Source: Prorocentrum cordatum (taxonomy: Eukaryota). From it: 64,000 nucleotides of DNA. The stretch lies in contig CAUYUJ010000002.1 in the NCBI GenBank assembly GCA_963575745.1, forward strand, positions 248,001-312,000, given 5' to 3'. Position numbers and translations under genes: made by a program. The notes beneath the pieces were generated by a model that ran no database searches, had not been told where the DNA came from, and saw only the letters and a program-made list of their open reading frames with translations. Positions 1-64,000 of this stretch are shown piece after piece (positions within the stretch are counted from its first letter, which is position 1; every line of letters begins with the position of its first letter).

Positions 1-1299
1 GCAACAGTGCTGTGACATTCTGGCTTGTGGCATTGTGCAGTGCAACAGTTGCGTGTGACTTTCCGGGCGCCCGCCAACGTGTGGCTCAAGCGTTATTGTT
101 TTTTAGTTTGAAAGGTCTTGCCAGATTTTCATGGTGCGGAGGCCGTGGTTCGCCCCACGGGTTCTAGAGCACACAGGGCGGCGGCGGCAGCTCCAGTTGC
201 CCCCGCGAACACGGGATCCACCGACCACGGTTACGAGGTTACGTTGTATCGTTATGAAAAGTACGAGAAGCCTGGTACAACCTGAGCACGAACCGGGTCG
301 CGGAGCTGTGCAATGCAGAGTGTGATGACGGGGCTTTCAGGTACGTGAACACGGCGCGCAATGCCAATCACGACGGCATGCATGTGTGTTTGGGTTGTTT
401 GTTTTGTTTTGTGTCCTTCCGAGCGCAGTGCTAACATGCACGAGGACGGTTGGTACCGACGAAGTCATAAATTCTGCAATTGAGTTACACAAGGGGCGCC
501 TTCCTGCATCCAGTTAGCAATCGCAACGTGTAGGCTAAGACTCAGTACAGTATCTCAAAGGGGTAGTTGAGGAATGAATTCCAACACCAGCAAACACCTC
601 GGAGCATGTTACCAATATCGCTGAAGCAATGCAGTCCGCAGGAAACGCCAGGGATGGCGGTGGCGGAAACAAGCCCGCGAGTGAGCACAAGGCCGTTCAA
701 CAGTTCAATACGTTTCCATGTGACAAGACCGACTTCAGATAATGCAGCGACATGCCGTTGAATGCACTCGCCCCAGTGCAGCACGGTTACCAGAAAACTT
801 TCAAGAATTTGATCGACGAACCCGAAAACAGGGAAGGGGCATTTCTTGATGACGAAGAGGATGGCCGAATCCAGACCAGGAACGAAAATCTCATGCTGAG
901 CGGGTACAAAATGTGCTGCGGATTGCCGGATCCACAGAAGGAGCGGTCAAGATAACGTCGGACAAAATAGGCGAAACAAAGGATAATGAGCAGCAGGGGG
1001 GGACATGAGTTTGATGTGGGCGGCTATGCCATGTTTGACGAGGACCCTTCGGACATGTTACACACCAGCGGGAGACACAGCCTCGGGGGAAGCTCAAGGG
1101 GCTGCATTGGGGATATGATTTAATGGCGCATCTCAAATCGGAACGTGATACTTTGCGGTTGCGGTGGAGACACTTGAACACGTGCTGAACTCGGCCATGA
1201 TCCCGGAAGCAACCGAAGAACATGAATGAGGTGGCGATGCAGCTTGACGAGTGGAGTGCGTGCGTAGACTCGATGGAGAAATCTGAAAGCTTTGATGAC

Positions 1300-3650
1300 T
1301 CATTCTGGCGATTGGTTTGATGGCTGGTAGCAAGAGTTTTTGAAAACCCAAGAGTCTTCGAACATCCACGCATGCCACGAACACCGCGCTAAGTGAGAGG
1401 ATGCGACGAGGAAGAGCAAGGCTGGGCGCCGACGCACATATCACCGATGCAATTGGCCGTGGCCATGTGAACCGCGATGACATTGTAGGGTGAGGCGCCG
1501 ACGGAGACGATCCAGGTAATTGCGACGATGGAGGTATCTGGCGGCGTTGGGCCGTGGTAGGCGCGGCTGGCAACGGCAGAGCGGACGGAGTTAGCAAGGG
1601 AAAGGGCGAGGACACATTGCCCGTGTGCTACAGGCGTGGAAGGCGCGGCCACGTGGCCGAGTGCCGCGCCACCAATAGAGCCGTCAAAAGGTAAGGGAGC
1701 GGAAGTGGATAATGCAGGCGGGGGGATAATTTCCGAGAAGCGCAGGCTATTCGCGGACAGGCGATGGCGATCGGCGCCGCTAAAACATCAGGCAGGTAGC
1801 GAATGGTGAGGAGGTGCTCGCGAAGAAGTCCACGTCTTCCAAGGCCAGCGGCCACTGTGTCGGAAGGGCCCTCAGCGCGACGCGCCATGATCAGCATCGG
1901 CATGTCGAGTAAGCTGCAGGAGGCAGATCGAGGAGACGGTGGGCCATGTCTGAAGGTTGAGCTAACCAGATGACGGCCGATGACGATTTAGGGCTTCCCG
2001 GCAAAACCTGCGATGCCGAGGTCAAACCGGAGAGAAGCGGGCGGGGGAATTGGGCGGAAACCGGACGCGCGTGCGAGTGGGCTTTCGTTGGCCTGGATCT
2101 GGGTAGATCTTGTCGCGCCTCGCCTCGTGGTTCCAGGGAATTCAATGCCCGCGTGGAGTGCGCGCCTGCGCAGGTCCACTGAGGATTCGGGCACGGGCCA
2201 GGCGCCGGGCGCCCGAGGACAGGGGCGTAAGTGGGATTCAAGGAACGGGGCGGAGGAACGAATGCAAAGGACGAGCGACTGCAGTCGCCTGCAGCTGCCC
2301 AGGACATCCAGCCCCGCCCATGGATCTGTGGAGCGCGTCAACGCCAGGGGGTGGTTGAAAGGGCTTGCCAGAGGTGACGTGCGTAGTTCGTCGCGAACAT
2401 GGAACAGAACAGGCGCGACGCGATGCGTTGGGGGGCGAGCTTGGCCCAGCGTGTGCGTTGAGGCCCGGGGAGAGGTGATGGAGGCAATCATGAAACAAAA
2501 GGTCTGTGAGAGAATTGAGGAGTGATGCTGGGCGTTCGCGGGCAAGGCGCCCACTGGCGCGGGGTGGGTCGACGTCGGCAGAGGGTTTGAGGCCATTCCG
2601 GAGTGCCGACCCCGGCCGTTGGTCAGGCGCGTTAGCTACGCGCCCCGAAAAAAACACGTTTGCAGCTGCGCCGCCATTTGAAGCCTGGGGCCCGCAGGTT
2701 GTGATTATTCATGGCTGTTCCCGTGGGCTGCACGGTGGCGGGGCCGCGCGAGAGAGGGCTGAAGCTGGCGTTCGTGGGCGCTCGGCGGGCGTTGCATTAC
2801 GCTGGCGCCAGCGAGAACACAGTCGCCAGGCAAATTGCCCGAGAAAGATCACGAGTCAGGCATGCGCGGGAGCGTAGAAGTCAATGCGCGCCAGTTGGGG
2901 CGCCTCCGCCACTGGGGGGGATTGTCGCGGGGTCTTTGCACGTGACGTTGGTTTTGACAGCGCGAAGGCGACATTATGTGCGTTTCGAGGCGAAACTGGC
3001 TGACGGCGCACGGGGGCGACGACGTCGCTTTCGACTGCTACGACGAGGAAAATCGCAGGACACTGAAGTGTATATCCTGGGCACGCCCGGACGAGGGCCA
3101 AGCGATGTGGGCGGTCCAAATTCTCCGCCGAATTCTGCAGTGGATAGTTAGATGGCGCGCGGCGCCGGGCGGACCATCCGGAATTGTCGGATAGTCGGTG
3201 GGAGTTGGGCCTGGGGCAGCGCGCGGTATGACGAGATGCCCAGCGCAAAGTTGGCCCGCGAAGAAGATGGTGGGGGGGCCCCACCGAGTCGCGGAGTTAT
3301 GAGATACAGAGCCTTGGTGTCCAGGGCAAGCGATGTCGCGCGGGGCTGCTCGAATGCGCCATTCGCAGTCAGCGAGCTCGCGCGTTTCATGGCAGCCCCG
3401 ACCCGCGAAGCACGAACAAGTTCAATGGAAGTGGGCGAGTACCTCAAGATCCACGACAAGTGCGGGCATCGGCATTCGCATCTGAAGGGCCCCAAGGAGT
3501 GAACCGCGTGGACTGGCGCCGATTAGTCTTGATGCAGGAGAACGCGAGAGTCAACGATCGGCGGAAGTGCAATACGGGGGTCGCATTTGACGAAGTCGCT
3601 TGACTACGAGTATAGGGGCATCACAGAGAAGCAAGGTATTATGAAATTGA
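1300..3650 (+). pseudogene. Highly decayed LINE ORF2 remnant (RT and post-RT region)
   Basis: Fragmented, frameshifted motifs appear in the expected order: AFVGLDLGRS (~2082-2112, RT motif-3-like), FVANM (~2387-2401, YVDD-like), LAFVGARRALHYAG, RWRAAPGGPSGIVG/GSWAWGS, HRHSHLKG. Many stops; boundaries approximate. Confidence 0.4.
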
Positions 3651-5149
3651 GAAAGGCGGCTCAGTAGCGTTAGGGCTTCACGCAGTTCTCAATAATTTCG
3701 ACGTTGTGTGGCTTCCTCTGCAAGATCGATGCCGGCCCATCCTTTGCCTCTGCGGGCTGGCGAGGGCTAGGGCGAGTCCGGCGCGTTGAGGTTTTTGTAG
3801 CTTCGGATGCAAAAGAAGGTGCGACGAGGAGATGTCAATGCGATCAAAGTAGGATATAGCGGGAACCTTACATACGCATGGGCTCAATATGCGAACAGAG
3901 ACAGCACGCCCATGCACTTCGAAGTACCAACCAACACCTTGTTAGCGGCATACACGAGCTGACACCAGCTATGGCGCGTTAGTTTAATGCGTGTTCGCTT
4001 TACTATCGGGTGCCGTGTGAGATCACAAGGCGCCCACAATATCCATTGAGATAATGGTCCGTTGGGGCCCGGATGCTCGTTTACATCTACGACAGAGCAT
4101 GTTAATCATTGTTCGTGGCTCAGTGTTTTGAGACACGTTAGGCATGCTGCATCGCGGGCCAGGAGGCCCCAGTACGCTTGCGCCAAAACGCTAGTCGCCT
4201 CTTGCCTCTGCCAGATGCGTGCTTTACTTGGTTGGAATGACATTTGGCGTGCTTTGCTTGGTTGGAATTCGGTTTTTGACTGTTCAAAATTGCGCTGCTG
4301 CCCTGTGCCTTCGGATCGTTACCTTAAGGCGACGATGTATAGACAAGCGATGTGCATTTTACAGATTAGGCTGGCACTTCTGGCGACCGGACTTCGGTCG
4401 AAGGGTGCGTTATTTGTTTTGCGTCTGTGCCCCGCAGGGAATGCAGTGTAGCAGCGCTTTGTCGTGATAGTCTTTACTGGTCCGCAAGCGTTGCGTTTGA
4501 CTTGCCCGACGCCCGCCGGCGCTTGGCGCAAATGCTGTTGTATTAGTGTTTCAAACAGCCCCCGGCCTTGATTTTCAAGAGGATGGGGAATGTAGGGGGG
4601 CAGGGGGGGAACACTACGGGAGGAGGACGAGGGGGCCCAGTACATTCAATATGCCTTAACAATACTGCAACACGTCCCCCCCGCCCGTCCGCCGAAGCCC
4701 CTACTCCATAAACTCCATGTGTTAACGGTTCTGCAGGAAATTCCCATTTGAAGCACGAACGCCCAATGGTCTTGCAATTCAGGCGGACGCCTCATTTGGA
4801 AAACAGGCTGAGTTTCAAAGTTCACATTCTGAAGACGGCGACGAAGTAGGACCCGAAAATCCAAACTGTTTGTCTGCAGGAATCACGTTGTGAAGTGTCA
4901 TTTCCGGGATCATAAACGGGGAGGGGGTCTTTGGCGAAACGGCTTCGCCTGCCCTGCCGACGCGTCCTTTGGTCAGGCGAGCATGAGGGGGAGGAATGGT
5001 TGAGCCAGGGGGGGAAGGAATGGATGAATGAGGAGGGGGGGAAGAGGAGGAAAAGGAAAAGGAGGAGGTGGAGGAGGAGGGAAAGGAGCCAAGAAGGGAA
5101 AAGGGGAGGATGATGAGGAAGGGGAGGAGGAAGAAGAGGAGGATAACTT

Positions 5150-5234
5150 GCGTAACCCCAAGGCGCACCAACGATGTTGCAATACATCCTCCCTCCAAGT
5201 TCCCTCTTCATAGCCCCCATCTTCAACCGTGCCA

Positions 5235-5275
<41 letters not shown>

Positions 5276-5935
5276 GGGACACAACGCGTCGAGTCAACAC
5301 GGCTGTTGCGTGCTCTCTTAAATCGTGTCAGAACGCCTCCCCTTGGGCTTCAACTGCGAGACAACGTTCCTGTTGCGTTCGGACAATCCTAAATCGAGCC
5401 AGCAACAACATACGTACGAATGTACGGTCAACCTTTTTAGTCGAACATGGACGGCGCTAGGCCAAGAGCCACATCTTGACGTGGAGTTGCCCTCCATCCC
5501 TGAAACGGCTGCAAAGCGTGAGCACGAATGTTGACTGCGCTAGGCCAAGAGCCACATCTTGAGGTGGAGTTGCCCTCCATCCCTGAAACGGCTGCAAAGT
5601 GTGAGCACGAATGTGGGTGGCGCTAAGGCGAGAGCCGCATTTTGAACAGGAACTTCCCTCCATCCTGGAAGCTGCGGTAAACGTCAAAGACGAGTGTGCG
5701 CGGCGCTAGGAGTCGCGCCACCTGTTGACAGAGATCCGCATTGCGTCCTTGAGAAAGTGGCGAACTTTTAAGATGAGTATGCGCGGCGCTAGGGCGAGAG
5801 TCACATGTTAAATACCACGCACCGAATGTTTGGGACGCTCAGGCGAGAGCCACATTTTGAAAACAACCCGCCGTCTACCCCTGAATGTGAGGAAGTCGCT
5901 GGCGAATCGTCCTGCCCGCCCTGCGGACACGTCTG
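5150..5935 (+). repeat. Modular dispersed repeat with 83-bp tandem units (copy A); includes (TA)n at ~5237-5272
   Basis: CGCTA(G/A) unit anchors at 5455, 5538, 5621, 5704 and 5787 (period 83). Leader and end motifs are shared with other copies. Confidence 0.85.
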
Positions 5936-6169
5936 GGGGTGCAACAGGGGGCAGTTACGCACAGGAAAGATGGATGGATGGATGGATGGGGAAGAGCAAG
6001 AGGCGCACCCTGGTGCCCCCTCATCTTCCATCCGCAGGAGGTCAGGCACAACGCCCACAGGTGCAGCGAAGGAAGAGGGTAGGAGAAGTGGAGTGGAGTT
6101 GGCCCCGTTGCGGAATGCAAGTGCGTTGCAATGGCCATGGACACAACGCCTATGGAAAGAATCTCGGCC

Positions 6170-7790
6170 GCCTCGCTTTGACTTCGGCTCGGTTGAGGGC
6201 TTTCGGCTGATTTCCAGCCGCAATCCGATCAAGATATTCGTTACGCGCCTTGGTAATACGCCAAAGGCCCCCAGGACAAACGCTGCCGAGGGAACGCAGT
6301 TGATTTCCAGCAATGGATCCACAGAGGCTGCAACACCAAAGCCCAAAGACACATGGTAGTTCCAGATGTGTGGCGAGTTGGCCCAGCCCCCCACCACGTG
6401 CATCATAGACCCTACCTTAGGAGAAACCAGTACCCCATTCACATGAGAAAGTTCTGAGCGCTCCGTGGCCCGCCAACTTTCCATGGATGCCTTGGACGCC
6501 GTGCAAACAAAGCGTAAACGCTTCCCCTTGCAGTCAGACAGTTGATGGGCGGAGAGAGTGGACGAAACAGCAGCAGCAGAGGGCGGGAGGGGATAGGGGG
6601 GGACGGTGCGAAGCGCCCGACGCCTCTTCTCTTCCTCGACCTCGGCCTCGGTTGTCGCCTGCATGTTGTCGAGCGTCGCCCGCAACGGCCTGAGGCGCAC
6701 CATGCACGCACGCCGTTCATGCAGCAGGGCGCGGGCTCGATCGGGCTGGGGCCCGAGCCTGCTCTGCTGGAACTGCTGCAAGCGCGTCGGCCACGGCATT
6801 GCCTGCCACCAGTGTGCGGACACCACGGTCTCCGCCCAGCACGACTTCTGGCACGCGGGAATGTGTGGAGAGAATTGTGGCAGACCTTCCTTTGGCCGCC
6901 TCTCCCACGGCAGCCAAGATGGGCGTCTTCTTCGTGAGGCCGAGCATGAGCACCGGCGTGCCAGCTTGCAACATGTTCACACTCCGTAGCGTATACCACA
7001 TGGGACTTGGAGGCCCGCAAGGCGACACCGAACGCCTTGAGCTCCCCTCGTGGAACCACTTGGCGTGGACCCGCCAGAGTACCACAGTATGCTGCCTCCG
7101 CCTCCATGCCATTCATCTTCGCCACTGCCAGCCATACGCGCCTGAGCTTGGTAGAACTGGAGTCCGCGCCGCCCGACGCATTCATACAACTAGACAGGGT
7201 CCGTCTCGATGCCAGTACCGAATATCCTCTCCTTAAAAGCATTCGCGCCTGCATAGCACCACTGCTCCTGTCTCGGCGGGTTCGGCACCTTAACCCACTC
7301 TGGTGGCAGCAATCCTCTTAGCCAAGATCGCTCGGTGGCCTCACCTTGAGTCATGGCTTGCGGGTAGCAAGTCGTCGGTGTCGGTGTATATTTTGTTCCG
7401 CAGTTCTTCTCGCACAACCAGACTCGATGCACAGAACTCTCATTCCACTTCTCGCAGCTGTCGCAAGTGGCGTTAGCGAGATTAGACTTGACCATACCCT
7501 TCTTGCGTAGCTTGGGTCAAGATCCTCCTGTGATGACGTTGCGCATCTTCTCGGACAGCCCCAGTCCTTTTTCCGTCGGCAAGATGATCTAGCAGCAGTC
7601 AGTCTGAGTCACTGCCCGTGCCTCCTTCCAGACCGCTGTCACACATTTTCGATGCCGCATGCTTCTACAGTCGCCTCCTCAACGTATGTCTAATGTCCTG
7701 CAACATTGGCTGATGCGTGTCTGACCACATGTTGCCAGTGATATCATTATTTGGGAAGCGCCACTCCTCCATGGTGCCGTCGTCGCCGTC
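6170..7790 (-). pseudogene. Decayed 5'-truncated LINE: CCHC zinc finger, RNase H, C-terminal region
   Basis: Motifs are spread over several frames: NVITGGS*P, CDSCEKWNESSVHRVWLC (C-x2-C-x8-H-x4-C), WLRGLLPPEW, NASGGADSSSTKLRRV, GTLAGPRQVVPRGELKA, VVYATECEHV, THSRVP...GNAVADALA (RNase H motifs). Confidence 0.8.
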
Positions 7791-7824
7791 GTACTCCCGC
7801 ACACTAAATCAAAGTGGTCTCAAC

Positions 7825-8585
7825 TCAGCAGGAGGGGAAGAAGGAGGAAGAAGGGAGGAGGAGGAGGAGGAGGAGAAGGAGGAGGAAGAGGAGGAGGGGG
7901 ATGAGGAGAACCAGGAGAAGGAGAAGGAGGGAGGAGGCAGGAGAAGGAGGAGGAGGAGGAGAAGGAGGAGAAGGAGGAGGAGGAGGGGGAGAGCAGGAAA
8001 TGCTCCCTCGTTACTTCTCTCTCCCGCCCGCAGTCGGGTCCAAGGATTCCGCACACCCGTGTGTACATCGGCGCTGCTTGGCCAGGCCGGAGGCCCAACG
8101 CACACGAAGACCAGGTCCAGGGTGGGTCTGACCCCCACCTCCTCCTCCTCCCCCCTGTCCTCCTCCCCCCCCTCCTCCTCCTCCTCCCCCCCTCCTCCTT
8201 CTCCTCCTCCTCCTCCTCCTCCACCTCCTCCTCCTCCTCCCCTCCTCCCTCCTCCTCCTCCTCCTCCTCCTCCTCCTCCTCCCCTCCTTCCTCCTCCTCC
8301 TCCCCCCCTTCCTCCTCCCTCCCCTCCTCACCTCCTCCTCCTCCCCCTCCTCCTCCTCCTTCCTCCTCCTCTCCCCCTCATCCTCCTTCCTCCGCCTCCT
8401 CCTCCCTCCTCCTCCTCCTCCTCCTCCTCCTCCTCCTCCTCCTCCTCCTCCTCCTCATCTCCCCCTCCTCCTCCCCCTCCTCCTCCTCCCTCCTCCTCCT
8501 CCTCCTCTCCTCCTCCTCCTCCTCCTCCTCCTTCTCCTTCTCCTCCTCCTCCTCCTCCTCTCCTCCTTCTCTCCACCTCCTCCAG
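7825..8585. repeat. (GGA)n tract, unique spacer, then (CCT)n tract
   Basis: Direct reading. Confidence 0.95.
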
Positions 8586-8883
8586 GATGGGTCTGTCCCC
8601 CTGACCGCCGGGCGTTTTTCTTAGTTGTTTGGCCAGTTTTGGCATCCGAGGGCCCTCGCAAGAGGGCCCCGTGGCTGGCAACAGAGAACCAGGGACGAGA
8701 ATCCCGTCCCGGGGAAGGGGCCCAGACCTCCTTGGGTCCGCGCGCTTAGAGAGCACATCGTCGGATGCCTTGGGTAGGGGGGGGGGGGCCTACTCCCCGC
8801 TTTAGCACCCGCACTGTTCTGCGCAAAATATCACGGCGTCGAAGATCCGGGCCGCCAGCCCGCCAGCTCGCCCGTGCCGCCAG

Positions 8884-8969
8884 GCGCTGCCACGGGCCTG
8901 GGCGCCGTGAGGCTGGTCGACGACGGGCGTGGCTCCGTGGAGCTGGTCGCGGGCGCGGTCGCGGGGGAG
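8884..8969 (+). CDS. Putative exon A of a host gene encoding Ig-like beta-sandwich repeats (Nup210/gp210-like?)
   Basis: CAG|G acceptor and GAG|GC donor. GC3-rich codons give AATGLGAVRLVDDGRGSVELVAGAVAGE, which joins exon B in phase 0. Confidence 0.5.
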
Positions 8970-9489
8970 GCCGCGGAGCGCGCCCTTGCCTGTGCCCCTG
9001 GGGGTCGCCGGCTACTGTGAAGCCAGATTTGCGTTGCGCGGCCTGCTTGGGCGAGAGTTGGGCACATTCGAAGAACAACAAGGAACCAACAATGCATAAT
9101 AATAACAAGACAAAGGAGGGTATCACGAGCCATATGAAGCATAGCTCTATGCTTACTATAGAACGAGTGGACGCGGATGCACAACCGTAATTGGCACAAT
9201 GAAACTATCCACATAATGATAAGCACAGCCGTTCGCCAGTATAGACCCAAAACAGTGTGGTTTTAGAACTATGCGTGGTGCTATATGTATGTGGTGCTAT
9301 GTATGTGGTGCAGTATACGTAGAGCAACATCTGTGTCAAACTATACATGGGGCAATAGATGTGAGGCAACTCATGTGAAGCCATCTCTGGTGTGCAATCT
9401 ACGCTGTGCAATATATGTGGGTCACTCTAGGTATTGCAGTTAATCTGATGCAATATATGTTGGGCAATAGATGTTCTGGTGCTGCGGCT

Positions 9490-10161
9490 GGTGCCCTGGA
9501 AGGCCTCTTGGGGCCATCTAGGAGAGCATCGATCAAAAGATAGGGGGTCCTCGATTTCGGCCCCCTCCCAGGAGCCCTCAAATCGCCTCTTGGAGCTCTC
9601 CTGGGGCTCTTTGGGAGGGTATTGGAGCTCTCTTGGGGCTCTTTTAGGGGTCCTGGGGCCCTCTTGGGGCCCTCTTGGGGCTCTCTTGGGGCCCTCTTTG
9701 GAGTCCTGGAAGACCTCTTGGGGCCATCTTGAAGGCCATCGATCAAAGGAGGAGATGGGGCCCAACGAGGCCCAAATGGGGCCAACACCTTAGTAAACCT
9801 AATGGCTTTGGCGCCCAGAGGGCTGGTGGGACAACGTTCAGCCTCCCTCCCCCCAAGAGGCCAAAATGGGGCCAAAACCTTAGTACAGCCAGTGATGTTG
9901 GCGCCCAGAGGGCTGGTGGGACATCTTTTGACCCCCCCCCCCCCCCAAAGAGGCCCAAATGGGGCCAACACCTCAGTAAAACCAATGATTTTGGCTTCCT
10001 CGCCGAAGCCGTTTTGGACGCCCTGGCACCTCGCGACCCCCCCCCCAAAAAAAAATCCAGGGGAGTGGTAAGGGGAGGGGTAAAGGGGAAGCGTTTTTGT
10101 TTGTTTGAAGTGGGAAGAGGAATCTCGCTAGACCACCTGCGCCCAGATGGCTGGTGGGATT
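9490..10161. repeat. CTCTTGGG/CCCAAGAG-rich repeat block ending in a hairpin
   Basis: Dense CTCTTGGGG motifs and a ~90-bp internal repeat (GGGGCCAACACCT.AGTA...GCGCCCAGAGGGCTGGTGGGAC). Confidence 0.75.
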
Positions 10162-10451
10162 TGAGCAGTCTAGGTGGGGCACTATAGGTGGGGCAGTTGG
10201 TGTGGTGCAAACTGTGTTGAGCATTATGTGAAGTGCAGTTCTATGTTGTTCAACCGATGTGAGCAACTTATGTGGTGCAATCAATGTGGTGCAAGCTGTG
10301 TGGTGAAACCTATGCTGTGAAATTCACTTTGACCGTCTTGAAGCTGTCCTCTCTACTGCTAATTCAAACATCCCACCCTCCCACTCGCAACTTGGTCGCA
10401 AGACCTCTGAAGACAAGACCGTGACGGTAGGTACTACATGGCATTTGGCCA

Positions 10452-11085
10452 CGACACCAACGCCGACGACGACAGCGACACCGACGACGACGACAGCGCC
10501 GCCGACACCGACTACGACGACACCGCCGACGTCGACGACGACGAAGACGACGACGCCGACGCCGACGACGACGACGAAGACGACGACGACGTCGCCAACG
10601 AAGACGAGGGAGGAGGGAGGACGACGACGGCGACAACGACGACAACAACGATGGAGGAGGGAAGGACGAGGGAAGAAGGCGACGACGCGAACGACGAAGA
10701 AGGAGGAAGGACGGCGACGCCGACGACGACAACGACGAGGGAGGAGGGAAGACGACGACGACGACAACGACGACGAAGACGACGATGACGGCGACGACAT
10801 AGGAGGGACGACGACGAGACGCCGACGACGGACGACGACGACGACGAGGGAGGAGGACAACGTCGAGGGAGGAGTGAAGACGACGACGACGACGGCGACG
10901 AAATAGGAGGGACACCGACGAAACGCCGACGAGGACGACGAGGGAGGACGACCACGGCGACAACGACGACGGAAGCGACGACGACGCCAGGACGACGACG
11001 ACGAGGAAAGACAGAAGACGACGACGGCGACGACGACGTTGACGACGACGACGAGGGAGGAGGAAGGACGGCGACGACGACGACG
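10452..11085. repeat. Degenerate (GAC)n microsatellite
   Basis: Direct reading. Confidence 0.95.
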
Positions 11086-11610
11086 CAAGAGCGCGCGCGC
11101 ACGCTTTTGTTGGAAATCCGTGTTGTGCAACCTTGTGTTTTTGTATGTTTTTTGGACACGATTTTGAAATCCTTCCGAAACCGAAGGTTTTTGAAAGATT
11201 TCGGCATACGCGCGCGACGACGCGCGCGCCTGCACTTCGTCCCGTTTTTTGCAAAGGATTCTCGCGACGGCACACGCGCAAGGGCATTCGACAGAATTTC
11301 GACATGCGCGCGCGCGAAGCACGTCTGGTAGCATTTTGTAGCAGTTTGAAACACCTATGGGTTCTTAAGATTTCGCAAGAGCTCGCGCGTAAGTTTTTTT
11401 AGGGAATCAGTGTTGCGAAACCCTGTGTTTTTGTATGCTTTTGGGGGAACTCGATTGCGAAATCCTTTCGGCACCGATGGTTTTTTTGAAGGATTTCGGC
11501 ATGCGCGCGCGACGACGCGCGCGCGTGCACTTCGTCCTGTTTCTGTTGCGAGGGATTCGTGAAACAGTGCTATGTTAGAACCACAAATGTCGCCGCACAG
11601 TGTTTTTTTA
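11086..11610. repeat. GCGCGCGC-motif repeat family, ~290-bp tandem duplication; related pieces at ~12440-13110 and ~14930-15130
   Basis: GTGTTG.G.AACC.TGTGTTTTTGTATG...GATTTCGGCAT.CGCGCG.GACGACGCGCGCG...TGCACTTCGTCC occurs twice. Confidence 0.75.
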
Positions 11611-13179
11611 CAAGGGAGCCTCAGGGGGGGATACCGGTTGGCCTGGGACATTGTGATTTCATGTTCAGGATGGACATGTGGTCAGAATCATATGTGATTT
11701 ACATACCCGAAAGGGGGGGGGCGATAACTCCGGGGGGGGGGTAGAGTCTATTCTGTTTTTAGAAAGGAGAGCCTTGGTGGTGCAATCTACGTTGTTCCAT
11801 ATACTTGGTGCAATTTGCGTGGAACAGTTTCGGCTGTGCAACCTAGATTGTGCAATCTGCATGGTGCAGTCCAAGTGGTACAATATTTGCGCTGTTGCCC
11901 ATGATGTGCAATCTTCTATTTACGTGTACGTTGTGAAATATACGTGCGGCAATACATGTGGTGTCCGCTAGGTGGTGCAAGATATGTGGTGCAGTATGTG
12001 TTGAATAATCTTTATGGTGCAGCCTATATGGCGCAATTAGTTTGGAAAAACTTTGGAATTGTGAATTCCATAGTTCGCGCAATCATCCCGCCCACCTTTC
12101 CGCAACTTGGTTTGCAGAGTCTCTGCGGCGGCGGTTGCCATGATTGCTTGGTGTTGGATGGCGCGTCTCTGCAGAACGCAGCTCCTGAGGAGCGCTAAGC
12201 CGCGCATGCTCGCGCACACAGCGGCCAGCTAGTTTTGCGCGACCGAATCAATCGCGGTGGCGCTAACCGTTGGGCACCTCCCAGCGGGCACTTCAGTGCG
12301 AATCGGTGGCTCGGGCGGACGCGGTCTCATGGCGGCGTCGGCAACATTGCGATGATGGCTACGATGTTGACGATGACGACGGCAAGACCACTGACGGCGC
12401 CGATGGTGATCACGCCGGTGACGATGACGGCACTTTCGGGTCGGCGATGAAGTTTTTGGACGGATTTCGACGCGCGCGCGGCAGACGCGCGCGAGTGGCC
12501 CGCATTTTATGAGTTGACAAGGATCGCGCTCCCCCGCACCCCGCACGCAGGGGCCTTTTGAGGATTTTGTCATACGGCCGAATGCCCGCTTGGTCGAGCT
12601 CGATAGCCACGTTGGCAAACCTATGATTTGTTAATCTCCATTCGCAAAAGCACGCTCGCAGAACGTTTCTTTGATAGCTCGCGGTGCGATTGATTTTCAA
12701 ACCCGTGCGGCTCCCAGGTTTGTTGAACAGTTTCGGCACGCGCGCGCAACGGCGCGCGCGTGCCGAAAACATTCAACTATTTGATGAACCTGTCGGTGAA
12801 CGTATAGCATCTGATGACCAGGTCGAAACAATTATGGCGTCCTTGCGAAGTTGCTGGAGCAATAGCACAGGTTTTGATGAACATTTTTGTTTCGAAACCG
12901 TTGAATTTTGATGTGCGTTCGGGGCGTTCGATTTCGCAATCCATGCGGAACCTGAGTTCTCCGGTTTTTTACGGATTTCGGTATATGTGCGCGCGACGAC
13001 GTGAGCGCGTGCACTTCGCTTTTTGGTTGCAGGCTGTTTTTGCGCCGGCACGCACGCGAATGCGTTCGAATAGTTTCGTCATGCGCGCGCGAGGGGCGCG
13101 CTTGGATAATACTGATGTCATTGGTTTGTCATATATTGAATCGCTTCGCTCATTCCGCCGGCCCGTATTGTGCCATCGC

Positions 13180-14887
13180 GGGGTCTTGGAGGGTCTTGGG
13201 AGCCCTTGGAAACTTCGTGGGATATTCTTGGGAACTTTGGGAGGCCTCGTGGATGGCTCTGGGTGGGCCCTCTTGGTGGTCTCTTGGGGTGGTCTGCCTG
13301 GCCTCTTGGGGGCCTCCTGGGAGCTTCCTGGGGGTCTCTTGGGGGCCTCTTGGGGTTTTCTTGCGGCCTGTTGGGGGCCTCTTGGGGCTCTCTTGGGGGC
13401 TTCGTGGGGTTACCTGGGAGCTTGTAGGGGCATTTCGGGGGCGTGTTTGGTCGGGAAGCTCAAAATTTCCGTTCAGGTTGCCCATGTGGACCTCAATCAT
13501 GGGGCCGTCTTGGGGCCTCTTGGACCGTCTTGAGGGTTTCTTGGGCCTTCTTGGAGCGCTCTTGGGCCGTCTTTGAGCGGGAGGGTCTCTCGGGCCGTCT
13601 TGGGGTGATCTTGGGGGCCTCTTGGACCGCCTTTGGGGTTCCCTTGCGAAGGGCGCATGCCGTTCAGGTTGTGTGGTCATGGGGCCGTCTTGGGGCCTCT
13701 TGGACCGTCTTGAGGGTTTCTTGGGCCTTCTTGGAGCGCTCTTGGGCCGTCTTTGAGCGGTCTAGAGGGTCTCTCGGGCCGTCTTGGGGTGATCTTGGGG
13801 GCCTCTTGGACCGCCTTGAAAGGTGTGAAAGACGAGAGGCGGATATGTTAAAAATGCACGTTTTCCTAAGGGAATGAGACGAGTTTTGCTTGTGGGAGCC
13901 GTTTTGAGGCCATCGTAGGCGCTTGGGGGTGATATTTCGGCGTCTCCCGGCTCTCTTGGACCGTCTGGAGGGCTTCTCGGGCCCCTCTTGGACCGATTTG
14001 GAGCCCTCCTGGGTTCCGAAAAAGAGTTCTTGAGGGTTTCTTGGGCCTTCTTGGAGCGCTCTTGGGCTGTCTTTGAGCGGTCTAGATCTTGGGGTGATCT
14101 TGGGGGCCTCTTGGGGTTTTCCTAAGGGAATGAGACGATTTTTGTGGGAGCCCTCTTGGGACGCCGTCTAGGGTCTCTTGGGGCGTCTTGAAGGCCTGTT
14201 GGGCCGTCTTGAGGCCATCGTAGGCGTTTGGGAGTGATATTTCGGCGTCTCCCGGCTCTCTTGGACCGTCTGGAGGGCTTCTCGGGCCCCTCTTGGACCG
14301 ATTTGGAGCCCTCCTGGGCTCCGAAAAAGAGTTCTTGAGGGTTTCTTGGGCCTTCTTGGAGCGCTCTTGGGCCGTCTTTGAGCGGTCTAGAGGGTCTCTC
14401 GGGCCGTCTTGGGGTGATCTTGGGGGCCTCTTGGACCGCCTTGAAAGGTGTGAAAGACGAAGAGGCGGATATGTTAAAAATGCACGTTTTCCTAAAATGG
14501 GAAAGACTTGTGGGAAAACGCCGCTTAGGGACCTCTTGGGGCGTCTTGAAGGCCTGTTGGGCCGTCTTGAGGCCATCGCAGGCGTTTGGGAGTGATATTT
14601 CGGCGTCTCCCGGCTCTCTTGGACCGTCTGGAGGGCTTCTCGGGCCTCTCTTGGACCGTTTGGAGCCCTCCTGGGCTCCGAAAAGGGACCTTGCCAGGAC
14701 CTTGCCAGGACCTTGCCTGGACCTTGCCGGGACCTTGCCGGGACCTTGCCAGGACCTTGCCGGGACCTTGCCGGGGTACTTCTCGTCCGGGGACCCCCAG
14801 GGCCCGCCCCGCGCGCGCGAACTAGAAATATTGTTGAGCAGTTACCGGAGATCTTAGCACGCCTCTGGCCCGTTGGGCCGGCGAATT
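13180..14887. repeat. CTCTTGGG-rich repeat block with near-identical internal duplications, an 11-bp minisatellite and a terminal hairpin
   Basis: TCATGGGGCCGTCTTGGGGCCTCTTGGACC... occurs at ~13497 and ~13677. GTGATATTTCGGCGTCTCCCGGCTC occurs three times. (GGACCTTGCCN)x8 lies at ~14686-14773. Confidence 0.85.
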
Positions 14888-16758
14888 TTCGCGGTGCTCG
14901 ATAGGGGAGTCCTTACCACATTTCATATGTTCGCATGATTTTGGCATGTGCGCGACATCGTGCGCTCTTGTTTTTTTGCAGGGGGGGTGGTTGACAGCAC
15001 GCGCGCAAGGGCATTCGATTGATTTGGGCACGCGCGCAAAAAAATGCTCGCTTGGTTTAATTCGATGAACATGTTGAACCAACCGTTCCCTTGGAATTCG
15101 CAAGAACCCGGGCGCAGGCTTTCTGAACATGCCTGGTGCGATGCAGTAATTGAATTCAAGTGCATATACTCGGTTGTGGTTTTCGTCGCAACTGTTTGAT
15201 TGGAGCTTTGAGAGAAACGCAGTCGACTATAACATGGGGGAGGTCTATACCGGCCTGGCTGTGATGGTATTTTTCGTGTTCAAAAGTAGCGATGGGGCAG
15301 AATCGTATGTACACTGCACAACCCCAGGGGGGGGCGGAAAACTCCGTCGTCAGGAGGGTCCTTCATTTGAATATTCACTCGATGTCATTCCTCAGATGAC
15401 CGACGGGACACTAACGAGACACCAACGGGACACCACAGGACACCACGGAGGGACACCCAGGGTCACCGCGCGCCCACGGGGGGCGGAGGGGCGGCCCTCT
15501 GCATCCGAATCGCCCCCGCGACGGCGGGGTCATTCCTCTCGCGCGCCCGCGTAGGTTCGCCTGGCTCGCACGCGCAGCACGAGCGCGAAAGCCGAACTGA
15601 TTTCCCGGTGTGGCGCGCTACCTCCCTTTGCGATCCCACCCCGTATTTCCGATTCGGGTCATGGGGGGCCAGCACCCGCCGCCTCTTCTTAACCCCAGCT
15701 CTTGTTGTTGGTCTCAGTTCCACCATTTCCTTCGGCGCTGTTTTTGTTCATTGTGTGTGTGTGTCGAACTGGCCCATACGGTGTGGTGACCAACACCGTG
15801 GTGGGATTTGAGTCGTTCTTCGAGGATGTCTCGGGCGACTGAGTCCCCCACGGTCCTAAGGCCGATTTGGGACGGACCGTGGGGTGAGGTCTGTGGGATT
15901 TTGAGGTCGCCGCAAGGTCTATCACCGCACCGTTTCGCTGACCCCCCAGTGTGCGTGTGTGTGTGTGTGTTTATGTGTGTGTGTGTGTGAAAATGTGTGT
16001 ATGTGTGTGTTTGTGTATCTCCTCCGCCCCACCCCCCTCCACCACTTTTCGCGCACCTCTTACACGTTTCGTCCGCGGCAGTAATCCGCTCGCTCTCTGA
16101 GTGCGCGCCTGTCACCTCCTTCGGCGCTGTCCTCGCTGTCGCTTGTAGCCGTGCGGGTTCCTTACCCCCGTCGTCGAGTCGGCTTCTCTCTCGTCCCTTT
16201 CCATGACCAGATGGTACATCGTGCGGTCCTGTGCTGAGGCCGGCGCGCGCGGACTCCCACTCGTTGTGTTTGCTTTTAGCCTCGTCGCTGCGGGCGGGGC
16301 CTCGATCGCAAAACAACAAAGTGTTTGTGTGTGTGCGTGTGTTCCCGTTTCCGCCGTTTTCAGTTCGTTTTCCCGTCGTTCCTTGACGCTCTCCTCGTCG
16401 GTCCACACTGGCTTACTCGCTCGCCCCGCCTTCATCCCCAGTTGGCTTATGTGACCTTCCACCATCACCCCAGCTTCGTCTACTCATCGCCCCTCCCTGC
16501 CATCCAGGCCCAGATGGGTATGGCTGCTGCCGGGTGCGAGACCCAAGGTGTTCTGTGAAAGCTCGGCCCGTCGTAGACGCGCGCACTCCACTGCCTGCGC
16601 TCGGTTTTCTACGGCCCGTCGCCGCGCGCGGGGCCGCGACGCCAGAAAAGATGTGTGTGTGTGTGTGTGTCTGTAACTATGTCGGCGTGGTGTCGGTGTC
16701 GGTGTTTGCGTCTGTGTCTGTGTCTGTGTCTCCGTGTGTGTTTCCCGGGTCGTGGCAG

Positions 16759-16851
16759 GCCCTCGTGTCCGCCACCGACCTGCGTGGCTGGGCGCCCGGC
16801 CCGCCGCTGCTTGTGCCCGTGGTGGTCCGCGCCCCGGTCGCGGCGCGGCTG
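16759..16851 (+). CDS. Putative exon B of the same gene
   Basis: CAG|G acceptor and CTG|GC donor. Encodes ALVSATDLRGWAPGPPLLVPVVVRAPVAARL (93 nt). Confidence 0.5.
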
Positions 16852-17105
16852 GCGCCGCGCCCGCCGCAGCGGTTCCGCCGCCCCGCGCCGCAACCCGCCA
16901 GCCGCCGCCACGCGTCCGTGCGCCGCCCGTCCTGCCGCGCCATCTCCGATGCCGTCGCAGCCCTTCGTCGACGTCTCCCGCCGCCCTTCGTCGACGTCTC
17001 CCGCCGCCCTTTTGCGACGTCTCCCGCCGCCCGCCGCCGCCGCCAGCCGCCGCTCGCCACGCCGCCGCTGCCGCCGCCTTCATCGTCTTCGTCGCCGTGG
17101 TGGTG

Positions 17106-17136
<31 letters not shown>

Positions 17137-18299
17137 GACGCGTCGTCGTAGTCGGCCGCGGGAGCCGCGTCGTCGTCACGTTGCCCCTCCCTCTCTTCTC
17201 TTTCCTGTCCCGCCTCCTTGTGTTCGTCTTGGTCCTGATCCTGTTCCTGCCATCCTTCTCATCATCAGTCGTGTCCGTGTCCTAGGTATCCTCGTTTCCC
17301 TCCTTTGCCTACTCGAGCTCCTTCTCCTCCTGCCCGTGCCTTCTCTCTCCTCCCCTCCCCGTCCTCCTCCGTCTTCTCTCCTTTCGATCCTCTTATCCTC
17401 TTACGCGGCACGCGCGGCTGGGCAACGCAGGGGTTAAGGAAAGTTCGGAGGGCAAGCTCTCGGAAGGAAAGCCTTCCGATCCTCTTACGCGGCACGCGCG
17501 GCTGGGCAACGCATTGATTCAACAAGTTCGGAGGGCGAGCGCTGGGAAGGAAAGGGAGGCAGCGAGTGAGGAGGATATGGGGATGGAAGGACGGGCGACC
17601 TTCAGCAACATTTACTGCCCGCGCTTCCCTTAAGTGGCTTCTCCTCCTCCTCCTCCTCCTCCTCCTCCTCCTCCTCCTCCCCTCCTCCTAGTAGCGGTGG
17701 TGCACGGCGCTCAGCAGGGCAGCGCCCATACGACAAACGCGTCGTTCGGTGATGCCTAGCAGCCAGTTTCGCACTCCTAGGGAGTCTGGTTTCAAGAAGT
17801 TTACGAAGTTGAGCTGAGTATGAGCCTGAGTCTGCTTCCCCCCCTCCGCTCAGCATCGTCAAACCTGCTCCCATTCCCACTGGGCTATAGGATCTCAACC
17901 ACACCAGGCCACCCTCCTCTGGGTATGTGCCCCGCGAACCCCGAAGGAGCGCCGCGCCTGAGGTGTGGGAGGCAGGCAGTGGGGCCAAGGCCAGCCCAGG
18001 TGATCGTTTTCTTATTCATTGTTTTGCCGATCGGCGCGGGCCCTCGCCCCCCCCCCATGGAGTAGCTCTTGAGCTCTTGATTGTTTGTTGGCGCCTGTTT
18101 CGAGCAGGTGGAGTCCCCATAGGACGCACTGTTTCAAACAGTCGCTCTAGGCAGAGGTCCGGAGCCAGACCCCCCCCCTCCCCCCCCTTCCGCCCGATGT
18201 CGAAACGCCGAACAAGAAAAGGCTCACCGGAGCGCAGCCCGAAGAAGCGCGCCTGAGATGGGGAAGTCAGGCAGTGGGGCCAAGGCCACGCCAGAGCGC

Positions 18300-19490
18300 A
18301 TAGGAGGAGGAGGAGGAGGAGGAGGAGGAGGAGGATGAGAGAGGAGGAGGAGGAGGAGGAGGAGGAGAGGGGGAGGAGAGGAGGAGGAGGATGAGGAGGA
18401 GGAGGAGGAGGAGGAAGGAGGAGGGGAAGGAGGAGGAGGAGGAGGAGGAGGAGGATGAGGAGGAGGAGGAGGAACGCTGCTCACCCGCCGCCAGTCTGGC
18501 CCTCGGGGCGACGGCCCGCAGCCTCGTGATGCTGGCCGGCAACGGCACCTCGCCGGCGCTGCTGGGCGTTCCCGCGAACTTCAACGTCAGCGCCGCCTCG
18601 TCCCACCCGTCGGTGCTGGCCGTGGAGGTCGAGGCGCCAGAGGAGGAGGAGGAGGAGGAGGAGGAGGAGGAGGAGGAGGAGGAGGAGGAGGAGGAGGAGG
18701 AGGAGGAGGAGGAGGAGGAGGAGGAGGAGGAGGAGGAGAGGAGAGAGGAGGAGGAGGGGGAGGAGCAGGAGGAGGAGGAGCAGGAGGAGGAGGAGGAGGA
18801 GGGGGAGGGGGGGAGTGAGGAGGAGGAGGAGAGGAGGAGGAGGAGGGGAGGAGGAGGAGGAGGAGGAGGAGAGGAGGAGGGATGAGAGGAGGAGGAGTAG
18901 GAGGAGGAGGAAGGAGGAGGAGGAGCTGGAGGAGGAGGAGGAGAGAAAAAGAGAAAAAAGGAACAGGAGGAGGAGAAAAAGGAGGAGGAGGAGGAGGAGG
19001 AGGAGGAGGAGGAGGAGGAGAGGAGGAGGAGGAGGAGGAAGGAGGAGGAGGCGGCGCTGCTCCGCCCGCGGGGGCACGGCGGCAGCACGGGCTCTGCAAA
19101 GCTCGGAGGAGGGCCAGAGTCGAACCAGCGGCGGCTTTCTCCGGCGTTTTTGTTTCCGCTCCAGAGGGCCTCCCGGAGGCTGGCAACAGCTGGATCCGCC
19201 ACGAGGCGGTCCCTGGGATCCGACGCTCCCTTCGGCTCATTCCTTCTTCTCCTCCTCGATCCTCCTCCTCCTCCTCCTCCTCCTCCTCGTTCGTCCTCCT
19301 CCTTGTTCCTCCTCCTCCTCCTCCTTCTCCTCCTCCTCGTTCGTCCTCCTCCTCGTTCCTCCTCCTCCTCCTCCTCCTCCTTATCCTCCTCGTTTCTCCT
19401 CGTCTCTCCTCCTCGTTCCTCCTCCTCCTCGTTCCTCCTCCTCATCCTCGTTTCTCCTCCTCGTTCCTCCTCCTCCTCCTCCTCGTCCTG
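18300..19490. repeat. (GAG)n tracts followed by a (CCT)n tract
   Basis: Direct reading; encloses putative exon C. Confidence 0.95.
18472..18633 (+). CDS. Putative exon C of the same gene
   Basis: 162 nt of GC3-rich coding-like DNA between two (GAG)n tracts. Encodes ERCSPAASLALGATARSLVMLAGNGTSPALLGVPANFNVSAASSHPSVLAVEVE, with a Big_2-like SS.PSV motif and sequons NGT and NVS. GAG|GC donor. Confidence 0.6.
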
Positions 19491-22400
19491 GGAGGGGTCC
19501 GGGTCTGAGGACCAGCCTTAAGCGGACCAAGCGGGAGAACCACCGTCGTCTCAAGTGGCCCACGTCCGACATCTTGCTTGCAAGGCGCGCGGGTTCGCGA
19601 CGGCCCCCCCCTCCATGCGACATCGACGCGCTCCGTCGCCACGTCGGGCGGCACTGGCGCCACCTTTCGGGGGGCCCTCCCCCCGATCCTTGGGTCTGGC
19701 GCCCGCGCGCCGGATGCACAGATGCGCAGTCCATGTCGGCGCGCGCCCGACGGAAGGGCAGGGGGTGCGCGCCGCCGCGAGGGTGCGAAGTCAGTCGCGC
19801 TTCGCGCCTCGCTGTCTGGGCGATGTCGGAGCAAGGCACGAGGCCCTCATCCGGGTCCAGGGGGGAGGGGAGGCGGCTGTGAGAAAGCGCGAGAATAGCT
19901 GCCCCAGGGGATGGGGGCGAGGGGGAGGGCGGAGGGAGTGGAAGGGCTTGGCACCTCACAGGCGTGTGCATTTTTGTTGTCGGCGAGGACGCTGGGACCA
20001 TCGATGAGCATCTCAGAGCACCTTGCAACGAACATAGGCACGACATCGAGCACTGCACGGGGGAGGGACGTCCGAGCGATGGCAAGAGGCGTAGGGGGCG
20101 GTGAAGGGTGCTGGAGAGGGGTGGGAGGTGTTGGAGCGAGAGGGGGGGAGCAGGGGCGGGGGGGAGGAGCCGACGAGCAGAGGGAGGAGGCGAAGGAACT
20201 GGAGGAGGAGGAGGCGGCGGAATTGGAGGAGGAGGAGGAGGAGGAGGAGGAGGAGGAGGAGGAGGAGGGGGACCACCGCACGTCTTCGGGAAGAAGTTCG
20301 GCTTCGCTCGGGCGACTCAGGCGCCTGAGCGGCATCACTTGGGGGCTGCTTGCCTGATGGGGATCGGGTCTCGGTGCACCACTTATGTCTCCTCTTTGAG
20401 CTCTTCGGGTGTCGCCCGCTGCCAGTGGAGGTCCCACGGACATCGGCTACAGGAGGAGGAGGAGGAGGAGGAGGAGGAGGAGGAGGAGGAGGAGGAGGAG
20501 GAGGAACTGGACGAGGATGATGTGGATGAGAGAACGGAAGGCGACGGAAGGCGGAGCGGCAGGAGGAAGGCACAGGGGAGGGGGGAGGGAGGGGAGACGA
20601 GGGGCACGGCGGGGGGGGTCGGAGGAACGGGAGGGGGGAGGGACGGGCCGCGAGAGGAGGGAGAGGAGCCGCCAGGAATGTGGCGCAGAAGGGCGCAGGA
20701 GGAGAGGGAGAGCGGGTTGGAGCAGGACGGGGAGGTGGCCTTTGGAGCTGTGCTCGTCTGCTTCCCCTCCCCCCCTCTGCCCCGTTGCACCCCTCGTCCT
20801 TCCTCAATCCTCCCTCGTCGTTCCTCCTCCCTCCTCCCTCCTGCCCCCCTCGTCCTTCATTTCTTCTTTCCTCCCTTTCTCGCTCTCTCCATCTCCCTTT
20901 CCTCCCTTTCTCCCGTCCCTTTCCTCCTCCCTTTCTCCCTTGTCGTGGTACCACTCCTCCCGCCCCTCCACCCTCCCTGCCTCCGTTAGTCCCATCTTGC
21001 CTCCCTCTTCGTTTCTTCTCTGCTTTCATTGCTCTGGGTCTGGCCGTGGTGCCGGTGGTTGCGTTCCAAAGTGTTGTTTTCGATTGAGACATTCCCCCTC
21101 AGTGCTTGCACTGAAGGGGTCCTAGTGGATATTGAAAGATTTGGCGAAAGTTTCCCGCCGATTTTGGTGGCCAGCTAGGTTTCCGGGTTCCGGTTCCGGG
21201 TATCCCACGATTCATTATCGATCTCATGATCGATCTCACTACTCATCTCACTACTCATCTCACTCAATCGATCTCACCATCGACCTCATCAAACCATCCA
21301 CTGATTTAGGTTGTTTTTCTCTGGTGTAAGTAGTTATCATGTGTTGTGGTTCCATGCTCCGAATTATGCAAAATTTCACGGATGGAGGGTGGGCTGGCTA
21401 TTTATAACATTAGCAAGGGTCCAGATGGCAAACACGACAGAGGGCGAACAAGTTCTAAGTCTCTCGAGAATTCCCGGCTCGAGCATCTCGTGGGAAATCT
21501 CGAAAACATTTCCAGGCTGTACAATCTCCAGGGAAATCTCTTTCACATCTCCGCGTTGCAGGAATATGTGGAACATCGCAGGAACATCTCTGGCGTACCG
21601 AAATCTCCGGTAAATCTCCTACAAGTCGCCAGCGTGTAGATTTGTTATGGAACATCTCTGGACATTTACGGAACATTTGCTGCGGAGATTTCGTTTGAGA
21701 TTTTAGAGGCGCGAAGATGTTTTGGAGAGTCGCCGGAAGATTTGTGAGGCCCGAGGGTGTTTCGGGGATTCGACGGAAGGTATTGTAGGCGCGAAGATGT
21801 TTTGGAGATTCGCCGGATGATTTTTTCGCTGATTGGAGATTCGTGGGAATTCGCGGACTGTATTGTTTGCCATCATCGGCCCAGTGACAAATTCTAAGGT
21901 GTGTAGATCTCTCTTGAGCCCTCCGCGGACTTGAGGACGAGAGTTGATGTTCTGCAGCGCTCACACGGGTGAGGGAGATCATTCTCGAAACGTGGTTGTC
22001 GTTGGGTTCTTCGATCGATTTCATGACCCTAATTACCCTTTTGCATTTCCGTTCGCCAGGAGGCTGGAATGTGGATTCTTTCGTCTTGCGTGCACTCATG
22101 GAATTCTCACTTGTGCTTCTGAGCAACAGGGTGTGCCTGCTCGGGTTTTCACCTCGTGCCCGCTCGTAGTCGCCTCGTGCCCGCCAGTGGGCGCCTCGCG
22201 GGCGCTCCGTGCGCTGATTGGCTTTCCCGAGGTTTCGCCACGTTCTCGTTCGTGGGCGTCCGTCCCGTGCTTGCTCGTGGTTGCCTCGTGGGTCGGGGTC
22301 GGCAAAGAGGGGGGGGTGATGACAAGCCAGGTGCGCTCGCGCCATATCTGACGCCCTACCCCTCCCTGCCATCCCTGACCGTGGCGCAGATCTCCTCTCC

Positions 22401-24762
22401 GTTCGCACAATCGGATGTCGCAGCACGGCACAGCATCACGTGGCATGGCGTGGTGTTGGAGATCAGCGCACGATGCCTGCCATGGCATAATGTGGCAACG
22501 CCCCAAAGGGGGGGGGGAGGGGCTTTGCGGCCCGCCCGTGGGCTCGTCGAAGGGCGCCCCCCTGCGCAGGGCGGGTCCCCCGAGGTGTGGTGGCCGTGCC
22601 CCCCCCCGTGGCGCTCCGTGCGCCCTGGTGGGCTGTCGGAGGTCTCGACGCGCTCCCTCGCTCGTGGGGCGGCCCGTGCGGGGCTCGGCTCGCCTCCTCC
22701 GACTCGATTCGGCTCGATTTCGAAGGTTTCCGATGGGGCTCCAGATGATTTCGATTCGCCTCGAGTTCGATTCGACTCGATGGCTTCCTTCGATTCGATT
22801 GCGATGATGTCGATTCGATTCGGCTTCAGATTCCGATTTGGGCTCCAATGTTTCAATGGATGCGCACCAGCCTGCCGATTTCCGCCGGTCCGACTCCTCC
22901 CGACCTGGCTGCCGATTTCTCCGCCGGTCCGATTCGTCTCGGTCGCCGATCCGACTTGCCGATTCGATGCTGGTCTCGCCCGCCCGTGCCTGCTCGTGGG
23001 CGCCTCGTGGTTTACGCCACGGAGCTCGCAGCTCACACCACATAGCTTACACCGCCTAGCTTGGCCTTTGCATAGCTTACGCCACATGGCCGAGACCGCA
23101 CAGCTCACACCGCATAGTTTTCCCCATCGGCAGTGCAGTGCGTGGCTGCCACAAGCGTTGCCTTGGAAGTTCTCACGGGGAGGTGCGCACATGTGCACGC
23201 AAAGACCGCGTGACCTCATAGCCCCAAAGTGGTATCACTCGGGCTCCAGGCCACCGACGATGACCTCCAAGCGAAACTGAGATGACCCCATGGCCCGACA
23301 TGATCCCGACAGGTCATCTTGAGAGTCTCAGGCTGCCTATGCAATGACCCATCTGATGAGCAGTGGGCGATGCCGATTCGGCCCCAAGGCGAGAATGGAC
23401 CCAGGCACATCAAGGGCGACTCCAACCAAACTGACTGAGCGACGCCCACACAATCCAAACATGACGCGAGTGCGACCTGAACACGACCTGACGACAACTC
23501 CAAGATGCACCCGGTATCGTTTGCAAGTCGACGCAGTGGGCGGTCCCGCGACCTGCACATCATTCGAAGTTGATCTCAAGATGACCCCGTATGGCTTCAA
23601 GAGGCCCTGACGAGGGTTCCGTGGCGACAGGACGGCGCGCGCATCGCCTGAAGATGGCACCAAGACGTCCCCACCGCAGCAGGAGATCGTGAACTGATAT
23701 AATTCCCAGCTTGCGTCGAGCCGATCCCAACATGGTGGGATCCTTCAAGGGCCCGGGATTTTGGTTCACTATATTTTATAACGGGTGGGATTTTGATTTG
23801 GCTGAAGCAAGGTTACGATATTTAGAGAGAGGCTATGCTCGGCGGGATCCCGCCCGACCCAGGAAGGACGACAACCTTGCTAAGCTTCTACGCGGGCAAG
23901 GGGTTCGGGAGGCGCACTGTTACTACCGCCAGCGTCCGCCGCCCTCTCGCAATACTTCAGCCGTCTTCCGCGCGGCGAGCGCCATCAGAAAATTCAAGGG
24001 ACTTCCACTGGGCCGATGCAAGCCACTGTTTGGGTTCACGTTGGCTAACCTATGTTAGCTGCAAGGTTGGAAGGTTGTCGTCCTCTGCCTCCCCCCTTCT
24101 CCGCCTCTTTCCACGTTCCCTTACTCCTCCCCTTTCCTCCTTCCTCCCTCCCTCGCTTCCCCATCCCCCTCCTCCCTCTGGACCCCCTCGAGGTCTAGAC
24201 CCCTTCCCCGGGACAGGTTTTCATCCTGGGCCTTTTTTTGACCGCCCTGGGGCCCAGACGACCACAAAACCGTGCATCATTTGTTTGGCGACGAAAGAGA
24301 ATTGGGGTCCGCCTCCTTTTTTCAGGCAAGTGGGCGAGCACAAGCACCCGTGGCGTCAGGACGCCCGCGCACGCGCGGGCGCCAGCAAGCAAGCCAGGAC
24401 AGAGCTCGGAGGCCCAGCGAGATGTGGGACGACCGCCTCCCCAAATCAGCTCCACCCCTCCGCCAGGCAAGGTAAGGTGGACACGAGAGACATGGAGGAG
24501 GAGGAGGAGGAGGAGGAGGAGGAGGACGAGGAGGTGAGGAGGAGGAGGAGGAGGAGGAGGAGGAGGAGGAGGAGGGGAGGAGGAGGAGGAGGAGGATGGG
24601 CAGGAGGAGGCGGAGAAGGCGGAAGAGGCGGAGGATGAGGAGGCGGAGAAGGCGGAGGCGAAGGAGGAGGAGGAGGAGGAGGAGGAGGAGGAGGAGGAGG
24701 AGGAGGAGGGGGAGGACTTCCCCCCCCGCTGACGGGGCCAGCGCAGTGGCCCCGCCTGCCAG

Positions 24763-24861
24763 GATGCCGCCGGCGGCCCCGTCCTGAGACTGCGCGGCGG
24801 CCGTCCGGGCTGCGCCTCCGTGAGCATCGCGGTCGACGCGGTCGTCACCGGCGGCAGCCAG
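24763..24861 (+). CDS. Putative exon D of the same gene
   Basis: CAG|G acceptor and CAG|GC donor. Encodes DAAGGPVLRLRGGRPGCASVSIAVDAVVTGGSQ (99 nt). Confidence 0.55.
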
Positions 24862-25139
24862 GCCGCGCGCGGCGGCGGCGGCCCCCCTCCGAGATCGATC
24901 ATCCAGGAGCAGGTCCATCTCATGGCCCATTCTCCTCCCCTCCTTGTGCTCCTCCTTCCCTGCGCCTCCCTCCCCCCCTTCCCCGCGCTGGGAGGGGGGT
25001 CCCGGGGGGGTCGCGGGGGGTCCTGGGGGGGTCGCGGGGGGGTCCTGGGGGGGGGGTCGCCACCCAGATATGCTCCCCCCCCGCGCGATTCCGCTTCCCT
25101 CGCGCGGTCCCCGCGCGGTCCCGGAACCCCCGCGCGGTC

Positions 25140-25710
25140 CAGGAAGCCCAAAGAAGTCTTTAGAAAGTCTCCACGAGACCTCCAAGAGGCCCCCAGATTT
25201 CCAAGACACTTCCGCAGGGTGCCCAAGGGGGTCCCAAGAGGCCTCCAAAGGCAGAGGGCCCCAAGAGGCAAAAGTCATTGAAATCCCTTTCGTTTTTGAG
25301 ATAGTTGGGCGTTCTCGCCTTTTCTGCTCCCCGCCGCCCCAAGACAGCCGAAGATGCCCTCAAGATCGCTCCAAGACGACCCAAAAGTCTTCAAGAGCGC
25401 TCCAAAACATCCCAAGAGAACCCCAAGACGGCCCAAAACGCCTCCAAGACGGCTCAAGAGACCCCCAGGACGGTAACAAGAGCGTGCCTTGACGGGGAAC
25501 CCGAACAGACATTTCGAGCCCTCGGCCCCGAGAAGCTTCCAGGAGGCCCCAGCAGGTTCCCAAGAGGGCCCAAGGAGCCCACAAGAGGCCACCAGGACAT
25601 CCGAAAAGGCCCCCAAGAGGCCCCCCAGAGGCTCCCATGAGACCCCCAAATCCAAACAGGCTCCCGAGATCCCCAAGAGACCCCAAAGAAGCATCCCTGA
25701 GGACTCGGGC
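25140..25710. repeat. CCCAAGAG-rich repeat block (opposite orientation of the same family)
   Basis: Dense CCCAAGAG/CCAAGACGGCCC motifs. Confidence 0.75.
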
Positions 25711-26393
25711 CCACTTCAGCGTCGTCACCGCCGCCACCGCCGCCGTTGTCGTCGACGTCCCCCTTCAGGGTCGGCGGCACCGGCCGTAAGGCCTTCGCAA
25801 TTGTTCTTTAGATTCGTGCCGTGCTCACGTCGCAAAGAAGAATCGACCAGAGTAGCCTCGCAAGTCTCGAATCGAGCAAAGGAGACCCACAGTAGGCCCG
25901 AATCGATCATTCAGTAGGCCTACAGCAGGCCCGAATAAGTTGCCCGGATAAATTTGCCCGACGTTTCCTCAAAGGGGGATGCGAAGTCCCTGGCGACTGG
26001 ACGGGGTGGGCATGGACCGGCATCATAGCGGGACCACAACCAAAGAGGCATCAAAGCCTCTGCTCATCGACATTCCAGACTGATCCACGCACGGATCCAA
26101 CTCGCCACTTACTACCCAATTCATTCCATGCGTACAGTGGGGGCCCATACCAAGCAACACCCTGCTTGCCTCCAGAGTGCCCTGGGTTCCTTGGGTTTCG
26201 ATGGTTTGGCTATGGAGAGCGCGGCGTTCCCACGCGAAAGATCGGCGGACGTCCTGGGGTCTTTCGTGTGGAAGGTTTCGTGTGGATCGGTGGGCTTCGT
26301 GTGGAAGGTTTCTTGTGGTCGGGCCCCTTCTGTACGCATGCTGCTCCCCCCCCCCCCCCTCGCCGAGCCTGCCCCCGCCCTCCTCTGGTGCAG

Positions 26394-26444
26394 GCCGCCC
26401 GCTTCGCCGACGCGGCCCACGTGTGCGTGGTGGAGGGCGCGATG
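26394..26444 (+). CDS. Putative exon E of the same gene (3' boundary uncertain)
   Basis: CAG|G acceptor. Encodes AARFADAAHVCVVEGAM, with possible GC donors after 26436 or 26444. Confidence 0.5.
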
Positions 26445-26940
26445 GCTCGGCGGGGGCCCGTGCTGGCTCCGCGGGCCTCGCGAAGCGCCTCCTCCCTTCT
26501 CCCTCGTCCTCCTCCTCCTCCTCCTCCTCCTCCTCCTCCTCCTCCTCCCGCTTCCTCCTCCTCCGTCTCCTCCTCCTCCTCCTTCCGCCTCCTCTTCCTC
26601 CGCCTCCTCCTCCTCCTCCTCCGCCTTCTCCTCCTCCTCCTCTTCCTCCTCCGCCAACTTCTCCTCCTCCGCCTCGCCCTCGTCCTTCGACGACGACGAC
26701 GACGACGATGACACCGTGAAAAAGTTGTACTTCCGTTTGAGCGGCCCGGGACACGAGGAAATGGAGGTTCACGTCTACGCCGCGATCGCTGCCATCTTCA
26801 CGAAGAGGCAGGCCAAACGCATGTACGGCCAGGCACCCAAAGGCTCTCTTGAGAAGATGGCGCAGGAGCTCTTGACCCAGCTAGGAATGGACAAGCAGTG
26901 ATTCCGGCAGCGTCCGCCATCCCAGGCTTGAGAGAATCAT

Positions 26941-28227
26941 GTGGTTTTAGGGTATCGTTCAGACGGCCGCTGCCCTCGGTGCGGCCAGCTTGACAGTGTC
27001 CGCCACCGAGCGTGGCAATGTATGCACCCCGACGCTGTGCAGGCGCAGACCGAGGCACTCGGCCATGACCCTGTGCCTTGGCATGCGGATGCCCTCGAGA
27101 ATGACGATAGGACGCTGTTCGATGGGAGCACCCTGAAAGTAGATGGCCCCCCCTCAGCACCGACCCCAACCCCCACCTTTTTGATCCTCAGGACAACGAG
27201 ATACCTTGGGGCAGCGTTGATCTCACTGGTGCCGATGTTTGTATCGATGGATCGGCGATGCGTCACAGCATTTGTGAGTTGTCCCGCGCCTCTTACGCTT
27301 GGGTGTTCTTGGGACAAGGCCCCAATGAGATCCTGGCCGCTGCGCGCGGAGCGGTCCTCGACACCCTCCCGCAGACGTCTCAAGCGGGGGAACATGTTGG
27401 AATGGCCCTCGCCCCATGTTTCAGAAGTTCGGCGGGGCTTGTGTTGGTGACAGTGTGACGGTGATTAATTTATGCCAGAGCTCCCATGCCCATCAGGTCT
27501 CCCATAAACCCGCCATGCAGGACTGAGGCGTTGATCGCTTGTCCACGAGTCCGCGGGCCACGACCCGCTCATCCTCCGCGCGCCCGCCCTTTGCGATATG
27601 GAGGTGATTAAGTCGTTGCCAGATGCCGAACGTCGCATCGGTCTCGGTAGCTGGCATGCTGGTGCCAAGGCTAAAAGAGCTCTCTTCGACCACCCTCAGC
27701 CTTCCTCCTTCGTCACTAAGGAGGTGGATGCGATGTTGGAACAACTCCAGGTGTTGCCCCCTCTCCTCGGTAAAGTTTTGGCGGTTTTTCCCGCAAAAGC
27801 GTTTCGAGAGGTGCGCTGGAGGACGTCCCAGGGCCAACTGTTTGAAGTCGGGCGGCTGCACGCGTGGCAAAATCTCGGGGACGGTCATTCCCGATGCGTT
27901 CGATGTTTGGCCTTCTGGGGAGACCCCGCCACGCGCCCCATGGTAGGATGCAAAGGTTTGTTCGAAACGCTCCGCCAGTCCTTGCGCCCATCTTTGGGGC
28001 GCACCATCGCCCGCGGTAAAAAAGTAAAGGCGACCAGGGGAAGATCTTGTTCTTTTGTTTTGTTTGTGGAGTCTACGCCTCCAGTAGATTCTGCATCTTG
28101 GGTAGAGAGCGCGTGGAGCACAAATTGTCTGGGGCACCCACTACCTTTCGTAATCTATGCCAGGTCTTGCATCCCCATTATCGGAAGGAACGATCCCGAG
28201 TCACCATCTCCAGCCGACGAGGTGTAA
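26941..28227 (+). pseudogene. Decayed LINE 3' half: CCHC zinc finger, RNase H, Cys/His-rich C-terminus
   Basis: Motifs are frameshifted: CPRCGQLDSVRHRAWQC; IDGSA (GAT at 27246)...ELSRAS...LPQTSQAGEH; GSWHAGAKAK (GN..AD-like); HAWQ...RCVRCL...GCKG; FFCFVCGVYAS...LHP. Confidence 0.8.
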
Positions 28228-28539
28228 CGAATTTGTCATATGCGTCGACGCTACCACCACCCGGGGAAGTTGTTGCGTCCAGCAGCGCAGGCGGCGTAAT
28301 ACAGACCGCCCGCATGCAGGCATTGGCCGGGCGCGTCCAGGCACGCGAAAAAATGCCCGTTTGGCCCTCGGTGCTGCCGGCTGCAGCTACATGGATCGAT
28401 GTTTCTCTTCCTGCGGCGGTTTCCTGCAATTGTCTGGGTGCACGGCTGGTTAGAATCGCCAGCAGTTGCGCACCACAGCAGCCGCAGTTCAGCGAGATTG
28501 CGTGGCTAGGCCTCCTGAGGACTCCAGGAACAAATCCTC

Positions 28540-28660
28540 CTCCTACGGGCCTTTTCGCCCCATGTCGCCCTGGGGCCCAAAGGGTGACCGGGGTAGGCTG
28601 AATAGACTGTGGAATGGGTTACACCCCACCACCAACCAGCCCTTATATGGGGCTCCTTGG
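28540..28660 (+). pseudogene. Possible extreme C-terminal fragment of another LINE ORF2
   Basis: GLFAPCRP / GRLNRLWNGLHPTT resembles the C..RL..G.HP ending of the neighbouring remnant. Confidence 0.35.
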
Positions 28661-30382
28661 AGGTTTTGGCTCGGCTCGGGGTCGGCCCGAAGCGGCCCGA
28701 ATCTCCCACGGCGCGAAAGCATAGGCCGTCGCGGTCCGTTCTGGCCCGTAGAATCCCGTAGAATCCCCCCCCTTCCTCCCTCCTCCCTCCTCCTTCCTCC
28801 CTCATGCTTCCTCCTATGTGTTAGAACATATGAAACAACAGATCGCCAGGTTTTCCCAAGGAGTCCCAGTTTTTGATAAACTTGTTCACAGCGCTCATAT
28901 AGTTAGACTCGCGAGGTTTGAATTCGAGCGAAGGGTAGACGATCCTCTCCCACGACCTCCGTGTCATCCCGCGGTCATGGGGCCCTAGCCAGTTCCCCGT
29001 CTTTGTCGCGTCGCCCTCCCTACTCTTCGCTCGGCCCCGTCTTGGGTCACGCATGCCCCTGGCGGTCTTCGGGGCGGGGCGCTAGATTTCGGCGATGCTC
29101 CGAGAGTCCACCTCGCCCCGATTTCAAGTCCCTTGCGGGAATTTCTTCGAACCTCGAGTAGATCGAGGTAGTTTAGTCGATCAGAGGTTCTTCGGAGCGC
29201 TTGTCTTGTCTTGTCGTGTCTTCTCTTGTGTTGTCATCCTTCCTCCCTCCTCCCTCCTCCTTTCTTCCTCCTCCTCCTAAGGGCAACGTTGCTCGGCGGC
29301 GATCCCGCGGGGGGGGAAGCGGGCCTTCTCAGATCGGGGGCGGCCAAGAGGGGGGTGATGACTAGGGGGATAGCATGGCCAGGGCCATGGGATCCCACCA
29401 CAATTCACGGTGCCTCTTCATGTTTAAATCGTCCCCGCCCCCCCCTGGGCCGCACGCGTGCCGCCGGCCATGGTTCCCCCCCCCTTCTGGACACACCCCT
29501 TTTGGCCTCCCCCGACAGAACGCCGTTAAGAAGGCCTCCTCCTTCTCACTTCCCCCCTCGCTCGCCGCCGAGTCACGGTCAGCGTATGACGTATAGCGTG
29601 TACTGCCAGCGCTTTTCGAAGAGCGGATCGGGCGAGCACGTTGAGTGCAACACCTGTTAGCACGTATTCGAGGCATTCGCTGAGCCCCAAGAGGAGGTGC
29701 AGAGGGTTTGAATGGGGGTACGCTTAGCGTCGTCTTTTGAGCGTCCGTTTACCCAAGGCAAAAAAAAACACGCAAAGCGAACGTTCACACTAATCGTATG
29801 TAGCACCGCATAGCCTCCAGCCCGATGTCCTGCCAGTGGTGAGACAGAATGGGCTCCGGTTGGGATGCTTCAGGGGCAACGTTAGGGGCAAGGAGGCCTC
29901 CCCTCGAGGTTTTCGGACGTCTTCGTCGGTTCTTGGCAGCTTTGCGCCTCGACGAGAGCGTTCCCCCAGGTTCCCGTGTCGTCCCGAAGGGCCGCCGGAG
30001 GCCCGATTTTTTGGTTGACCCGGAAATTGCCAGCCTTCGAAGAGATCAAGGGCAACGATCAGGTGGGGGATAGGTTCAGAGGGGAAGAGTATCGACCCCC
30101 AATCGCCCATTCATCGCCGATTGGGGCCTGATTGCCAACCCTCCCCTGATCGTGCGTTTTCGCTATCGGGGTCTCGTCGCCGATTTATCGGCAACGTATC
30201 GCCGACTCAAGATCGATGCTTCCCCCCATTGAGCTGTTTCCCTTCTATCGTTGCCCCTCAGAAGATGGGCAAGGTTGTGAGTAGCGAGGATGAAGAGTGG
30301 GGAGCTGGGAAGCAACAGCAGGCGGATTATCGGAGTGAGAGGAGGAGGAGGAGGAGGAGGAGGGTGAGGAGGTCTAAACGAT

Positions 30383-31732
30383 TATGATTATGATGTTGAT
30401 GGTGTCGATTATGATGATGATGGTGATGGTGATTGTGATGGTGATTGCGATGGTGATTGTGATGGTGATGATGATGCCCATGTTGTTGATGATGATGATA
30501 ATGCTGCTGATGATGCTGATGAGGATGATGATGATGATGATGACGGTGATGGTGATAATGATGCTGGCGGTGATAACGATGGTGTTGTTGATGATGATGT
30601 TGATGCGGATGATGAAGATAATGCTGATGACGAAGACGATGCTGCCTGCTGATGATTATGACGACGATTATGTTGTCATTGATAATGGTGCTAGTCATGC
30701 TGATTGTATTCCGGACGGTGATGCTTATGATTATGATGTTATTGATGTTGATGATGATGATGAGGTTGATGATGCGAGTGATGATGATGATGTTGGTGAT
30801 AACGACGATACGTATGGTGGTGGTGAAGAGGGTGGCGACGATGATTGCGATGCTGATGACGGAGAATATGACGATGATGATAATAATGATGATGCCGATG
30901 ATGATGTTGATGATGCTGATGAGGATGACGATCATAAGCATGAACATGATCATGATCTTGATCTTGCTGATGCTGCTGATGCTTGTGATCATGGTGATGA
31001 CGATGAGGACGACGACGACGACGATGATGATGATGATGATGCTCATGCTGATGATGATGATGATGAGTATGTTGATGCTGATGCTGGTGCTGATGCTGAT
31101 GCCGATGCTAATGCTGGTGCTGATGCTGCGGATGATGATGGTGATGTTGATCATGATGATACTGATGATGATGATGATTGTGATGATGGTGGTGATGGTG
31201 CTGGTTATGATGATGATGATGATGATGATGATGGTGGGTGCGACGATGATGTGGATTATGACGATGACGACGACGATGATGATGATGACGATGATGATGA
31301 TGATGCTGATGATGCTGATGCTTCTGATGATGAGGATGATGCTGCTGATGATGATGATGATGATGATGCTGATGCTGCTGCTGATGATGATGGTGATGAT
31401 GGTGATGATGAGGCTTATGATGATGATGTTCTGATAATGATGATGATGATGGTGGTGCTGATGAAGATGATGCTGATGCTGATGATGATGAATGTGCTGA
31501 TGATGATGCTGATGATGATTATGCTGATGATGATGAAGATGATGCTGATAATGATGGTGATGCTGATGGTGCTGATGCTGATGATTATGATGATGATGAC
31601 GATGAGTATGCTGATGATGATGATGATGATGATGCTGATGATGATGATGATGGTGCTGATGATGATGAGGTTGTTGCTGATGATGATGATGATGGTGATG
31701 ATGGTGATGGTGATGATGCTGCTGCTGATGAT

Positions 31733-31763
<31 letters not shown>

Positions 31764-31779
31764 CTGATGCTGCTGATGA

Positions 31780-31813
<34 letters not shown>

Positions 31814-31871
31814 GGTGGTGGTGATGATGATGATGATGATGATGATGCTGATGATGATGATGATGATGATC

Positions 31872-31960
<89 letters not shown>
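30383..31960. repeat. Long degenerate (GAT)n microsatellite
   Basis: Direct reading; pure GAT at the right end. Confidence 0.97.
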
Positions 31961-32449
31961 CGGGTATGGGTTTAGTGATCTGGGAGCAGTGCTCGGCTCA
32001 GCCACCTTGCATTCGGCGTGCACGGTCGCGAGGGCCCCACGGGGTCCAAGCCAGACCCACCCGAGTCGCCAGACTGGGGCAGCCCCCCGCTATGACCCCT
32101 AGCGTCAGAGGTCACCAGGAGCATCGCGGTCAGGCCGCCCCCTTGCGCCCGAACCCTCGCGGGCTCGGCGGACGCGGGAGCCCACGGACCCCGACGGAGG
32201 ACCGCCGACGGCCGCCAAGGGGCCGTCGCCCGAGCCCTCCGAGCAGCGCCCAGCGAGCTTGGTTTTCGCGGGCGCGGTAAGCAGCGTGCGGCACACGGCG
32301 CACGGCGCCGCTCGGCCGCCCCTCCTCTTGAGGCGGTGGCCGAGCGGGCAGCGCGCGGTTTAGGGAGACTCCTCGGCCTCCGCTGGTGCTGCTGGGGCCG
32401 CAGTCGAGGGGTCGGGCTCCGCGACCTTCCCCTCGGGTGGCTCGGCGGC

Positions 32450-33150
32450 CGCACGCTCCAGGGTGTGGGGCTCCCTCCACGCCGCTCTCCACGCCGAGCT
32501 CCCGCTCCAGGGCGATGAGCTGCGCCGCGCGCAGCGCCTGGCCTCCGCCGATCCTGGCGCCGCTGGCCGTGGCGGCCTCGGGCAGGGCGGAGAGGAGCCC
32601 CACGCCGCTCCAGGCCGCACGTGCCAGCGCCTCCACGGCTTCCGCCAGCCGCAGGAGCAGGCCTAGCAGCGCCGCGAGCGCCACCCCCGCGCGTTGCCTG
32701 GCGCCGGGGTGGAGCTGCCTGCGGACCTCGGTCCGCAGCTCGATGACGCACTCCACGATGTGCACCGTGGGGACCTCGACGGCCTGCTCGGCGAACTCCT
32801 CGAGCCACGCGGGGGGCTCCAGTGGCCCTCCCACGGGCTGCTCCGCCTGCAGCGCCATCGGCACCTCCACGATCCTCTCCTGGGCCACGCAGACGGCCTC
32901 CGCGTTGTGCGCCATGGCCTCGGCGGCCTCCTCGTGCATGACCTGCGACACCTCCACGATCCGCACGGACCGCACCTCCCCGTCGAAGTGCGGGATCTCG
33001 GGGCGGGCCGCATGAGTCACCGCCAGGAGGGCTTGCGGCGCCTCCACGGGCTGCTCCACCTGCAGCGCTGTCGGCATCTCCACGGTCGTCCCCTGGGCCA
33101 TGACATGCGACACCTCCGCGGCCTGCTCGCGAGCCTCGGTCGCCAGGGGG
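32450..33150 (-). pseudogene. Intronless alveolin/IMC-like (VEVP-repeat) coding fragment
   Basis: ORF 32130..33170 has repeats VEMPTALQVEQPVEAPQ, RIVEVSQV, ERIVEVPMALQAEQPV and EQAVEVPTVHIVE, with GC3-rich codons. The 5' end runs into microsatellite. Confidence 0.5.
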
Positions 33151-34789
33151 AGGATGGGGAGGAGGAGCAAAAGGAGGAGAAGGAGGAGGAGGAGGACCTC
33201 AGAATTGCCGACGGAAGGAAGCCTCGGCGGCGGCGGGGACGCTCAGCTCTCACCCTCCGCCTTTTCCTCCTGGGGGGCGCAGGGTGGTGCAGTAGTGGAG
33301 CGGGTGTGATCTCATCCGCTCCCAGAGGCATCCCCGCCCCTGGGTGCTCTCCGGCAGCTGCGCCCCGCCGAGGACTCGTGGGGGCTGCCCCAGGGCGTCC
33401 CGGGCGCTGCCGCCTGAGGCCCGACGTTGTGTAGCCCAGCGACCTGCTGGGGTTCTCGGTCTCTCCCGGCCCCTCCCCCCCTGGATAGCCTTGTCCTTAT
33501 CGGTTGCGCGGGTCCGAAGGGGGTACGCAGTGCTGGCTCGCGCGGGCATGCGCGGGGCTGCCCAAGGCGGAAAGGTGTCAGGTTGTCGGCTGGCACCTCC
33601 CCCCGCCACCTGGCATCGCTCGGACGTGTGCGTTTTTCCTCGGCGAGGACCATCGAGGAGCATCCTTGATCATTTGGCGAAAAAGCCACGCACGAAACCG
33701 AACAAAAACACAGGGAATGGACGTCCGAGCGATGGCCAGGCCACCCATCCGATCACATGTAGGTTATCCCCGAAAGGTAAAACACGATCTCCACCTCCTG
33801 CACCTCCTGCCGCCACAGCCTCCAGAGCATCCGACGGTCGAGGGGCCTCCTGCAAACCCGGGTGGGCAGGCCCCCCCGAGCCAGCCTGTCGCGGCCCGTC
33901 TCTGCCGCTCTCCGTGCGTGCGGGGCGTCTCGAGCTCGCCTCGCCTCGCCTCGCAACATCCCGCCCGAATCCTCCCCTCATTTACAGATTGACCAAGGAT
34001 TAGTCGGTCACGTCCCTCTACATGAGGAACATTCCAAAGTAGTTCAAAAATGGTCTGGGGATTGATTGGCTACTCTTTATTTTTCCTCCAACCACCCCCT
34101 GTATGGGGACATGCCCGACCTATGGTTAGATTGACCAAGGATCCGCTTTTCGACGAACAACAAATACAAACTTTCGGAGCTCCGCGCGGGTTTCTTTGGA
34201 TCGGCGCTGGGCCCCTGGCGGCGCCTCCTGCGCCACCCCTGGTGCGCTCCGCGCGCCAGGAAGGGGTCCAGTGCCGGTCCAAGATGTCCGCGCGGAGCTC
34301 CGACAGTTTGTGGTTATGCAGTTGTTGATTTTCTAGCTTTGCAAGCATGGCCGAACCTGGGTCAAAGAAAAGGAGAGAGTGTTCACGCGCGCTTCCTGCT
34401 CAGCGGCGTGCTGCCCCCAACAAGTGCTTGGGTTGACTCCCTTGCGCAGCAGGTCCAACCCTTCGCTGCACCTCCAGGAACAACGACCTTATCGTCCTCT
34501 CTCTCCCCCCCCATGCCCCCCTCCCTCCTCTGTCCTTCTCCCTCTCCCTCTCCTCCTCACCCCCGCCCCGGCAAAGTACAGACCGTGCAGGGCATCGGAT
34601 GCGTGGACGGGCCGAGTTTGCCAGCTGCACCACGGCACGCCTCGTCTGCGACGGGCCTCCCAGGAGTAGAGTGAGGTCGACGGGAGGCACGCCAAAGAGG
34701 ACGACAAAGATAACGAGGAACAACAAGAGGACGTTCACGAGGAACAAGAAGAGTACGAGGATTACCAAACATGTGTGACAAAACGGAGA

Positions 34790-35335
34790 ACGACGATGGT
34801 GACCGCGCCGATGGTCGCCATCGTCGACGACGACGCCGCCACCGCTGACGATGGAGGCGACGAAGACGACGACGCCAAGGTCGACGGCGACGCCGACGAC
34901 GCTGGCGAAGAAAGCGACGACGAGGATGACGCCGCCGATGATGATGTCGATGCCGATGCCGATGCCAACGATGACGATGACGATTATGACGGAGACGATG
35001 ACGGTGACAATGAAGATTGTAATGCTGATGTTGAGGTTGATGCTGAAGTTGATGCTGATGATGAGGACGATGATGATACCGTTTATCATGATGATGGTGA
35101 TGATCATGATCATGTTGATGACGATGATGATGCTAATACTGGTGATGATGATAGTTGGGGTGGTGGTTGTGATGATTATGGTGATGATGATACTGATGAT
35201 GCTGATGACGATGATGATGCTGATGATGATGATGATGCGGATGATGCTGCGGATGCTGATGTGGATCATGCGGATGGTGACGAGGATGATGATGGTGATG
35301 ATTGTGATGATGATGATGATGATGATGATGATGAC

Positions 35336-35415
<80 letters not shown>

Positions 35416-35465
35416 CGATGATGGTTGCGATGATGAGGATGATGATGATGCTGCTGCTGCTGATT

Positions 35466-35537
<72 letters not shown>

Positions 35538-35590
35538 GTGAAGGTGATGGTGGTGATGGTGATGGTGATGGTGATGATGACGTTGTTGCT
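34790..35590. repeat. (GAC)n grading into (GAT)n microsatellite
   Basis: Direct reading. Confidence 0.95.
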
Positions 35591-37944
35591 GATGGTGCTA
35601 ACCTTCCTCTGAGGTGGCCCAAAGCAGTGTGCGAGCGGACCATGGCGGGAGAGCACTACATCAGCCACTGGACCCGGGCACGACTGGCCAGGCCTGGCGG
35701 TGGCGGCCCCACTTGCTCAGCACCCTCGACGCCCCCCCCCCCACAGAGGCGTGGCCAGGCGCCCGGGTGCAGCTCCCCACCGCGGGCGCCGCGCTCGGCC
35801 CCGACGGCGAGGGCTGGATCGGGATCTGCATCCGCCTAGCGTGCGTGCCAGGCCCCGCCGCATGCCTCCTCATCCTCCTCCTCCCCCTCCCTGTCCTCCT
35901 CCTCCCTGTCCTCCCCCTCCCTGTCCTGCTCCTCCTCCTCCTCCTCCTCCTCCTCCTCCTCCTCCTCCTCCTCCTCTTCCCTCCTCCTCCGCCTCCTCCG
36001 CCTCCGCCGCCGCCACCGCACGTCGTACAGCCTCTGTCATCGTGCGTCGTGCGTCGTCCGGCTGGCCGTTGCCGTCGTGCGCTCGCCGCCGCCGTCGTGG
36101 TGACCGCGCGGTGCTTCCGGGAGTCGTGCGTCGCACGTCGCACGCCGTCGGCGTCTAAAATGAGCAGGGAGTAGAGGAGGGAGGAGGGCGAAGGTGGACA
36201 TTGTGGGAGGGCGAGGAGGATGAGGAGAAGAGGAGGAGCGGAGGCGGAAGGGGAGGAGGAGGAGGAGGAGGAGGAGGAGGAGGAGGAGGAGGAGGAGGGC
36301 TCCCCGTGGCTTTGGGGCAGGGCGGAGGGGTGCGAGGCCATCAGTCATGGCCTGGGCCTGGGCGCAGGTACCAGTTATTAAGAGGTGTGGGAGGAGGAGG
36401 TGAAGGAGGAGAAGGAGGAGTGGGGAGGGAAAGAGGGAGGGAGGAGGTAGAGAGCAGGAGGATTCTATTGAAGCGAAAGAGGGAGGGAGGGGGGAGGGAG
36501 GGAAAGACGGAGGGAGGGGAGGAGGGGGGAGGGAGGGAGGGAGGAGTGAGTGAGGGAGAGAGGGATGGGGTGGAGGAGGAGAAGCAGGAGGAGGAGCAGG
36601 ATGATAACGATTCTGAGGAAGGACAGGAGGCGGAGAGCATGGGTGCCGCGACTGCTGCACCGCCCCGTCCCTGGTCCGGGCCTCGTTGCCCTCGTGGTTC
36701 GCCCCGCCCCCCCCTCTCTGCTACGCCTCGTGCCGCTTCTCATCGTCCTGCTCGTCGTGCCTTTGTCGTGCATCTCATCTTGCTCGTCTCTCGTTCCTAC
36801 AGGGCTGGCCCGTTCAATGTTTCTGTGCGCTTCAGTCTTGGCTCCGTCGAAGCTGCGGGTGCACCGCCAAGCGCCTCTGGATTCGGGCGGGCCAGCTCGC
36901 CCGAATCGGAGTTCTGCACGCACGGACGACTTGACGCCCTCCTGCTTGTCGTCCTTTGCAGCCCTCCATCGCCACTGCGGGGCAGCGCGGTCGGTGCTCG
37001 AGTGGGCTCGGAGGGCCAGGCCAGATTCACATTTCGTAGGGTTTCGCGAAAGCGACGGTCGGAAGTCTGGAATGATGGCTGGAATGACGGCGTTGTCGAA
37101 TCGCTCGGACATCTAGGAACGGATTGGATTGGATTGGATCCTTAGTCCACTTTTTCCACATTCGTATCCCGCTACTGTTGCGCATCCCTTATCGTCCTCC
37201 TCAAGTCCTTCTGCTCATCCTATTCCTGCTACTGATCCCATCGCCATCTCTCCTCCCACCTCTCATCCATCCTGTCCTCAGCCGTTCCCCATCTCGTTTT
37301 TCCATCCCCCTCCTCCTGCTCCCTTCACCCGTCCCATCCCCCTTGAGCTGTCTCGCCTTCCCCCCTCCTTTCCCCCCAGTTTCCCTTGCCCCCACCCTGC
37401 TCACCCCCTCCTTGCCCATCCCTCCTCCCTCCTTCCCCCTCCCTTTTGACCTTCCCTTGCCCCTCCCCCACGTCCTTCCCCGCTCTCCTTGTCATTCCCC
37501 TGCTCTTCCCTTGCCCTTCCCTTGCCTCTCTTGCCCTTGCCCCCCCCCCCGCCCCTGCAGTCCTTCCCCTCAGCCGCTCCGCCCCTGCGGCGCCCTGCCT
37601 CTCCCCCCTCCCTTGTGACCCTCCCTCGCCCCTCCCCCGTCTTTCCCCCCTCTCCTTGCCCTTCCCCTGCTCTTCCCTTGCCCTTCCCTTCTCTTGCCCT
37701 TGCCCCCCCTCCCCGCCCCTGCGGTCCTTCCCCTCCGCCGCCCCGCCCCTCCCTCGATTTTTTTGCGGCGCAGCCGTCTCTCGGCCAATCTGTTCGCCAC
37801 GCGCCCGGCCTCCATGCTGCGCTTCCCGCGCCAGCAGGGCGCGGAGCAGGCGTCGCCATCGGAGGGCGAGGGGGAGGTGGGGGTATGGAGGGGGAGGGGG
37901 AGGAGGAGGAGGAGGAGGAGGAGGAGGAGGAGGATATACCGTGT

Positions 37945-38620
37945 ATTACACCCAAGACGCATCAACGATGCTGCAATCCACTCTCCCTCCAGGTTCCCTC
38001 GTCGTAGGTCCCGACAACCATGTCTTGCCCTGAAAAAAAAACAATGTCTTGGGTTTCGACGCGGCGAACCAACGTGGCTGTTGCGTCCGTGCCAGAACAC
38101 CAGTCTGGGACTTCATCACCGCGAATCACTGTGACTATTGCGCCCTGCTGCTCCTAATATGTGCCAGAACACGATTGCCAGGAGTTCAGCCAGACGATCC
38201 CCTGAGTCAGCTGCGCACTTTGAAAACGAATGCGCGCGGCACGAACGCGATCACCGCATGTTGAAAAGGAGCCGCCCTCCGTCTTTGAAAGTATGGCAAG
38301 CTTTCCAGACGAATGCGTTCGCGCGGCGCTACGGCGAGAGCCACATTTTAAACATCTGCCCGCCGTCCATCCTCGAAGCCGTTGCGACGAATAAATGCGC
38401 GCGGCGCTAAGGCGAGAACCATAGTTTGAAAACGGCCTGCCCTACATCCTTGAAGCTGCTGCAAGCCTTCAGAGGAATGTCCGCGGCGCGAAGGCGAGAG
38501 CCACATGTTGAACACCGCACGCCCTCCATCCGTGAAAGTGTTGCAACATTCAAGTTTCAGGATCATAGATGTTTGGAGGTCTCAGGCGAAACGCCCGACC
38601 CGCCGTACCAACACACTTGA
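37945..38620 (+). repeat. Modular 83-bp-unit repeat (copy B)
   Basis: Leader CCAAGACGCATCAACGATGCTGCAATCCA, units GCGCGGCGCTAAGGCGAGAGCCACAT, and end motif GGTCTCAGGCGAAACGCCCGACCCGCC at 38578-38604. Confidence 0.8.
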
Positions 38621-41600
38621 GGGTGCGATAGGGAGGAATAATTTGCAAGGGAAATGGCTTGAGGAGAATGAGGAGGAGATGAGGAGGAGGAAGAGTGTAA
38701 ACCTAAGACTTAGCAGCGATGTTGGAATACACCCGCTCTCCAAGCTCCTTCTTCATGGGCCCCATACAAGGCTTCTTTTCCACTGAGGGAAGTGCCCCGT
38801 TGGGGAACAACCGTGTGATTCCTGAAGCGTGCTAAAACACAATTCTCTGGATGTCAGCGCGACGAGTCAACCTGATTGTTGCGTTTGACGATCTTGAATC
38901 AACACCGCAACTCAACCTAATCGCTGAAGGTATTTTGTCGTGGTTCCACCTGTTCTCTCGGCGGTGAATAGGACTGGTCCTAAAACATCCTCCTCATCTC
39001 CCTCCGCTTCCCCTCCTCTCTCCTCCTCTTACGCATTATCCTCCTCCTCCTTAGGAATGACACGACGAGGAGGAGGAGGCGGGAAGGAGGAGGAGGAAGA
39101 GACAGAGGACGGTGAGGAGGAAGGAGGGGAAGGAAGAGGAGGAGGAAAACGAGGATGCAACGGAATCCATATTTAGTTGCCCCCATAGTTGGACCCCAGT
39201 CCTTCAATAAGGCCGCACAATGGATGATTCCCCACCCTATGGGTGGCGCTTCTAAAGACCTCTCAGGGACAAAGGTTGCGCCCTGACAGTCCTGAATTGC
39301 TCCAAAACAGCAAGCAAACTCTTTGCAAGTTTGTGCAACGAATGTGCGCGGCGCTTTGGCGGGAGCCACGGTTTGAGAAAGAACCGCCCTCAATTCGTGA
39401 AGCCCTTGTTCATGTGTACAACACATGCGCTTGGCGCAAAGGCGAGAGCCGAATCTTGAAAAATATAACCATGCATTTTTCTACAAAACAACGAATGTGT
39501 GGGCGATGGGGCGAGATCACCACTATGACAACCACCAGCCCTCAGTCCGTCATACTCTGGCATCGTTTTCAAACGAGTGTCCGCGGCGCTAAGGCGAGAG
39601 CCACATGTTTGCCAGCCTGACCAAGAGCAGAAAGGCACGCGGCCAATGTTTATGTGTTGCTTTGCTTTCTGATATTCGGTGATCGGCGGCTGGGGACGGT
39701 CCCCTCTGCTCCAGACTAGGTGTGACCTCCGCTTTGCGTTCAAATTGCGACGCGTTTTATGATTCAAAGCCATGGGCCGAAGTCGGGCCACCGCCATGTT
39801 GCGTCGCCCAGTCTGTGCATATGCATGATGTTCACATGTATTGAGTTATCCCCGCATTTCGGGAGCTCTGTTTCCCTCAAAGGGGCGGCGAAGGGCGATG
39901 GTGGGCGAGAGGCGGTGAGCTTCCCCCCCCGTTGCCCTCTCGGGGCCCTTCGCCGTTCTCCTGGCTTGCCACCCCATCTGTCCCATTTTCTCCCATGGAC
40001 GATTGAACGCAGTGGAATTTCTGGCCCCCCTGGAAGGCCCTCGCAAGCGCGGCCATATTCAGTACTGGGACGTAGAGTAGCACATGTGGGTCTAGGAGGT
40101 ACTACGGAAGTGGGTTCCCAAATGTTGGAAAAGAGCTGCCTCTCCCGCGGGTCGCCGCGCCCTCCAAGGAGGCGTGGCGTCGGGGCTGCCACGGTGGGAT
40201 GATACCAGGCGACGATGTATGCAGCCGCGGATGAGGTTCGCGTGGGGGTCCCCTTTGCGCGGGGGCCTCGTGGGCTCGTGTACGAGGTGGGCGCGCGTCG
40301 AGCAGGTGCAGACTGGCGAAAATATCATGAAGCACGATGCTGCGTGTTGAATTGACGTTGCTGTTGCCAGCGGACGTCGTGCGGAAAATTACTGCGCTGG
40401 GTCGCCCGCGGGGAACGCCCAGTCATGATTACTGGATGCACGTGCGGGCCGCAGTCATCCAGGGCCGAACGATGACCGCGCGCGGGTTGGTGGTACGGCC
40501 TCGCGGACACGTGGTTTTCGCCCAGCCAGCAACGCCATGCGAGGGCAGGGCCAGCGTTTTGGATGGCCAAAGACGCTCGTCGGACCCCCCCGGGGCCATA
40601 CAAAAACGCCGGCGGCACCCCTCCCCCGGGACCATCCAAAAACCTGGCCTGGGTGGTCCAACAAAATTCCCGTCGAAAAATGCAAAACATCATTCCCGCT
40701 GAGCACTTCGGATCCCATCGTCGATTTGTCATCTTTTTTTTCCGAAATAGGGATCACCATGAAAAAAGTGGAGGAGACTTCGCGGCCGTTCCCCGGGGCG
40801 CTTTCAGGGCCCCTGGCAGGGGATGGAGCGGGGGGGGGAGTGGGAGGGGGGATGGGGGTTGCTGGAGGGGATGGAAGGCGAGGGAGTGAGAGAGGGTGGA
40901 AGGCGAGGGTGGAGGGTGAGGGCGAGGGGGGGGGGACTGAGGGAGGGTGCTTGAGGGCGGAGAAGAGGACGGATGGTGAGGGAGGGCGGAAGGTGGGGAC
41001 GGAGGGTGGAGGAAGGCGAGTGATGTGAGGGACGGTGGGGCGAGGGGAGGGTGGGTGAGGGTGGAGGGCGAGGGGGGATGGAGGGCCCAGGCGGGGCGGG
41101 GGGCGACGGAGGCGAAGGAGTGGCGGAAGAGAGGACGGGGGAGGAGAGGGCTAGGGAGGACGGGGGAAGAGGGCGGGAGAAGGGACGATCGAATGCGAGG
41201 GGGCGAGGAGGGGAGAAGGAGGAACAATAAGGGACGAGGATAATAAAAGGAGGAAGGAGGGGCGCAGGAAAGCGGAAGCAGGGATACTGAGGCGGAAGGT
41301 AGGGGCCAGGAGGGACCGCGGAGGGGAACAGGACGGGATATAGGAGAGGCGGAGGAGGAGAACAAGTGGAAGGGTGCGGGGAGGAGGGGGGGAGGGCAGG
41401 AGGGGGCAGGCAGCGGGAGAGAATGCGCAGGAGAAACGAAGAGGCAGGAGAGGGGACCAATTCCACTCCGAGGCAGCGAGCGCTGCGAAACCCTGGCGGG
41501 GAAGGGCAATTCCGCAGTTGCAGGCGACTGGAAGGAAGTGGCCCGCGAATTCGTCGGAGGTTGCCCGCCTCGCTGGCACAGGCACCCCTGTCGGGCGCCA

Positions 41601-42894
41601 TCGCGTCACAGCGATCCGGAGGAAGGTGCCGTTCGCGGGGCACTGCTAGGCCCCTGCCTCCGCCTGTGTCGACAGCGGCCCCGGCATCGTACAGCCAGCG
41701 TCTATAGAAGTGCGCCGCCCGCGGGTGGCATGGTCTGTTCACGACGCCACCACCAGTGCAAACGTCCCGTTGGCAGCTTCTGCGTGCCTGTGTTTTCGTT
41801 TGGGGCACGCGGCGGCGCCGCGGGTTCGTGGCGAGTGCCAGTTGCGCCTGTTTGCGCAAAGCGGCCTTCGCGCAGAGGGCGCCGCACTGCTCGCCAAATA
41901 GAAGGGCGATTCTGCGAAAGGGAAGAATTGGAAGCGTATTGTTTTCATATTGGCCAGTTGAAAATGACCCGCTCTCAATCCGTAAAGCTCGTGCAATGTT
42001 TTGAAACGAATGTGCACGGCGCTAAGTAAAGAGCCACATTTGGAAACCACCCACCCTCTATCTGTGAAGCTGGGGTCAGTTGATGTTTGAGGCTCGTAAG
42101 TGGCAGAGAAGATTTCAAGCGAAACGCCCGCCCAGCCCGCCCTTCCGAGTGGCCTCGGAGCGCGACAGGGAGGAGTTATCCATACGAAACGCGGGCGGGG
42201 AGGAGGGGGCGGCGGGGTGGGCGGATGAGGGGGAGGGGAGCTCGAGGAGATTGCAGAGGAGGAATAGGCGTTGGAGGACTAGGATGAGAATGACGAGGAC
42301 CAGCGGACGGGACTAGGAGGGGTATGGAGAGCATCGCTGGGTAACGCAGGGGTACCGGCATGTGGGAAAAGGAGGCGCGAGGAGGTAGGAAAACAAGGAC
42401 AATCGGGTAACGCGCGGGCGAGGAGGGGGGGGGGACGAGAGGGTGGATGGGGATGAGCAGCAGGAGGAGGTAGAGCAGACGGGCGAGATGTTCTGTTCCT
42501 CTCTTTCGTCCTGCTCCCCCATCCTACTCCATTGTTGTTTCTCCCCTCCCACCTCCCTTTCCCCCCAGTTCGCCCCCTCCCCCCCCCGTTTCCCCCCTTC
42601 CATCCTGGCCCACGGGTCCCATCATATGGTTGCCCATTCCTGTCGCGAGGCTTGATTATGTAAGGCTCGCGTGTTGTCCCCCCCCGCGAGCAAACGTCCC
42701 AGTCCACCTCTTGCCCAGTCATGCTCCTCTCCGCTTAACCCGACCCGCAACACATCTACGCAGGGCAATGGCCCAAGGACCAGGGACGACTCGATTGGAG
42801 CTTCAGCTTCAGAAATCGGGGATGGCGGGCTTTTACTTTGGACTCGCTCCGCAATTGGGCATACTCATGTTCATACTCCTCCCCCACCCCCTGT

Positions 42895-43229
<335 letters not shown>

Positions 43230-45397
43230 TTGGGAGTCTCAGCGGCCTGGCGCAGACCAGGCGGCCCTGTCCGCGCGGGCGGCTGCCGCGCGCACCCTCG
43301 ACGTCCTTCCGCCGAAGTCCGCAGCCCCCGCCGCAGACAGCGACTGCAGCGACGACGGCGGCAACGGAGGACGACAACGATGACGAAGGATGTTTGGGGG
43401 AGAGGAAGGAGGGGGAGGAGACGTGGACGAGAGGGATGAGGGTGAGAGGGCGGCGAGGGCAAAGAGGGGGAGGAGATGGCGGAGAGGGGGAGGGAGAGAG
43501 GAAGGGCTGAGAGGGCGGAGAGGATAGGGCGATGATGAGGAAAGAGAGGGCGGACAGGGGAAGAGGGACCAGGAGGAGGAAGAGGCAAAGAAGCGGGAGG
43601 AGCGTGGTGCAGGACGGGGAGGAGGATGTCGGGGGGGGGGGGCGCGATCAGGGGGCGGAGGAAGGAGGACCTGAGCACACCCGATGTGCATCAGAGGTGC
43701 TGCAGTGCGCCCTCCCGGCCCGAACCCCCCTACTCGTGAGTCCCTACAGCTTGGCACCGCTCGGACATGCTCATTCGTTCTCGGCAAGGACCATGGAGGA
43801 GCATGTGAGGTCATCTTGCGAAAACTACGCGCGAAACCGACAAATGCACGGGGAGTGGACGTCCCAGCGATGGCGAGACAGGATCGGTTTCCCCTGAGGG
43901 TTTCTCGGCTGTTTGTGGAGAAGCCGTTGGGTGCCGGACGCGGACTCCCCTTGGCTCCCCAGTGCCATGTGCGTTTTTCGGGGCGACCGGATTGGGTACG
44001 GCAGGAATGGGTGCAAAAAGCGACAGACAGCAGCTCTTGTTCAGTTTCTGCGCATTCTGACCAGGACTCGCTGTCGGTGTCGCCGCGGGCTGTGCCCATT
44101 TGAGGCAGGAGGCCGCCGGCCCAGCAGCGGCCGCTGTTGGTTTGGGCCAGCATTTGTTTGTTGGGCATCGTACCCTCGTCTGTTCATTCCCATCTGGGGG
44201 GTCCAAAGTGTTGTTTCCCTACTGGGGAGGATCATCGTGGTTTCTGTTTCACTGTTTCCTGAGAGGGCCTTGCCTGGCTGTCCTTTGGCCCTTGGCTCCT
44301 TGGCATTTGCTCCTCGGCTTCTTGGTCATGGTTCCTCTGTTCCTTGGTCTTGGGTCCTTGGTTCTTCGGTCGTGGGTTCTTGGTCTTGGTTCCTTGCTGC
44401 CTCGCCATGCAATGCCAAAGCAAGGCCAAGCGACGCCAAGCAACGCGAAACAATACCCCGCAGTGCCAAACAGTATGCGAAACAATGACAAGCGAAACGC
44501 CACGCAATGCCAAGCGACATGCCAAACAATATGCCAAGTTAGGTGGTGGACGTCCTTGGGTCTCAGGTTTGGGTTTGTTGTGGGAGGTTTCTCATGGACT
44601 GACCTCCACTATCGGATGTTGGTGTGCGCGGAGTCGAAGCGAGAGGAAAGTTTTGAACACGGTCCTCTCTTCATCAGTGTACCTGTTGGGCATGTCAAGC
44701 TTCAATACTGCATACGGTGAGGATGTCTTCTTTGAAAGCGGTCCGCCATCCATCAGTGTGCCTCTTGGGCATGTCAAGCTTCAGTACTGCATACGGCGAG
44801 GATGTCTCGGGCGGAACGTCTGGCCCGCCTTGACGACACGTCTGGTGTTGCAGTGTGGAGGAGCACAAGTATGAGGACAAAGGACGTCGGAGGAGAAGGA
44901 GTAGGAGATGTGCGGGTGGAGGAGAGTGGAACGGAGGGGGAGGAAGAGGAGGAGGAGGAGGATGAGGAGGAGGAGGGGGGAAGGGGCAAATTCAAAGGAT
45001 TTGCCAGCCTCTCGCTCACCCCCCGTTCACTTCCCGCCTCCCCATATTCCACTCTCTCTATCTATCTCTCTCTCCCTCCTGCGTTGTTCTCTGTCTGTCT
45101 TCCGTCCTCCATCCGTCCGTCCGCCGTCGTCGTCGTTTTACTCGTCCTCCCCTCCTTGTCGCTTCTTCTCGGCCGCCTCATCCTTCTACCTCCCCCTTCT
45201 CCTCCTCCACCTCATCCCTCCCTCCCTCCCTCCTTCCCTCGCTCTCTCGCTCTCTATGGCTCTCCTCTTTTACCTTCTCTCTGTTCTCTCTCTCTCTCTA
45301 TCTCTCCTTCCCTTGTCCATATCAACTCCTTCCTGTTCCTGCTCCTGGCTCCTCCCACTTCTACTCCTCCCCCTGTCCACGTTTCACGCTGCAGCTG

Positions 45398-45445
45398 GAT
45401 GAGGAGCCAGATGAGGAGCCAGATGAGGAGCCAGATGAGGAGCCA
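45398..45445. repeat. 12-bp minisatellite (GATGAGGAGCCA)x4
   Basis: Direct reading. Confidence 0.9.
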
Positions 45446-46433
45446 GAGGATGAGCAAGAGAAGGAGTACGAAGAGAGGAGCAGGATTGAGGACAGGGAGG
45501 GGAATGACAAGCACGTTACTGAAGGCGGTTCTTCGCTCTCTCTTCCCCACCACCCAGTTTCCCCTTTCTTCCCACCTGATCTCCCTCCTCCGTCTCCCTC
45601 CGTCATTGTCCGTTCTCCGTTCGTCCTTCTTGTTCCTCCGCATCCTCCTCCGCGCCCTCCCCGCACTCCTCCTCTCCCTCCTAATGTCTTATTCTCCTGT
45701 GCCTCCTTCTCATGCCTTCTCCCTCCTTCCTTCTCCTCCTCCTCCTCGATCCGTCTGCCTGACTCCCCTGACGCCACACCAGACGTGCCCGTAATTTGGC
45801 TAGGTCGGGTCGGGGTCTGTCGCTTGATATTCGACATTTGCGTCAGTCACAAGGATGCAGGGTTGTTGATTTCCAACGCGTGGCTCTCACCTCAGCGCTA
45901 TGCACATCCGTTAAACAACATCCAACAATTGCAAGTTCTCTCGCTTTAGCTCCACGCACACTCGGCACAAAGCGCCGTAGGAGTTACAAGGATGGAGAGT
46001 GCAATCTATCCAACATGTTGTTTTCGTTTCAGATGCCTTTACATGTCTTGTTAGCCGAAACTCAAGTCTTTGCAACAGTTTCACCGACGGAGGGCATCCT
46101 TTTCAAACTGTTGCTCTCGCTCGGGACATACGCAAACATTGGGACCATACTTCAATTCCTTTTCAATATGTTGCTCTCGCGCGAGACATCCGCAAACATT
46201 AGTACCAATATTTTCAACGTATGGGGCTGCTGCTGGGCACCTTCTCGAACTTGTGATCATCTATACGCGTTTGCATGTTTTCGTCAAACCATCCAGCCGC
46301 AGGATGGAGAGCTGATCCTTCACAGCACTGTTTTTCGCCTGAGTGGCAGGCCAAAGGGGCGCTGGTCACTCAATGGGGGCGTCTGCCGCAGTGGAGTGTG
46401 TATATATGTATACACATATGTATAGGTAATATC

Positions 46434-46466
<33 letters not shown>

Positions 46467-46699
46467 GTATGTACATATGTATAAATGTATGTATCTCTCT
46501 CTCTCTCTCTCTCTTTTTTTTTTTTCTCTCTCTCTCTCTCTCTGAGTAGGCCAGGGAGGGGAGGGGGGAAAAATCGGTGCCGTCATCCCCCATGGCGGCC
46601 CCCCCGAATCTTTGGGGGGTCACAGTCCCCCCAGGACTGCCCCGGGCCGCTTCGAAATTGCCCACGACAGGCCACGCGGGCCGTACAGATGGTCGCGAA

Positions 46700-49090
46700 A
46701 GCTTGAAGGCCCCGAAGACGCCCAAGAGGGCCCGTGAGGGCCCCAAGAGGGCCTTCAAGAGGCACACGTCGGCCCATTTCCATTGTAAAACGTGCATTTT
46801 CGGCATTCTCGCTGGCTTCGTCTTTACAGTGCCCCAGACGCCCCCGCGGAGCCCCAACACAGCCCAAGAGAGACCCAAGAGGGCCCCAGACGGCCCAAAA
46901 GGGTCGGCCTGTGGGGCTCACGGAACCCCCCAAGACGGCCCAAGAGGCCCCAAAGCCGGCCCAGGAGGCCCCCAAGACGGCCTCAGGGAGGCCCAAGAGG
47001 GCCCCGTTCGAAATCATGATCCCGGAAGCCTCTCCGGAAACATTACTTTCGGGCTCCCAGGGCCCCCCCACTGAGCCCCAGGACAGCCTCAGCAAGGCCC
47101 AGGAGGGCCCGGCTTGAAGATGGCCGAAGAGAGCCCCAAGAGGGCCTTCAAGAGGCACAAATCGGATCATTTCCATCGTAAAACGTAATTGTCAGCATAC
47201 TCGATGGCTTTCGTCTTCACAGTGCCCCAGACGCTCCCGCGGAGCCCCAAGACAACCCAAGAGAGACCCAAGAGGGCCCCAGACGGCCCAAAAGGGTAGT
47301 CCTGTGGGGCTGACGGAACCCCCCAAGACGGCCCAAGAGGCCCCAAAGCAGGCCCAGGAGGCCCCCAAGACGGCCTCAGGGAGGCCCAAGAGGGCCCCGC
47401 GGTCGGAATCATGCTCCCGGAAGCCTCTTTGGGAACATGATTTCCGGGTTCCCAGGACGCCTAAAGACAGCCCCCAGAGGCCCGGGACACGCCGAAGATG
47501 GCCTCAGGACGGCCGACGACGCCGCCAAAACGCCTCGAAGCCGAGAATCATACATTTTCCAATGGTTTTTGAAGCATTTGTGCGCTCTCCCATGTTCCAC
47601 CTCCCCACGGTCCCGGACCGCGTCACAGGCCTTTCAGATCGCTCCAAGACGGCCGAAGAGGCTCCCAAGAAAGCCCAGAGATGGCCCAGGAGGCTCCCCA
47701 GATAAGTCAAGAGGGCCTCGAGAGCGCCCCAAGAGAGCCCCAAGAGCGACCCAAGAGGGCCCGAAGAGCGCGACATTTCAAGGTCTCCGGCCTGAGAGGC
47801 TCTCAGGACGCCCCCAGAGGCCATCAAGATGCTCCCAAGAAGCCCCGTGAGACTCCCAAGAGGCCCTCCGGAAGCCCCAATGGGCCCCCAAGGGGCCCCC
47901 AGGGAAGCCCCCTGCGGGCCCCCAAGACACTTCGGTAAATCGTATTTCCCAGATAGGTTTCCGTGAACATGATTCTTCCGCCCACCGCCCCAACCATGTT
48001 TCCAATAGGCTTGCCGACAAGGCCAACAGGCGCCCCTCGGTAAGCCCCCAGAGGCCCCCATCCTAAGAGAGCCGAACTAATATTATGCTCCCGGAGAGCT
48101 TCCTGGGAACTGACTCTCTATCTCGGAGTAGGCCCGGGGGGAGTGGTCGGGCCGCTGCCTGTTCCCCCCATCGATGCCCACGGGGGGTTGCGGGGGGGGT
48201 CCAGAACTCCCGAGGCGGCCCGAGCCCTCCCCGAAGCAGGCCACGACAGGCTAAGGGGGTCCCAAGAGGGCCCAAGACGGTCCCACGAGGCCTCGAAGAC
48301 GCTCAAGATGCCCTCAAGACAGCCGACGAGGACTCCAACACGCTCCACGACGGACTCAAGAGGCTCCCCAAGAAGGCCCTGGAAGGCAAGATTCACTCAT
48401 TTTCCGAGTGTTTTGGATTTTGGCGTTCTCGCTCTTCCCGCTTTCCAGCGCTCCCTCACGGCCTCGGAGGCCATTCAGATCGCTCCAAGAAGGCCCACGA
48501 GGCCCCGACGAGGGCCCCAAGACGGCCCAGGATGCTCCCCAGACAACCCAAGTGTGGCCCCAAGAGTGCGCCAAGAGAAGGCCCAGAGGGGTCCCGAGGC
48601 GGCCCGGGCCCGCCCCGAAGCAGGCCACGACAGGCTGAAGGAGGTCCCGAGAGGGCCCTAGACGGTCCCAAGAGGCCCCGAAGACGCCCAAGCTGCCCTA
48701 GACGGCTGACGAGGACTCCAACACGCTCCAGGACGGACTCAAAAGGCTCTCCAAGAGGGCCATGGGAGGCAAGATTCACTAATTTTCCGATGGTTTTTGA
48801 AGAGGCGTTCTCGCTTTCCCCGCTTCCCAGCGGCCTCGCTCGGAGGCCTCGCTCGGAGGCCCTTCAGATCGCTCCAAGACGGGCCACGAGGCCCCGGCGA
48901 GGGCCCCGAGACGGCCCAGGAGGCTCCCCAGACAACCCAATTGTGCCCCAAGAGCTCCCCAAGAGAGGGCCCAGAGGGGGACCGCCAACCGATATTTCGA
49001 GGTCTCTGGCCCTAGGCCGCCTGCAGGCCCCCGGAGACCACCAAGAGCCTGCCACGAAGCCCCGTGAGGCGCCCAAGAGGCCCCCAGAGA
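46700..49090. repeat. CCCAAGAG-rich repeat block with internal duplications
   Basis: ~46825-47030 resembles ~47220-47420, and ~48210-48580 resembles ~48595-48970. Confidence 0.85.
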
Positions 49091-49792
49091 GGATGATGAT
49101 TTTGGACGACAGTGGGAGGACGATGATGGAGGCCGACGAGGGGGAGGACGACAATGGGAGGACGATGATGAAAGGACGAGGGGGGGAAAGGGAGGACGAG
49201 GAAGAAGAGGAGGAGGAGGACGAGGTGGAGGAGGAGGATGACGATGACGATGAGGACGAGGACGAGGAGGAGGAGGAGGAGGAGGAGGAGGAGGAGGAGG
49301 AGGAGGAGGAGGAGGAGGGGGAGGAGGAGGAGGAGGAGGAGGAGGAGGAGGAGGAGAGCGCCATCGACAGGGAAGGTGGGGGCCACGAGGTCCGCCGGCT
49401 CGACGACGCCTGCGTCGCCCGCGCCCGCCCCCTCACTCTTATCCGCAATTGCGGGGTGCTATATATATGAATATACATATAACATGTGCAGGAACGTACG
49501 GGGAGAGGACTTGGATGATGCATCCTTGGTATGTTTTTGTCGTCTTCTCCCTCCTCGTCCTCTACCCTTTTTCCCTCTGTGTACCCCCTCCTCCCTCCTC
49601 CTGCTGCTCCTCCCTGCCCCCCTCATCCTCCTCCCCTTTCAGCCCCCCCCATCCAAATTTGGAGGAGGAGGAGGAGGAGGAGGAGGAGGAGGAGGAGGGC
49701 GAGGAGTAAACGAAGGGAGCTCTGGCGGCAGCTGCAGCTGCAGCTGCGTCCAGGAGCAGGAGCACGGCGGGCGGGGCAGGGGCCCATTTGGA

Positions 49793-49839
<47 letters not shown>

Positions 49840-50569
49840 TGCTGCACGTGCAGCAGCAGCCAGAGCAGCGGCGGCCAGGGCCCCCCCCCCCCCGAGGGGC
49901 GCGCCCCAGAGCGCCGGGGGCCGCCCGGGCTCCGCCCAGCTGGGCGCGCGGCCGAGGCACCGCCAGGCGCGGCGGGGGCGGTGGGGGGGCATCGTTCGCT
50001 AGGGGCCTCGAGCCACGGCGGCGCTGTCGTGGCAGGGAGGAGGAGGAGGGGGAGGAGGAGGAGGAGGAGGCAGAAGCAGGAGGAGGAGGGAGGGGCAGAA
50101 GGCAGGAGGAGGAACAGGATGAGGGAGGTAGGAGGGAGGAGGGCCCAGGAGGCAGGAGATGAAGGAGGAGGAGGAGAAGGGGAAGGACGGGATGACGATG
50201 TGAATGGTGCTGAGGACTGATTGTGATGGTGTTGAGTAGTGTCCAAAACCTGTTTAAAATATTATGACCCCCCTTTTCCCCCCTCCGGATCCCGACTGCC
50301 ATTAATTCGCCGCCAGATAACTATGTTCTAAATTGTCCCTTTTGAGCAATATTCCACGGGGACCGACCGACGCGATAAATACATGCATACGTGTATGTTT
50401 GTATACATCTATGCGTATACACGCGCACGCACGCGCATGTCTTTGGCATATGCGCATGAACTGTATGCGTGCAGATGTGCAGGCTACTTCGGTCGACGAG
50501 TAGGTAGTTTTCGTCTTACTGGGACACTGTACGTACGTACGCACGCGACTGAGCGCGCGTGCGCGCGGT

Positions 50570-52235
50570 GGCGTCCAGTTCTCGCGCGCGGTGTGAGGCT
50601 GACTGGCCTTATGTTGGTTCCCAGAATCCCACATTTACATTTCGTTTTTCTCACACGGTTTGGGGGGCGTGTCACCCGTTTTTTGGGTGAAGTTGAAAGG
50701 CCGCATGTTGGATCCCACAATCCCAAATTTACACTTGGTTTTCTCATTTCGGGGGTGGCTCGTGTCGCCCGTTGTGTTTGTGACGTTGGATGGCTTTATG
50801 TCGGCTCTCAGATTACCAGATTTACAAATGGTTTTTCCCGCACGGTTTCAGAGATGACACGTGTTACCAGTTGTTGTTGTTGTTGTTGTTATTGTTGTTG
50901 TTGTTGTTGTTGCGAATGGCCTTATGCTGGCTTCCAGGATCCCACATTTACAATTGTTTCTTTCTCACGCAGCACCGGAAGTGGCGCGTGACGCTCGTTG
51001 TGTCTTCGCGGTTGCATGGCGTTACGTTGGCCCGTGGAGTCCCAGATGTATAAGTGTTTCATCCCACAAGGTTTCGAGGGAGACACGTGTCACCTGCTGT
51101 TTGTTTGTGAAGCTGAATGGCCTTATGCTGGTCCCCGGAATCCTCAATTTACACATGGTTTTTCGCACGCGCTTTCGTGGGTGACGCGCGTTACCCGTTA
51201 TTTTTATGAAGCTGAATGGGCTCGTGTTGGCTCCCACAATCCCAAATTTACAATTGTTTTTTCGCAGACGGTTTCGAGGGTGACACGTGTCACCCGTTCT
51301 TTTTTTGGTGAAGTTGAATGGCCGCATGTTGGATCCCACAACCCCAAGTTTACAAGTGGTTTCTGGTTCAATGTCCTGCGTTGTCCCCACTTGTGAGGCT
51401 GAATGGCTGAATAGCCTTATGTGAGCCTGAATGGCCTGAAGTTGCCATCCACAACCCGAGAATTTACAATTGGTTTTTGTCACGCGGTTTGGGGGGGACG
51501 CGTGTCACCAGTTGTTTTTGTGAGGTTGGGTAGCTTTCTGCTGGCTCCAACAATCCCAAATTTGAATTTCGTTTTTCTCAGACTGTTTCGGGGGTGGTGC
51601 GTGTCGTCCTCTGTTTTTGTGAGGCTGAATGGCGTTTTGTTGGCTCCCAGCATTCCAAATGTACAAGTGGTTTTTATCACACGGTTTCAGGGGTGACACG
51701 TGTCTCCCGTTGTTTTTGGGAGGCTGGTTGGTTTTCTGGTGGCCCCCAGAACCCCAATCTACAACTGGCTTTTATTACACGGCTTCGGGGGTAGCACGTG
51801 TCACCGTTTTTTGGTGGGGTTGAATGGCTTGCTTCTGACTTCCAGAATCCCAAATTTACAAGTTGTTTTTCTCACGCGGTTTCGGGGGTGACACGTGCCA
51901 CCGGTTGTTTATGTGCGGTTGAATGGCCTTATGTTGCCATCCACAATTTCATATGTTACAATTTATTGTTCTCACGCGGTTTCGGGGGTGACACGTGTCA
52001 CCGGTTGTTTTTGTGAGGTTGGGCGGCCTGACTCCCAGAATTCCAACTTTACATGCGGTTTTTCTGACACTGTTTCGGAGGTGGCGCGTGTCGTCTGTTG
52101 TTTTTTTGAGGCTGGGTGGCCCTTTGCTGGTTCCCAGAATCCCAATTATACAATTGTTTATTTCTCACGCGCTTCGGGGAGAGGCGCGTGTGGCCCGTCG
52201 TTGTGTGCGTCTGAATGGCGTTATGTTTGCTCCCA
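50570..52235. repeat. Degenerate tandem satellite, unit ~94-100 bp, ~17 copies
   Basis: Recurring GCTGAATGGCCTTATGTTGG.TCCCA.AATCCCAAATTTACA...GGTTTCGGGGGTGACACGTGTCACC. Confidence 0.9.
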
Positions 52236-52639
52236 AAAGTCATACTTTGTATCTAAAGGCAGCCGCCTTTGCCGCCGACCCCAAGTCGGGGCGATGCGTT
52301 TATGTTTGAGCTTCTCTGGTGTTCAGAGCTTGCTTGGCGTCGCCGAGGTCGCCATTGCTGTTGAGGTAGCTCTCGCCACGGGTTGTGCAATATGTCAAGA
52401 AGTTAGAAAGGTGGCACGCCGCGCATCGTTGTTGCAAGACCACAGGTGGGCCCATTGAGTGCTGAAAATGCCCCGCGACAACGCGTGGATAGATTTCAGG
52501 ATTCTTGGGGCGGGTCCCGTCATCCGAATCGCGAGGAGTGGGGAATATGAATATGACAGTTGCGCCCTCACAATCCTGAGTCCTTCCAAACAATTTCTGG
52601 TACATTGGCCATGGGAATCCGCGAAACTTCAGCATCTGG

Positions 52640-53130
52640 TTAAAATGCATGTGCGCGACGCTCGGTGAGAATGACATGTTGAAGCGAACCCGCCCTCAAT
52701 CCGTGAAACTCTTCCACTGTTTGAAGACGAGTGTGCGCGGCGCAAGGGCGAGAGCCACATATTGAAGACGGCCCGCCCTCACTCCGTGAAGTCGTGACAA
52801 GTTGTTGAGACGACTGTGCGTGGCGCTGGGGAGTGAGCCACACGTTGAAAACGACCCGCCCTCCACCCGTGAAGCTCTTACAACTTTTCAAGACGACTGT
52901 GCGCTGCGCTACAGCGAGAGCCACATGTCTTCGCCCTCAATCGGAGAAGCTCTTGCACTGTGTCAAACGAATGCGCGTGGCGCTAAGGCGAGAGCTAGAT
53001 TCGGGAAACGACCCGCCCTCCATGTGTGAAACTGCTGCCGATGTCTACGCTTCAGGGTCATAACTGGCCAGGGGGTCTCAGGCGAAACGCCCGACCCGCC
53101 CTTTCGACTGGCCTCGGGCCGCGACAGGGC
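52640..53130 (+). repeat. Modular 83-bp-unit repeat (copy C)
   Basis: About 5 units, then an identical 27-nt end motif at 53074-53100. Confidence 0.8.
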
Positions 53131-54145
53131 TGAGTTATTTGTGAGGACAAGAGATTGAGCAGGCGGCGCGAGGGGTTTGGGGTTTGGGGGAGATGGAGGG
53201 GGAACAGCAGGAGAAGGAGGAGGAGGAGGAGGAGGCTGAGACGAAGGAGGAGGAGGAGGAGGTGGACGAGGAGGTTGAGGAGGGAGAGTGATTGGGGCGT
53301 GGAGGAGGCTAACAGGATTTGTTTGACACGCGTGGGGCCCTCGGGGCCGCCCCGAGTTGCCCTCCACGCTCGGGTGGTGGGCGAAACCGACCGCGCGGTA
53401 TCGCGCTGGACACGCTTTGACGCCCGAAGAAGAATACAGCTGCTGCAGACGGGGCCGCCCTCAAGAGCGGGAGTTCGTTGCCCCGAGGGCTCTCCGCCAC
53501 GAGGCTTTCGGAGGGGTAGGAAAACATGGAAGAGGAGGACTGGGGGAATGCGGAATAGAGGGGGAGGTGGAGGAGCAGGAGGAGGAGGAGGCGGAGGGCC
53601 ATGAGGAGGAGGAGGAGGAGGAGGAGGAGGAGGAGGAGGAGGAGGAGGAAGGACGTGGAGGTCGGAGGAGGGCGCTCGCCAGGGCGCCGGTCTGGTGGGC
53701 GCGCTGAGCTCCGCCAATCGCGCGCGGCCGCAGGCTCGGGGCCCAACTGGGGACTCCTCCTCCGTCTGCTCTTCCTTCTCCTTCCTGTCCTGGTCCTCCT
53801 GATCTTTGCTCTTCCTCCTCGGTTCTTCTTACACCCCCACCCCCTATTTTCTTCCCCTCTTCCTGGTCGTCCTCGTCCTCTTCCTCCTCATCCTCCTCTC
53901 CTGTTCTCCTCGTCCTCTTCCTCCTCCTCGTCCTCCTCCTCTTCCTCCTCCTCCTCCTCCTCATCCTCCTCCTCTCCTGTTCTCCTCGGACCGCCGGCAC
54001 CGCCGTGTGGGAGGAGCGGTCATCGCCTTCAAGCGCCACACGGGCAGGTGGACCCCATGGGGCGGCACTGGCACAGGCCCAGAGGGCCCGTTTCAGGCTG
54101 TGCCGTGTGCCGGGCTCACCGCTTTCGCGGTTGCCCTGGAGTTCA

Positions 54146-54266
54146 GGACGCCCGAAATGGGTACGGAAAGAATGGGTACGATGCCCAACAGCGGCCGCTG
54201 ATGATTTGGGACAACATTTGTTGTTGGGCATGGTACCCATTTTTTCCGTACCCACTTTGGGCGTCC
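54146..54266. mobile_element. 121-bp foldback/MITE-like element with 45-bp inverted arms
   Basis: 54146-54190 matches the reverse complement of 54222-54266 at 41/45. A degenerate copy lies at ~43981-44203. Confidence 0.6.
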
Positions 54267-54391
54267 AAAAGAGTTCTCTTCTGGCCGCCTGCTACTCGTG
54301 ACCAACTCCCACTCTACTATTCTCGAGCAGTGGCGAAGCGTCCCGGCGTGCCGATAGGCCCACCAAAGAATATGAGAGCCTTGTGTGGTTC

Positions 54392-54512
54392 CCACGAAAT
54401 GTTCTTAGAACATTTCTGGCTGGGACTATCTTGCTTTAACACATCGGGTTTCTGTTCTAAGAACCTTGTTTGTGTTCTTAGAACATTTGTGGGTTCTAAG
54501 GACATTTCGTGG
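54392..54512. mobile_element. 121-bp MITE-like element with 20-bp terminal inverted repeats
   Basis: CCACGAAATGTTCTTAGAAC ... GTTCTAAGGACATTTCGTGG (19/20), with internal GTTCT(T/A)AGAAC palindromes. Confidence 0.55.
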
Positions 54513-54539
54513 TAGGACTATAGAAATGCCTGCACGGTC

Positions 54540-54790
54540 GGTCCTTGCCCAAATGATGGGTGCAGATCGGGTCGACTTGATCGCCCCGAGATAGTGGCCA
54601 ATCCAGATTTGTGGCAGAGAATATGGCTTGTCGCCGCCAAACGCGACCATGAGCAGATAGACGTTCTGTGGAACCTATCACACAGCGAGGACGATGCCGG
54701 CCTTGTCAGCGACCCACGCAAGCTGCTTCTTAGAATTTGCAATGCCTGTGCAGACTTGAGGGCTGGTGTGGCCGCCCATAATGCTTGAAA
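54540..54790 (+). pseudogene. RNase H C-terminal half, LINE-derived fragment
   Basis: ANPDLWQRIW...IDVLWNLSH...ICNACADLRA matches the RNase HI N.DLW / W..SH / GN..AD.LA motifs. Confidence 0.65.
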
Positions 54791-55639
54791 GCTAGCTCTT
54801 GTTGGAGCCGCTCCTCCTACATGCTGACTTGCATGATGCCCAGAGCGAATTGATGAGGGGTAGAGCTCGTAGAGCGCTAGCTGGCTCCTCGGTTGGCGGT
54901 CCCATGGGTCTGCGAGCTGCCCTCGACGGCCAAGCCTAAGGGACCTAGCAGCCCTCCGGACCAGTCAGCATAACTTATTTAGCGGGCGAAGAACGGTATA
55001 CAATAAATTTTCCCGTCACCGGGGGCGTTGCCAGAGGGCGGCTGGAGAGTTTATATTTTTACGTGCCAGCGTAAGGGAATATATTTTCCAGCCGTCCTGG
55101 GACAGGCGCCCTTACCAGCAACAAAGTTAATCATAAACCTTTTTTCGCCCTTTAGTTATATACCGTTCTTCGCGCCGTTAATCATATATTGTTTTGTGTC
55201 TGCAAGTGCAGATTCAGCAGATACGGCGAGGTGGCGGACAACTCCACCATCCCCACAGCTACCCGGAACCCACTGCGTTCTGAAGGAACACAGGCCAGCC
55301 TCCAGCGAGGCCATCATGCCAGCGCTTGGTTCAGTAACGCTATGTGGGAGAGAGCTGCACGACTCCCACAGGCTCCGCTACATGTCCAAGTCTGAGCTGT
55401 TTCTTCTGTCGCTTTTGTGACACGACGGCCACTCAGGACCCTCGCCATCTGACCTCCACGGGGAGGAGGAGAAGGAGGAGGAGGAGGAGGAGGATGAGGA
55501 AGAGGAAGAGGAAGAGGAGGAGGAGGAGGAAGAGGAGGAGGAGAAGGAGGAGGAGGAATGGAGGAGGAGGAGTTGCTGGAGGAGGAAGAGGTGGAGGAGG
55601 AGGAGGAGGAGAAGGAGGAGGAGGAGGACTGAAGAGACC

Positions 55640-56200
55640 ACGCGCACGGATAACTATGACCTTGCGAAGATTGGCAGCGGGGAGTTCTCGGAGCCAAGGG
55701 ACGCATGACTTTGTGCGAGGCCCCGCTCGGCTGATGTCGCGGCGATCCCCCTTGGAGCCTTGGGCCAGGGAGTGGCGTGAGCGTTGGGCGGCTTCCCACC
55801 AGTCGACGAAGACCTGGCCACTTCGGCCGAGCATGCCCCTTCGGGAGGTTGCGGTATCCATCCCTCTCGTCCAAGAGGCAGCGTGCAGCAGTCGAGCAGC
55901 AGCCGTCTTTGCGAGGGTCGCCCGCCAGAGCCAGCCGCAGGCTCAGAAGGCGGCGTCTTTGGCCGTCGTTGCTTCTTCCCTTCGACCGTTGGAGGATGGG
56001 GCCGTGGAGCCCTCTGCGTCCTCCAGGATCAGGGACACAGGCGACAGTGACCAGTGTTTTGCGAGCGTGGGTACAGCTCATCCTATCTTGGAAGGGTATG
56101 CTGAGGTTCGCTTGCAACCCTGACCCACGCACCCTGATGCGCCTGGTCTCCCCCGCCTGGACAGGCCCTCCTTGCCAGGGAGGATGGCACGCTTCGCTGC
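55640..56200 (+). pseudogene. Possible decayed Cys/His-rich LINE C-terminal region
   Basis: Unique coding-like DNA between microsatellites with QGHRRQ*PVFCERGYSSSYLGRVC. The match is weak. Confidence 0.25.
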
Positions 56201-56604
56201 CGTGCTTCCTGCTGTCCGCCGCTCCGTGTGCGATCGTGCTCTTGTTTTTGTTTGTCTTGCTGCTCCTGTCCTCCCATTGCCAGACTCGGCGTTCGGCGCG
56301 TCGCTTCATGTGGTGGTTGCTGCTCTCCTCCTCCTCCTCCTCCTCCTCCTCCTCCTCGTTTTGTGTTTTTGTTCCGTTCCTCTTCCGCCTCATCATCATC
56401 CCTGCTCCTATTCCTTCTCGTCCCTTGCTCCCCCTCCTCCTCTTTGCTCCTCCTCCTCCCCTGCTCCTCCCCCTCTCTCCCTCCCCTCGCCTCGTCCTCC
56501 CCCGCCTCGCCCTCCCCCTCCTGGCCGCCGCCCCGCCCCGCGCAGACCGCGGTTCCCTGGCACGCGCCGCCCGAGTGCCCCGCGGAGCTCAGGGGCAACG
56601 ACAG

Positions 56605-56966
56605 GGGGGGAGGATGAGCACACGGGGGGACGCCTCGATCCCCAATCGCCCACTGATCGCCGATAGGCGCCCGATAGCCCCAACCCACCCAGGAAGGTTC
56701 GGGGGCGGACAGAGACCCCAACAGTGACACGTCGATTAGTGAATTGTCCGTTTTCGGTTCTCGAGAGGGCGCCGCGGCCGTCATATTCCAGGCTTGCGCC
56801 CGCCAGGTTTGGGCCTCAGGTCGTTTTCACTAAACCACGTTTTACTAAAGGGGGGTCTGTCCATCCCTGAGATAGGGGGGGATGAGCACAGGGGGGGACG
56901 CATCGATCCCCAATGGCCCATTGATCGCCGAGAGGGGCCCGATAGCCCCAACCCGCCCAGGAAGGT
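56605..56966 (+). repeat. ~95-bp direct repeat (56605-56700 and 56875-56966); related copy near 30090-30140
   Basis: GGATGAGCAC..GGGGGGACGC.TCGATCCCCAAT.GCCCA.TGATCGCCGA...GCCCGATAGCCCCAACC..CCCAGGAAGGT occurs twice. Confidence 0.85.
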
Positions 56967-57076
56967 GCGGACTCACCATCGGGGGCCCAGCGCCGATCTG
57001 TCGGCGACGGACCGCCGATTCCACGCCGATGTGCCGCCCTCTGTGCCAGTCCCCCCCCCACATCATTGCCCCTCAG

Positions 57077-57157
57077 GAGCTGCCGCTGGCGGTGCCGCGC
57101 GCGCCCCCGCCGCGCCCCGACGAAGACCGGCAGGCCGCCGACCACGCCGCGGCGCAG
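57077..57157 (+). CDS. Isolated candidate exon, product unknown
   Basis: CAG|G acceptor and CAG|GC donor, 81 nt, GC3-rich. Encodes ELPLAVPRAPPPRPDEDRQAADHAAAQ. Confidence 0.3.
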
Positions 57158-58244
57158 GCCCGGCGCGCGCGCGGCGGCGAGGGCCAGCATGCGTCAGAGG
57201 CGCTGTGTGGTGCAATGTTGTTCAGGCACGCGCAGCGGGGGGGGAGGGGGGAGGGGGGAGGGCTTCTCATTAGCACCCCTGCTTCTCGGAAGGCGCGGGC
57301 CCGGTCTGTCGATGTGAGGCCCGCGCTTTCGGGAAGCAGCCTCCTTCTAAGGAAGCCTTCCCCCCTCCGCCTACCCCCTTGTGCGCGCCGCCAAGCCAAC
57401 ATGCTTCAGGGCCGCTGTGTGGTGCAATGTTGTGCTGGGCCTCCTTCACCGAGCGCGTTCCACCACGGTTGGTTCGCGTCGTGTCGGCCGGCGGCGACCC
57501 CGCCGGCGGCGTTGACCGTTGAACGCCGCCGGCGACCCAGAATCGGTCGATGTTGAACGATCTGGCGTGTCAGAAACGGCCCATCGTTCAGGAACCACCG
57601 CCGGGGTCGACACGACACGAACCTGCCGTACTCGCAAAGTGCCTACTCGCAAGCGTCGGAAAAAACACATGGCTGCCTGAATGTGGTGCATCGTAGATCT
57701 AGCGCGGCGGATTCGCGCCATCTGCGAGTAGTTACTTTGCGAGTAGTGGACGCACTTGTCGACTCCTCAGGCCTCAGGATGGCTCTAAAGGGGCCCCAGG
57801 ATGGCCCGAAGATGGACCCAGGAGTGCCCCTCGACGGCCCCGAGAGCGCCCAAGACACCGCCCCAAGAGCGGCCGAAGAGGGCCACAAGAGGCAAGTTTT
57901 CGGGCCCCGACTGGGGGACCCTGTTGGGCCCCCACCCCCTGTAATGTGATGACAGCGACGTCAAAACGCACGATGTGTTCACACGTTTTCATGCTCGCCA
58001 CCTGAGAACTATTCAAATGGGCACGCAGACCGCTGTGGCTGCGCGCGGGCCTGGCCTGGGGCGCGGTGAGAACCCCGAGCCAAATGCTGTTGGGGACCCC
58101 CCCCTTCTTTGACCGATGGCCTCCAAGATGTTTCCAAGCCCGCCTCCAAGGTTTCAAGAGGGTCCTAAACAGACCTCCGATGTGGCCCTAAGCCTCCAGG
58201 CGTTGCCAGAGCGAACGATCGCCAAGGTCTTGAAATTTGACTCT

Positions 58245-60280
58245 TGTCGTCGTCGTCATCGTTTCGTCCGTGGTCCGTCGTCCGTCGTCCGTCGTCCGTC
58301 GCCCGTCGTCCGTCGTCAGTCGTCCGTCGTCCGTCGTCGTCCGTCGTCGCCTTCGTCGTCGTCCGTCGTCCGTCGTCTGTCGTCCGTCGTCGTAGTCGTT
58401 CGTCGTCGTCGTCGTCGTCGTCCGTCGTCCGTCGTCGTCGTCGACGTCGTCGTCGTCGTCATTGTCGTCGTCGTCGTCGTAGTCGTCGACTGGCACCCAG
58501 CCTCCGTCGTAAGTCGTCGTTGTCGCCGTCGTACGTCGTCCGTCGTCCGTCGTCGTCGTCCGTCGCCCGTCGTGCGTCGTGCGTCGTGCGTCGTGCGCCG
58601 TCCGTCGTCCGTCGTCCGTCGTCCGTTGTCGTCCGTCGTCGTCGTCGTCCATCGTCCGTCCTCCGTCGTCCGTCGTCGTCGTCGTCGTCGTTGTCAGTCG
58701 TCGTCGTCGTCTGGCGTCCAGCCTCCGTCGTAAGTCGTCCGTCGTCGTTGTCGCCGTCGTCCGTCGTCCGTCGTCCGTCGTCCGTCGTGCGTCGTCGTCG
58801 TGCGCCGTTGGTCGTCCATCGTCGTCGTCGACCGTCGCCGTCGTCGTGATCGTCGTCCGTCATCGGTCGTCCGTCGTCGTCGTCCGGCATCCAGCCTCCG
58901 TCGTCTGTCGTCTTTTGTCGTCATCCGTCGTCTTTACCGTCGTTGTCGTCCGTCGTTTGGCGTCCTGCGTCGAGCGTCCGTTGTCCGTCGTCTTTCGTAT
59001 GTCGTGTTTCGTCCGTCGATCGTCGTCCGTCGTCTGTCGTCTGTCGTCGTAGTCGTCCGTCGTCGTCCACGTTGTCGTCGGTCGTCGTCGTCCGTCGTCG
59101 GTCGTCCTTCGTCCGTCGTCCGTGGTCCGTCCTCGTCGCCATCGTCGTTGCCGTCCGCCGTCCGTCGGCCTTCTTCCGTCGTCAGTCGTCCGTCCGTCGT
59201 CCGTCGTCTCCTTTGTTGTCGTCGTCCGTCGTCGTCGTTGTCGTTGTCGTTCGACGTCCGTCGTCCGCCGTCCTATCGTCCGTCGTCATCCGTTGTCGTC
59301 TTCGTCGTCGTCGTCGTCCAGCGTCGAGCGTCCGTTGTCCGTTGTCCGTCGACCGTCGTCCGTCGTCGTCGTCGTCGTCGTTTCCGCCGTCGTTGTCGTG
59401 GGTCGCCGTCCGTCGTCCGTCGTCCGTCGTCCGTCGTCGTCCGTCGTCCGTCCCCGTCGTCGTTGTCGTCCGGCGTCCAGCGTCCGTCGTCTTGTCCGTT
59501 CGTCCGTCGTCCGCCGTCCGTCGACCGTCGTCCGTTGTCGTTGTCGTCGTCGTCGTCGTTGTCTTCGTCGTCGTCGCTCGTCTTCCGTCGTCTGTCGTCC
59601 GTCGTTCGTCGTCCGTCGTCCGTCGTCCGTCCTCCATTGTCCGTCGTCCGTCGTCCGTCGTCCGTCCTCTTCGTCGTCGTCCGTCGTCCGTCGGGCTTCT
59701 TCCGTCGTCCGTCGTCGTCCGTCGTCTTTCTCGTTATCGTCGTCGTCCGTCGTCCGTCGTCCATCGTCCGTCGTTCGTTGTCCGTTGTCCGTCGTCCGTC
59801 GTCCTTTCTCGTCGTCGTCGTCGTCGTCCGTCGTCCGTCGGGCTTCTTCCGTCGTCCGTCGTTCGTCGTTCGGCGTCCGGCGTCCGTCGTCCGTCGTCAG
59901 TCGTCCGTCGTCCGTCCTCGTCGTCGTCGTCATCGTCCGTCGTGCGTCGGGCTTCTTCCGTCGTCCGTCGTCCGTCATCGTCCGTCGTCTTCCTCGTTGT
60001 CGTCGTCGTCCGTCGTAGTCGTTGTCGTCCATCGTCGTCCATCGGCCGTCCGTCCATCGTCCGTCGTCCGTCGTCCGTGTCCGTCCGCCGTCCATCGGCC
60101 GTCGTCCGTCGTCCGTCGTCCGTCGTCGTCCGTCGTTCGTCGTCGTCGTCGTTCGTCTTCCGTTGTCTGTCGTTTGTCGTCTGTCGTCCGTCGTCCTTCG
60201 TCCGTCGTCCGTCGTCCGCGTCGGCGTCGTTGTCGTCCGCCGTCGTCGTCGTCTGTCGTCGTCGTCGTCGTCGTCGTCGT
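58245..60280. repeat. ~2-kb (CGT)n/(CCGTCGT)n compound simple repeat
   Basis: Direct reading. Confidence 0.97.
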
Positions 60281-61771
60281 TCTCGCCTCCCCCGCTGCCA
60301 CCGCCGCCGCCCCGCGAGAGCACCCCTACCCTGGCGGCGCGACGGCCAGGTGAGGCAGGAGGGGACGGATCCGGTTCGGGTCTGGAGGTTTCGGGGAGGG
60401 TTCGGGTTGGCGCTCGGTGGGCTCCGCGACCTTCTGGCTGCGGACATGGCACGACGGGAGGTTCCTGGCAATTTTTGCCCTCCAGGGGCCCTCGCCAGAC
60501 CCCAGGACCGTCCCAAATCGACTTGTGATGAATACCCGGGTGCAGACCTTCGGAGGGCACGGTGCTCGAAGTGAGGCTCGAAGATCACGACGTCGGAGAT
60601 CAGGGCAGGGGAGGGGAAGGATCGGGGGCTCGTGGAGGGGGATTGGGGCTAGGAAGCGAACGCAGTTGGATGCTCACATCGGGCGATCGCAAGCATGTAT
60701 TAAGGGGGCGTGGATTAGCGACGGCACCCGTTTCCCAGGGGAAACGCGAATTTCCGCCGCCGAGCGAGGCGGCACTGGCCGCATTTTGGGGAGTGCACCT
60801 CCTCCGATCCATGGATTTGGCGACCGCGCGCCAAATCCATTGATCGCTAATCCATGTTTGCGCGCCCCCGATCACAGTTCTCTCTTCCTGGGGCCGCTTC
60901 GATCGACTTCCACTTAAGTGCCGCAACAAAAAACGGGCCGTTTTCGCCGGCATTGGTGCGTAGGCTCTCCTCGTCAGGTCACGCGTAAGCGCCCTCATCT
61001 TCAACGTGCCGCTCTTGTGGCCCGCGTAAGCCGCGGCGTCAGGTCGTTGTATCATCTCGCATAAGACCCGTGTTTGCTCGTCGCTCACTTGTACGTCCCC
61101 CCGGAGGCAGGGATGGTTCGGGCCAGAAGTGCCTCCTGGCACCCTCAGGGTCAGCTGGCGCCGAGGGCTGGCCCATTCTGCCCTCACGGCCAGTCTTCGG
61201 CCTCGGCTTCGATGCTGGACCGTTGCGTGCCCCTTGGCCATGGTGTCTCGCAAACTGTCTGATCTGAGGCAGTGTCGCCGTCGGCAACGAACAACATTCA
61301 GGAGGGAACAAAACACACAGACACAATTAACAGTCGATTTCCCAGAAATACATGTGGGAAGTGGAGGGGAAGACAAAAATCCAGAACATATGGGAAACTA
61401 TGCGGAATATTGTTATTTGTATGTATTTATTTGTGTGTCCTTGGGTGCCTTGAAACATGGAAGTGCCTTCTCGATTTTGGCCTCTGGACCACGTTTCTGT
61501 GGACCCCTTTGCTGTCAAGAGCCGCTCCTGACGGGGCCGGGTGGACCCCGAGAGCCGGCTCCGTGCCAGTCTGGGGTCGGAGGGGCGGGGCGACCGTCGA
61601 CCCGCGAACCTTTAGGTGGGCTTGTTTTCCACCGCCACCACCTCCCCCTCCTCCTCCTCCTCCTCCTCGTCCTCCTCCTCCTCCTTCTCCTCCTCCTCCT
61701 TCTCGTCCTTCTCCTCCACCTCCTCCTTCTCCTCCTCTTCGTCCTCCTCCTCCTCCTCCTTCTCCTCCTCC

Positions 61772-61793
61772 TCCGTAGCCATTTTGGCTCAAG
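61772..61793 (+). other. Complete genomic copy of the dinoflagellate spliced leader (DinoSL), retroposed
   Basis: TCCGTAGCCATTTTGGCTCAAG is a 22/22 match to the DinoSL consensus DCCGTAGCCATTTTGGCTCAAG. It is followed by ATG rather than a GT donor, so it is not an SL RNA gene. Confidence 0.97.
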
Positions 61794-64000
61794 ATGGGTT
61801 GCTCGGGGGGCTTTCAGCCTCCGTGCTTCACTGGATCGCACTACCGTGCGCAGGCAAGAGTGTGTGCACTCTGGCAGTCGGGCGGCCTCCTTCCAAACTC
61901 ACGCGCGCCATGGCGGGGAGCGGCGGCGTGGGTGCTGGGCGTGGGGGAGGCGGCCGCGCGGCGTGGCCTGCGAAGTGGAAGTGCTCGGTGTGCGACTACT
62001 ACAACTTCGCCGAGAGGGCGTGCTGTCGCAAGGGGTGCCAAGCTGCGGGGTGGCCAGCGCCGCGGCAGCTGGGCGCCTTTCCTCCGCTGCGGGGGTGGCC
62101 TGCAGGCGGCGGCGGTGGTGGTGCTCCTGGCGGCGCTGGCGGCGGGCGCGGCGGGCGTGGGGCAGGCGGCGGCAAGCCTCCCACACGTGCCCCGTGGTGG
62201 CGAGGCGGAGAAGGTGGCGGCCGTGACGCTGGTGGCGCCGTGGAGCTCAGCGAGGAGCAGCGCAGTGGCTTCGTGTGCATGGCAGAGGCCGACTTCGCCC
62301 TCACCGCCGCGCTCCTGGCCCCGAAGGTCCGCGAGCAGCTTCTGCAGGCACGGAGGCTGCGTGAGGGCGGACTGGGGGCCGAGCTGTCCAAGGACAAGAC
62401 GGTCAAGGCGGCCCAGGTGCAGGCGGACGCCAAGGTCTTGCAGGTCAAGAAGTTGGAGGGCCAGCTGGAGCAGGCAAAGGCCAAGGCGGTGGCGGCCATC
62501 AACGAGTCGGCCAGCCTCGCGGACAAGTTGGTGCTGCTGCGGAAGGAGTGCGACGAGGCGGCGGCCAAGGCACGCGAGGCGCTGGCGGCTCAGCGCACCA
62601 GGGTGGCGGCCGAGGAGGCTGAGGCGGCGGCAGCAGCCGCCGAGCCGAGAGCAGCACCAGCAGCCTCCCTGGAGTCGATACAGGAGGCGATCGGCGGCTT
62701 GTCGAGGGACGAGATCGCGAAGCCCGGGAAGGTGCTTGCGGAGCTCAGCGGCATACCAGGCGCCGCCGCCGCAGCGTGGGCGCCTCCCCGTGCGCCTGTG
62801 GCAGCGGCGGTCCCTGTGCCCTCGGCGGTGCCAGCAGCAGCGCAGCAGGTGGACGCTCCCAAGGAGGAGGGGCCTGGCGTGTCGCAGGCGGCGCAGCAAG
62901 CGTGGCAGGACATCACGTGCGGGATTGAGGACCCCGCCAAGAGGGAAGCAGCGGAGCAGTTGCTGGGCGACGCCAAGAAGATGCGGACGGAGGTCAAGCA
63001 GATGGAGGAGGAGTCCTAGCAAGAAGTGTGGGGTCTGGAGGATCTGCACGGTCAACGTCAATGCGTTCAGCAACCTGGGAAAGTGCATGGCGGTGAGTGA
63101 GGTGCAGGACTGCGACGCCATACTAGTCCAGGAGACGAGGCTCCTGGAGGGAAGGAGCAGTGATGCGGAGGCGCAGCTCCGCAGCCAAGGGTGGCGGGCG
63201 AGAGGCACGCCTGCAGTGCCGTCAGCGGCAGGAGGCCTCAGCACAGGAGGCCTCCTCACCATGGTGAGGAGGAGCCATGGCATGGCGGAGGTGCAGGACC
63301 AGCAGGCAGCGGTGCTGGTGGCAGGGCGAGTGCACCTGTGTTGGGTGTCAGGCGTGCTGAGCAGCGGCTTCTTGCTCGCCAACCTCTACCTGGAGGCGGG
63401 GGTCGGCCTCAACGATGGCAACGTGGCCAGCCTCAGGAGGCTGGCAAGGAGGTTGAGGCAGTGCCGCAGGGACTTCGTGGTGGGCGGCGATTGGAACCTC
63501 ACGGAGGAAGAGTTGCAGGCAGGCGGGGTGCCCGACATGTTCGACGGCAAGGTGGTCAGGCCCGCCTCGCCCACGTGTGCAGCGTCGGGGAGGACCATCG
63601 ACTTCTTCCTGGTGTCCAGGGGGCTGGCTGCGCTGGGTGTGCGGGTGGTGGAGGCCTCGCCAGTGTACCCGCACTCGGCGGTGATCCTCGAGATCCGCAG
63701 GCAGCAAGAGGAGGAGCGCTTCAGGCTGGTCCAGAAGCCGCGGACCTTTCCTGAGGTTCGGCCGCAAGGGTGTTGTGAGAGAGACCACGGCAGCAGCTGG
63801 AGGCAAGCCAGGATGAGGGTGCAGGAGCAGCTCGCGTCGGTGCTGAGGTTCGAGGGTGAGGCCGCAGCGAGGAGCACCCCACGTGCTGAGGAGGAGGCCC
63901 CTCAGCCCAGCAGCAGTGGTGGCGCAGCAGGTCAGCGCACAGCTAGAGCTGGCCAGGAGATTCCCAGGCCAGTGAGGGGCAAGGGAGCTGAAGGGGTGTC
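61794..64000 (+). CDS. LINE ORF2 (pol), open to the window end; apurinic/apyrimidinic-like (EEP) endonuclease domain at ~63036-63700
   Basis: Manual translation gives the APE motifs in order: WRICTVNVN, AILVQETR, LANLYL, FVVGGDWN, RTIDFFLVS, YPHSAVILEI. I found no in-frame stop between ATG 61794 and 64000, which explains its absence from the ORF track. The endonuclease call is strong; use of 61794 as the start is inference. Confidence 0.85.
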   Translation, partial: MGCSGGFQPPCFTGSHYRAQARVCALWQSGGLLPNSRAPWRGAAAWVLGVGEAAARRGLRSGSARCATTTTSPRGRAVARGAKLRGGQRRGSWAPFLRCGGGLQAAAVVVLLAALAAGAAGVGQAAASLPHVPRGGEAEKVAAVTLVAPWSSARSSAVASCAWQRPTSPSPPRSWPRRSASSFCRHGGCVRADWGPSCPRTRRSRRPRCRRTPRSCRSRSWRASWSRQRPRRWRPSTSRPASRTSWCCCGRSATRRRPRHARRWRLSAPGWRPRRLRRRQQPPSREQHQQPPWSRYRRRSAACRGTRSRSPGRCLRSSAAYQAPPPQRGRLPVRLWQRRSLCPRRCQQQRSRWTLPRRRGLACRRRRSKRGRTSRAGLRTPPRGKQRSSCWATPRRCGRRSSRWRRSPSKKCGVWRICTVNVNAFSNLGKCMAVSEVQDCDAILVQETRLLEGRSSDAEAQLRSQGWRARGTPAVPSAAGGLSTGGLLTMVRRSHGMAEVQDQQAAVLVAGRVHLCWVSGVLSSGFLLANLYLEAGVGLNDGNVASLRRLARRLRQCRRDFVVGGDWNLTEEELQAGGVPDMFDGKVVRPASPTCAASGRTIDFFLVSRGLAALGVRVVEASPVYPHSAVILEIRRQQEEERFRLVQKPRTFPEVRPQGCCERDHGSSWRQARMRVQEQLASVLRFEGEAAARSTPRAEEEAPQPSSSGGAAGQRTARAGQEIPRPVRGKGAEGV
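61910..63019 (+). CDS. LINE ORF1-like protein (369 aa): RanBP2-type zinc finger, Gly/RGG-rich region, coiled coil
   Basis: Starts at GCCATGG. WKCSVCDYYNFAERACCRKGC (61976-62038) fits W-x-C-x2-C-x3-N-x6-C-x2/3-C. GGRGGRG follows, then an Ala/Glu/Lys helical region (VKKLEGQLEQAKAKAVAA...). Stop TAG is at 63017-63019. The ORF-track start at 61616 lies in upstream microsatellite flank. Confidence 0.85.
   Translation: MAGSGGVGAGRGGGGRAAWPAKWKCSVCDYYNFAERACCRKGCQAAGWPAPRQLGAFPPLRGWPAGGGGGGAPGGAGGGRGGRGAGGGKPPTRAPWWRGGEGGGRDAGGAVELSEEQRSGFVCMAEADFALTAALLAPKVREQLLQARRLREGGLGAELSKDKTVKAAQVQADAKVLQVKKLEGQLEQAKAKAVAAINESASLADKLVLLRKECDEAAAKAREALAAQRTRVAAEEAEAAAAAAEPRAAPAASLESIQEAIGGLSRDEIAKPGKVLAELSGIPGAAAAAWAPPRAPVAAAVPVPSAVPAAAQQVDAPKEEGPGVSQAAQQAWQDITCGIEDPAKREAAEQLLGDAKKMRTEVKQMEEES

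Follow-up and report, generated by a model that had tools for sequence, protein, structure and literature searches.

A complete dinoflagellate spliced leader (DinoSL) is the first sequence of a LINE in the 64-kb stretch of DNA analysed here (the window), and the same junction between SL and LINE recurs in other data. In this family the SL appears to head 5'-complete copies as a rule and to be no peculiarity of the window locus. We give a probability of about 0.7 to the explanation that best covers the whole, namely that the family's RNA was capped with the SL and copied in full by target-primed reverse transcription, with a junction to a (CCT)n repeat at the window locus and the SL as the normal 5' end. 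Such a LINE would have its RNA tagged like an ordinary gene message and then copied whole into DNA.

A spliced leader at the head of a LINE

On the forward strand, TCCGTAGCCATTTTGGCTCAAG at 61772-61793 agrees with DinoSL DCCGTAGCCATTTTGGCTCAAG at 22 of 22 positions in a direct sequence comparison, and it heads the element as the first-pass annotation had claimed. The match is the only one in the window: a DinoSL 21-mer was found once at up to three mismatches and never in 100 shuffles, and no other SL-like site was seen in the 64 kb. ATGGGT stands directly 3' of the SL, in place of the GT intron expected in an SL RNA gene. A DinoSL that immediately precedes the unit without belonging to such a gene is the arrangement by which a retroposed trans-spliced transcript is recognised, and the locus shows it.

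Upstream, the 5' flank of the insertion is an imperfect (CCT)n microsatellite, which TRF places at 61641-61774 on the forward strand (period 3, 44.7 copies, 83% matches); this confirms the earlier statement that only (CCT)n precedes the SL. The repeat forms a 134-nt pyrimidine tract on the sense strand, directly upstream of the SL. Because the first three letters of the SL (TCC) double as the last letters of the repeat, a 3-nt microhomology at the 5' junction, only 19 nt of the SL are unambiguous. Arrays of (CCT/AGG)n are frequent in the window, which holds 20 of them, amounting to about 5% of its bases, and contains no N. No recognisable host gene was seen in the 23 kb upstream, and Pfam scans gave no convincing match among 113 ORFs of at least 195 aa across the whole window or among 82 ORFs of 100-194 aa within 38-61.7 kb.

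The integrated SL contains two AG dinucleotides on the forward strand that could act as trans-splice acceptors. Splicing at the terminal AG (61792-61793) would rebuild an identical RNA 5' end, whereas splicing at the internal AG (61777-61778, in GTAG followed by CC) would leave a 15-nt relic behind; the published 15-nt relic form CCATTTTGGCTCAAG (PMC12014239) implies use of the internal site. Since the internal AG is the first one 3' of the pyrimidine tract, relic-bearing daughters are predicted; none was seen, and CCATTTTGGCTCAAG at up to one mismatch has no match in the window outside the SL itself. The absence of relics can be accounted for equally well by splicing at the terminal AG and by SL-headed copies that seldom give rise to new ones. 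Two earlier claims thus stand in part: the SL does end in AG behind a pyrimidine tract, but another AG lies nearer the tract, and tandem relics are indeed missing, but their absence is not specific to terminal-AG splicing.

Between SL and ORF1 lies a leader of 116 nt (61794-61909, forward strand), the distance given by the first-pass annotation, with the ORF1 ATG at 61910. The leader opens with an ATG (61794-61796; A at -3, G at +4) that is the sole ATG upstream of ORF1 and lies in the reading frame of ORF2. ORF1 itself (61910-63019, forward strand; 369 aa) is intact and carries a putative N-terminal RanBP2-like zinc finger, followed by a Gly/Arg-rich stretch and a long Ala/Glu/Lys/Gln-rich region that looks helical when judged by eye. 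The finger-like motif, WKCSVCDYYNFAERACCRKGC, occupies residues 23-43 (61976-62038, forward strand), as placed by reading together with a weak match of residues 22-37 to PF00641, the RanBP2 zinc finger (E 0.012, 15.3 bits, below the 27-bit cut-off). Two further copies of ORF1 were found as proteins, P0001 (96% identical over 246 aa) and P0153, neither of which matched any Pfam family, and 11 of the 21 listed ORF1-frame variants from other copies are synonymous.

The start position of ORF2 follows the end of ORF1 at a distance of 1 nt. Its 5' part (63021-64000, forward strand) is open for all 326 codons to the window end; RT, 3' end, tail and target-site duplication of this copy would lie beyond base 64000. 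It contains an apurinic/apyrimidinic-type (EEP) endonuclease domain at about 63048-63665 on the forward strand (Pfam PF03372; E 6.4e-5, 23.3 bits, just under the 24.5-bit cut-off), and a profile of 29 ORF2 relatives matches structures of exonuclease III/APE1 (best E 2.6e-7) and the L1 endonuclease 2v0s (E 0.0074). ORF2 has 1784 relatives at E<=0.001. RVT_1 lies downstream of the endonuclease match in 10 of the 16 that were scanned, RNase H is present in P0024 and P0154, and P0002, at 46% identity the closest relative, aligns colinearly with P0154 (1492 aa) along 614 aa. This combination of an ORF1 with an endonuclease ORF2 whose relatives carry RT supports the assignment of the unit to the APE-type LINEs, in keeping with its first description as a LINE. 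Fragments 97% identical to ORF2 are labelled green alga in one source, which conflicts with a dinoflagellate host unless that data set is mislabelled or mixed.

Two features of the coding region are new in this analysis. The first is that the frame of ORF2 stays open across the leader and all of ORF1 (61794-63020, forward strand), a run of 409 codons free of stops and of internal ATGs. No stop was observed there against 6.4 expected; a stop-free frame was reached in 4 of 100,000 synonymous-codon permutations and in none of 100,000 draws from pooled codon usage, and in the ORF2 part, taken as control, stops were not depleted. With 23% Arg, the translation of this stretch is Arg-rich, and it lacks the appearance of a conserved protein. 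A stop-free frame that starts from the ATG behind the SL suggests that the SL may be the leader of a dual-coding mRNA.

The second is the first codon of ORF2 (63021-63023, forward strand), which reads AAG in the window copy and ATG in other copies, where the ORF2 ATG follows directly behind the ORF1 stop as TAG-C-ATG. In contigs from four public runs (X1, X2, X3 and X8), T replaces A at 63022 at depths of 16.7/16.7, 105.6/110.7, 19.2/19.2 and 2.8/2.8, respectively. With its own ORF2 ATG altered to AAG, the window copy is probably impaired; the earlier description of the element as intact-looking holds for ORF1 and for the open 326 codons of ORF2 but not for the ORF2 start.

Recurrence of the junction in other copies

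We aligned the contigs of the four runs onto the window. In 4/4 runs, every contig that reaches the first base of the LINE extends over the final 11 nt of the SL, as follows from the mean depth of the bin 61707-61807, which is 25/101 of the depth at 61805 in all four. Individual junction contigs span 61783-62420 with 14 differences from the window (X1, record 1), 61783-62147 with 4 differences (X2, record 9) and 61783-62009 with 2 differences (X8, record 25); at least two junction variants are present in X3 (a 1-nt deletion at 61805, depth 12/50.3) and at least two in X2 (37.4/62 depth).

The alignment is cut at a masked repeat (61626-61782), and the X1, X2 and X8 junction contigs exceed their aligned parts by 16, 11 and 13 letters. 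From these lengths, and with the side taken from the table, the contigs appear to end 5, 0 and 2 nt upstream of the SL. Ends near the SL start are what one would expect of copies that have the SL in common but not the sequence upstream of it. The kinds of the runs are guesses ('DNA?' or '?'), and a contig that stops where the SL starts might reflect the 5' end of an RNA instead of a genomic branch. Contigs also drop rare variants, and rare relic-bearing or master copies could be missed in them.

Over the LINE body, copies diverge by 0 to >10% among the contigs of 4/4 runs, which carry three organism codes. The family has many copies, presumably dispersed among different flanks. A junction that recurs in this way weighs against a one-off retrocopy, and likewise against copies headed by a conserved 5' UTR other than the SL; the first-pass annotation had named such copies as the finding that would speak against it, and among these contigs none was seen. 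Its proposal that an SL-capped RNA was fully reverse transcribed is well supported by the recurrent SL-LINE junction in the four runs, and applies family-wide.

Origin and propagation of SL-headed copies

In the explanation that we prefer, the RNA of a multicopy APE-type LINE would receive DinoSL by trans-splicing exactly before its first AUG, and target-primed reverse transcription would run to the very 5' end of the SL-capped RNA. The cDNA end would then be joined to (CCT)n through the TCC microhomology, making the SL the first 22 nt of the DNA copy.

How the copies propagate is a separate matter, on which we tentatively favour one route at somewhat less than even odds. SL-headed copies, having no promoter upstream of their first base, would be re-expressed by outside transcription, as in SL-relict retrogenes, and their RNA would be re-capped at an AG of the integrated SL. 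The 22-nt SL would be the whole leader of the mRNA, whose first AUG would open the ORF2 frame and whose second would open ORF1.

A stricter possibility, which we regard as somewhat doubtful, is an obligate self-regenerating cycle in which SL-headed copies are the sole sources and trans-splicing of read-through RNA, always at the SL's terminal AG, would restore exactly one SL per generation. The window copy has a single SL and no relic, and the X1, X2 and X8 contigs would by their lengths span the whole SL and not break 17 nt before the LINE, where a mixture with relic-bearing copies would branch. The pyrimidine tract directly upstream also suits such a cycle, as does a divergence of 0 to >10% across three organism codes, which would be hard to sustain from one immortal source locus; promoter-less dinoflagellate retrogenes are, moreover, described as often expressed (PMC5585692, PMC6050394, in the parts concerned). 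However, of the two AGs the internal one lies nearer the tract and is the one to which published relics point (PMC12014239, relevant part), relic-bearing copies may exist among the rare variants that contigs drop, no host gene was found upstream to supply read-through, and the window copy lacks an ORF2 ATG.

Similarly open to doubt is the idea that one or a few sources keep a promoter and an outron before an AG followed by ATGGGTTGC, with SL-headed copies being first-generation and mostly dead-end. It explains the single SL and the lack of relics without an unusual choice of AG, it suits a window copy that looks impaired at 63021-63023, and Symbiodinium LINEs are reported with conserved 5' UTRs, the SL going unmentioned in the relevant part of that report (PMC5890265). 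Yet every contig at LINE base 1 covers the last 11 nt of the SL in 4/4 runs, a count from which a rare master would drop out, and for the family to persist in data of three organism codes, its source locus would have to be very long-lived.

A good deal less probable is that the SL encoded in the DNA is transcribed as the element's own 5' end, as mimicry or as an internal promoter, with transcription initiated at the first base of the SL or close to it, possibly helped by TTTTGG, and with no trans-splicing beyond the first capture. The SL is conserved at 22/22, against differences of up to >10% in the body of other copies; DinoSL relics have been proposed as promoter-like elements (PMC5585692, in part), and the 5'-terminal SL of a dinoflagellate RNA virus has been interpreted as mimicry (PMC10235124, in part). 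A perfect SL is, however, equally expected in a young copy. An encoded SL would also miss whatever the SL RNA's own cap contributes. Separately, we observed an RdRP contig with a terminal SL (L067).

A one-off retrocopy, with the SL at the window locus only and a different 5' end on other full-length copies, would agree with the single copy in the 64-kb window but is very improbable given the junction contigs that differ from the window by 2 to 14 positions in X1, X2 and X8 and the junction cover in X3. Elements that target SL genes do exist in other trans-splicing organisms. Here, the least credible account is that the element inserted site-specifically into an SL RNA gene, or that the arrangement is an artefact of assembly or cDNA, in view of an upstream (CCT)n in place of an SL gene array, an APE-type endonuclease, a whole SL that runs into ATGGG and not into the GT intron of the SL gene sequence (PMC12584245, in part), a junction present independently in four other data sets and a window without N.

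We return to the route that we tentatively favour. Taken to its full extent, that an autonomous LINE lineage has ceded both its promoter and the definition of its 5' end to the trans-splicing apparatus of the host, with the SL rebuilt in each cycle and a dual-coding mRNA, the proposal is unlikely. If true, it would mean that sense copies in transcribed DNA are cut out and capped at the AG of their own SL, that the balance of two proteins is set by initiation on an SL-length leader, and that the element is a prime candidate for the RT behind the mass retroposition of SL-tagged dinoflagellate genes.

Comparison with known systems

Like SLACS, CZAR, CRE1-2 and NeSL-1, the window element is a non-LTR retrotransposon physically linked to the SL in a trans-splicing organism. 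In those elements, the insertion site is the SL exon of SL RNA genes and the endonuclease is restriction-enzyme-like. The window element, by contrast, itself starts with the entire SL, is preceded by a microsatellite, has no SL intron after the SL and encodes an APE-type endonuclease, a distinction that the first-pass annotation had drawn and that the uninterrupted SL upholds. As judged from the 5' flank, which is the one flank within the window, the whole SL, the (CCT)n and the EEP/APE-type endonuclease rule against an SL-gene-specific element.

Among dinoflagellate elements, SymbioLINE and other Symbiodiniaceae LINEs share the arrangement of an ORF1 with an ORF2 for EN-RT(-RNase H) (PMC5890265, PMC8045281). 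They are described there with conserved 5' and 3' UTRs, target-site duplications and no poly(A), the SL being unmentioned in the relevant parts, and their ORF1 is a DNA methyltransferase, in contrast to the putative zinc-finger, probably helical protein of the window element. In Schistosoma mansoni, genomic SL sequences merged to (retro)transposons were read as trans-spliced, retro-transcribed elements (PMC5832876, in the part concerned). That case concerns a flatworm with another SL and six loci treated in passing, with assembly chimeras possible, and that part of the report gives neither a family-wide 5' terminus nor a coding arrangement such as the window LINE has.

R2 and L1Tc/ingi LINEs are freed from co-transcripts by a 5' HDV-like ribozyme (PMC4035085, relevant part), and the job proposed for the SL is the same, that of defining the RNA 5' end when transcription starts in upstream host sequence. 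In contrast to the ribozyme-processed LINEs (R2, L1Tc, RTE), the element gave no ribozyme match, as no Rfam family, HDV-like ribozymes included, matched either strand of 60500-64000 at E<=1; the proposed agent, the host trans-spliceosome, would add a cap and a leader.

The closest parallel is with DinoSL-relict retrogenes, the 'recycled' processed cDNAs of dinoflagellates (PMC5585692, PMC6050394, PMC12014239; Slamovits & Keeling 2008 as cited there), in which, according to the relevant parts of these sources, a DNA-encoded SL likewise stands directly 5' of a transcription unit and marks a reverse-transcribed trans-spliced RNA, and expression without an own promoter is thought common. Song et al. 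(PMC5585692, PMC6050394) found 'RNA-dependent DNA replication' enriched among relict-bearing genes, with no SL-headed LINE described in the parts concerned, and a Symbiodinium preprint (10.1101/783902, in part) presents DinoSL-relict genes and RT genes as not overlapping in function. Unlike a relict retrogene, the RNA encoded in the window is that of an autonomous retrotransposon, which is likely to supply the machinery itself and whose family appears to have the SL as its regular terminus.

The spliced leader and the LINE behind it

The 22-nt dinoflagellate spliced leader (SL, or DinoSL; TCCGTAGCCATTTTGGCTCAAG) was located by direct reading at 61772-61793 on the + strand, and its 21-nt core has this single match in the 64-kb window with up to three mismatches, and none in 100 shuffles. 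The first-pass annotation had described a perfect 22-nt SL as the first sequence of a LINE, preceded by (CCT)n, separated from ORF1 by 116 nt and free of tandem relics, and this description holds throughout: an imperfect (CCT)n tract of 44.7 units lies upstream (61641-61774), the ORF1 ATG stands 116 nt past the SL at 61910, and there are no tandem relics at the locus, because a search with the 15-nt remnant of an earlier SL, allowing 1 mismatch, returned nothing but the SL itself. The final TCC of the tract doubles as the first three letters of the SL, so that flank and element cannot be told apart over 3 nt, and the SL has 19 nt to itself. Directly 3' of the SL stands ATGGGTTGC, where an SL RNA gene would have its GT intron (compared with the gene sequence in passages of PMC12584245). 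The window contains 20 (CCT/AGG)n arrays (~5% of bases; CCT on the + strand, ~2%), and placement of the SL exactly at the end of one by chance is somewhat unlikely; a preferred target or selection for a pyrimidine tract may account for its position, and a single locus cannot discriminate between the two. More generally, long arrays with trinucleotide or 7-nt units dominate the window (30380-31960, 58246-60280, 8138-8583 and 18640-19051), including (GAT)526, 2 kb of (GTC)n/(TCGTCCG)n and numerous (CCT/AGG)n arrays, and almost no Pfam-recognisable coding sequence was found in it (113 + 82 ORFs).

ORF1 (61910-63019, + strand, 369 aa) carries a RanBP2-like zinc-finger motif at residues 23-43 (Pfam PF00641, E 0.012, under the cut-off), then a Gly/Arg-rich stretch and a long Ala/Glu/Lys/Gln-rich region that, judged by eye, looks helical. 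ORF2 begins one base past the ORF1 stop in the +1 frame, with all 326 codons open to the end of the window, and matches the EEP endonuclease (EN) family PF03372 at E 6.4e-5 (23.3 bits versus a 24.5-bit cut-off). A search of 1.84 billion representatives returned 1784 ORF2 relatives at E≤0.001; 10 of the 16 scanned with Pfam have a reverse transcriptase (RT) behind the EN match, one of those 10 with RNase H as well, and RNase H is also present in the 1492-aa protein P0154 (Pfam). The closest relative, P0002 (640 aa, 46% identical), is colinear with P0154 over 614 aa. The single ORF2 sequence found no meaningful match in the PDB. With a profile of 29 relatives, the best match was to structures of exonuclease III/APE1 (E 2.6e-7), and the L1 endonuclease 2v0s was matched weakly (E 0.0074). 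Because of the ORF1 layout, the EEP match of ORF2, its RT-bearing relatives and these structure matches, we identify the element as an APE-type LINE; the window holds its 5' 2.2 kb, with the RT, tail and target-site duplication predicted past base 64000. Near the C-terminal end of the EN domain (63663-63677, ORF2 residues ~215-219) the window copy reads Pro-His (VYPHS), as does the consensus of the 29-sequence alignment, where the His (H218) is almost invariant; L1 and APE1 have Asp-His at what is presumably the matching catalytic site.

Copies and junction contigs in other data

No second copy of the LINE was found in the window by blastn or tblastn. The ORF1 query found no relatives among 228 pattern matches in metagenome contigs, where a 20-nt leader pattern had no matches, and the ORF2 query found none among 9 pattern matches in viral contigs. 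For prokaryote-genome contigs, ORF1 alignment gave no relatives among 202 pattern matches and the ORF2 query gave two among 231, from Nocardia sp. and Glycomyces salinus; at 27-29% identity these were rejected as LINE copies and taken as bacterial EEP proteins. The ORF1 protein search returned one match, P0001 (246 aa, 96% identical), whose cluster mate P0153 (259 aa) is a second further copy; both terminate at the stop of the window's ORF1. A peptide spanning the SL, leader and ORF1 N-terminus (P0152) was found in none of 22 protein candidates, and ORF2 had no match among longer proteins, blanks that are weak evidence in either case. Four fragments (P0005, P0006, P0007 and P0108) are 70-97% identical to the window's ORF2 and come from a EukProt set named Pyramimonas sp. 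CCMP1952, a green alga, with peptide numbers up to 9 million. This label does not agree with a perfect DinoSL, which leaves a misnamed or mixed set, or a host that is in question.

Among the public runs listed, 20 hold part of 61500-64000; no RNA run appears as a holder among 24 runs. We aligned Logan contigs from four of them: X1 (a marine metagenome), X2 (organism A), X3 (organism B) and X8 (organism C). In all four, numerous short contigs cover the LINE body, at 0 to >10% difference from the window. Masking of 61626-61782 restricts alignment to the 3'-most 11 nt of the SL; contigs crossing the SL-LINE junction were found in X1 (record 1, 61783-62420, 14 differences), X2 (record 9, 61783-62147, 4 differences) and X8 (record 25, 61783-62009, 2 differences). 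Mean depth in the bin 61707-61807 is 2.0 in X1, 15.3 in X2, 12.7 in X3 and 1.21 in X8, and depth at 61805 is 8.07, 62, 50.3 and 4.9, respectively. The former is 25/101 of the latter in each run, which means that every contig reaching the first LINE bases also covers the 11 SL letters; by this arithmetic no contigs break off at 61794 in the four runs, with the proviso that rare variants drop out of contigs. Two or more variants of the junction are present in X3, where a deletion of 1 nt at 61805 has a depth of 12 out of 50.3, and likewise in X2 (37.4 out of 62).

The junction contigs exceed their aligned parts by 16, 11 and 13 letters (X1, X2 and X8). If these tails, whose letters were not read, lie in the masked zone, as the cutting of reads at the mask implies, the lengths place the contig ends 5, 0 and 2 nt upstream of the first base of the SL. 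Such ends would be the expected break in a k-mer graph if copies share the whole SL and diverge beyond it, while a mixture with relic-bearing copies would be expected to branch 17 nt before the LINE and not at the SL start; because the kinds of run were guessed, an end at the SL start could alternatively be an RNA 5' end. With junction contigs in three runs and junction cover in X3, the SL head proves to be more than a one-off, and judging from one locus and this contig evidence it appears to be common to LINE copies elsewhere.

Depth is zero in all four runs in the bins 61101-61201 and 61505-61706, holes that are uninformative, and a 3'-ward rise of summed contig depth in X1 and X2 was set aside as a sign of 5' truncation, the measure being unusable. 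Just upstream of the LINE, the AT-richer interval 61303-61504 is a highly abundant repeat in all four runs (summed contig depth 760 to 35000 versus 5 to 300 on the LINE). Many loose contig ends there read ATATGGGAAAATATGGGAAGTGGGG, internal skips span 41-52 nt, and the repeat may be a SINE- or MITE-like or satellite family. Within it, ATTTTGGC (61476-61483) matches the SL core over 8 nt, which may be due to chance.

The exact 21-nt DinoSL also occurs in 119 IMG/VR stretches (L001-L119), mostly giant-virus MAG bins, none of which matches any of 12 LINE queries at a limit as loose as E≤1. Most are unlike the window in being very AT-rich (median GC 0.21), and several, such as L024, L060 and L061, hold multiple SL copies, some exactly 50 nt apart; possible sources are arrays of SL RNA genes from an AT-rich host that were binned as virus by mistake, or SLs carried by viruses. 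L047, too, has ATG immediately behind the SL. L067 is a 5.3-kb contig headed by the DinoSL, which lies on the minus strand at 5001-5021, at the end of the locus. The contig codes for a viral RdRP (PF00680, E 4.9e-7) and is similar to the +ssRNA virus transcripts of dinoflagellates with an SL head that passages of PMC10235124 report.

An open ORF2 frame across ORF1

In the other copies, position 63022 is T, by depth 16.7 of 16.7 in X1, 105.6 of 110.7 in X2, 19.2 of 19.2 in X3 and 2.8 of 2.8 in X8. This gives an ATG at 63021-63023, so that in the family ORF1 passes into ORF2 by TAG-C-ATG. AAG stands there in the window copy, which has lost ORF2's own start codon and on this comparison is a minority or derived form.

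The ORF2 frame is open from an ATG at 61794, directly behind the SL (A at -3, G at +4), through all of ORF1: 409 codons with no stop and no further ATG. When synonymous codons were permuted within ORF1, this frame acquired a mean of 6.4 stops, and none in only 4 of 100,000 trials; draws from pooled codon usage gave zero stops in 0 of 100,000. The depletion sits in codons 124-370, where 5.8 stops are expected. Before a codon starting with A, Leu and Val are encoded by CTC or GTC in six of six cases, versus NTG in 32 of 39 elsewhere (Fisher P 2e-4). Controls show no such depletion, whether in the other frame of ORF1 (4 stops versus 7.0 expected, P 0.12) or in the ORF2 part (9 versus 12.0, and 8 versus 7.6). 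A frameshift artefact was rejected as the cause, since P0001 and P0153 share the ORF1 stop and the signal lies in codons 124-370.

The translation of this frame is rich in Arg (23% R), and its conservation is poor: 16 of the 21 variants listed alter it, 10 alter ORF1 and none creates a stop. What is maintained thus seems to be the openness of the frame and not a protein. On an SL-capped mRNA, the leader would be 22 nt long, the first AUG would open the ORF2 frame and the second would open ORF1. Short leaders favour leaky scanning, and initiation on a 22-nt leader could set the ORF1:ORF2 ratio. Alternatively, the frame may be kept open for frameshifting. We infer that either reading ties the coding design to the SL junction. 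Some relatives have long N-terminal extensions before the EN, but these are of ordinary composition (R 5-12%), in contrast to the Arg-rich window frame, and look like in-frame domains; they therefore lend no support to the same overlapping design.

Origin of the SL head and comparison with known systems

The first-pass annotation had proposed that the element's RNA was SL-capped and fully reverse transcribed. This reading stands, at a probability of roughly 0.7, on the SL being the exact LINE terminus and on a junction common beyond the locus. The RNA of the family would be SL trans-spliced immediately 5' of its first AUG, as in other dinoflagellate mRNAs, and target-primed reverse transcription would then run to the RNA 5' end. 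The TCC common to the SL and the microsatellite would fit microhomology at the 5' junction, a frequent feature of LINE 5' junctions. Insertion into an SL RNA gene, the habit of SLACS, CRE and NeSL elements, is contradicted by the flanks and the endonuclease type, and the distinction drawn earlier from those elements is upheld by the (CCT)n flank, the missing GT intron and the APE-type endonuclease.

Because the SL is the element's terminus, there is no room within the element for a promoter upstream of it. Promoter-less retrocopies in dinoflagellates are often expressed and trans-spliced anew, according to passages in PMC5585692, PMC6050394 and PMC7245778, and the promoter-less, self-regenerating cycle first suggested for this LINE would be a reasonable extension of the SL-capped-RNA reading. 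No host gene for read-through is recognisable in the 23 kb upstream (Pfam, 113 + 82 ORFs); matches to CitMHS, in a (GAT)n tract, and RskA_C (E 7e-4) were dismissed as low-complexity noise. The first AG past the pyrimidine tract is the SL's internal AG (61777-78), and the published relic CCATTTTGGCTCAAG, in a passage of PMC12014239, implies that this AG is used as an acceptor. Recycling through it would yield relic-bearing daughters; none were seen, which leaves three options. Splicing at the SL's terminal AG, as originally envisaged, gains a new supporting hint from the coding layout that starts at the SL, but the choice of AG is a specific difficulty, the internal AG coming first, and we regard it as possible but doubtful. 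A long-lived source locus with a non-SL outron is about equally possible. Transcription of the encoded SL itself is improbable.

LINEs face the problem that a promoter cannot be copied, yet the 5' end must stay defined. An SL head is a third possible way to meet it, beside internal promoters and 5' ribozymes. SL-headed full-length copies would also point to a particular LINE machinery as one that copies SL-capped RNA all the way to the 5' terminus; an SL-headed LINE family thus makes the identity of the element that reverse transcribes SL-capped RNAs directly testable. The stop-free ORF2 frame from the AUG behind the SL further hints at unusual ORF2 translation. These claims to significance rest on one locus plus contig evidence.

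DNA-encoded SL relics occur in more than a fifth of dinoflagellate genes, and retroposed genes with DNA-encoded SLs in front, which the window LINE resembles, are well known. The element that reverse transcribes SL-capped RNAs is stated to be unknown, with LTR elements favoured, in passages of PMC5585692 and PMC6050394. Song et al. list 'RNA-dependent DNA replication' as enriched among relic-bearing genes (a passage of PMC5585692), and RT genes with relics may be among the retrogenes listed by Song et al. 2017. In passages of open-licence PubMed Central and bioRxiv texts, we came across no dinoflagellate LINE family reported to start with the SL. For Schistosoma, a passage of PMC5832876 notes six genomic SL exons merged to transposable elements. 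R2 and L1Tc are freed from co-transcripts by HDV-like ribozymes (in a passage of PMC4035085), whereas the window LINE has no Rfam ribozyme match at E≤1 on either strand of 60500-64000. Symbiodinium LINEs have conserved 5' UTRs, with no SL described in the passages concerned of PMC5890265; the LINE in the window, in contrast, is headed by one.

Follow-up and report, generated by a model that had tools for sequence, protein, structure and literature searches.

A LINE copy headed by a spliced leader, with an ORF2 reading frame open from a leader-adjacent AUG through all of ORF1

The ORF2 frame of a dinoflagellate LINE stays open from the first AUG of its leader-capped RNA (CAAGAUGG; 61794..61796), through the whole of ORF1 and on into the APE endonuclease. 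The copy lies at one end of the stretch of DNA that was analysed, called the window here, which is 64,000 nucleotides long; coordinates refer to its + strand. Openness of the overlap by chance is unlikely, given the amino-acid sequence and codon usage of ORF1, and ORF1 shows a bias of codon choice at the places where stops could arise in the ORF2 frame. Sister copies of the element carry an AUG for ORF2 next to the ORF1 stop codon. An earlier note had proposed that both proteins are made from one leader-capped RNA by leaky scanning, and that interpretation is partly supported.

The locus holds the first 2.2 kb, counted from the 5' end, of a LINE of the APE type with two ORFs. The family is young and multi-copy, the copy itself is slightly decayed, and the element is DNA copied back from an RNA that bore the 22-nt spliced leader of dinoflagellates. 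A DNA copy of the leader, at 61772..61793, forms the 5' end of the element; the retroposed unit is bounded there as in DinoSL relicts. The sequence CCGTAGCCATTTTGGCTCAAG is present at 61773-61793 with 0 mismatches, as the sole match in the window and with matches in 0/100 shuffles, and a T at 61772 makes the leader complete at 22 nt. The available text of PMC12014239 quotes the relict motif CCATTTTGGCTCAAG. Directly 5' of the leader is a pyrimidine-only (TCC/CTC)n microsatellite (61626..61771), taken here as flank and not as a demonstrated part of the element; 61626-61782 was masked as a repeat in the contig comparison. Sister contigs extend 11-16 letters beyond 61783, judged by record length against aligned length, and the flank at 61500-61625 has no match among the contigs of four public runs.

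The same four runs, from four studies, each hold 45 to 76 matching contigs, as expected of a multi-copy family. The leader, the AUG and the ORF1 start are bridged by sister contigs in three runs and the ORF1-ORF2 junction in two, so that the copies share the same ORF1-ORF2 arrangement. No usable sister DNA was obtained from metagenome contigs, searched by protein and DNA pattern, or from viral contigs, searched with two proteins and two patterns, and all that a search of genome contigs gave was a pair of bacterial loci (L001, L002), 27-29% identical.

The ATG at 61794 directly follows the leader, in the context CAAGATGG, and as the earlier note had held, it shares the frame of the APE endonuclease; the note's coordinates were all confirmed. 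The frame, which is the +1 frame of ORF1, is limited upstream by a TAG at 61776, within the leader, and is open from 61779 to 63998 with no stop up to the window end. The stop-free stretch from the ATG to the end of ORF1 (61794..63017, 408 codons) covers ORF1 in full together with the 116 nt of the leader region. Stops between 61794 and 63019 do fall in other frames, with TGA at 62224, 62362, 62620 and 62926 in the third frame and the TAG at 63017 ending ORF1. The next ATG after 61794 is that at 61910 (GCCATGG), which opens ORF1, and in the window copy the next ATG of the ORF2 frame is at 63087, 3' of the TVNVN motif (63048-63062). A contig (X5) that covers 61783-62147 has 0 differences from the window, and 61794-61796 is free of listed variants. 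A 1-nt deletion at 61805, seen in one run at 12/50 of the depth, puts the AUG at 61794 out of frame.

ORF1 (61910..63019) encodes 369 aa and has a Gly-rich stretch. Its zinc-finger motif is RanBP2-like; the match to Zn_ribbon_RanBP in Pfam is weak and below the cutoff (E 0.012). Its long helices lie at 115-155 and 163-244 in the AF2 model. Its sister proteins are P0001, a 96% identical fragment that was also the one match of the protein search, and P0152; the protein atlas gave no usable match. Codon-position composition agrees between ORF1 and ORF2. Out-of-frame ATGs are not significantly depleted in ORF1 (0 observed, 1.3 expected, P 0.23). A 513-aa antisense ORF across ORF1 was considered and proved trivial: ORF1 is without TTA, CTA and TCA, and the antisense frame was open in 20000/20000 shuffles.

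Shuffled controls are almost never stop-free, as the earlier note's reading would predict. Synonymous shuffling of ORF1 gives an expectation of 6.46 stops in the +1 frame, with zero stops in 1/20000 shuffles (P(0)=5e-5), permutation of the ORF1 codons gives zero stops in 8/20000, and an exact calculation that includes codon-junction bias gives P 2e-5 to 6e-4. The second frame is therefore open beyond what the ORF1 protein and its codon usage predict, as dual coding would have it, and this result is weaker on the family-majority background, to which the commoner variants are applied. There the frame is again open, with P from 2e-2 to about 1e-5 depending on the codon-usage reference: 2.6e-3 with the usage of ORF1 itself, 1.1e-2 to 1.9e-2 when junction bias is added, and 1e-3 to 8e-6 with the usage of ORF1+ORF2 or of ORF2. 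When each third of ORF1 is shuffled separately, P is 0.46, 0.013 and 0.0034 in turn, and the avoidance of stops is measurable only from ORF1 codon 113 on.

The bias can be followed to individual codon pairs. None of the NTG codons of ORF1 precedes an A-initial codon (0/36 in the window, 0/38 on the majority background), against 8/44 in ORF2, and the Leu, Val and Ile codons of ORF1 that do precede one all end in C (8/8; Fisher 4e-5 against the 0/36). After NTG, Arg is encoded by CGN (4/4) and Ser by TCN (3/3), and AGC occurs only after CTC. The ORF2 part, taken as a control, shows no such avoidance: its +1 frame has 9 stops where 12.1 would be expected, and NTG+AGN pairs occur 7 times. A-initial codons in the element generally favour a C-ending predecessor (non-T2 codons of ORF2, p=0.002). 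Avoidance of splice sites was rejected as the reason for the absence of GTG-A; GTGAG is present in the third frame of ORF1 and GTGAGT in ORF2. Dual-open sense stretches of at least 650 nt number 23 in the window and are not rare in this GC-rich DNA; the ORF1 overlap is the only one of the 23 that is improbable in each frame given the other (4e-5, 1e-4), and the longest of the others is an A-free simple repeat. The overlap was chosen for study because of its open frame, so that chance cases are enriched among findings of this kind.

The junction of the ORF1 stop and the ORF2 start (63017..63023) reads TAG C AAG in the window and TAG C ATG in sister copies. Position 63022 is T at nearly all depth in four runs (16.7/16.7, 105.6/110.7, 19.2/19.2 and 5.88/5.88), and the change from A to T replaces K by M and creates an ATG at 63021-63023, 1 base past the ORF1 TAG. 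The AAG is a private change of the window copy, in which the ORF2 AUG next to the ORF1 stop has been lost. The earlier claim that ORF2 has no usable AUG and must be entered upstream therefore does not hold for the family. The family layout is that of the usual tandem ORF1-ORF2 LINE, joined by a stop-start junction; to this is added the frame that is open upstream through ORF1. The predicted RNA fold at the junction is not clearly exceptional (MFE -44.8 kcal/mol, z -1.87, 9/200 shuffles equally good), and the fold of the leader region shows nothing clear (z -0.39).

The N-terminal APE endonuclease part of ORF2 (63021..64000) ends at the window edge, and the RT region lies beyond it. Pfam places Exo_endo_phos at 420-623, below the curated cutoff (E 0.0048). 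A phmmer search with the ORF2-frame product found 1438 proteins at E<=1e-3 (best 1.5e-71), and the relatives P0010 and P0026 bear RVT_1. In P0002, P0004 and P0026, ORF2 starts at the nuclease or at most 18 aa from it. Compared with longer proteins, the ORF2 part had only one match, at 29%.

Application of 17 or 22 sister-copy variants introduces 0 stops into the ORF2 frame and leaves ORF1 intact. The 22 best-supported variants, at 61918-63029, leave the post-leader ATG untouched, in agreement with the earlier note's expectation for sister copies; the lack of a stop among 20 variants carries no information in itself, since a random change makes one in only 3.9% of cases. Tallies of variants (20 in the overlap and 20 in ORF2 proper) rest on 40 of 143 variants. 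A residue of the overlap frame is altered by 15/20 of those in the overlap, including 10/10 at ORF1 third positions, and 14/20 of those in ORF2 proper are synonymous. The reduced synonymous variation that had been anticipated in the overlap is absent among the listed variants, where synonymous changes occur equally often in ORF1 and in ORF2, and no amino-acid constraint in the overlap frame shows among them.

The overlap product would be 23.3% Arg with a net charge of +94, and is predicted to be disordered (mean pLDDT 39.4). A word-index search for its relatives gave 0 matches, as did blastp against 151 relatives, and among the phmmer matches listed none reaches upstream of residue 323. Of 48 relatives with long N-terminal parts, none is Arg-rich, the highest Arg content being 15.9% against the 23.3% of the overlap product. 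Homology to the basic linkers of single-ORF relatives was considered and rejected, as the phmmer extensions (residues 323-410) are gone under composition-corrected blastp.

A tentative explanation, to which we give only slightly less than an even chance, is that stops are kept out of the ORF2 frame for the benefit of ribosomes initiating at the leader-adjacent AUG. The family ORF2 AUG, 1 base past the ORF1 stop (UAG C AUG), would be reachable by termination-reinitiation. Some ribosomes would instead start at the first AUG, which abuts the leader in good context, and selection would hold their frame open, such that they continue into ORF2 rather than end inside ORF1. Their product would be an ORF2 protein lengthened by an Arg-rich segment of about 409 aa that is under no constraint, and leaky scanning would bring ribosomes to the second AUG to translate ORF1. 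The anatomy, the family AUG and the bias of codon choice are observed; that selection acts, and that the overlap frame is translated at all, we infer. Leaky scanning from the leader-adjacent AUG is a possible second route to ORF2. A more far-reaching version, which falls somewhat short of an even chance, has the whole of ORF1 as dual-coding: the leader-abutting AUG would open the pol frame and the second AUG ORF1, leaky scanning on the 22-nt leader would set the ratio of ORF1 to extended, Arg-rich ORF2, and the junction AUG would serve as a second, reinitiation route. To our knowledge, this would be the first retrotransposon in which ORF2 overprints all of ORF1. Given the family AUG at 63021 and the relatives that start at the nuclease, entry from upstream is unneeded. 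It also counts against the proposal that a first AUG in strong context should yield more ORF2 than ORF1, contrary to the usual balance in LINEs.

The element could quite possibly, if well short of an even chance, be an ordinary tandem LINE in which ORF2 is made only from its own UAG-C-AUG junction AUG, by reinitiation or scanning. The open frame would then reflect chance together with codon-context effects missed by the null models, the post-leader AUG would be an incidental upstream AUG, and the window copy would be dead, its ORF2 start lost. The family ATG at 63021 and the nuclease-first relatives fit this account, and so do a P of only 1e-2 to 2e-2 when the usage of ORF1 itself and junction bias are applied to the majority background, the element-wide preference of A-initial codons for C-ending predecessors, the many dual-open stretches in this GC-rich DNA, an overlap product with neither amino-acid constraint nor homologues, and the post hoc selection of the finding. 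It is harder to reconcile with the missing NTG codons before A in both window and majority ORF1, with a choice of Arg and Ser codon family after NTG that fits the rule in 7/7 cases, or with P 1e-3 to 8e-6 on the majority background when ORF1+ORF2 or ORF2 usage is the reference. The frame that is open is moreover that of ORF2, and it starts at the first AUG of the RNA.

A +1 shift by some ORF1 ribosomes, to give an ORF1-ORF2 fusion, is improbable. An early site in ORF1 would account for the open frame downstream, and since avoidance of stops is measurable only from codon 113, any earlier entry fits; a shift could also take place at the end of ORF1, where UCC UAG C is similar to the UCC_UGA of antizyme, but 1.1 kb of open frame would then be superfluous. 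ORF2 does lie in the +1 frame of ORF1, yet no shift site or stimulator was identified, and the fold downstream of the junction is not clearly exceptional, being equalled by 9/200 shuffles. The Prorocentrum gene model P0029 has a zinc-finger/coiled-coil part resembling ORF1, joined to the nuclease by a stretch rich in R, P, S and W; it is, however, a eukaryotic gene model and may join frames by a predicted intron. The strict version of the earlier reading is very improbable. It denies ORF2 any start codon of its own and has the protein made solely by initiation at the leader-adjacent AUG, which would yield an overprinted pol some 410 residues longer. This fits the window copy, with no in-frame AUG between 61794 and 63087, but the A at 63022 is private to that copy.

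How ribosomes are recruited to LINE ORF2 is described as an open question in the available text of PMC3894237, and ribosome access to ORF2 in dinoflagellate LINEs is not addressed in the literature found. If the pol frame is truly held open from the leader-adjacent AUG, the element would offer a simple, testable two-AUG control on a trans-spliced mRNA. Dinoflagellate genomes are rich in leader-tagged retrocopies, and the proposal, if true, has consequences for the expression of the retroposition machinery itself. Should the frame be open by chance, the locus is no more than an ordinary LINE copy that carries a leader at its head and has a dead ORF2 start.

Among known systems, most antizyme genes are reported to use UCC_UGA as their +1 shift site (PMC5009743, available text). 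ORF1 likewise ends in UCC plus a stop with ORF2 in the +1 frame; unlike the antizyme site, the stop here is UAG, not UGA, and no stimulatory element was found. In DinoSL-relict retrogenes and leader-headed dinoflagellate LINEs, the leader is treated as a tag of retroposition (PMC6050394, PMC12014239, available text of both). The present element agrees with these in that a 22-nt DNA copy of the leader is the exact 5' end of the retroposed unit. It differs in the questions that it raises, as translation of ORF1 and ORF2 and an ORF2 frame that spans ORF1 are not treated in the available text of those reports.

Overlapping viral genes can be expressed by leaky scanning from two nearby AUGs in separate frames, with a long stretch open in both. 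The element resembles them in its two AUGs, two frames, long dual-open stretch and basic, disordered overprinted product. It differs in that its overlap frame is without amino-acid conservation, runs into a gene with its own AUG and is known from sequence alone. Leaky scanning is named among viral strategies in the available text of PMC3894237, which also describes SART1, a two-ORF APE-type LINE with translational coupling at a UAAUG stop-start site. As in LINEs of the SART1 type, ORF1 lies upstream of an APE-first ORF2, and in sister copies the ORF2 AUG is beside the ORF1 stop with no real spacer. In contrast to those LINEs, the junction here is non-overlapping, with a 1-nt gap (UAG C AUG), no stop interrupts the ORF2 frame over the 1.2 kb upstream, across all of ORF1, and the RNA begins with a trans-spliced leader that is followed directly by an AUG in the ORF2 frame.

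The dinoflagellate spliced leader, CCGTAGCCATTTTGGCTCAAG, occurs exactly once in the window, at 61773-61793, and is preceded by a T that makes up the complete 22-nt leader; a relict form of the motif is quoted in the available part of PMC12014239. An ATG at 61794 directly adjoins the leader (context CAAGATGG), which places the AUG 22 nt downstream of the cap; position -3 is A and +4 is G. On the upstream side, the only stop that bounds the frame of this AUG is a TAG within the leader (61776); downstream, the frame runs without a stop to the end of the window. The second ATG, at 61910 (GCCATGG), starts ORF1 (61910-63019, forward strand, 369 aa), which terminates at the TAG at 63017-63019 and to which the frame of ATG 61794 is +1, and all of the coordinates in the earlier note were confirmed. 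Adjoining the leader copy is a pyrimidine-only (TCC/CTC)n microsatellite about 145 nt long (61626-61771). With the AGs within the leader and at its end, this repeat resembles a ready polypyrimidine tract and 3' splice acceptor at which a read-through transcript could be trans-spliced anew.

From about 63036, the ORF2 frame encodes WRICTVNVN and then an endonuclease/exonuclease/phosphatase-type domain (Pfam E 0.0048, below cutoff). A phmmer search with the frame matched 1438 proteins at E<=1e-3, and a reverse transcriptase is present in two of the relatives, P0010 and P0026, the latter also with RNase H. Therefore, the element is the front of a LINE whose reverse transcriptase lies beyond the window end. 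ORF1 carries a RanBP2-like zinc-finger motif (Pfam E 0.012, below cutoff) and a Gly-rich stretch, and its single-sequence AlphaFold model has long helices at residues 115-155 and 163-244 (mean pLDDT 54). Across 78 long open frames in the window, the sole other Pfam hit is a partial match to the citrate transporter CitMHS (30378-32099, forward strand, E 2.6e-7), just below cutoff.

Several relatives have features of their own. P0029, a P. cordatum gene model, has an ORF1-like W-x-C-x2-C zinc finger, Gly-rich stretch and Lys/Glu/Ala helices, followed by about 110 R/P/S/W-rich residues and then the nuclease, as though, in a different family of LINEs, the model had run out of the ORF1 frame into an ORF2 frame that is open ahead of the nuclease. 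Among short fragments of ORF2, the closest (P0005, P0006, P0007, P0101 and P0147; 63-97% identical) come from a EukProt data set labelled Pyramimonas, a green alga, a label that may not match its content given the dinoflagellate-type leader of the element. Many distant single-ORF relatives (P0010, P0019, P0020, P0022, P0039, P0055, P0061, P0149) share an N-terminal motif like G-E-A-x-N-P-G-P, which ends in NPGP, as 2A peptides do; the canonical 2A motif has a different spacing. The occurrence of 2A sequences in non-LTR elements is the topic of PMC3894237, as far as its available part goes.

Variants of sister copies were taken from Logan contigs of four public runs, each of a separate study, with 45-76 contigs per run on the element. 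Contigs of three runs span the leader end, ATG and ORF1 start, and those of two runs span the ORF1-ORF2 junction; no contig from any of the four runs aligned to the flank at 61500-61625. The region 61626-61782 was masked in the alignment, and record lengths indicate that contigs extend 11-16 letters past 61783, to about the first leader base. At position 63022 the window has an A, and the four runs have a T at depths of 16.7/16.7, 105.6/110.7, 19.2/19.2 and 5.88/5.88. The T converts AAG to ATG, such that the ORF2 of the family starts at 63021-63023, one base past the ORF1 TAG and with A at -3. The nearest longer relatives likewise start at the nuclease: P0002 (46% identical) begins MWRFCTLNIN, P0026 begins MTVNVT and P0004 starts 18 residues upstream of the nuclease. 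The earlier claim that a usable AUG is missing from ORF2 ahead of TVNVN thus reflects an accident of the window copy, which has several further private changes. RNA folding was clearly exceptional neither at the junction nor in the leader region.

The ORF2 frame is open all the way from the RNA's first AUG, and the earlier note had raised the question of how often this would occur by chance. When synonymous codons were shuffled with the ORF1 protein and codon usage fixed, 6.46 stops were expected in the +1 frame, which was stop-free in only 1 of 20000 shuffles; whole-codon permutation left it stop-free in 8 of 20000. Shuffling by thirds of ORF1 gave P values of 0.46, 0.013 and 0.0034, so it is codons 113-369 that carry the stop-avoidance signal, the first, Gly-rich third being uninformative. 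The codon choice of ORF1 avoids exactly +1-frame stops. Its codons with a T in second position number 60; the eight of them that precede an A-initial codon all end in C, and 0/36 NTG codons precede A (Fisher 4e-5). After NTG, Arg is always CGN (4/4) and Ser always TCN (3/3), and AGC follows only CTC. The ORF2 part lacks this pattern, given that 8/44 of its NTG codons precede A, that it has seven NTG+AGN pairs and that it has nine +1-frame stops versus 12.1 expected. Overall, ORF1 prefers CGN for Arg (19/25, 76%) and TCN for Ser (9/14), and the ORF2 part prefers AGR (26/37, 70%) and AGY (17/25). C-ending codons are generally favoured before A-initial codons, and an exact calculation that includes this preference still gives P of 2e-5 to 6e-4.

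Long open frames alone carry little weight in this DNA, chiefly due to a (CGTCGTC)n-like simple repeat. This A-free repeat of 1.5 kb (58734-60350), with two or all three sense frames open, provides the longest (58850-60350) of 23 stretches of at least 650 nt in the window with two open sense frames, which are not rare in this GC-rich DNA. The LINE stretch is the sole one improbable in both directions (4e-5, 1e-4); the others have P of at least 0.08 in at least one. A 513-aa antisense ORF that covers ORF1 (61841-63382, reverse strand) is trivial because ORF1 has no TTA, CTA or TCA codons, and it stayed open in 20000/20000 shuffles.

Sister copies were also relevant to the earlier suggestion, in that stops in their overlap frame would argue against it. 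With 17 or all 22 of the listed variants at 61918-63029 put in, ORF1 remains intact and the overlap frame has no stops. On this majority background the statistics are weaker, because the window copy has two ATA codons and one Leu-Thr pair that its sisters lack: the Fisher comparison is 0/38 versus 7/18 (p 1.4e-4), and shuffling gives a mean of 4.1 stops and P(0) of 0.0013. The exact P is 2.6e-3 with ORF1's own codon usage, 1.1e-2 to 1.9e-2 with junction bias added, 1e-4 to 1.1e-3 with ORF1+ORF2 usage and 8e-6 to 5e-5 with ORF2 usage; ORF1's own usage is the conservative reference, given that it already contains the avoided choices. The across-lineage test is incomplete, as variant results rest on 40 of 143 variant places and a subfamily about 10% diverged, present in three runs over 62707-62956, lies outside the variants listed.

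The overlap product itself shows no sign of amino-acid constraint. In ORF2 proper, 14/20 listed variants are synonymous, so the variation seen is that of selected lineages; of the listed overlap variants, 10/20 are synonymous for ORF1 and just 5/20 for the ORF2 frame. The reduced synonymous variation anticipated for a dual-coding region was not found among these variants, and 10/10 third-position changes of ORF1 alter the overlap-frame residue. That 0/20 make a stop is barely informative, because just 3.9% of random changes would. The product is 23% Arg, with a net charge of +94, and is predicted to be disordered (mean pLDDT 39). Protein search found no relatives of it, none of the phmmer matches listed extends upstream of residue 323, and no Arg-rich counterpart was present among 48 relatives whose N-terminal parts are long (Arg at most 15.9%). 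If the frame is read, its openness alone matters, rather than its amino-acid sequence.

Two observations concern the start of this frame. In run X3, a one-base deletion at 61805, in a G-run 11 nt after ATG 61794, has 12/50 of the depth; in such copies the first AUG would leave the ORF2 frame, unless the deletion is a homopolymer error. One contig each in X2 and X3 matches 61783-61826, the leader end plus 33 nt (11 codons counted from ATG 61794), before more than 220 letters of divergent sequence, so a second sequence family has this start in common; the 30 unaligned letters shown have no stop in phase with the ATG.

The sequence anomaly is genuine, and its meaning depends on one-copy statistics and a partial view of sister copies. 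We tentatively favor, at somewhat short of even odds, a combined use of both starts. Some ribosomes would initiate at the leader-adjacent AUG, and selection would hold its frame open such that they run into ORF2 and produce an ORF2 protein with an N-terminal extension; ORF1 would be translated from the second AUG via leaky scanning, and the junction AUG would serve reinitiation. That the element is an ordinary tandem LINE, with chance and unmodelled effects of codon context behind the open frame, is a substantial, if less probable, explanation, given that the finding was chosen post hoc and that P weakens on the majority background. Frameshifting by +1 from ORF1 into ORF2 is unlikely: ORF1 ends in UCC UAG C, similar to the antizyme shift site UCC_UGA (available part of PMC5009743), but 1.1 kb of open frame would be superfluous for a shift at the stop, and no shift site early in ORF1 was found. 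Least probable is the strict version in the earlier note, that ORF2 lacks any start of its own.

Literature searched on dinoflagellate LINEs, on the spliced leader and on non-LTR ORF2 leaky scanning or overlap gave no account of an ORF2 frame across all of ORF1, and to our knowledge this layout is not known elsewhere. Leader-tagged retrocopies have been published (PMC6050394 and PMC12014239, each in its available part). Stop-start junctions are also already known in LINEs, as in SART1, where the junction supports reinitiation (PMC3894237, available part). The leader-headed, two-ORF LINE described here likewise has its family ORF2 AUG beside the ORF1 stop, as UAG-C-AUG.
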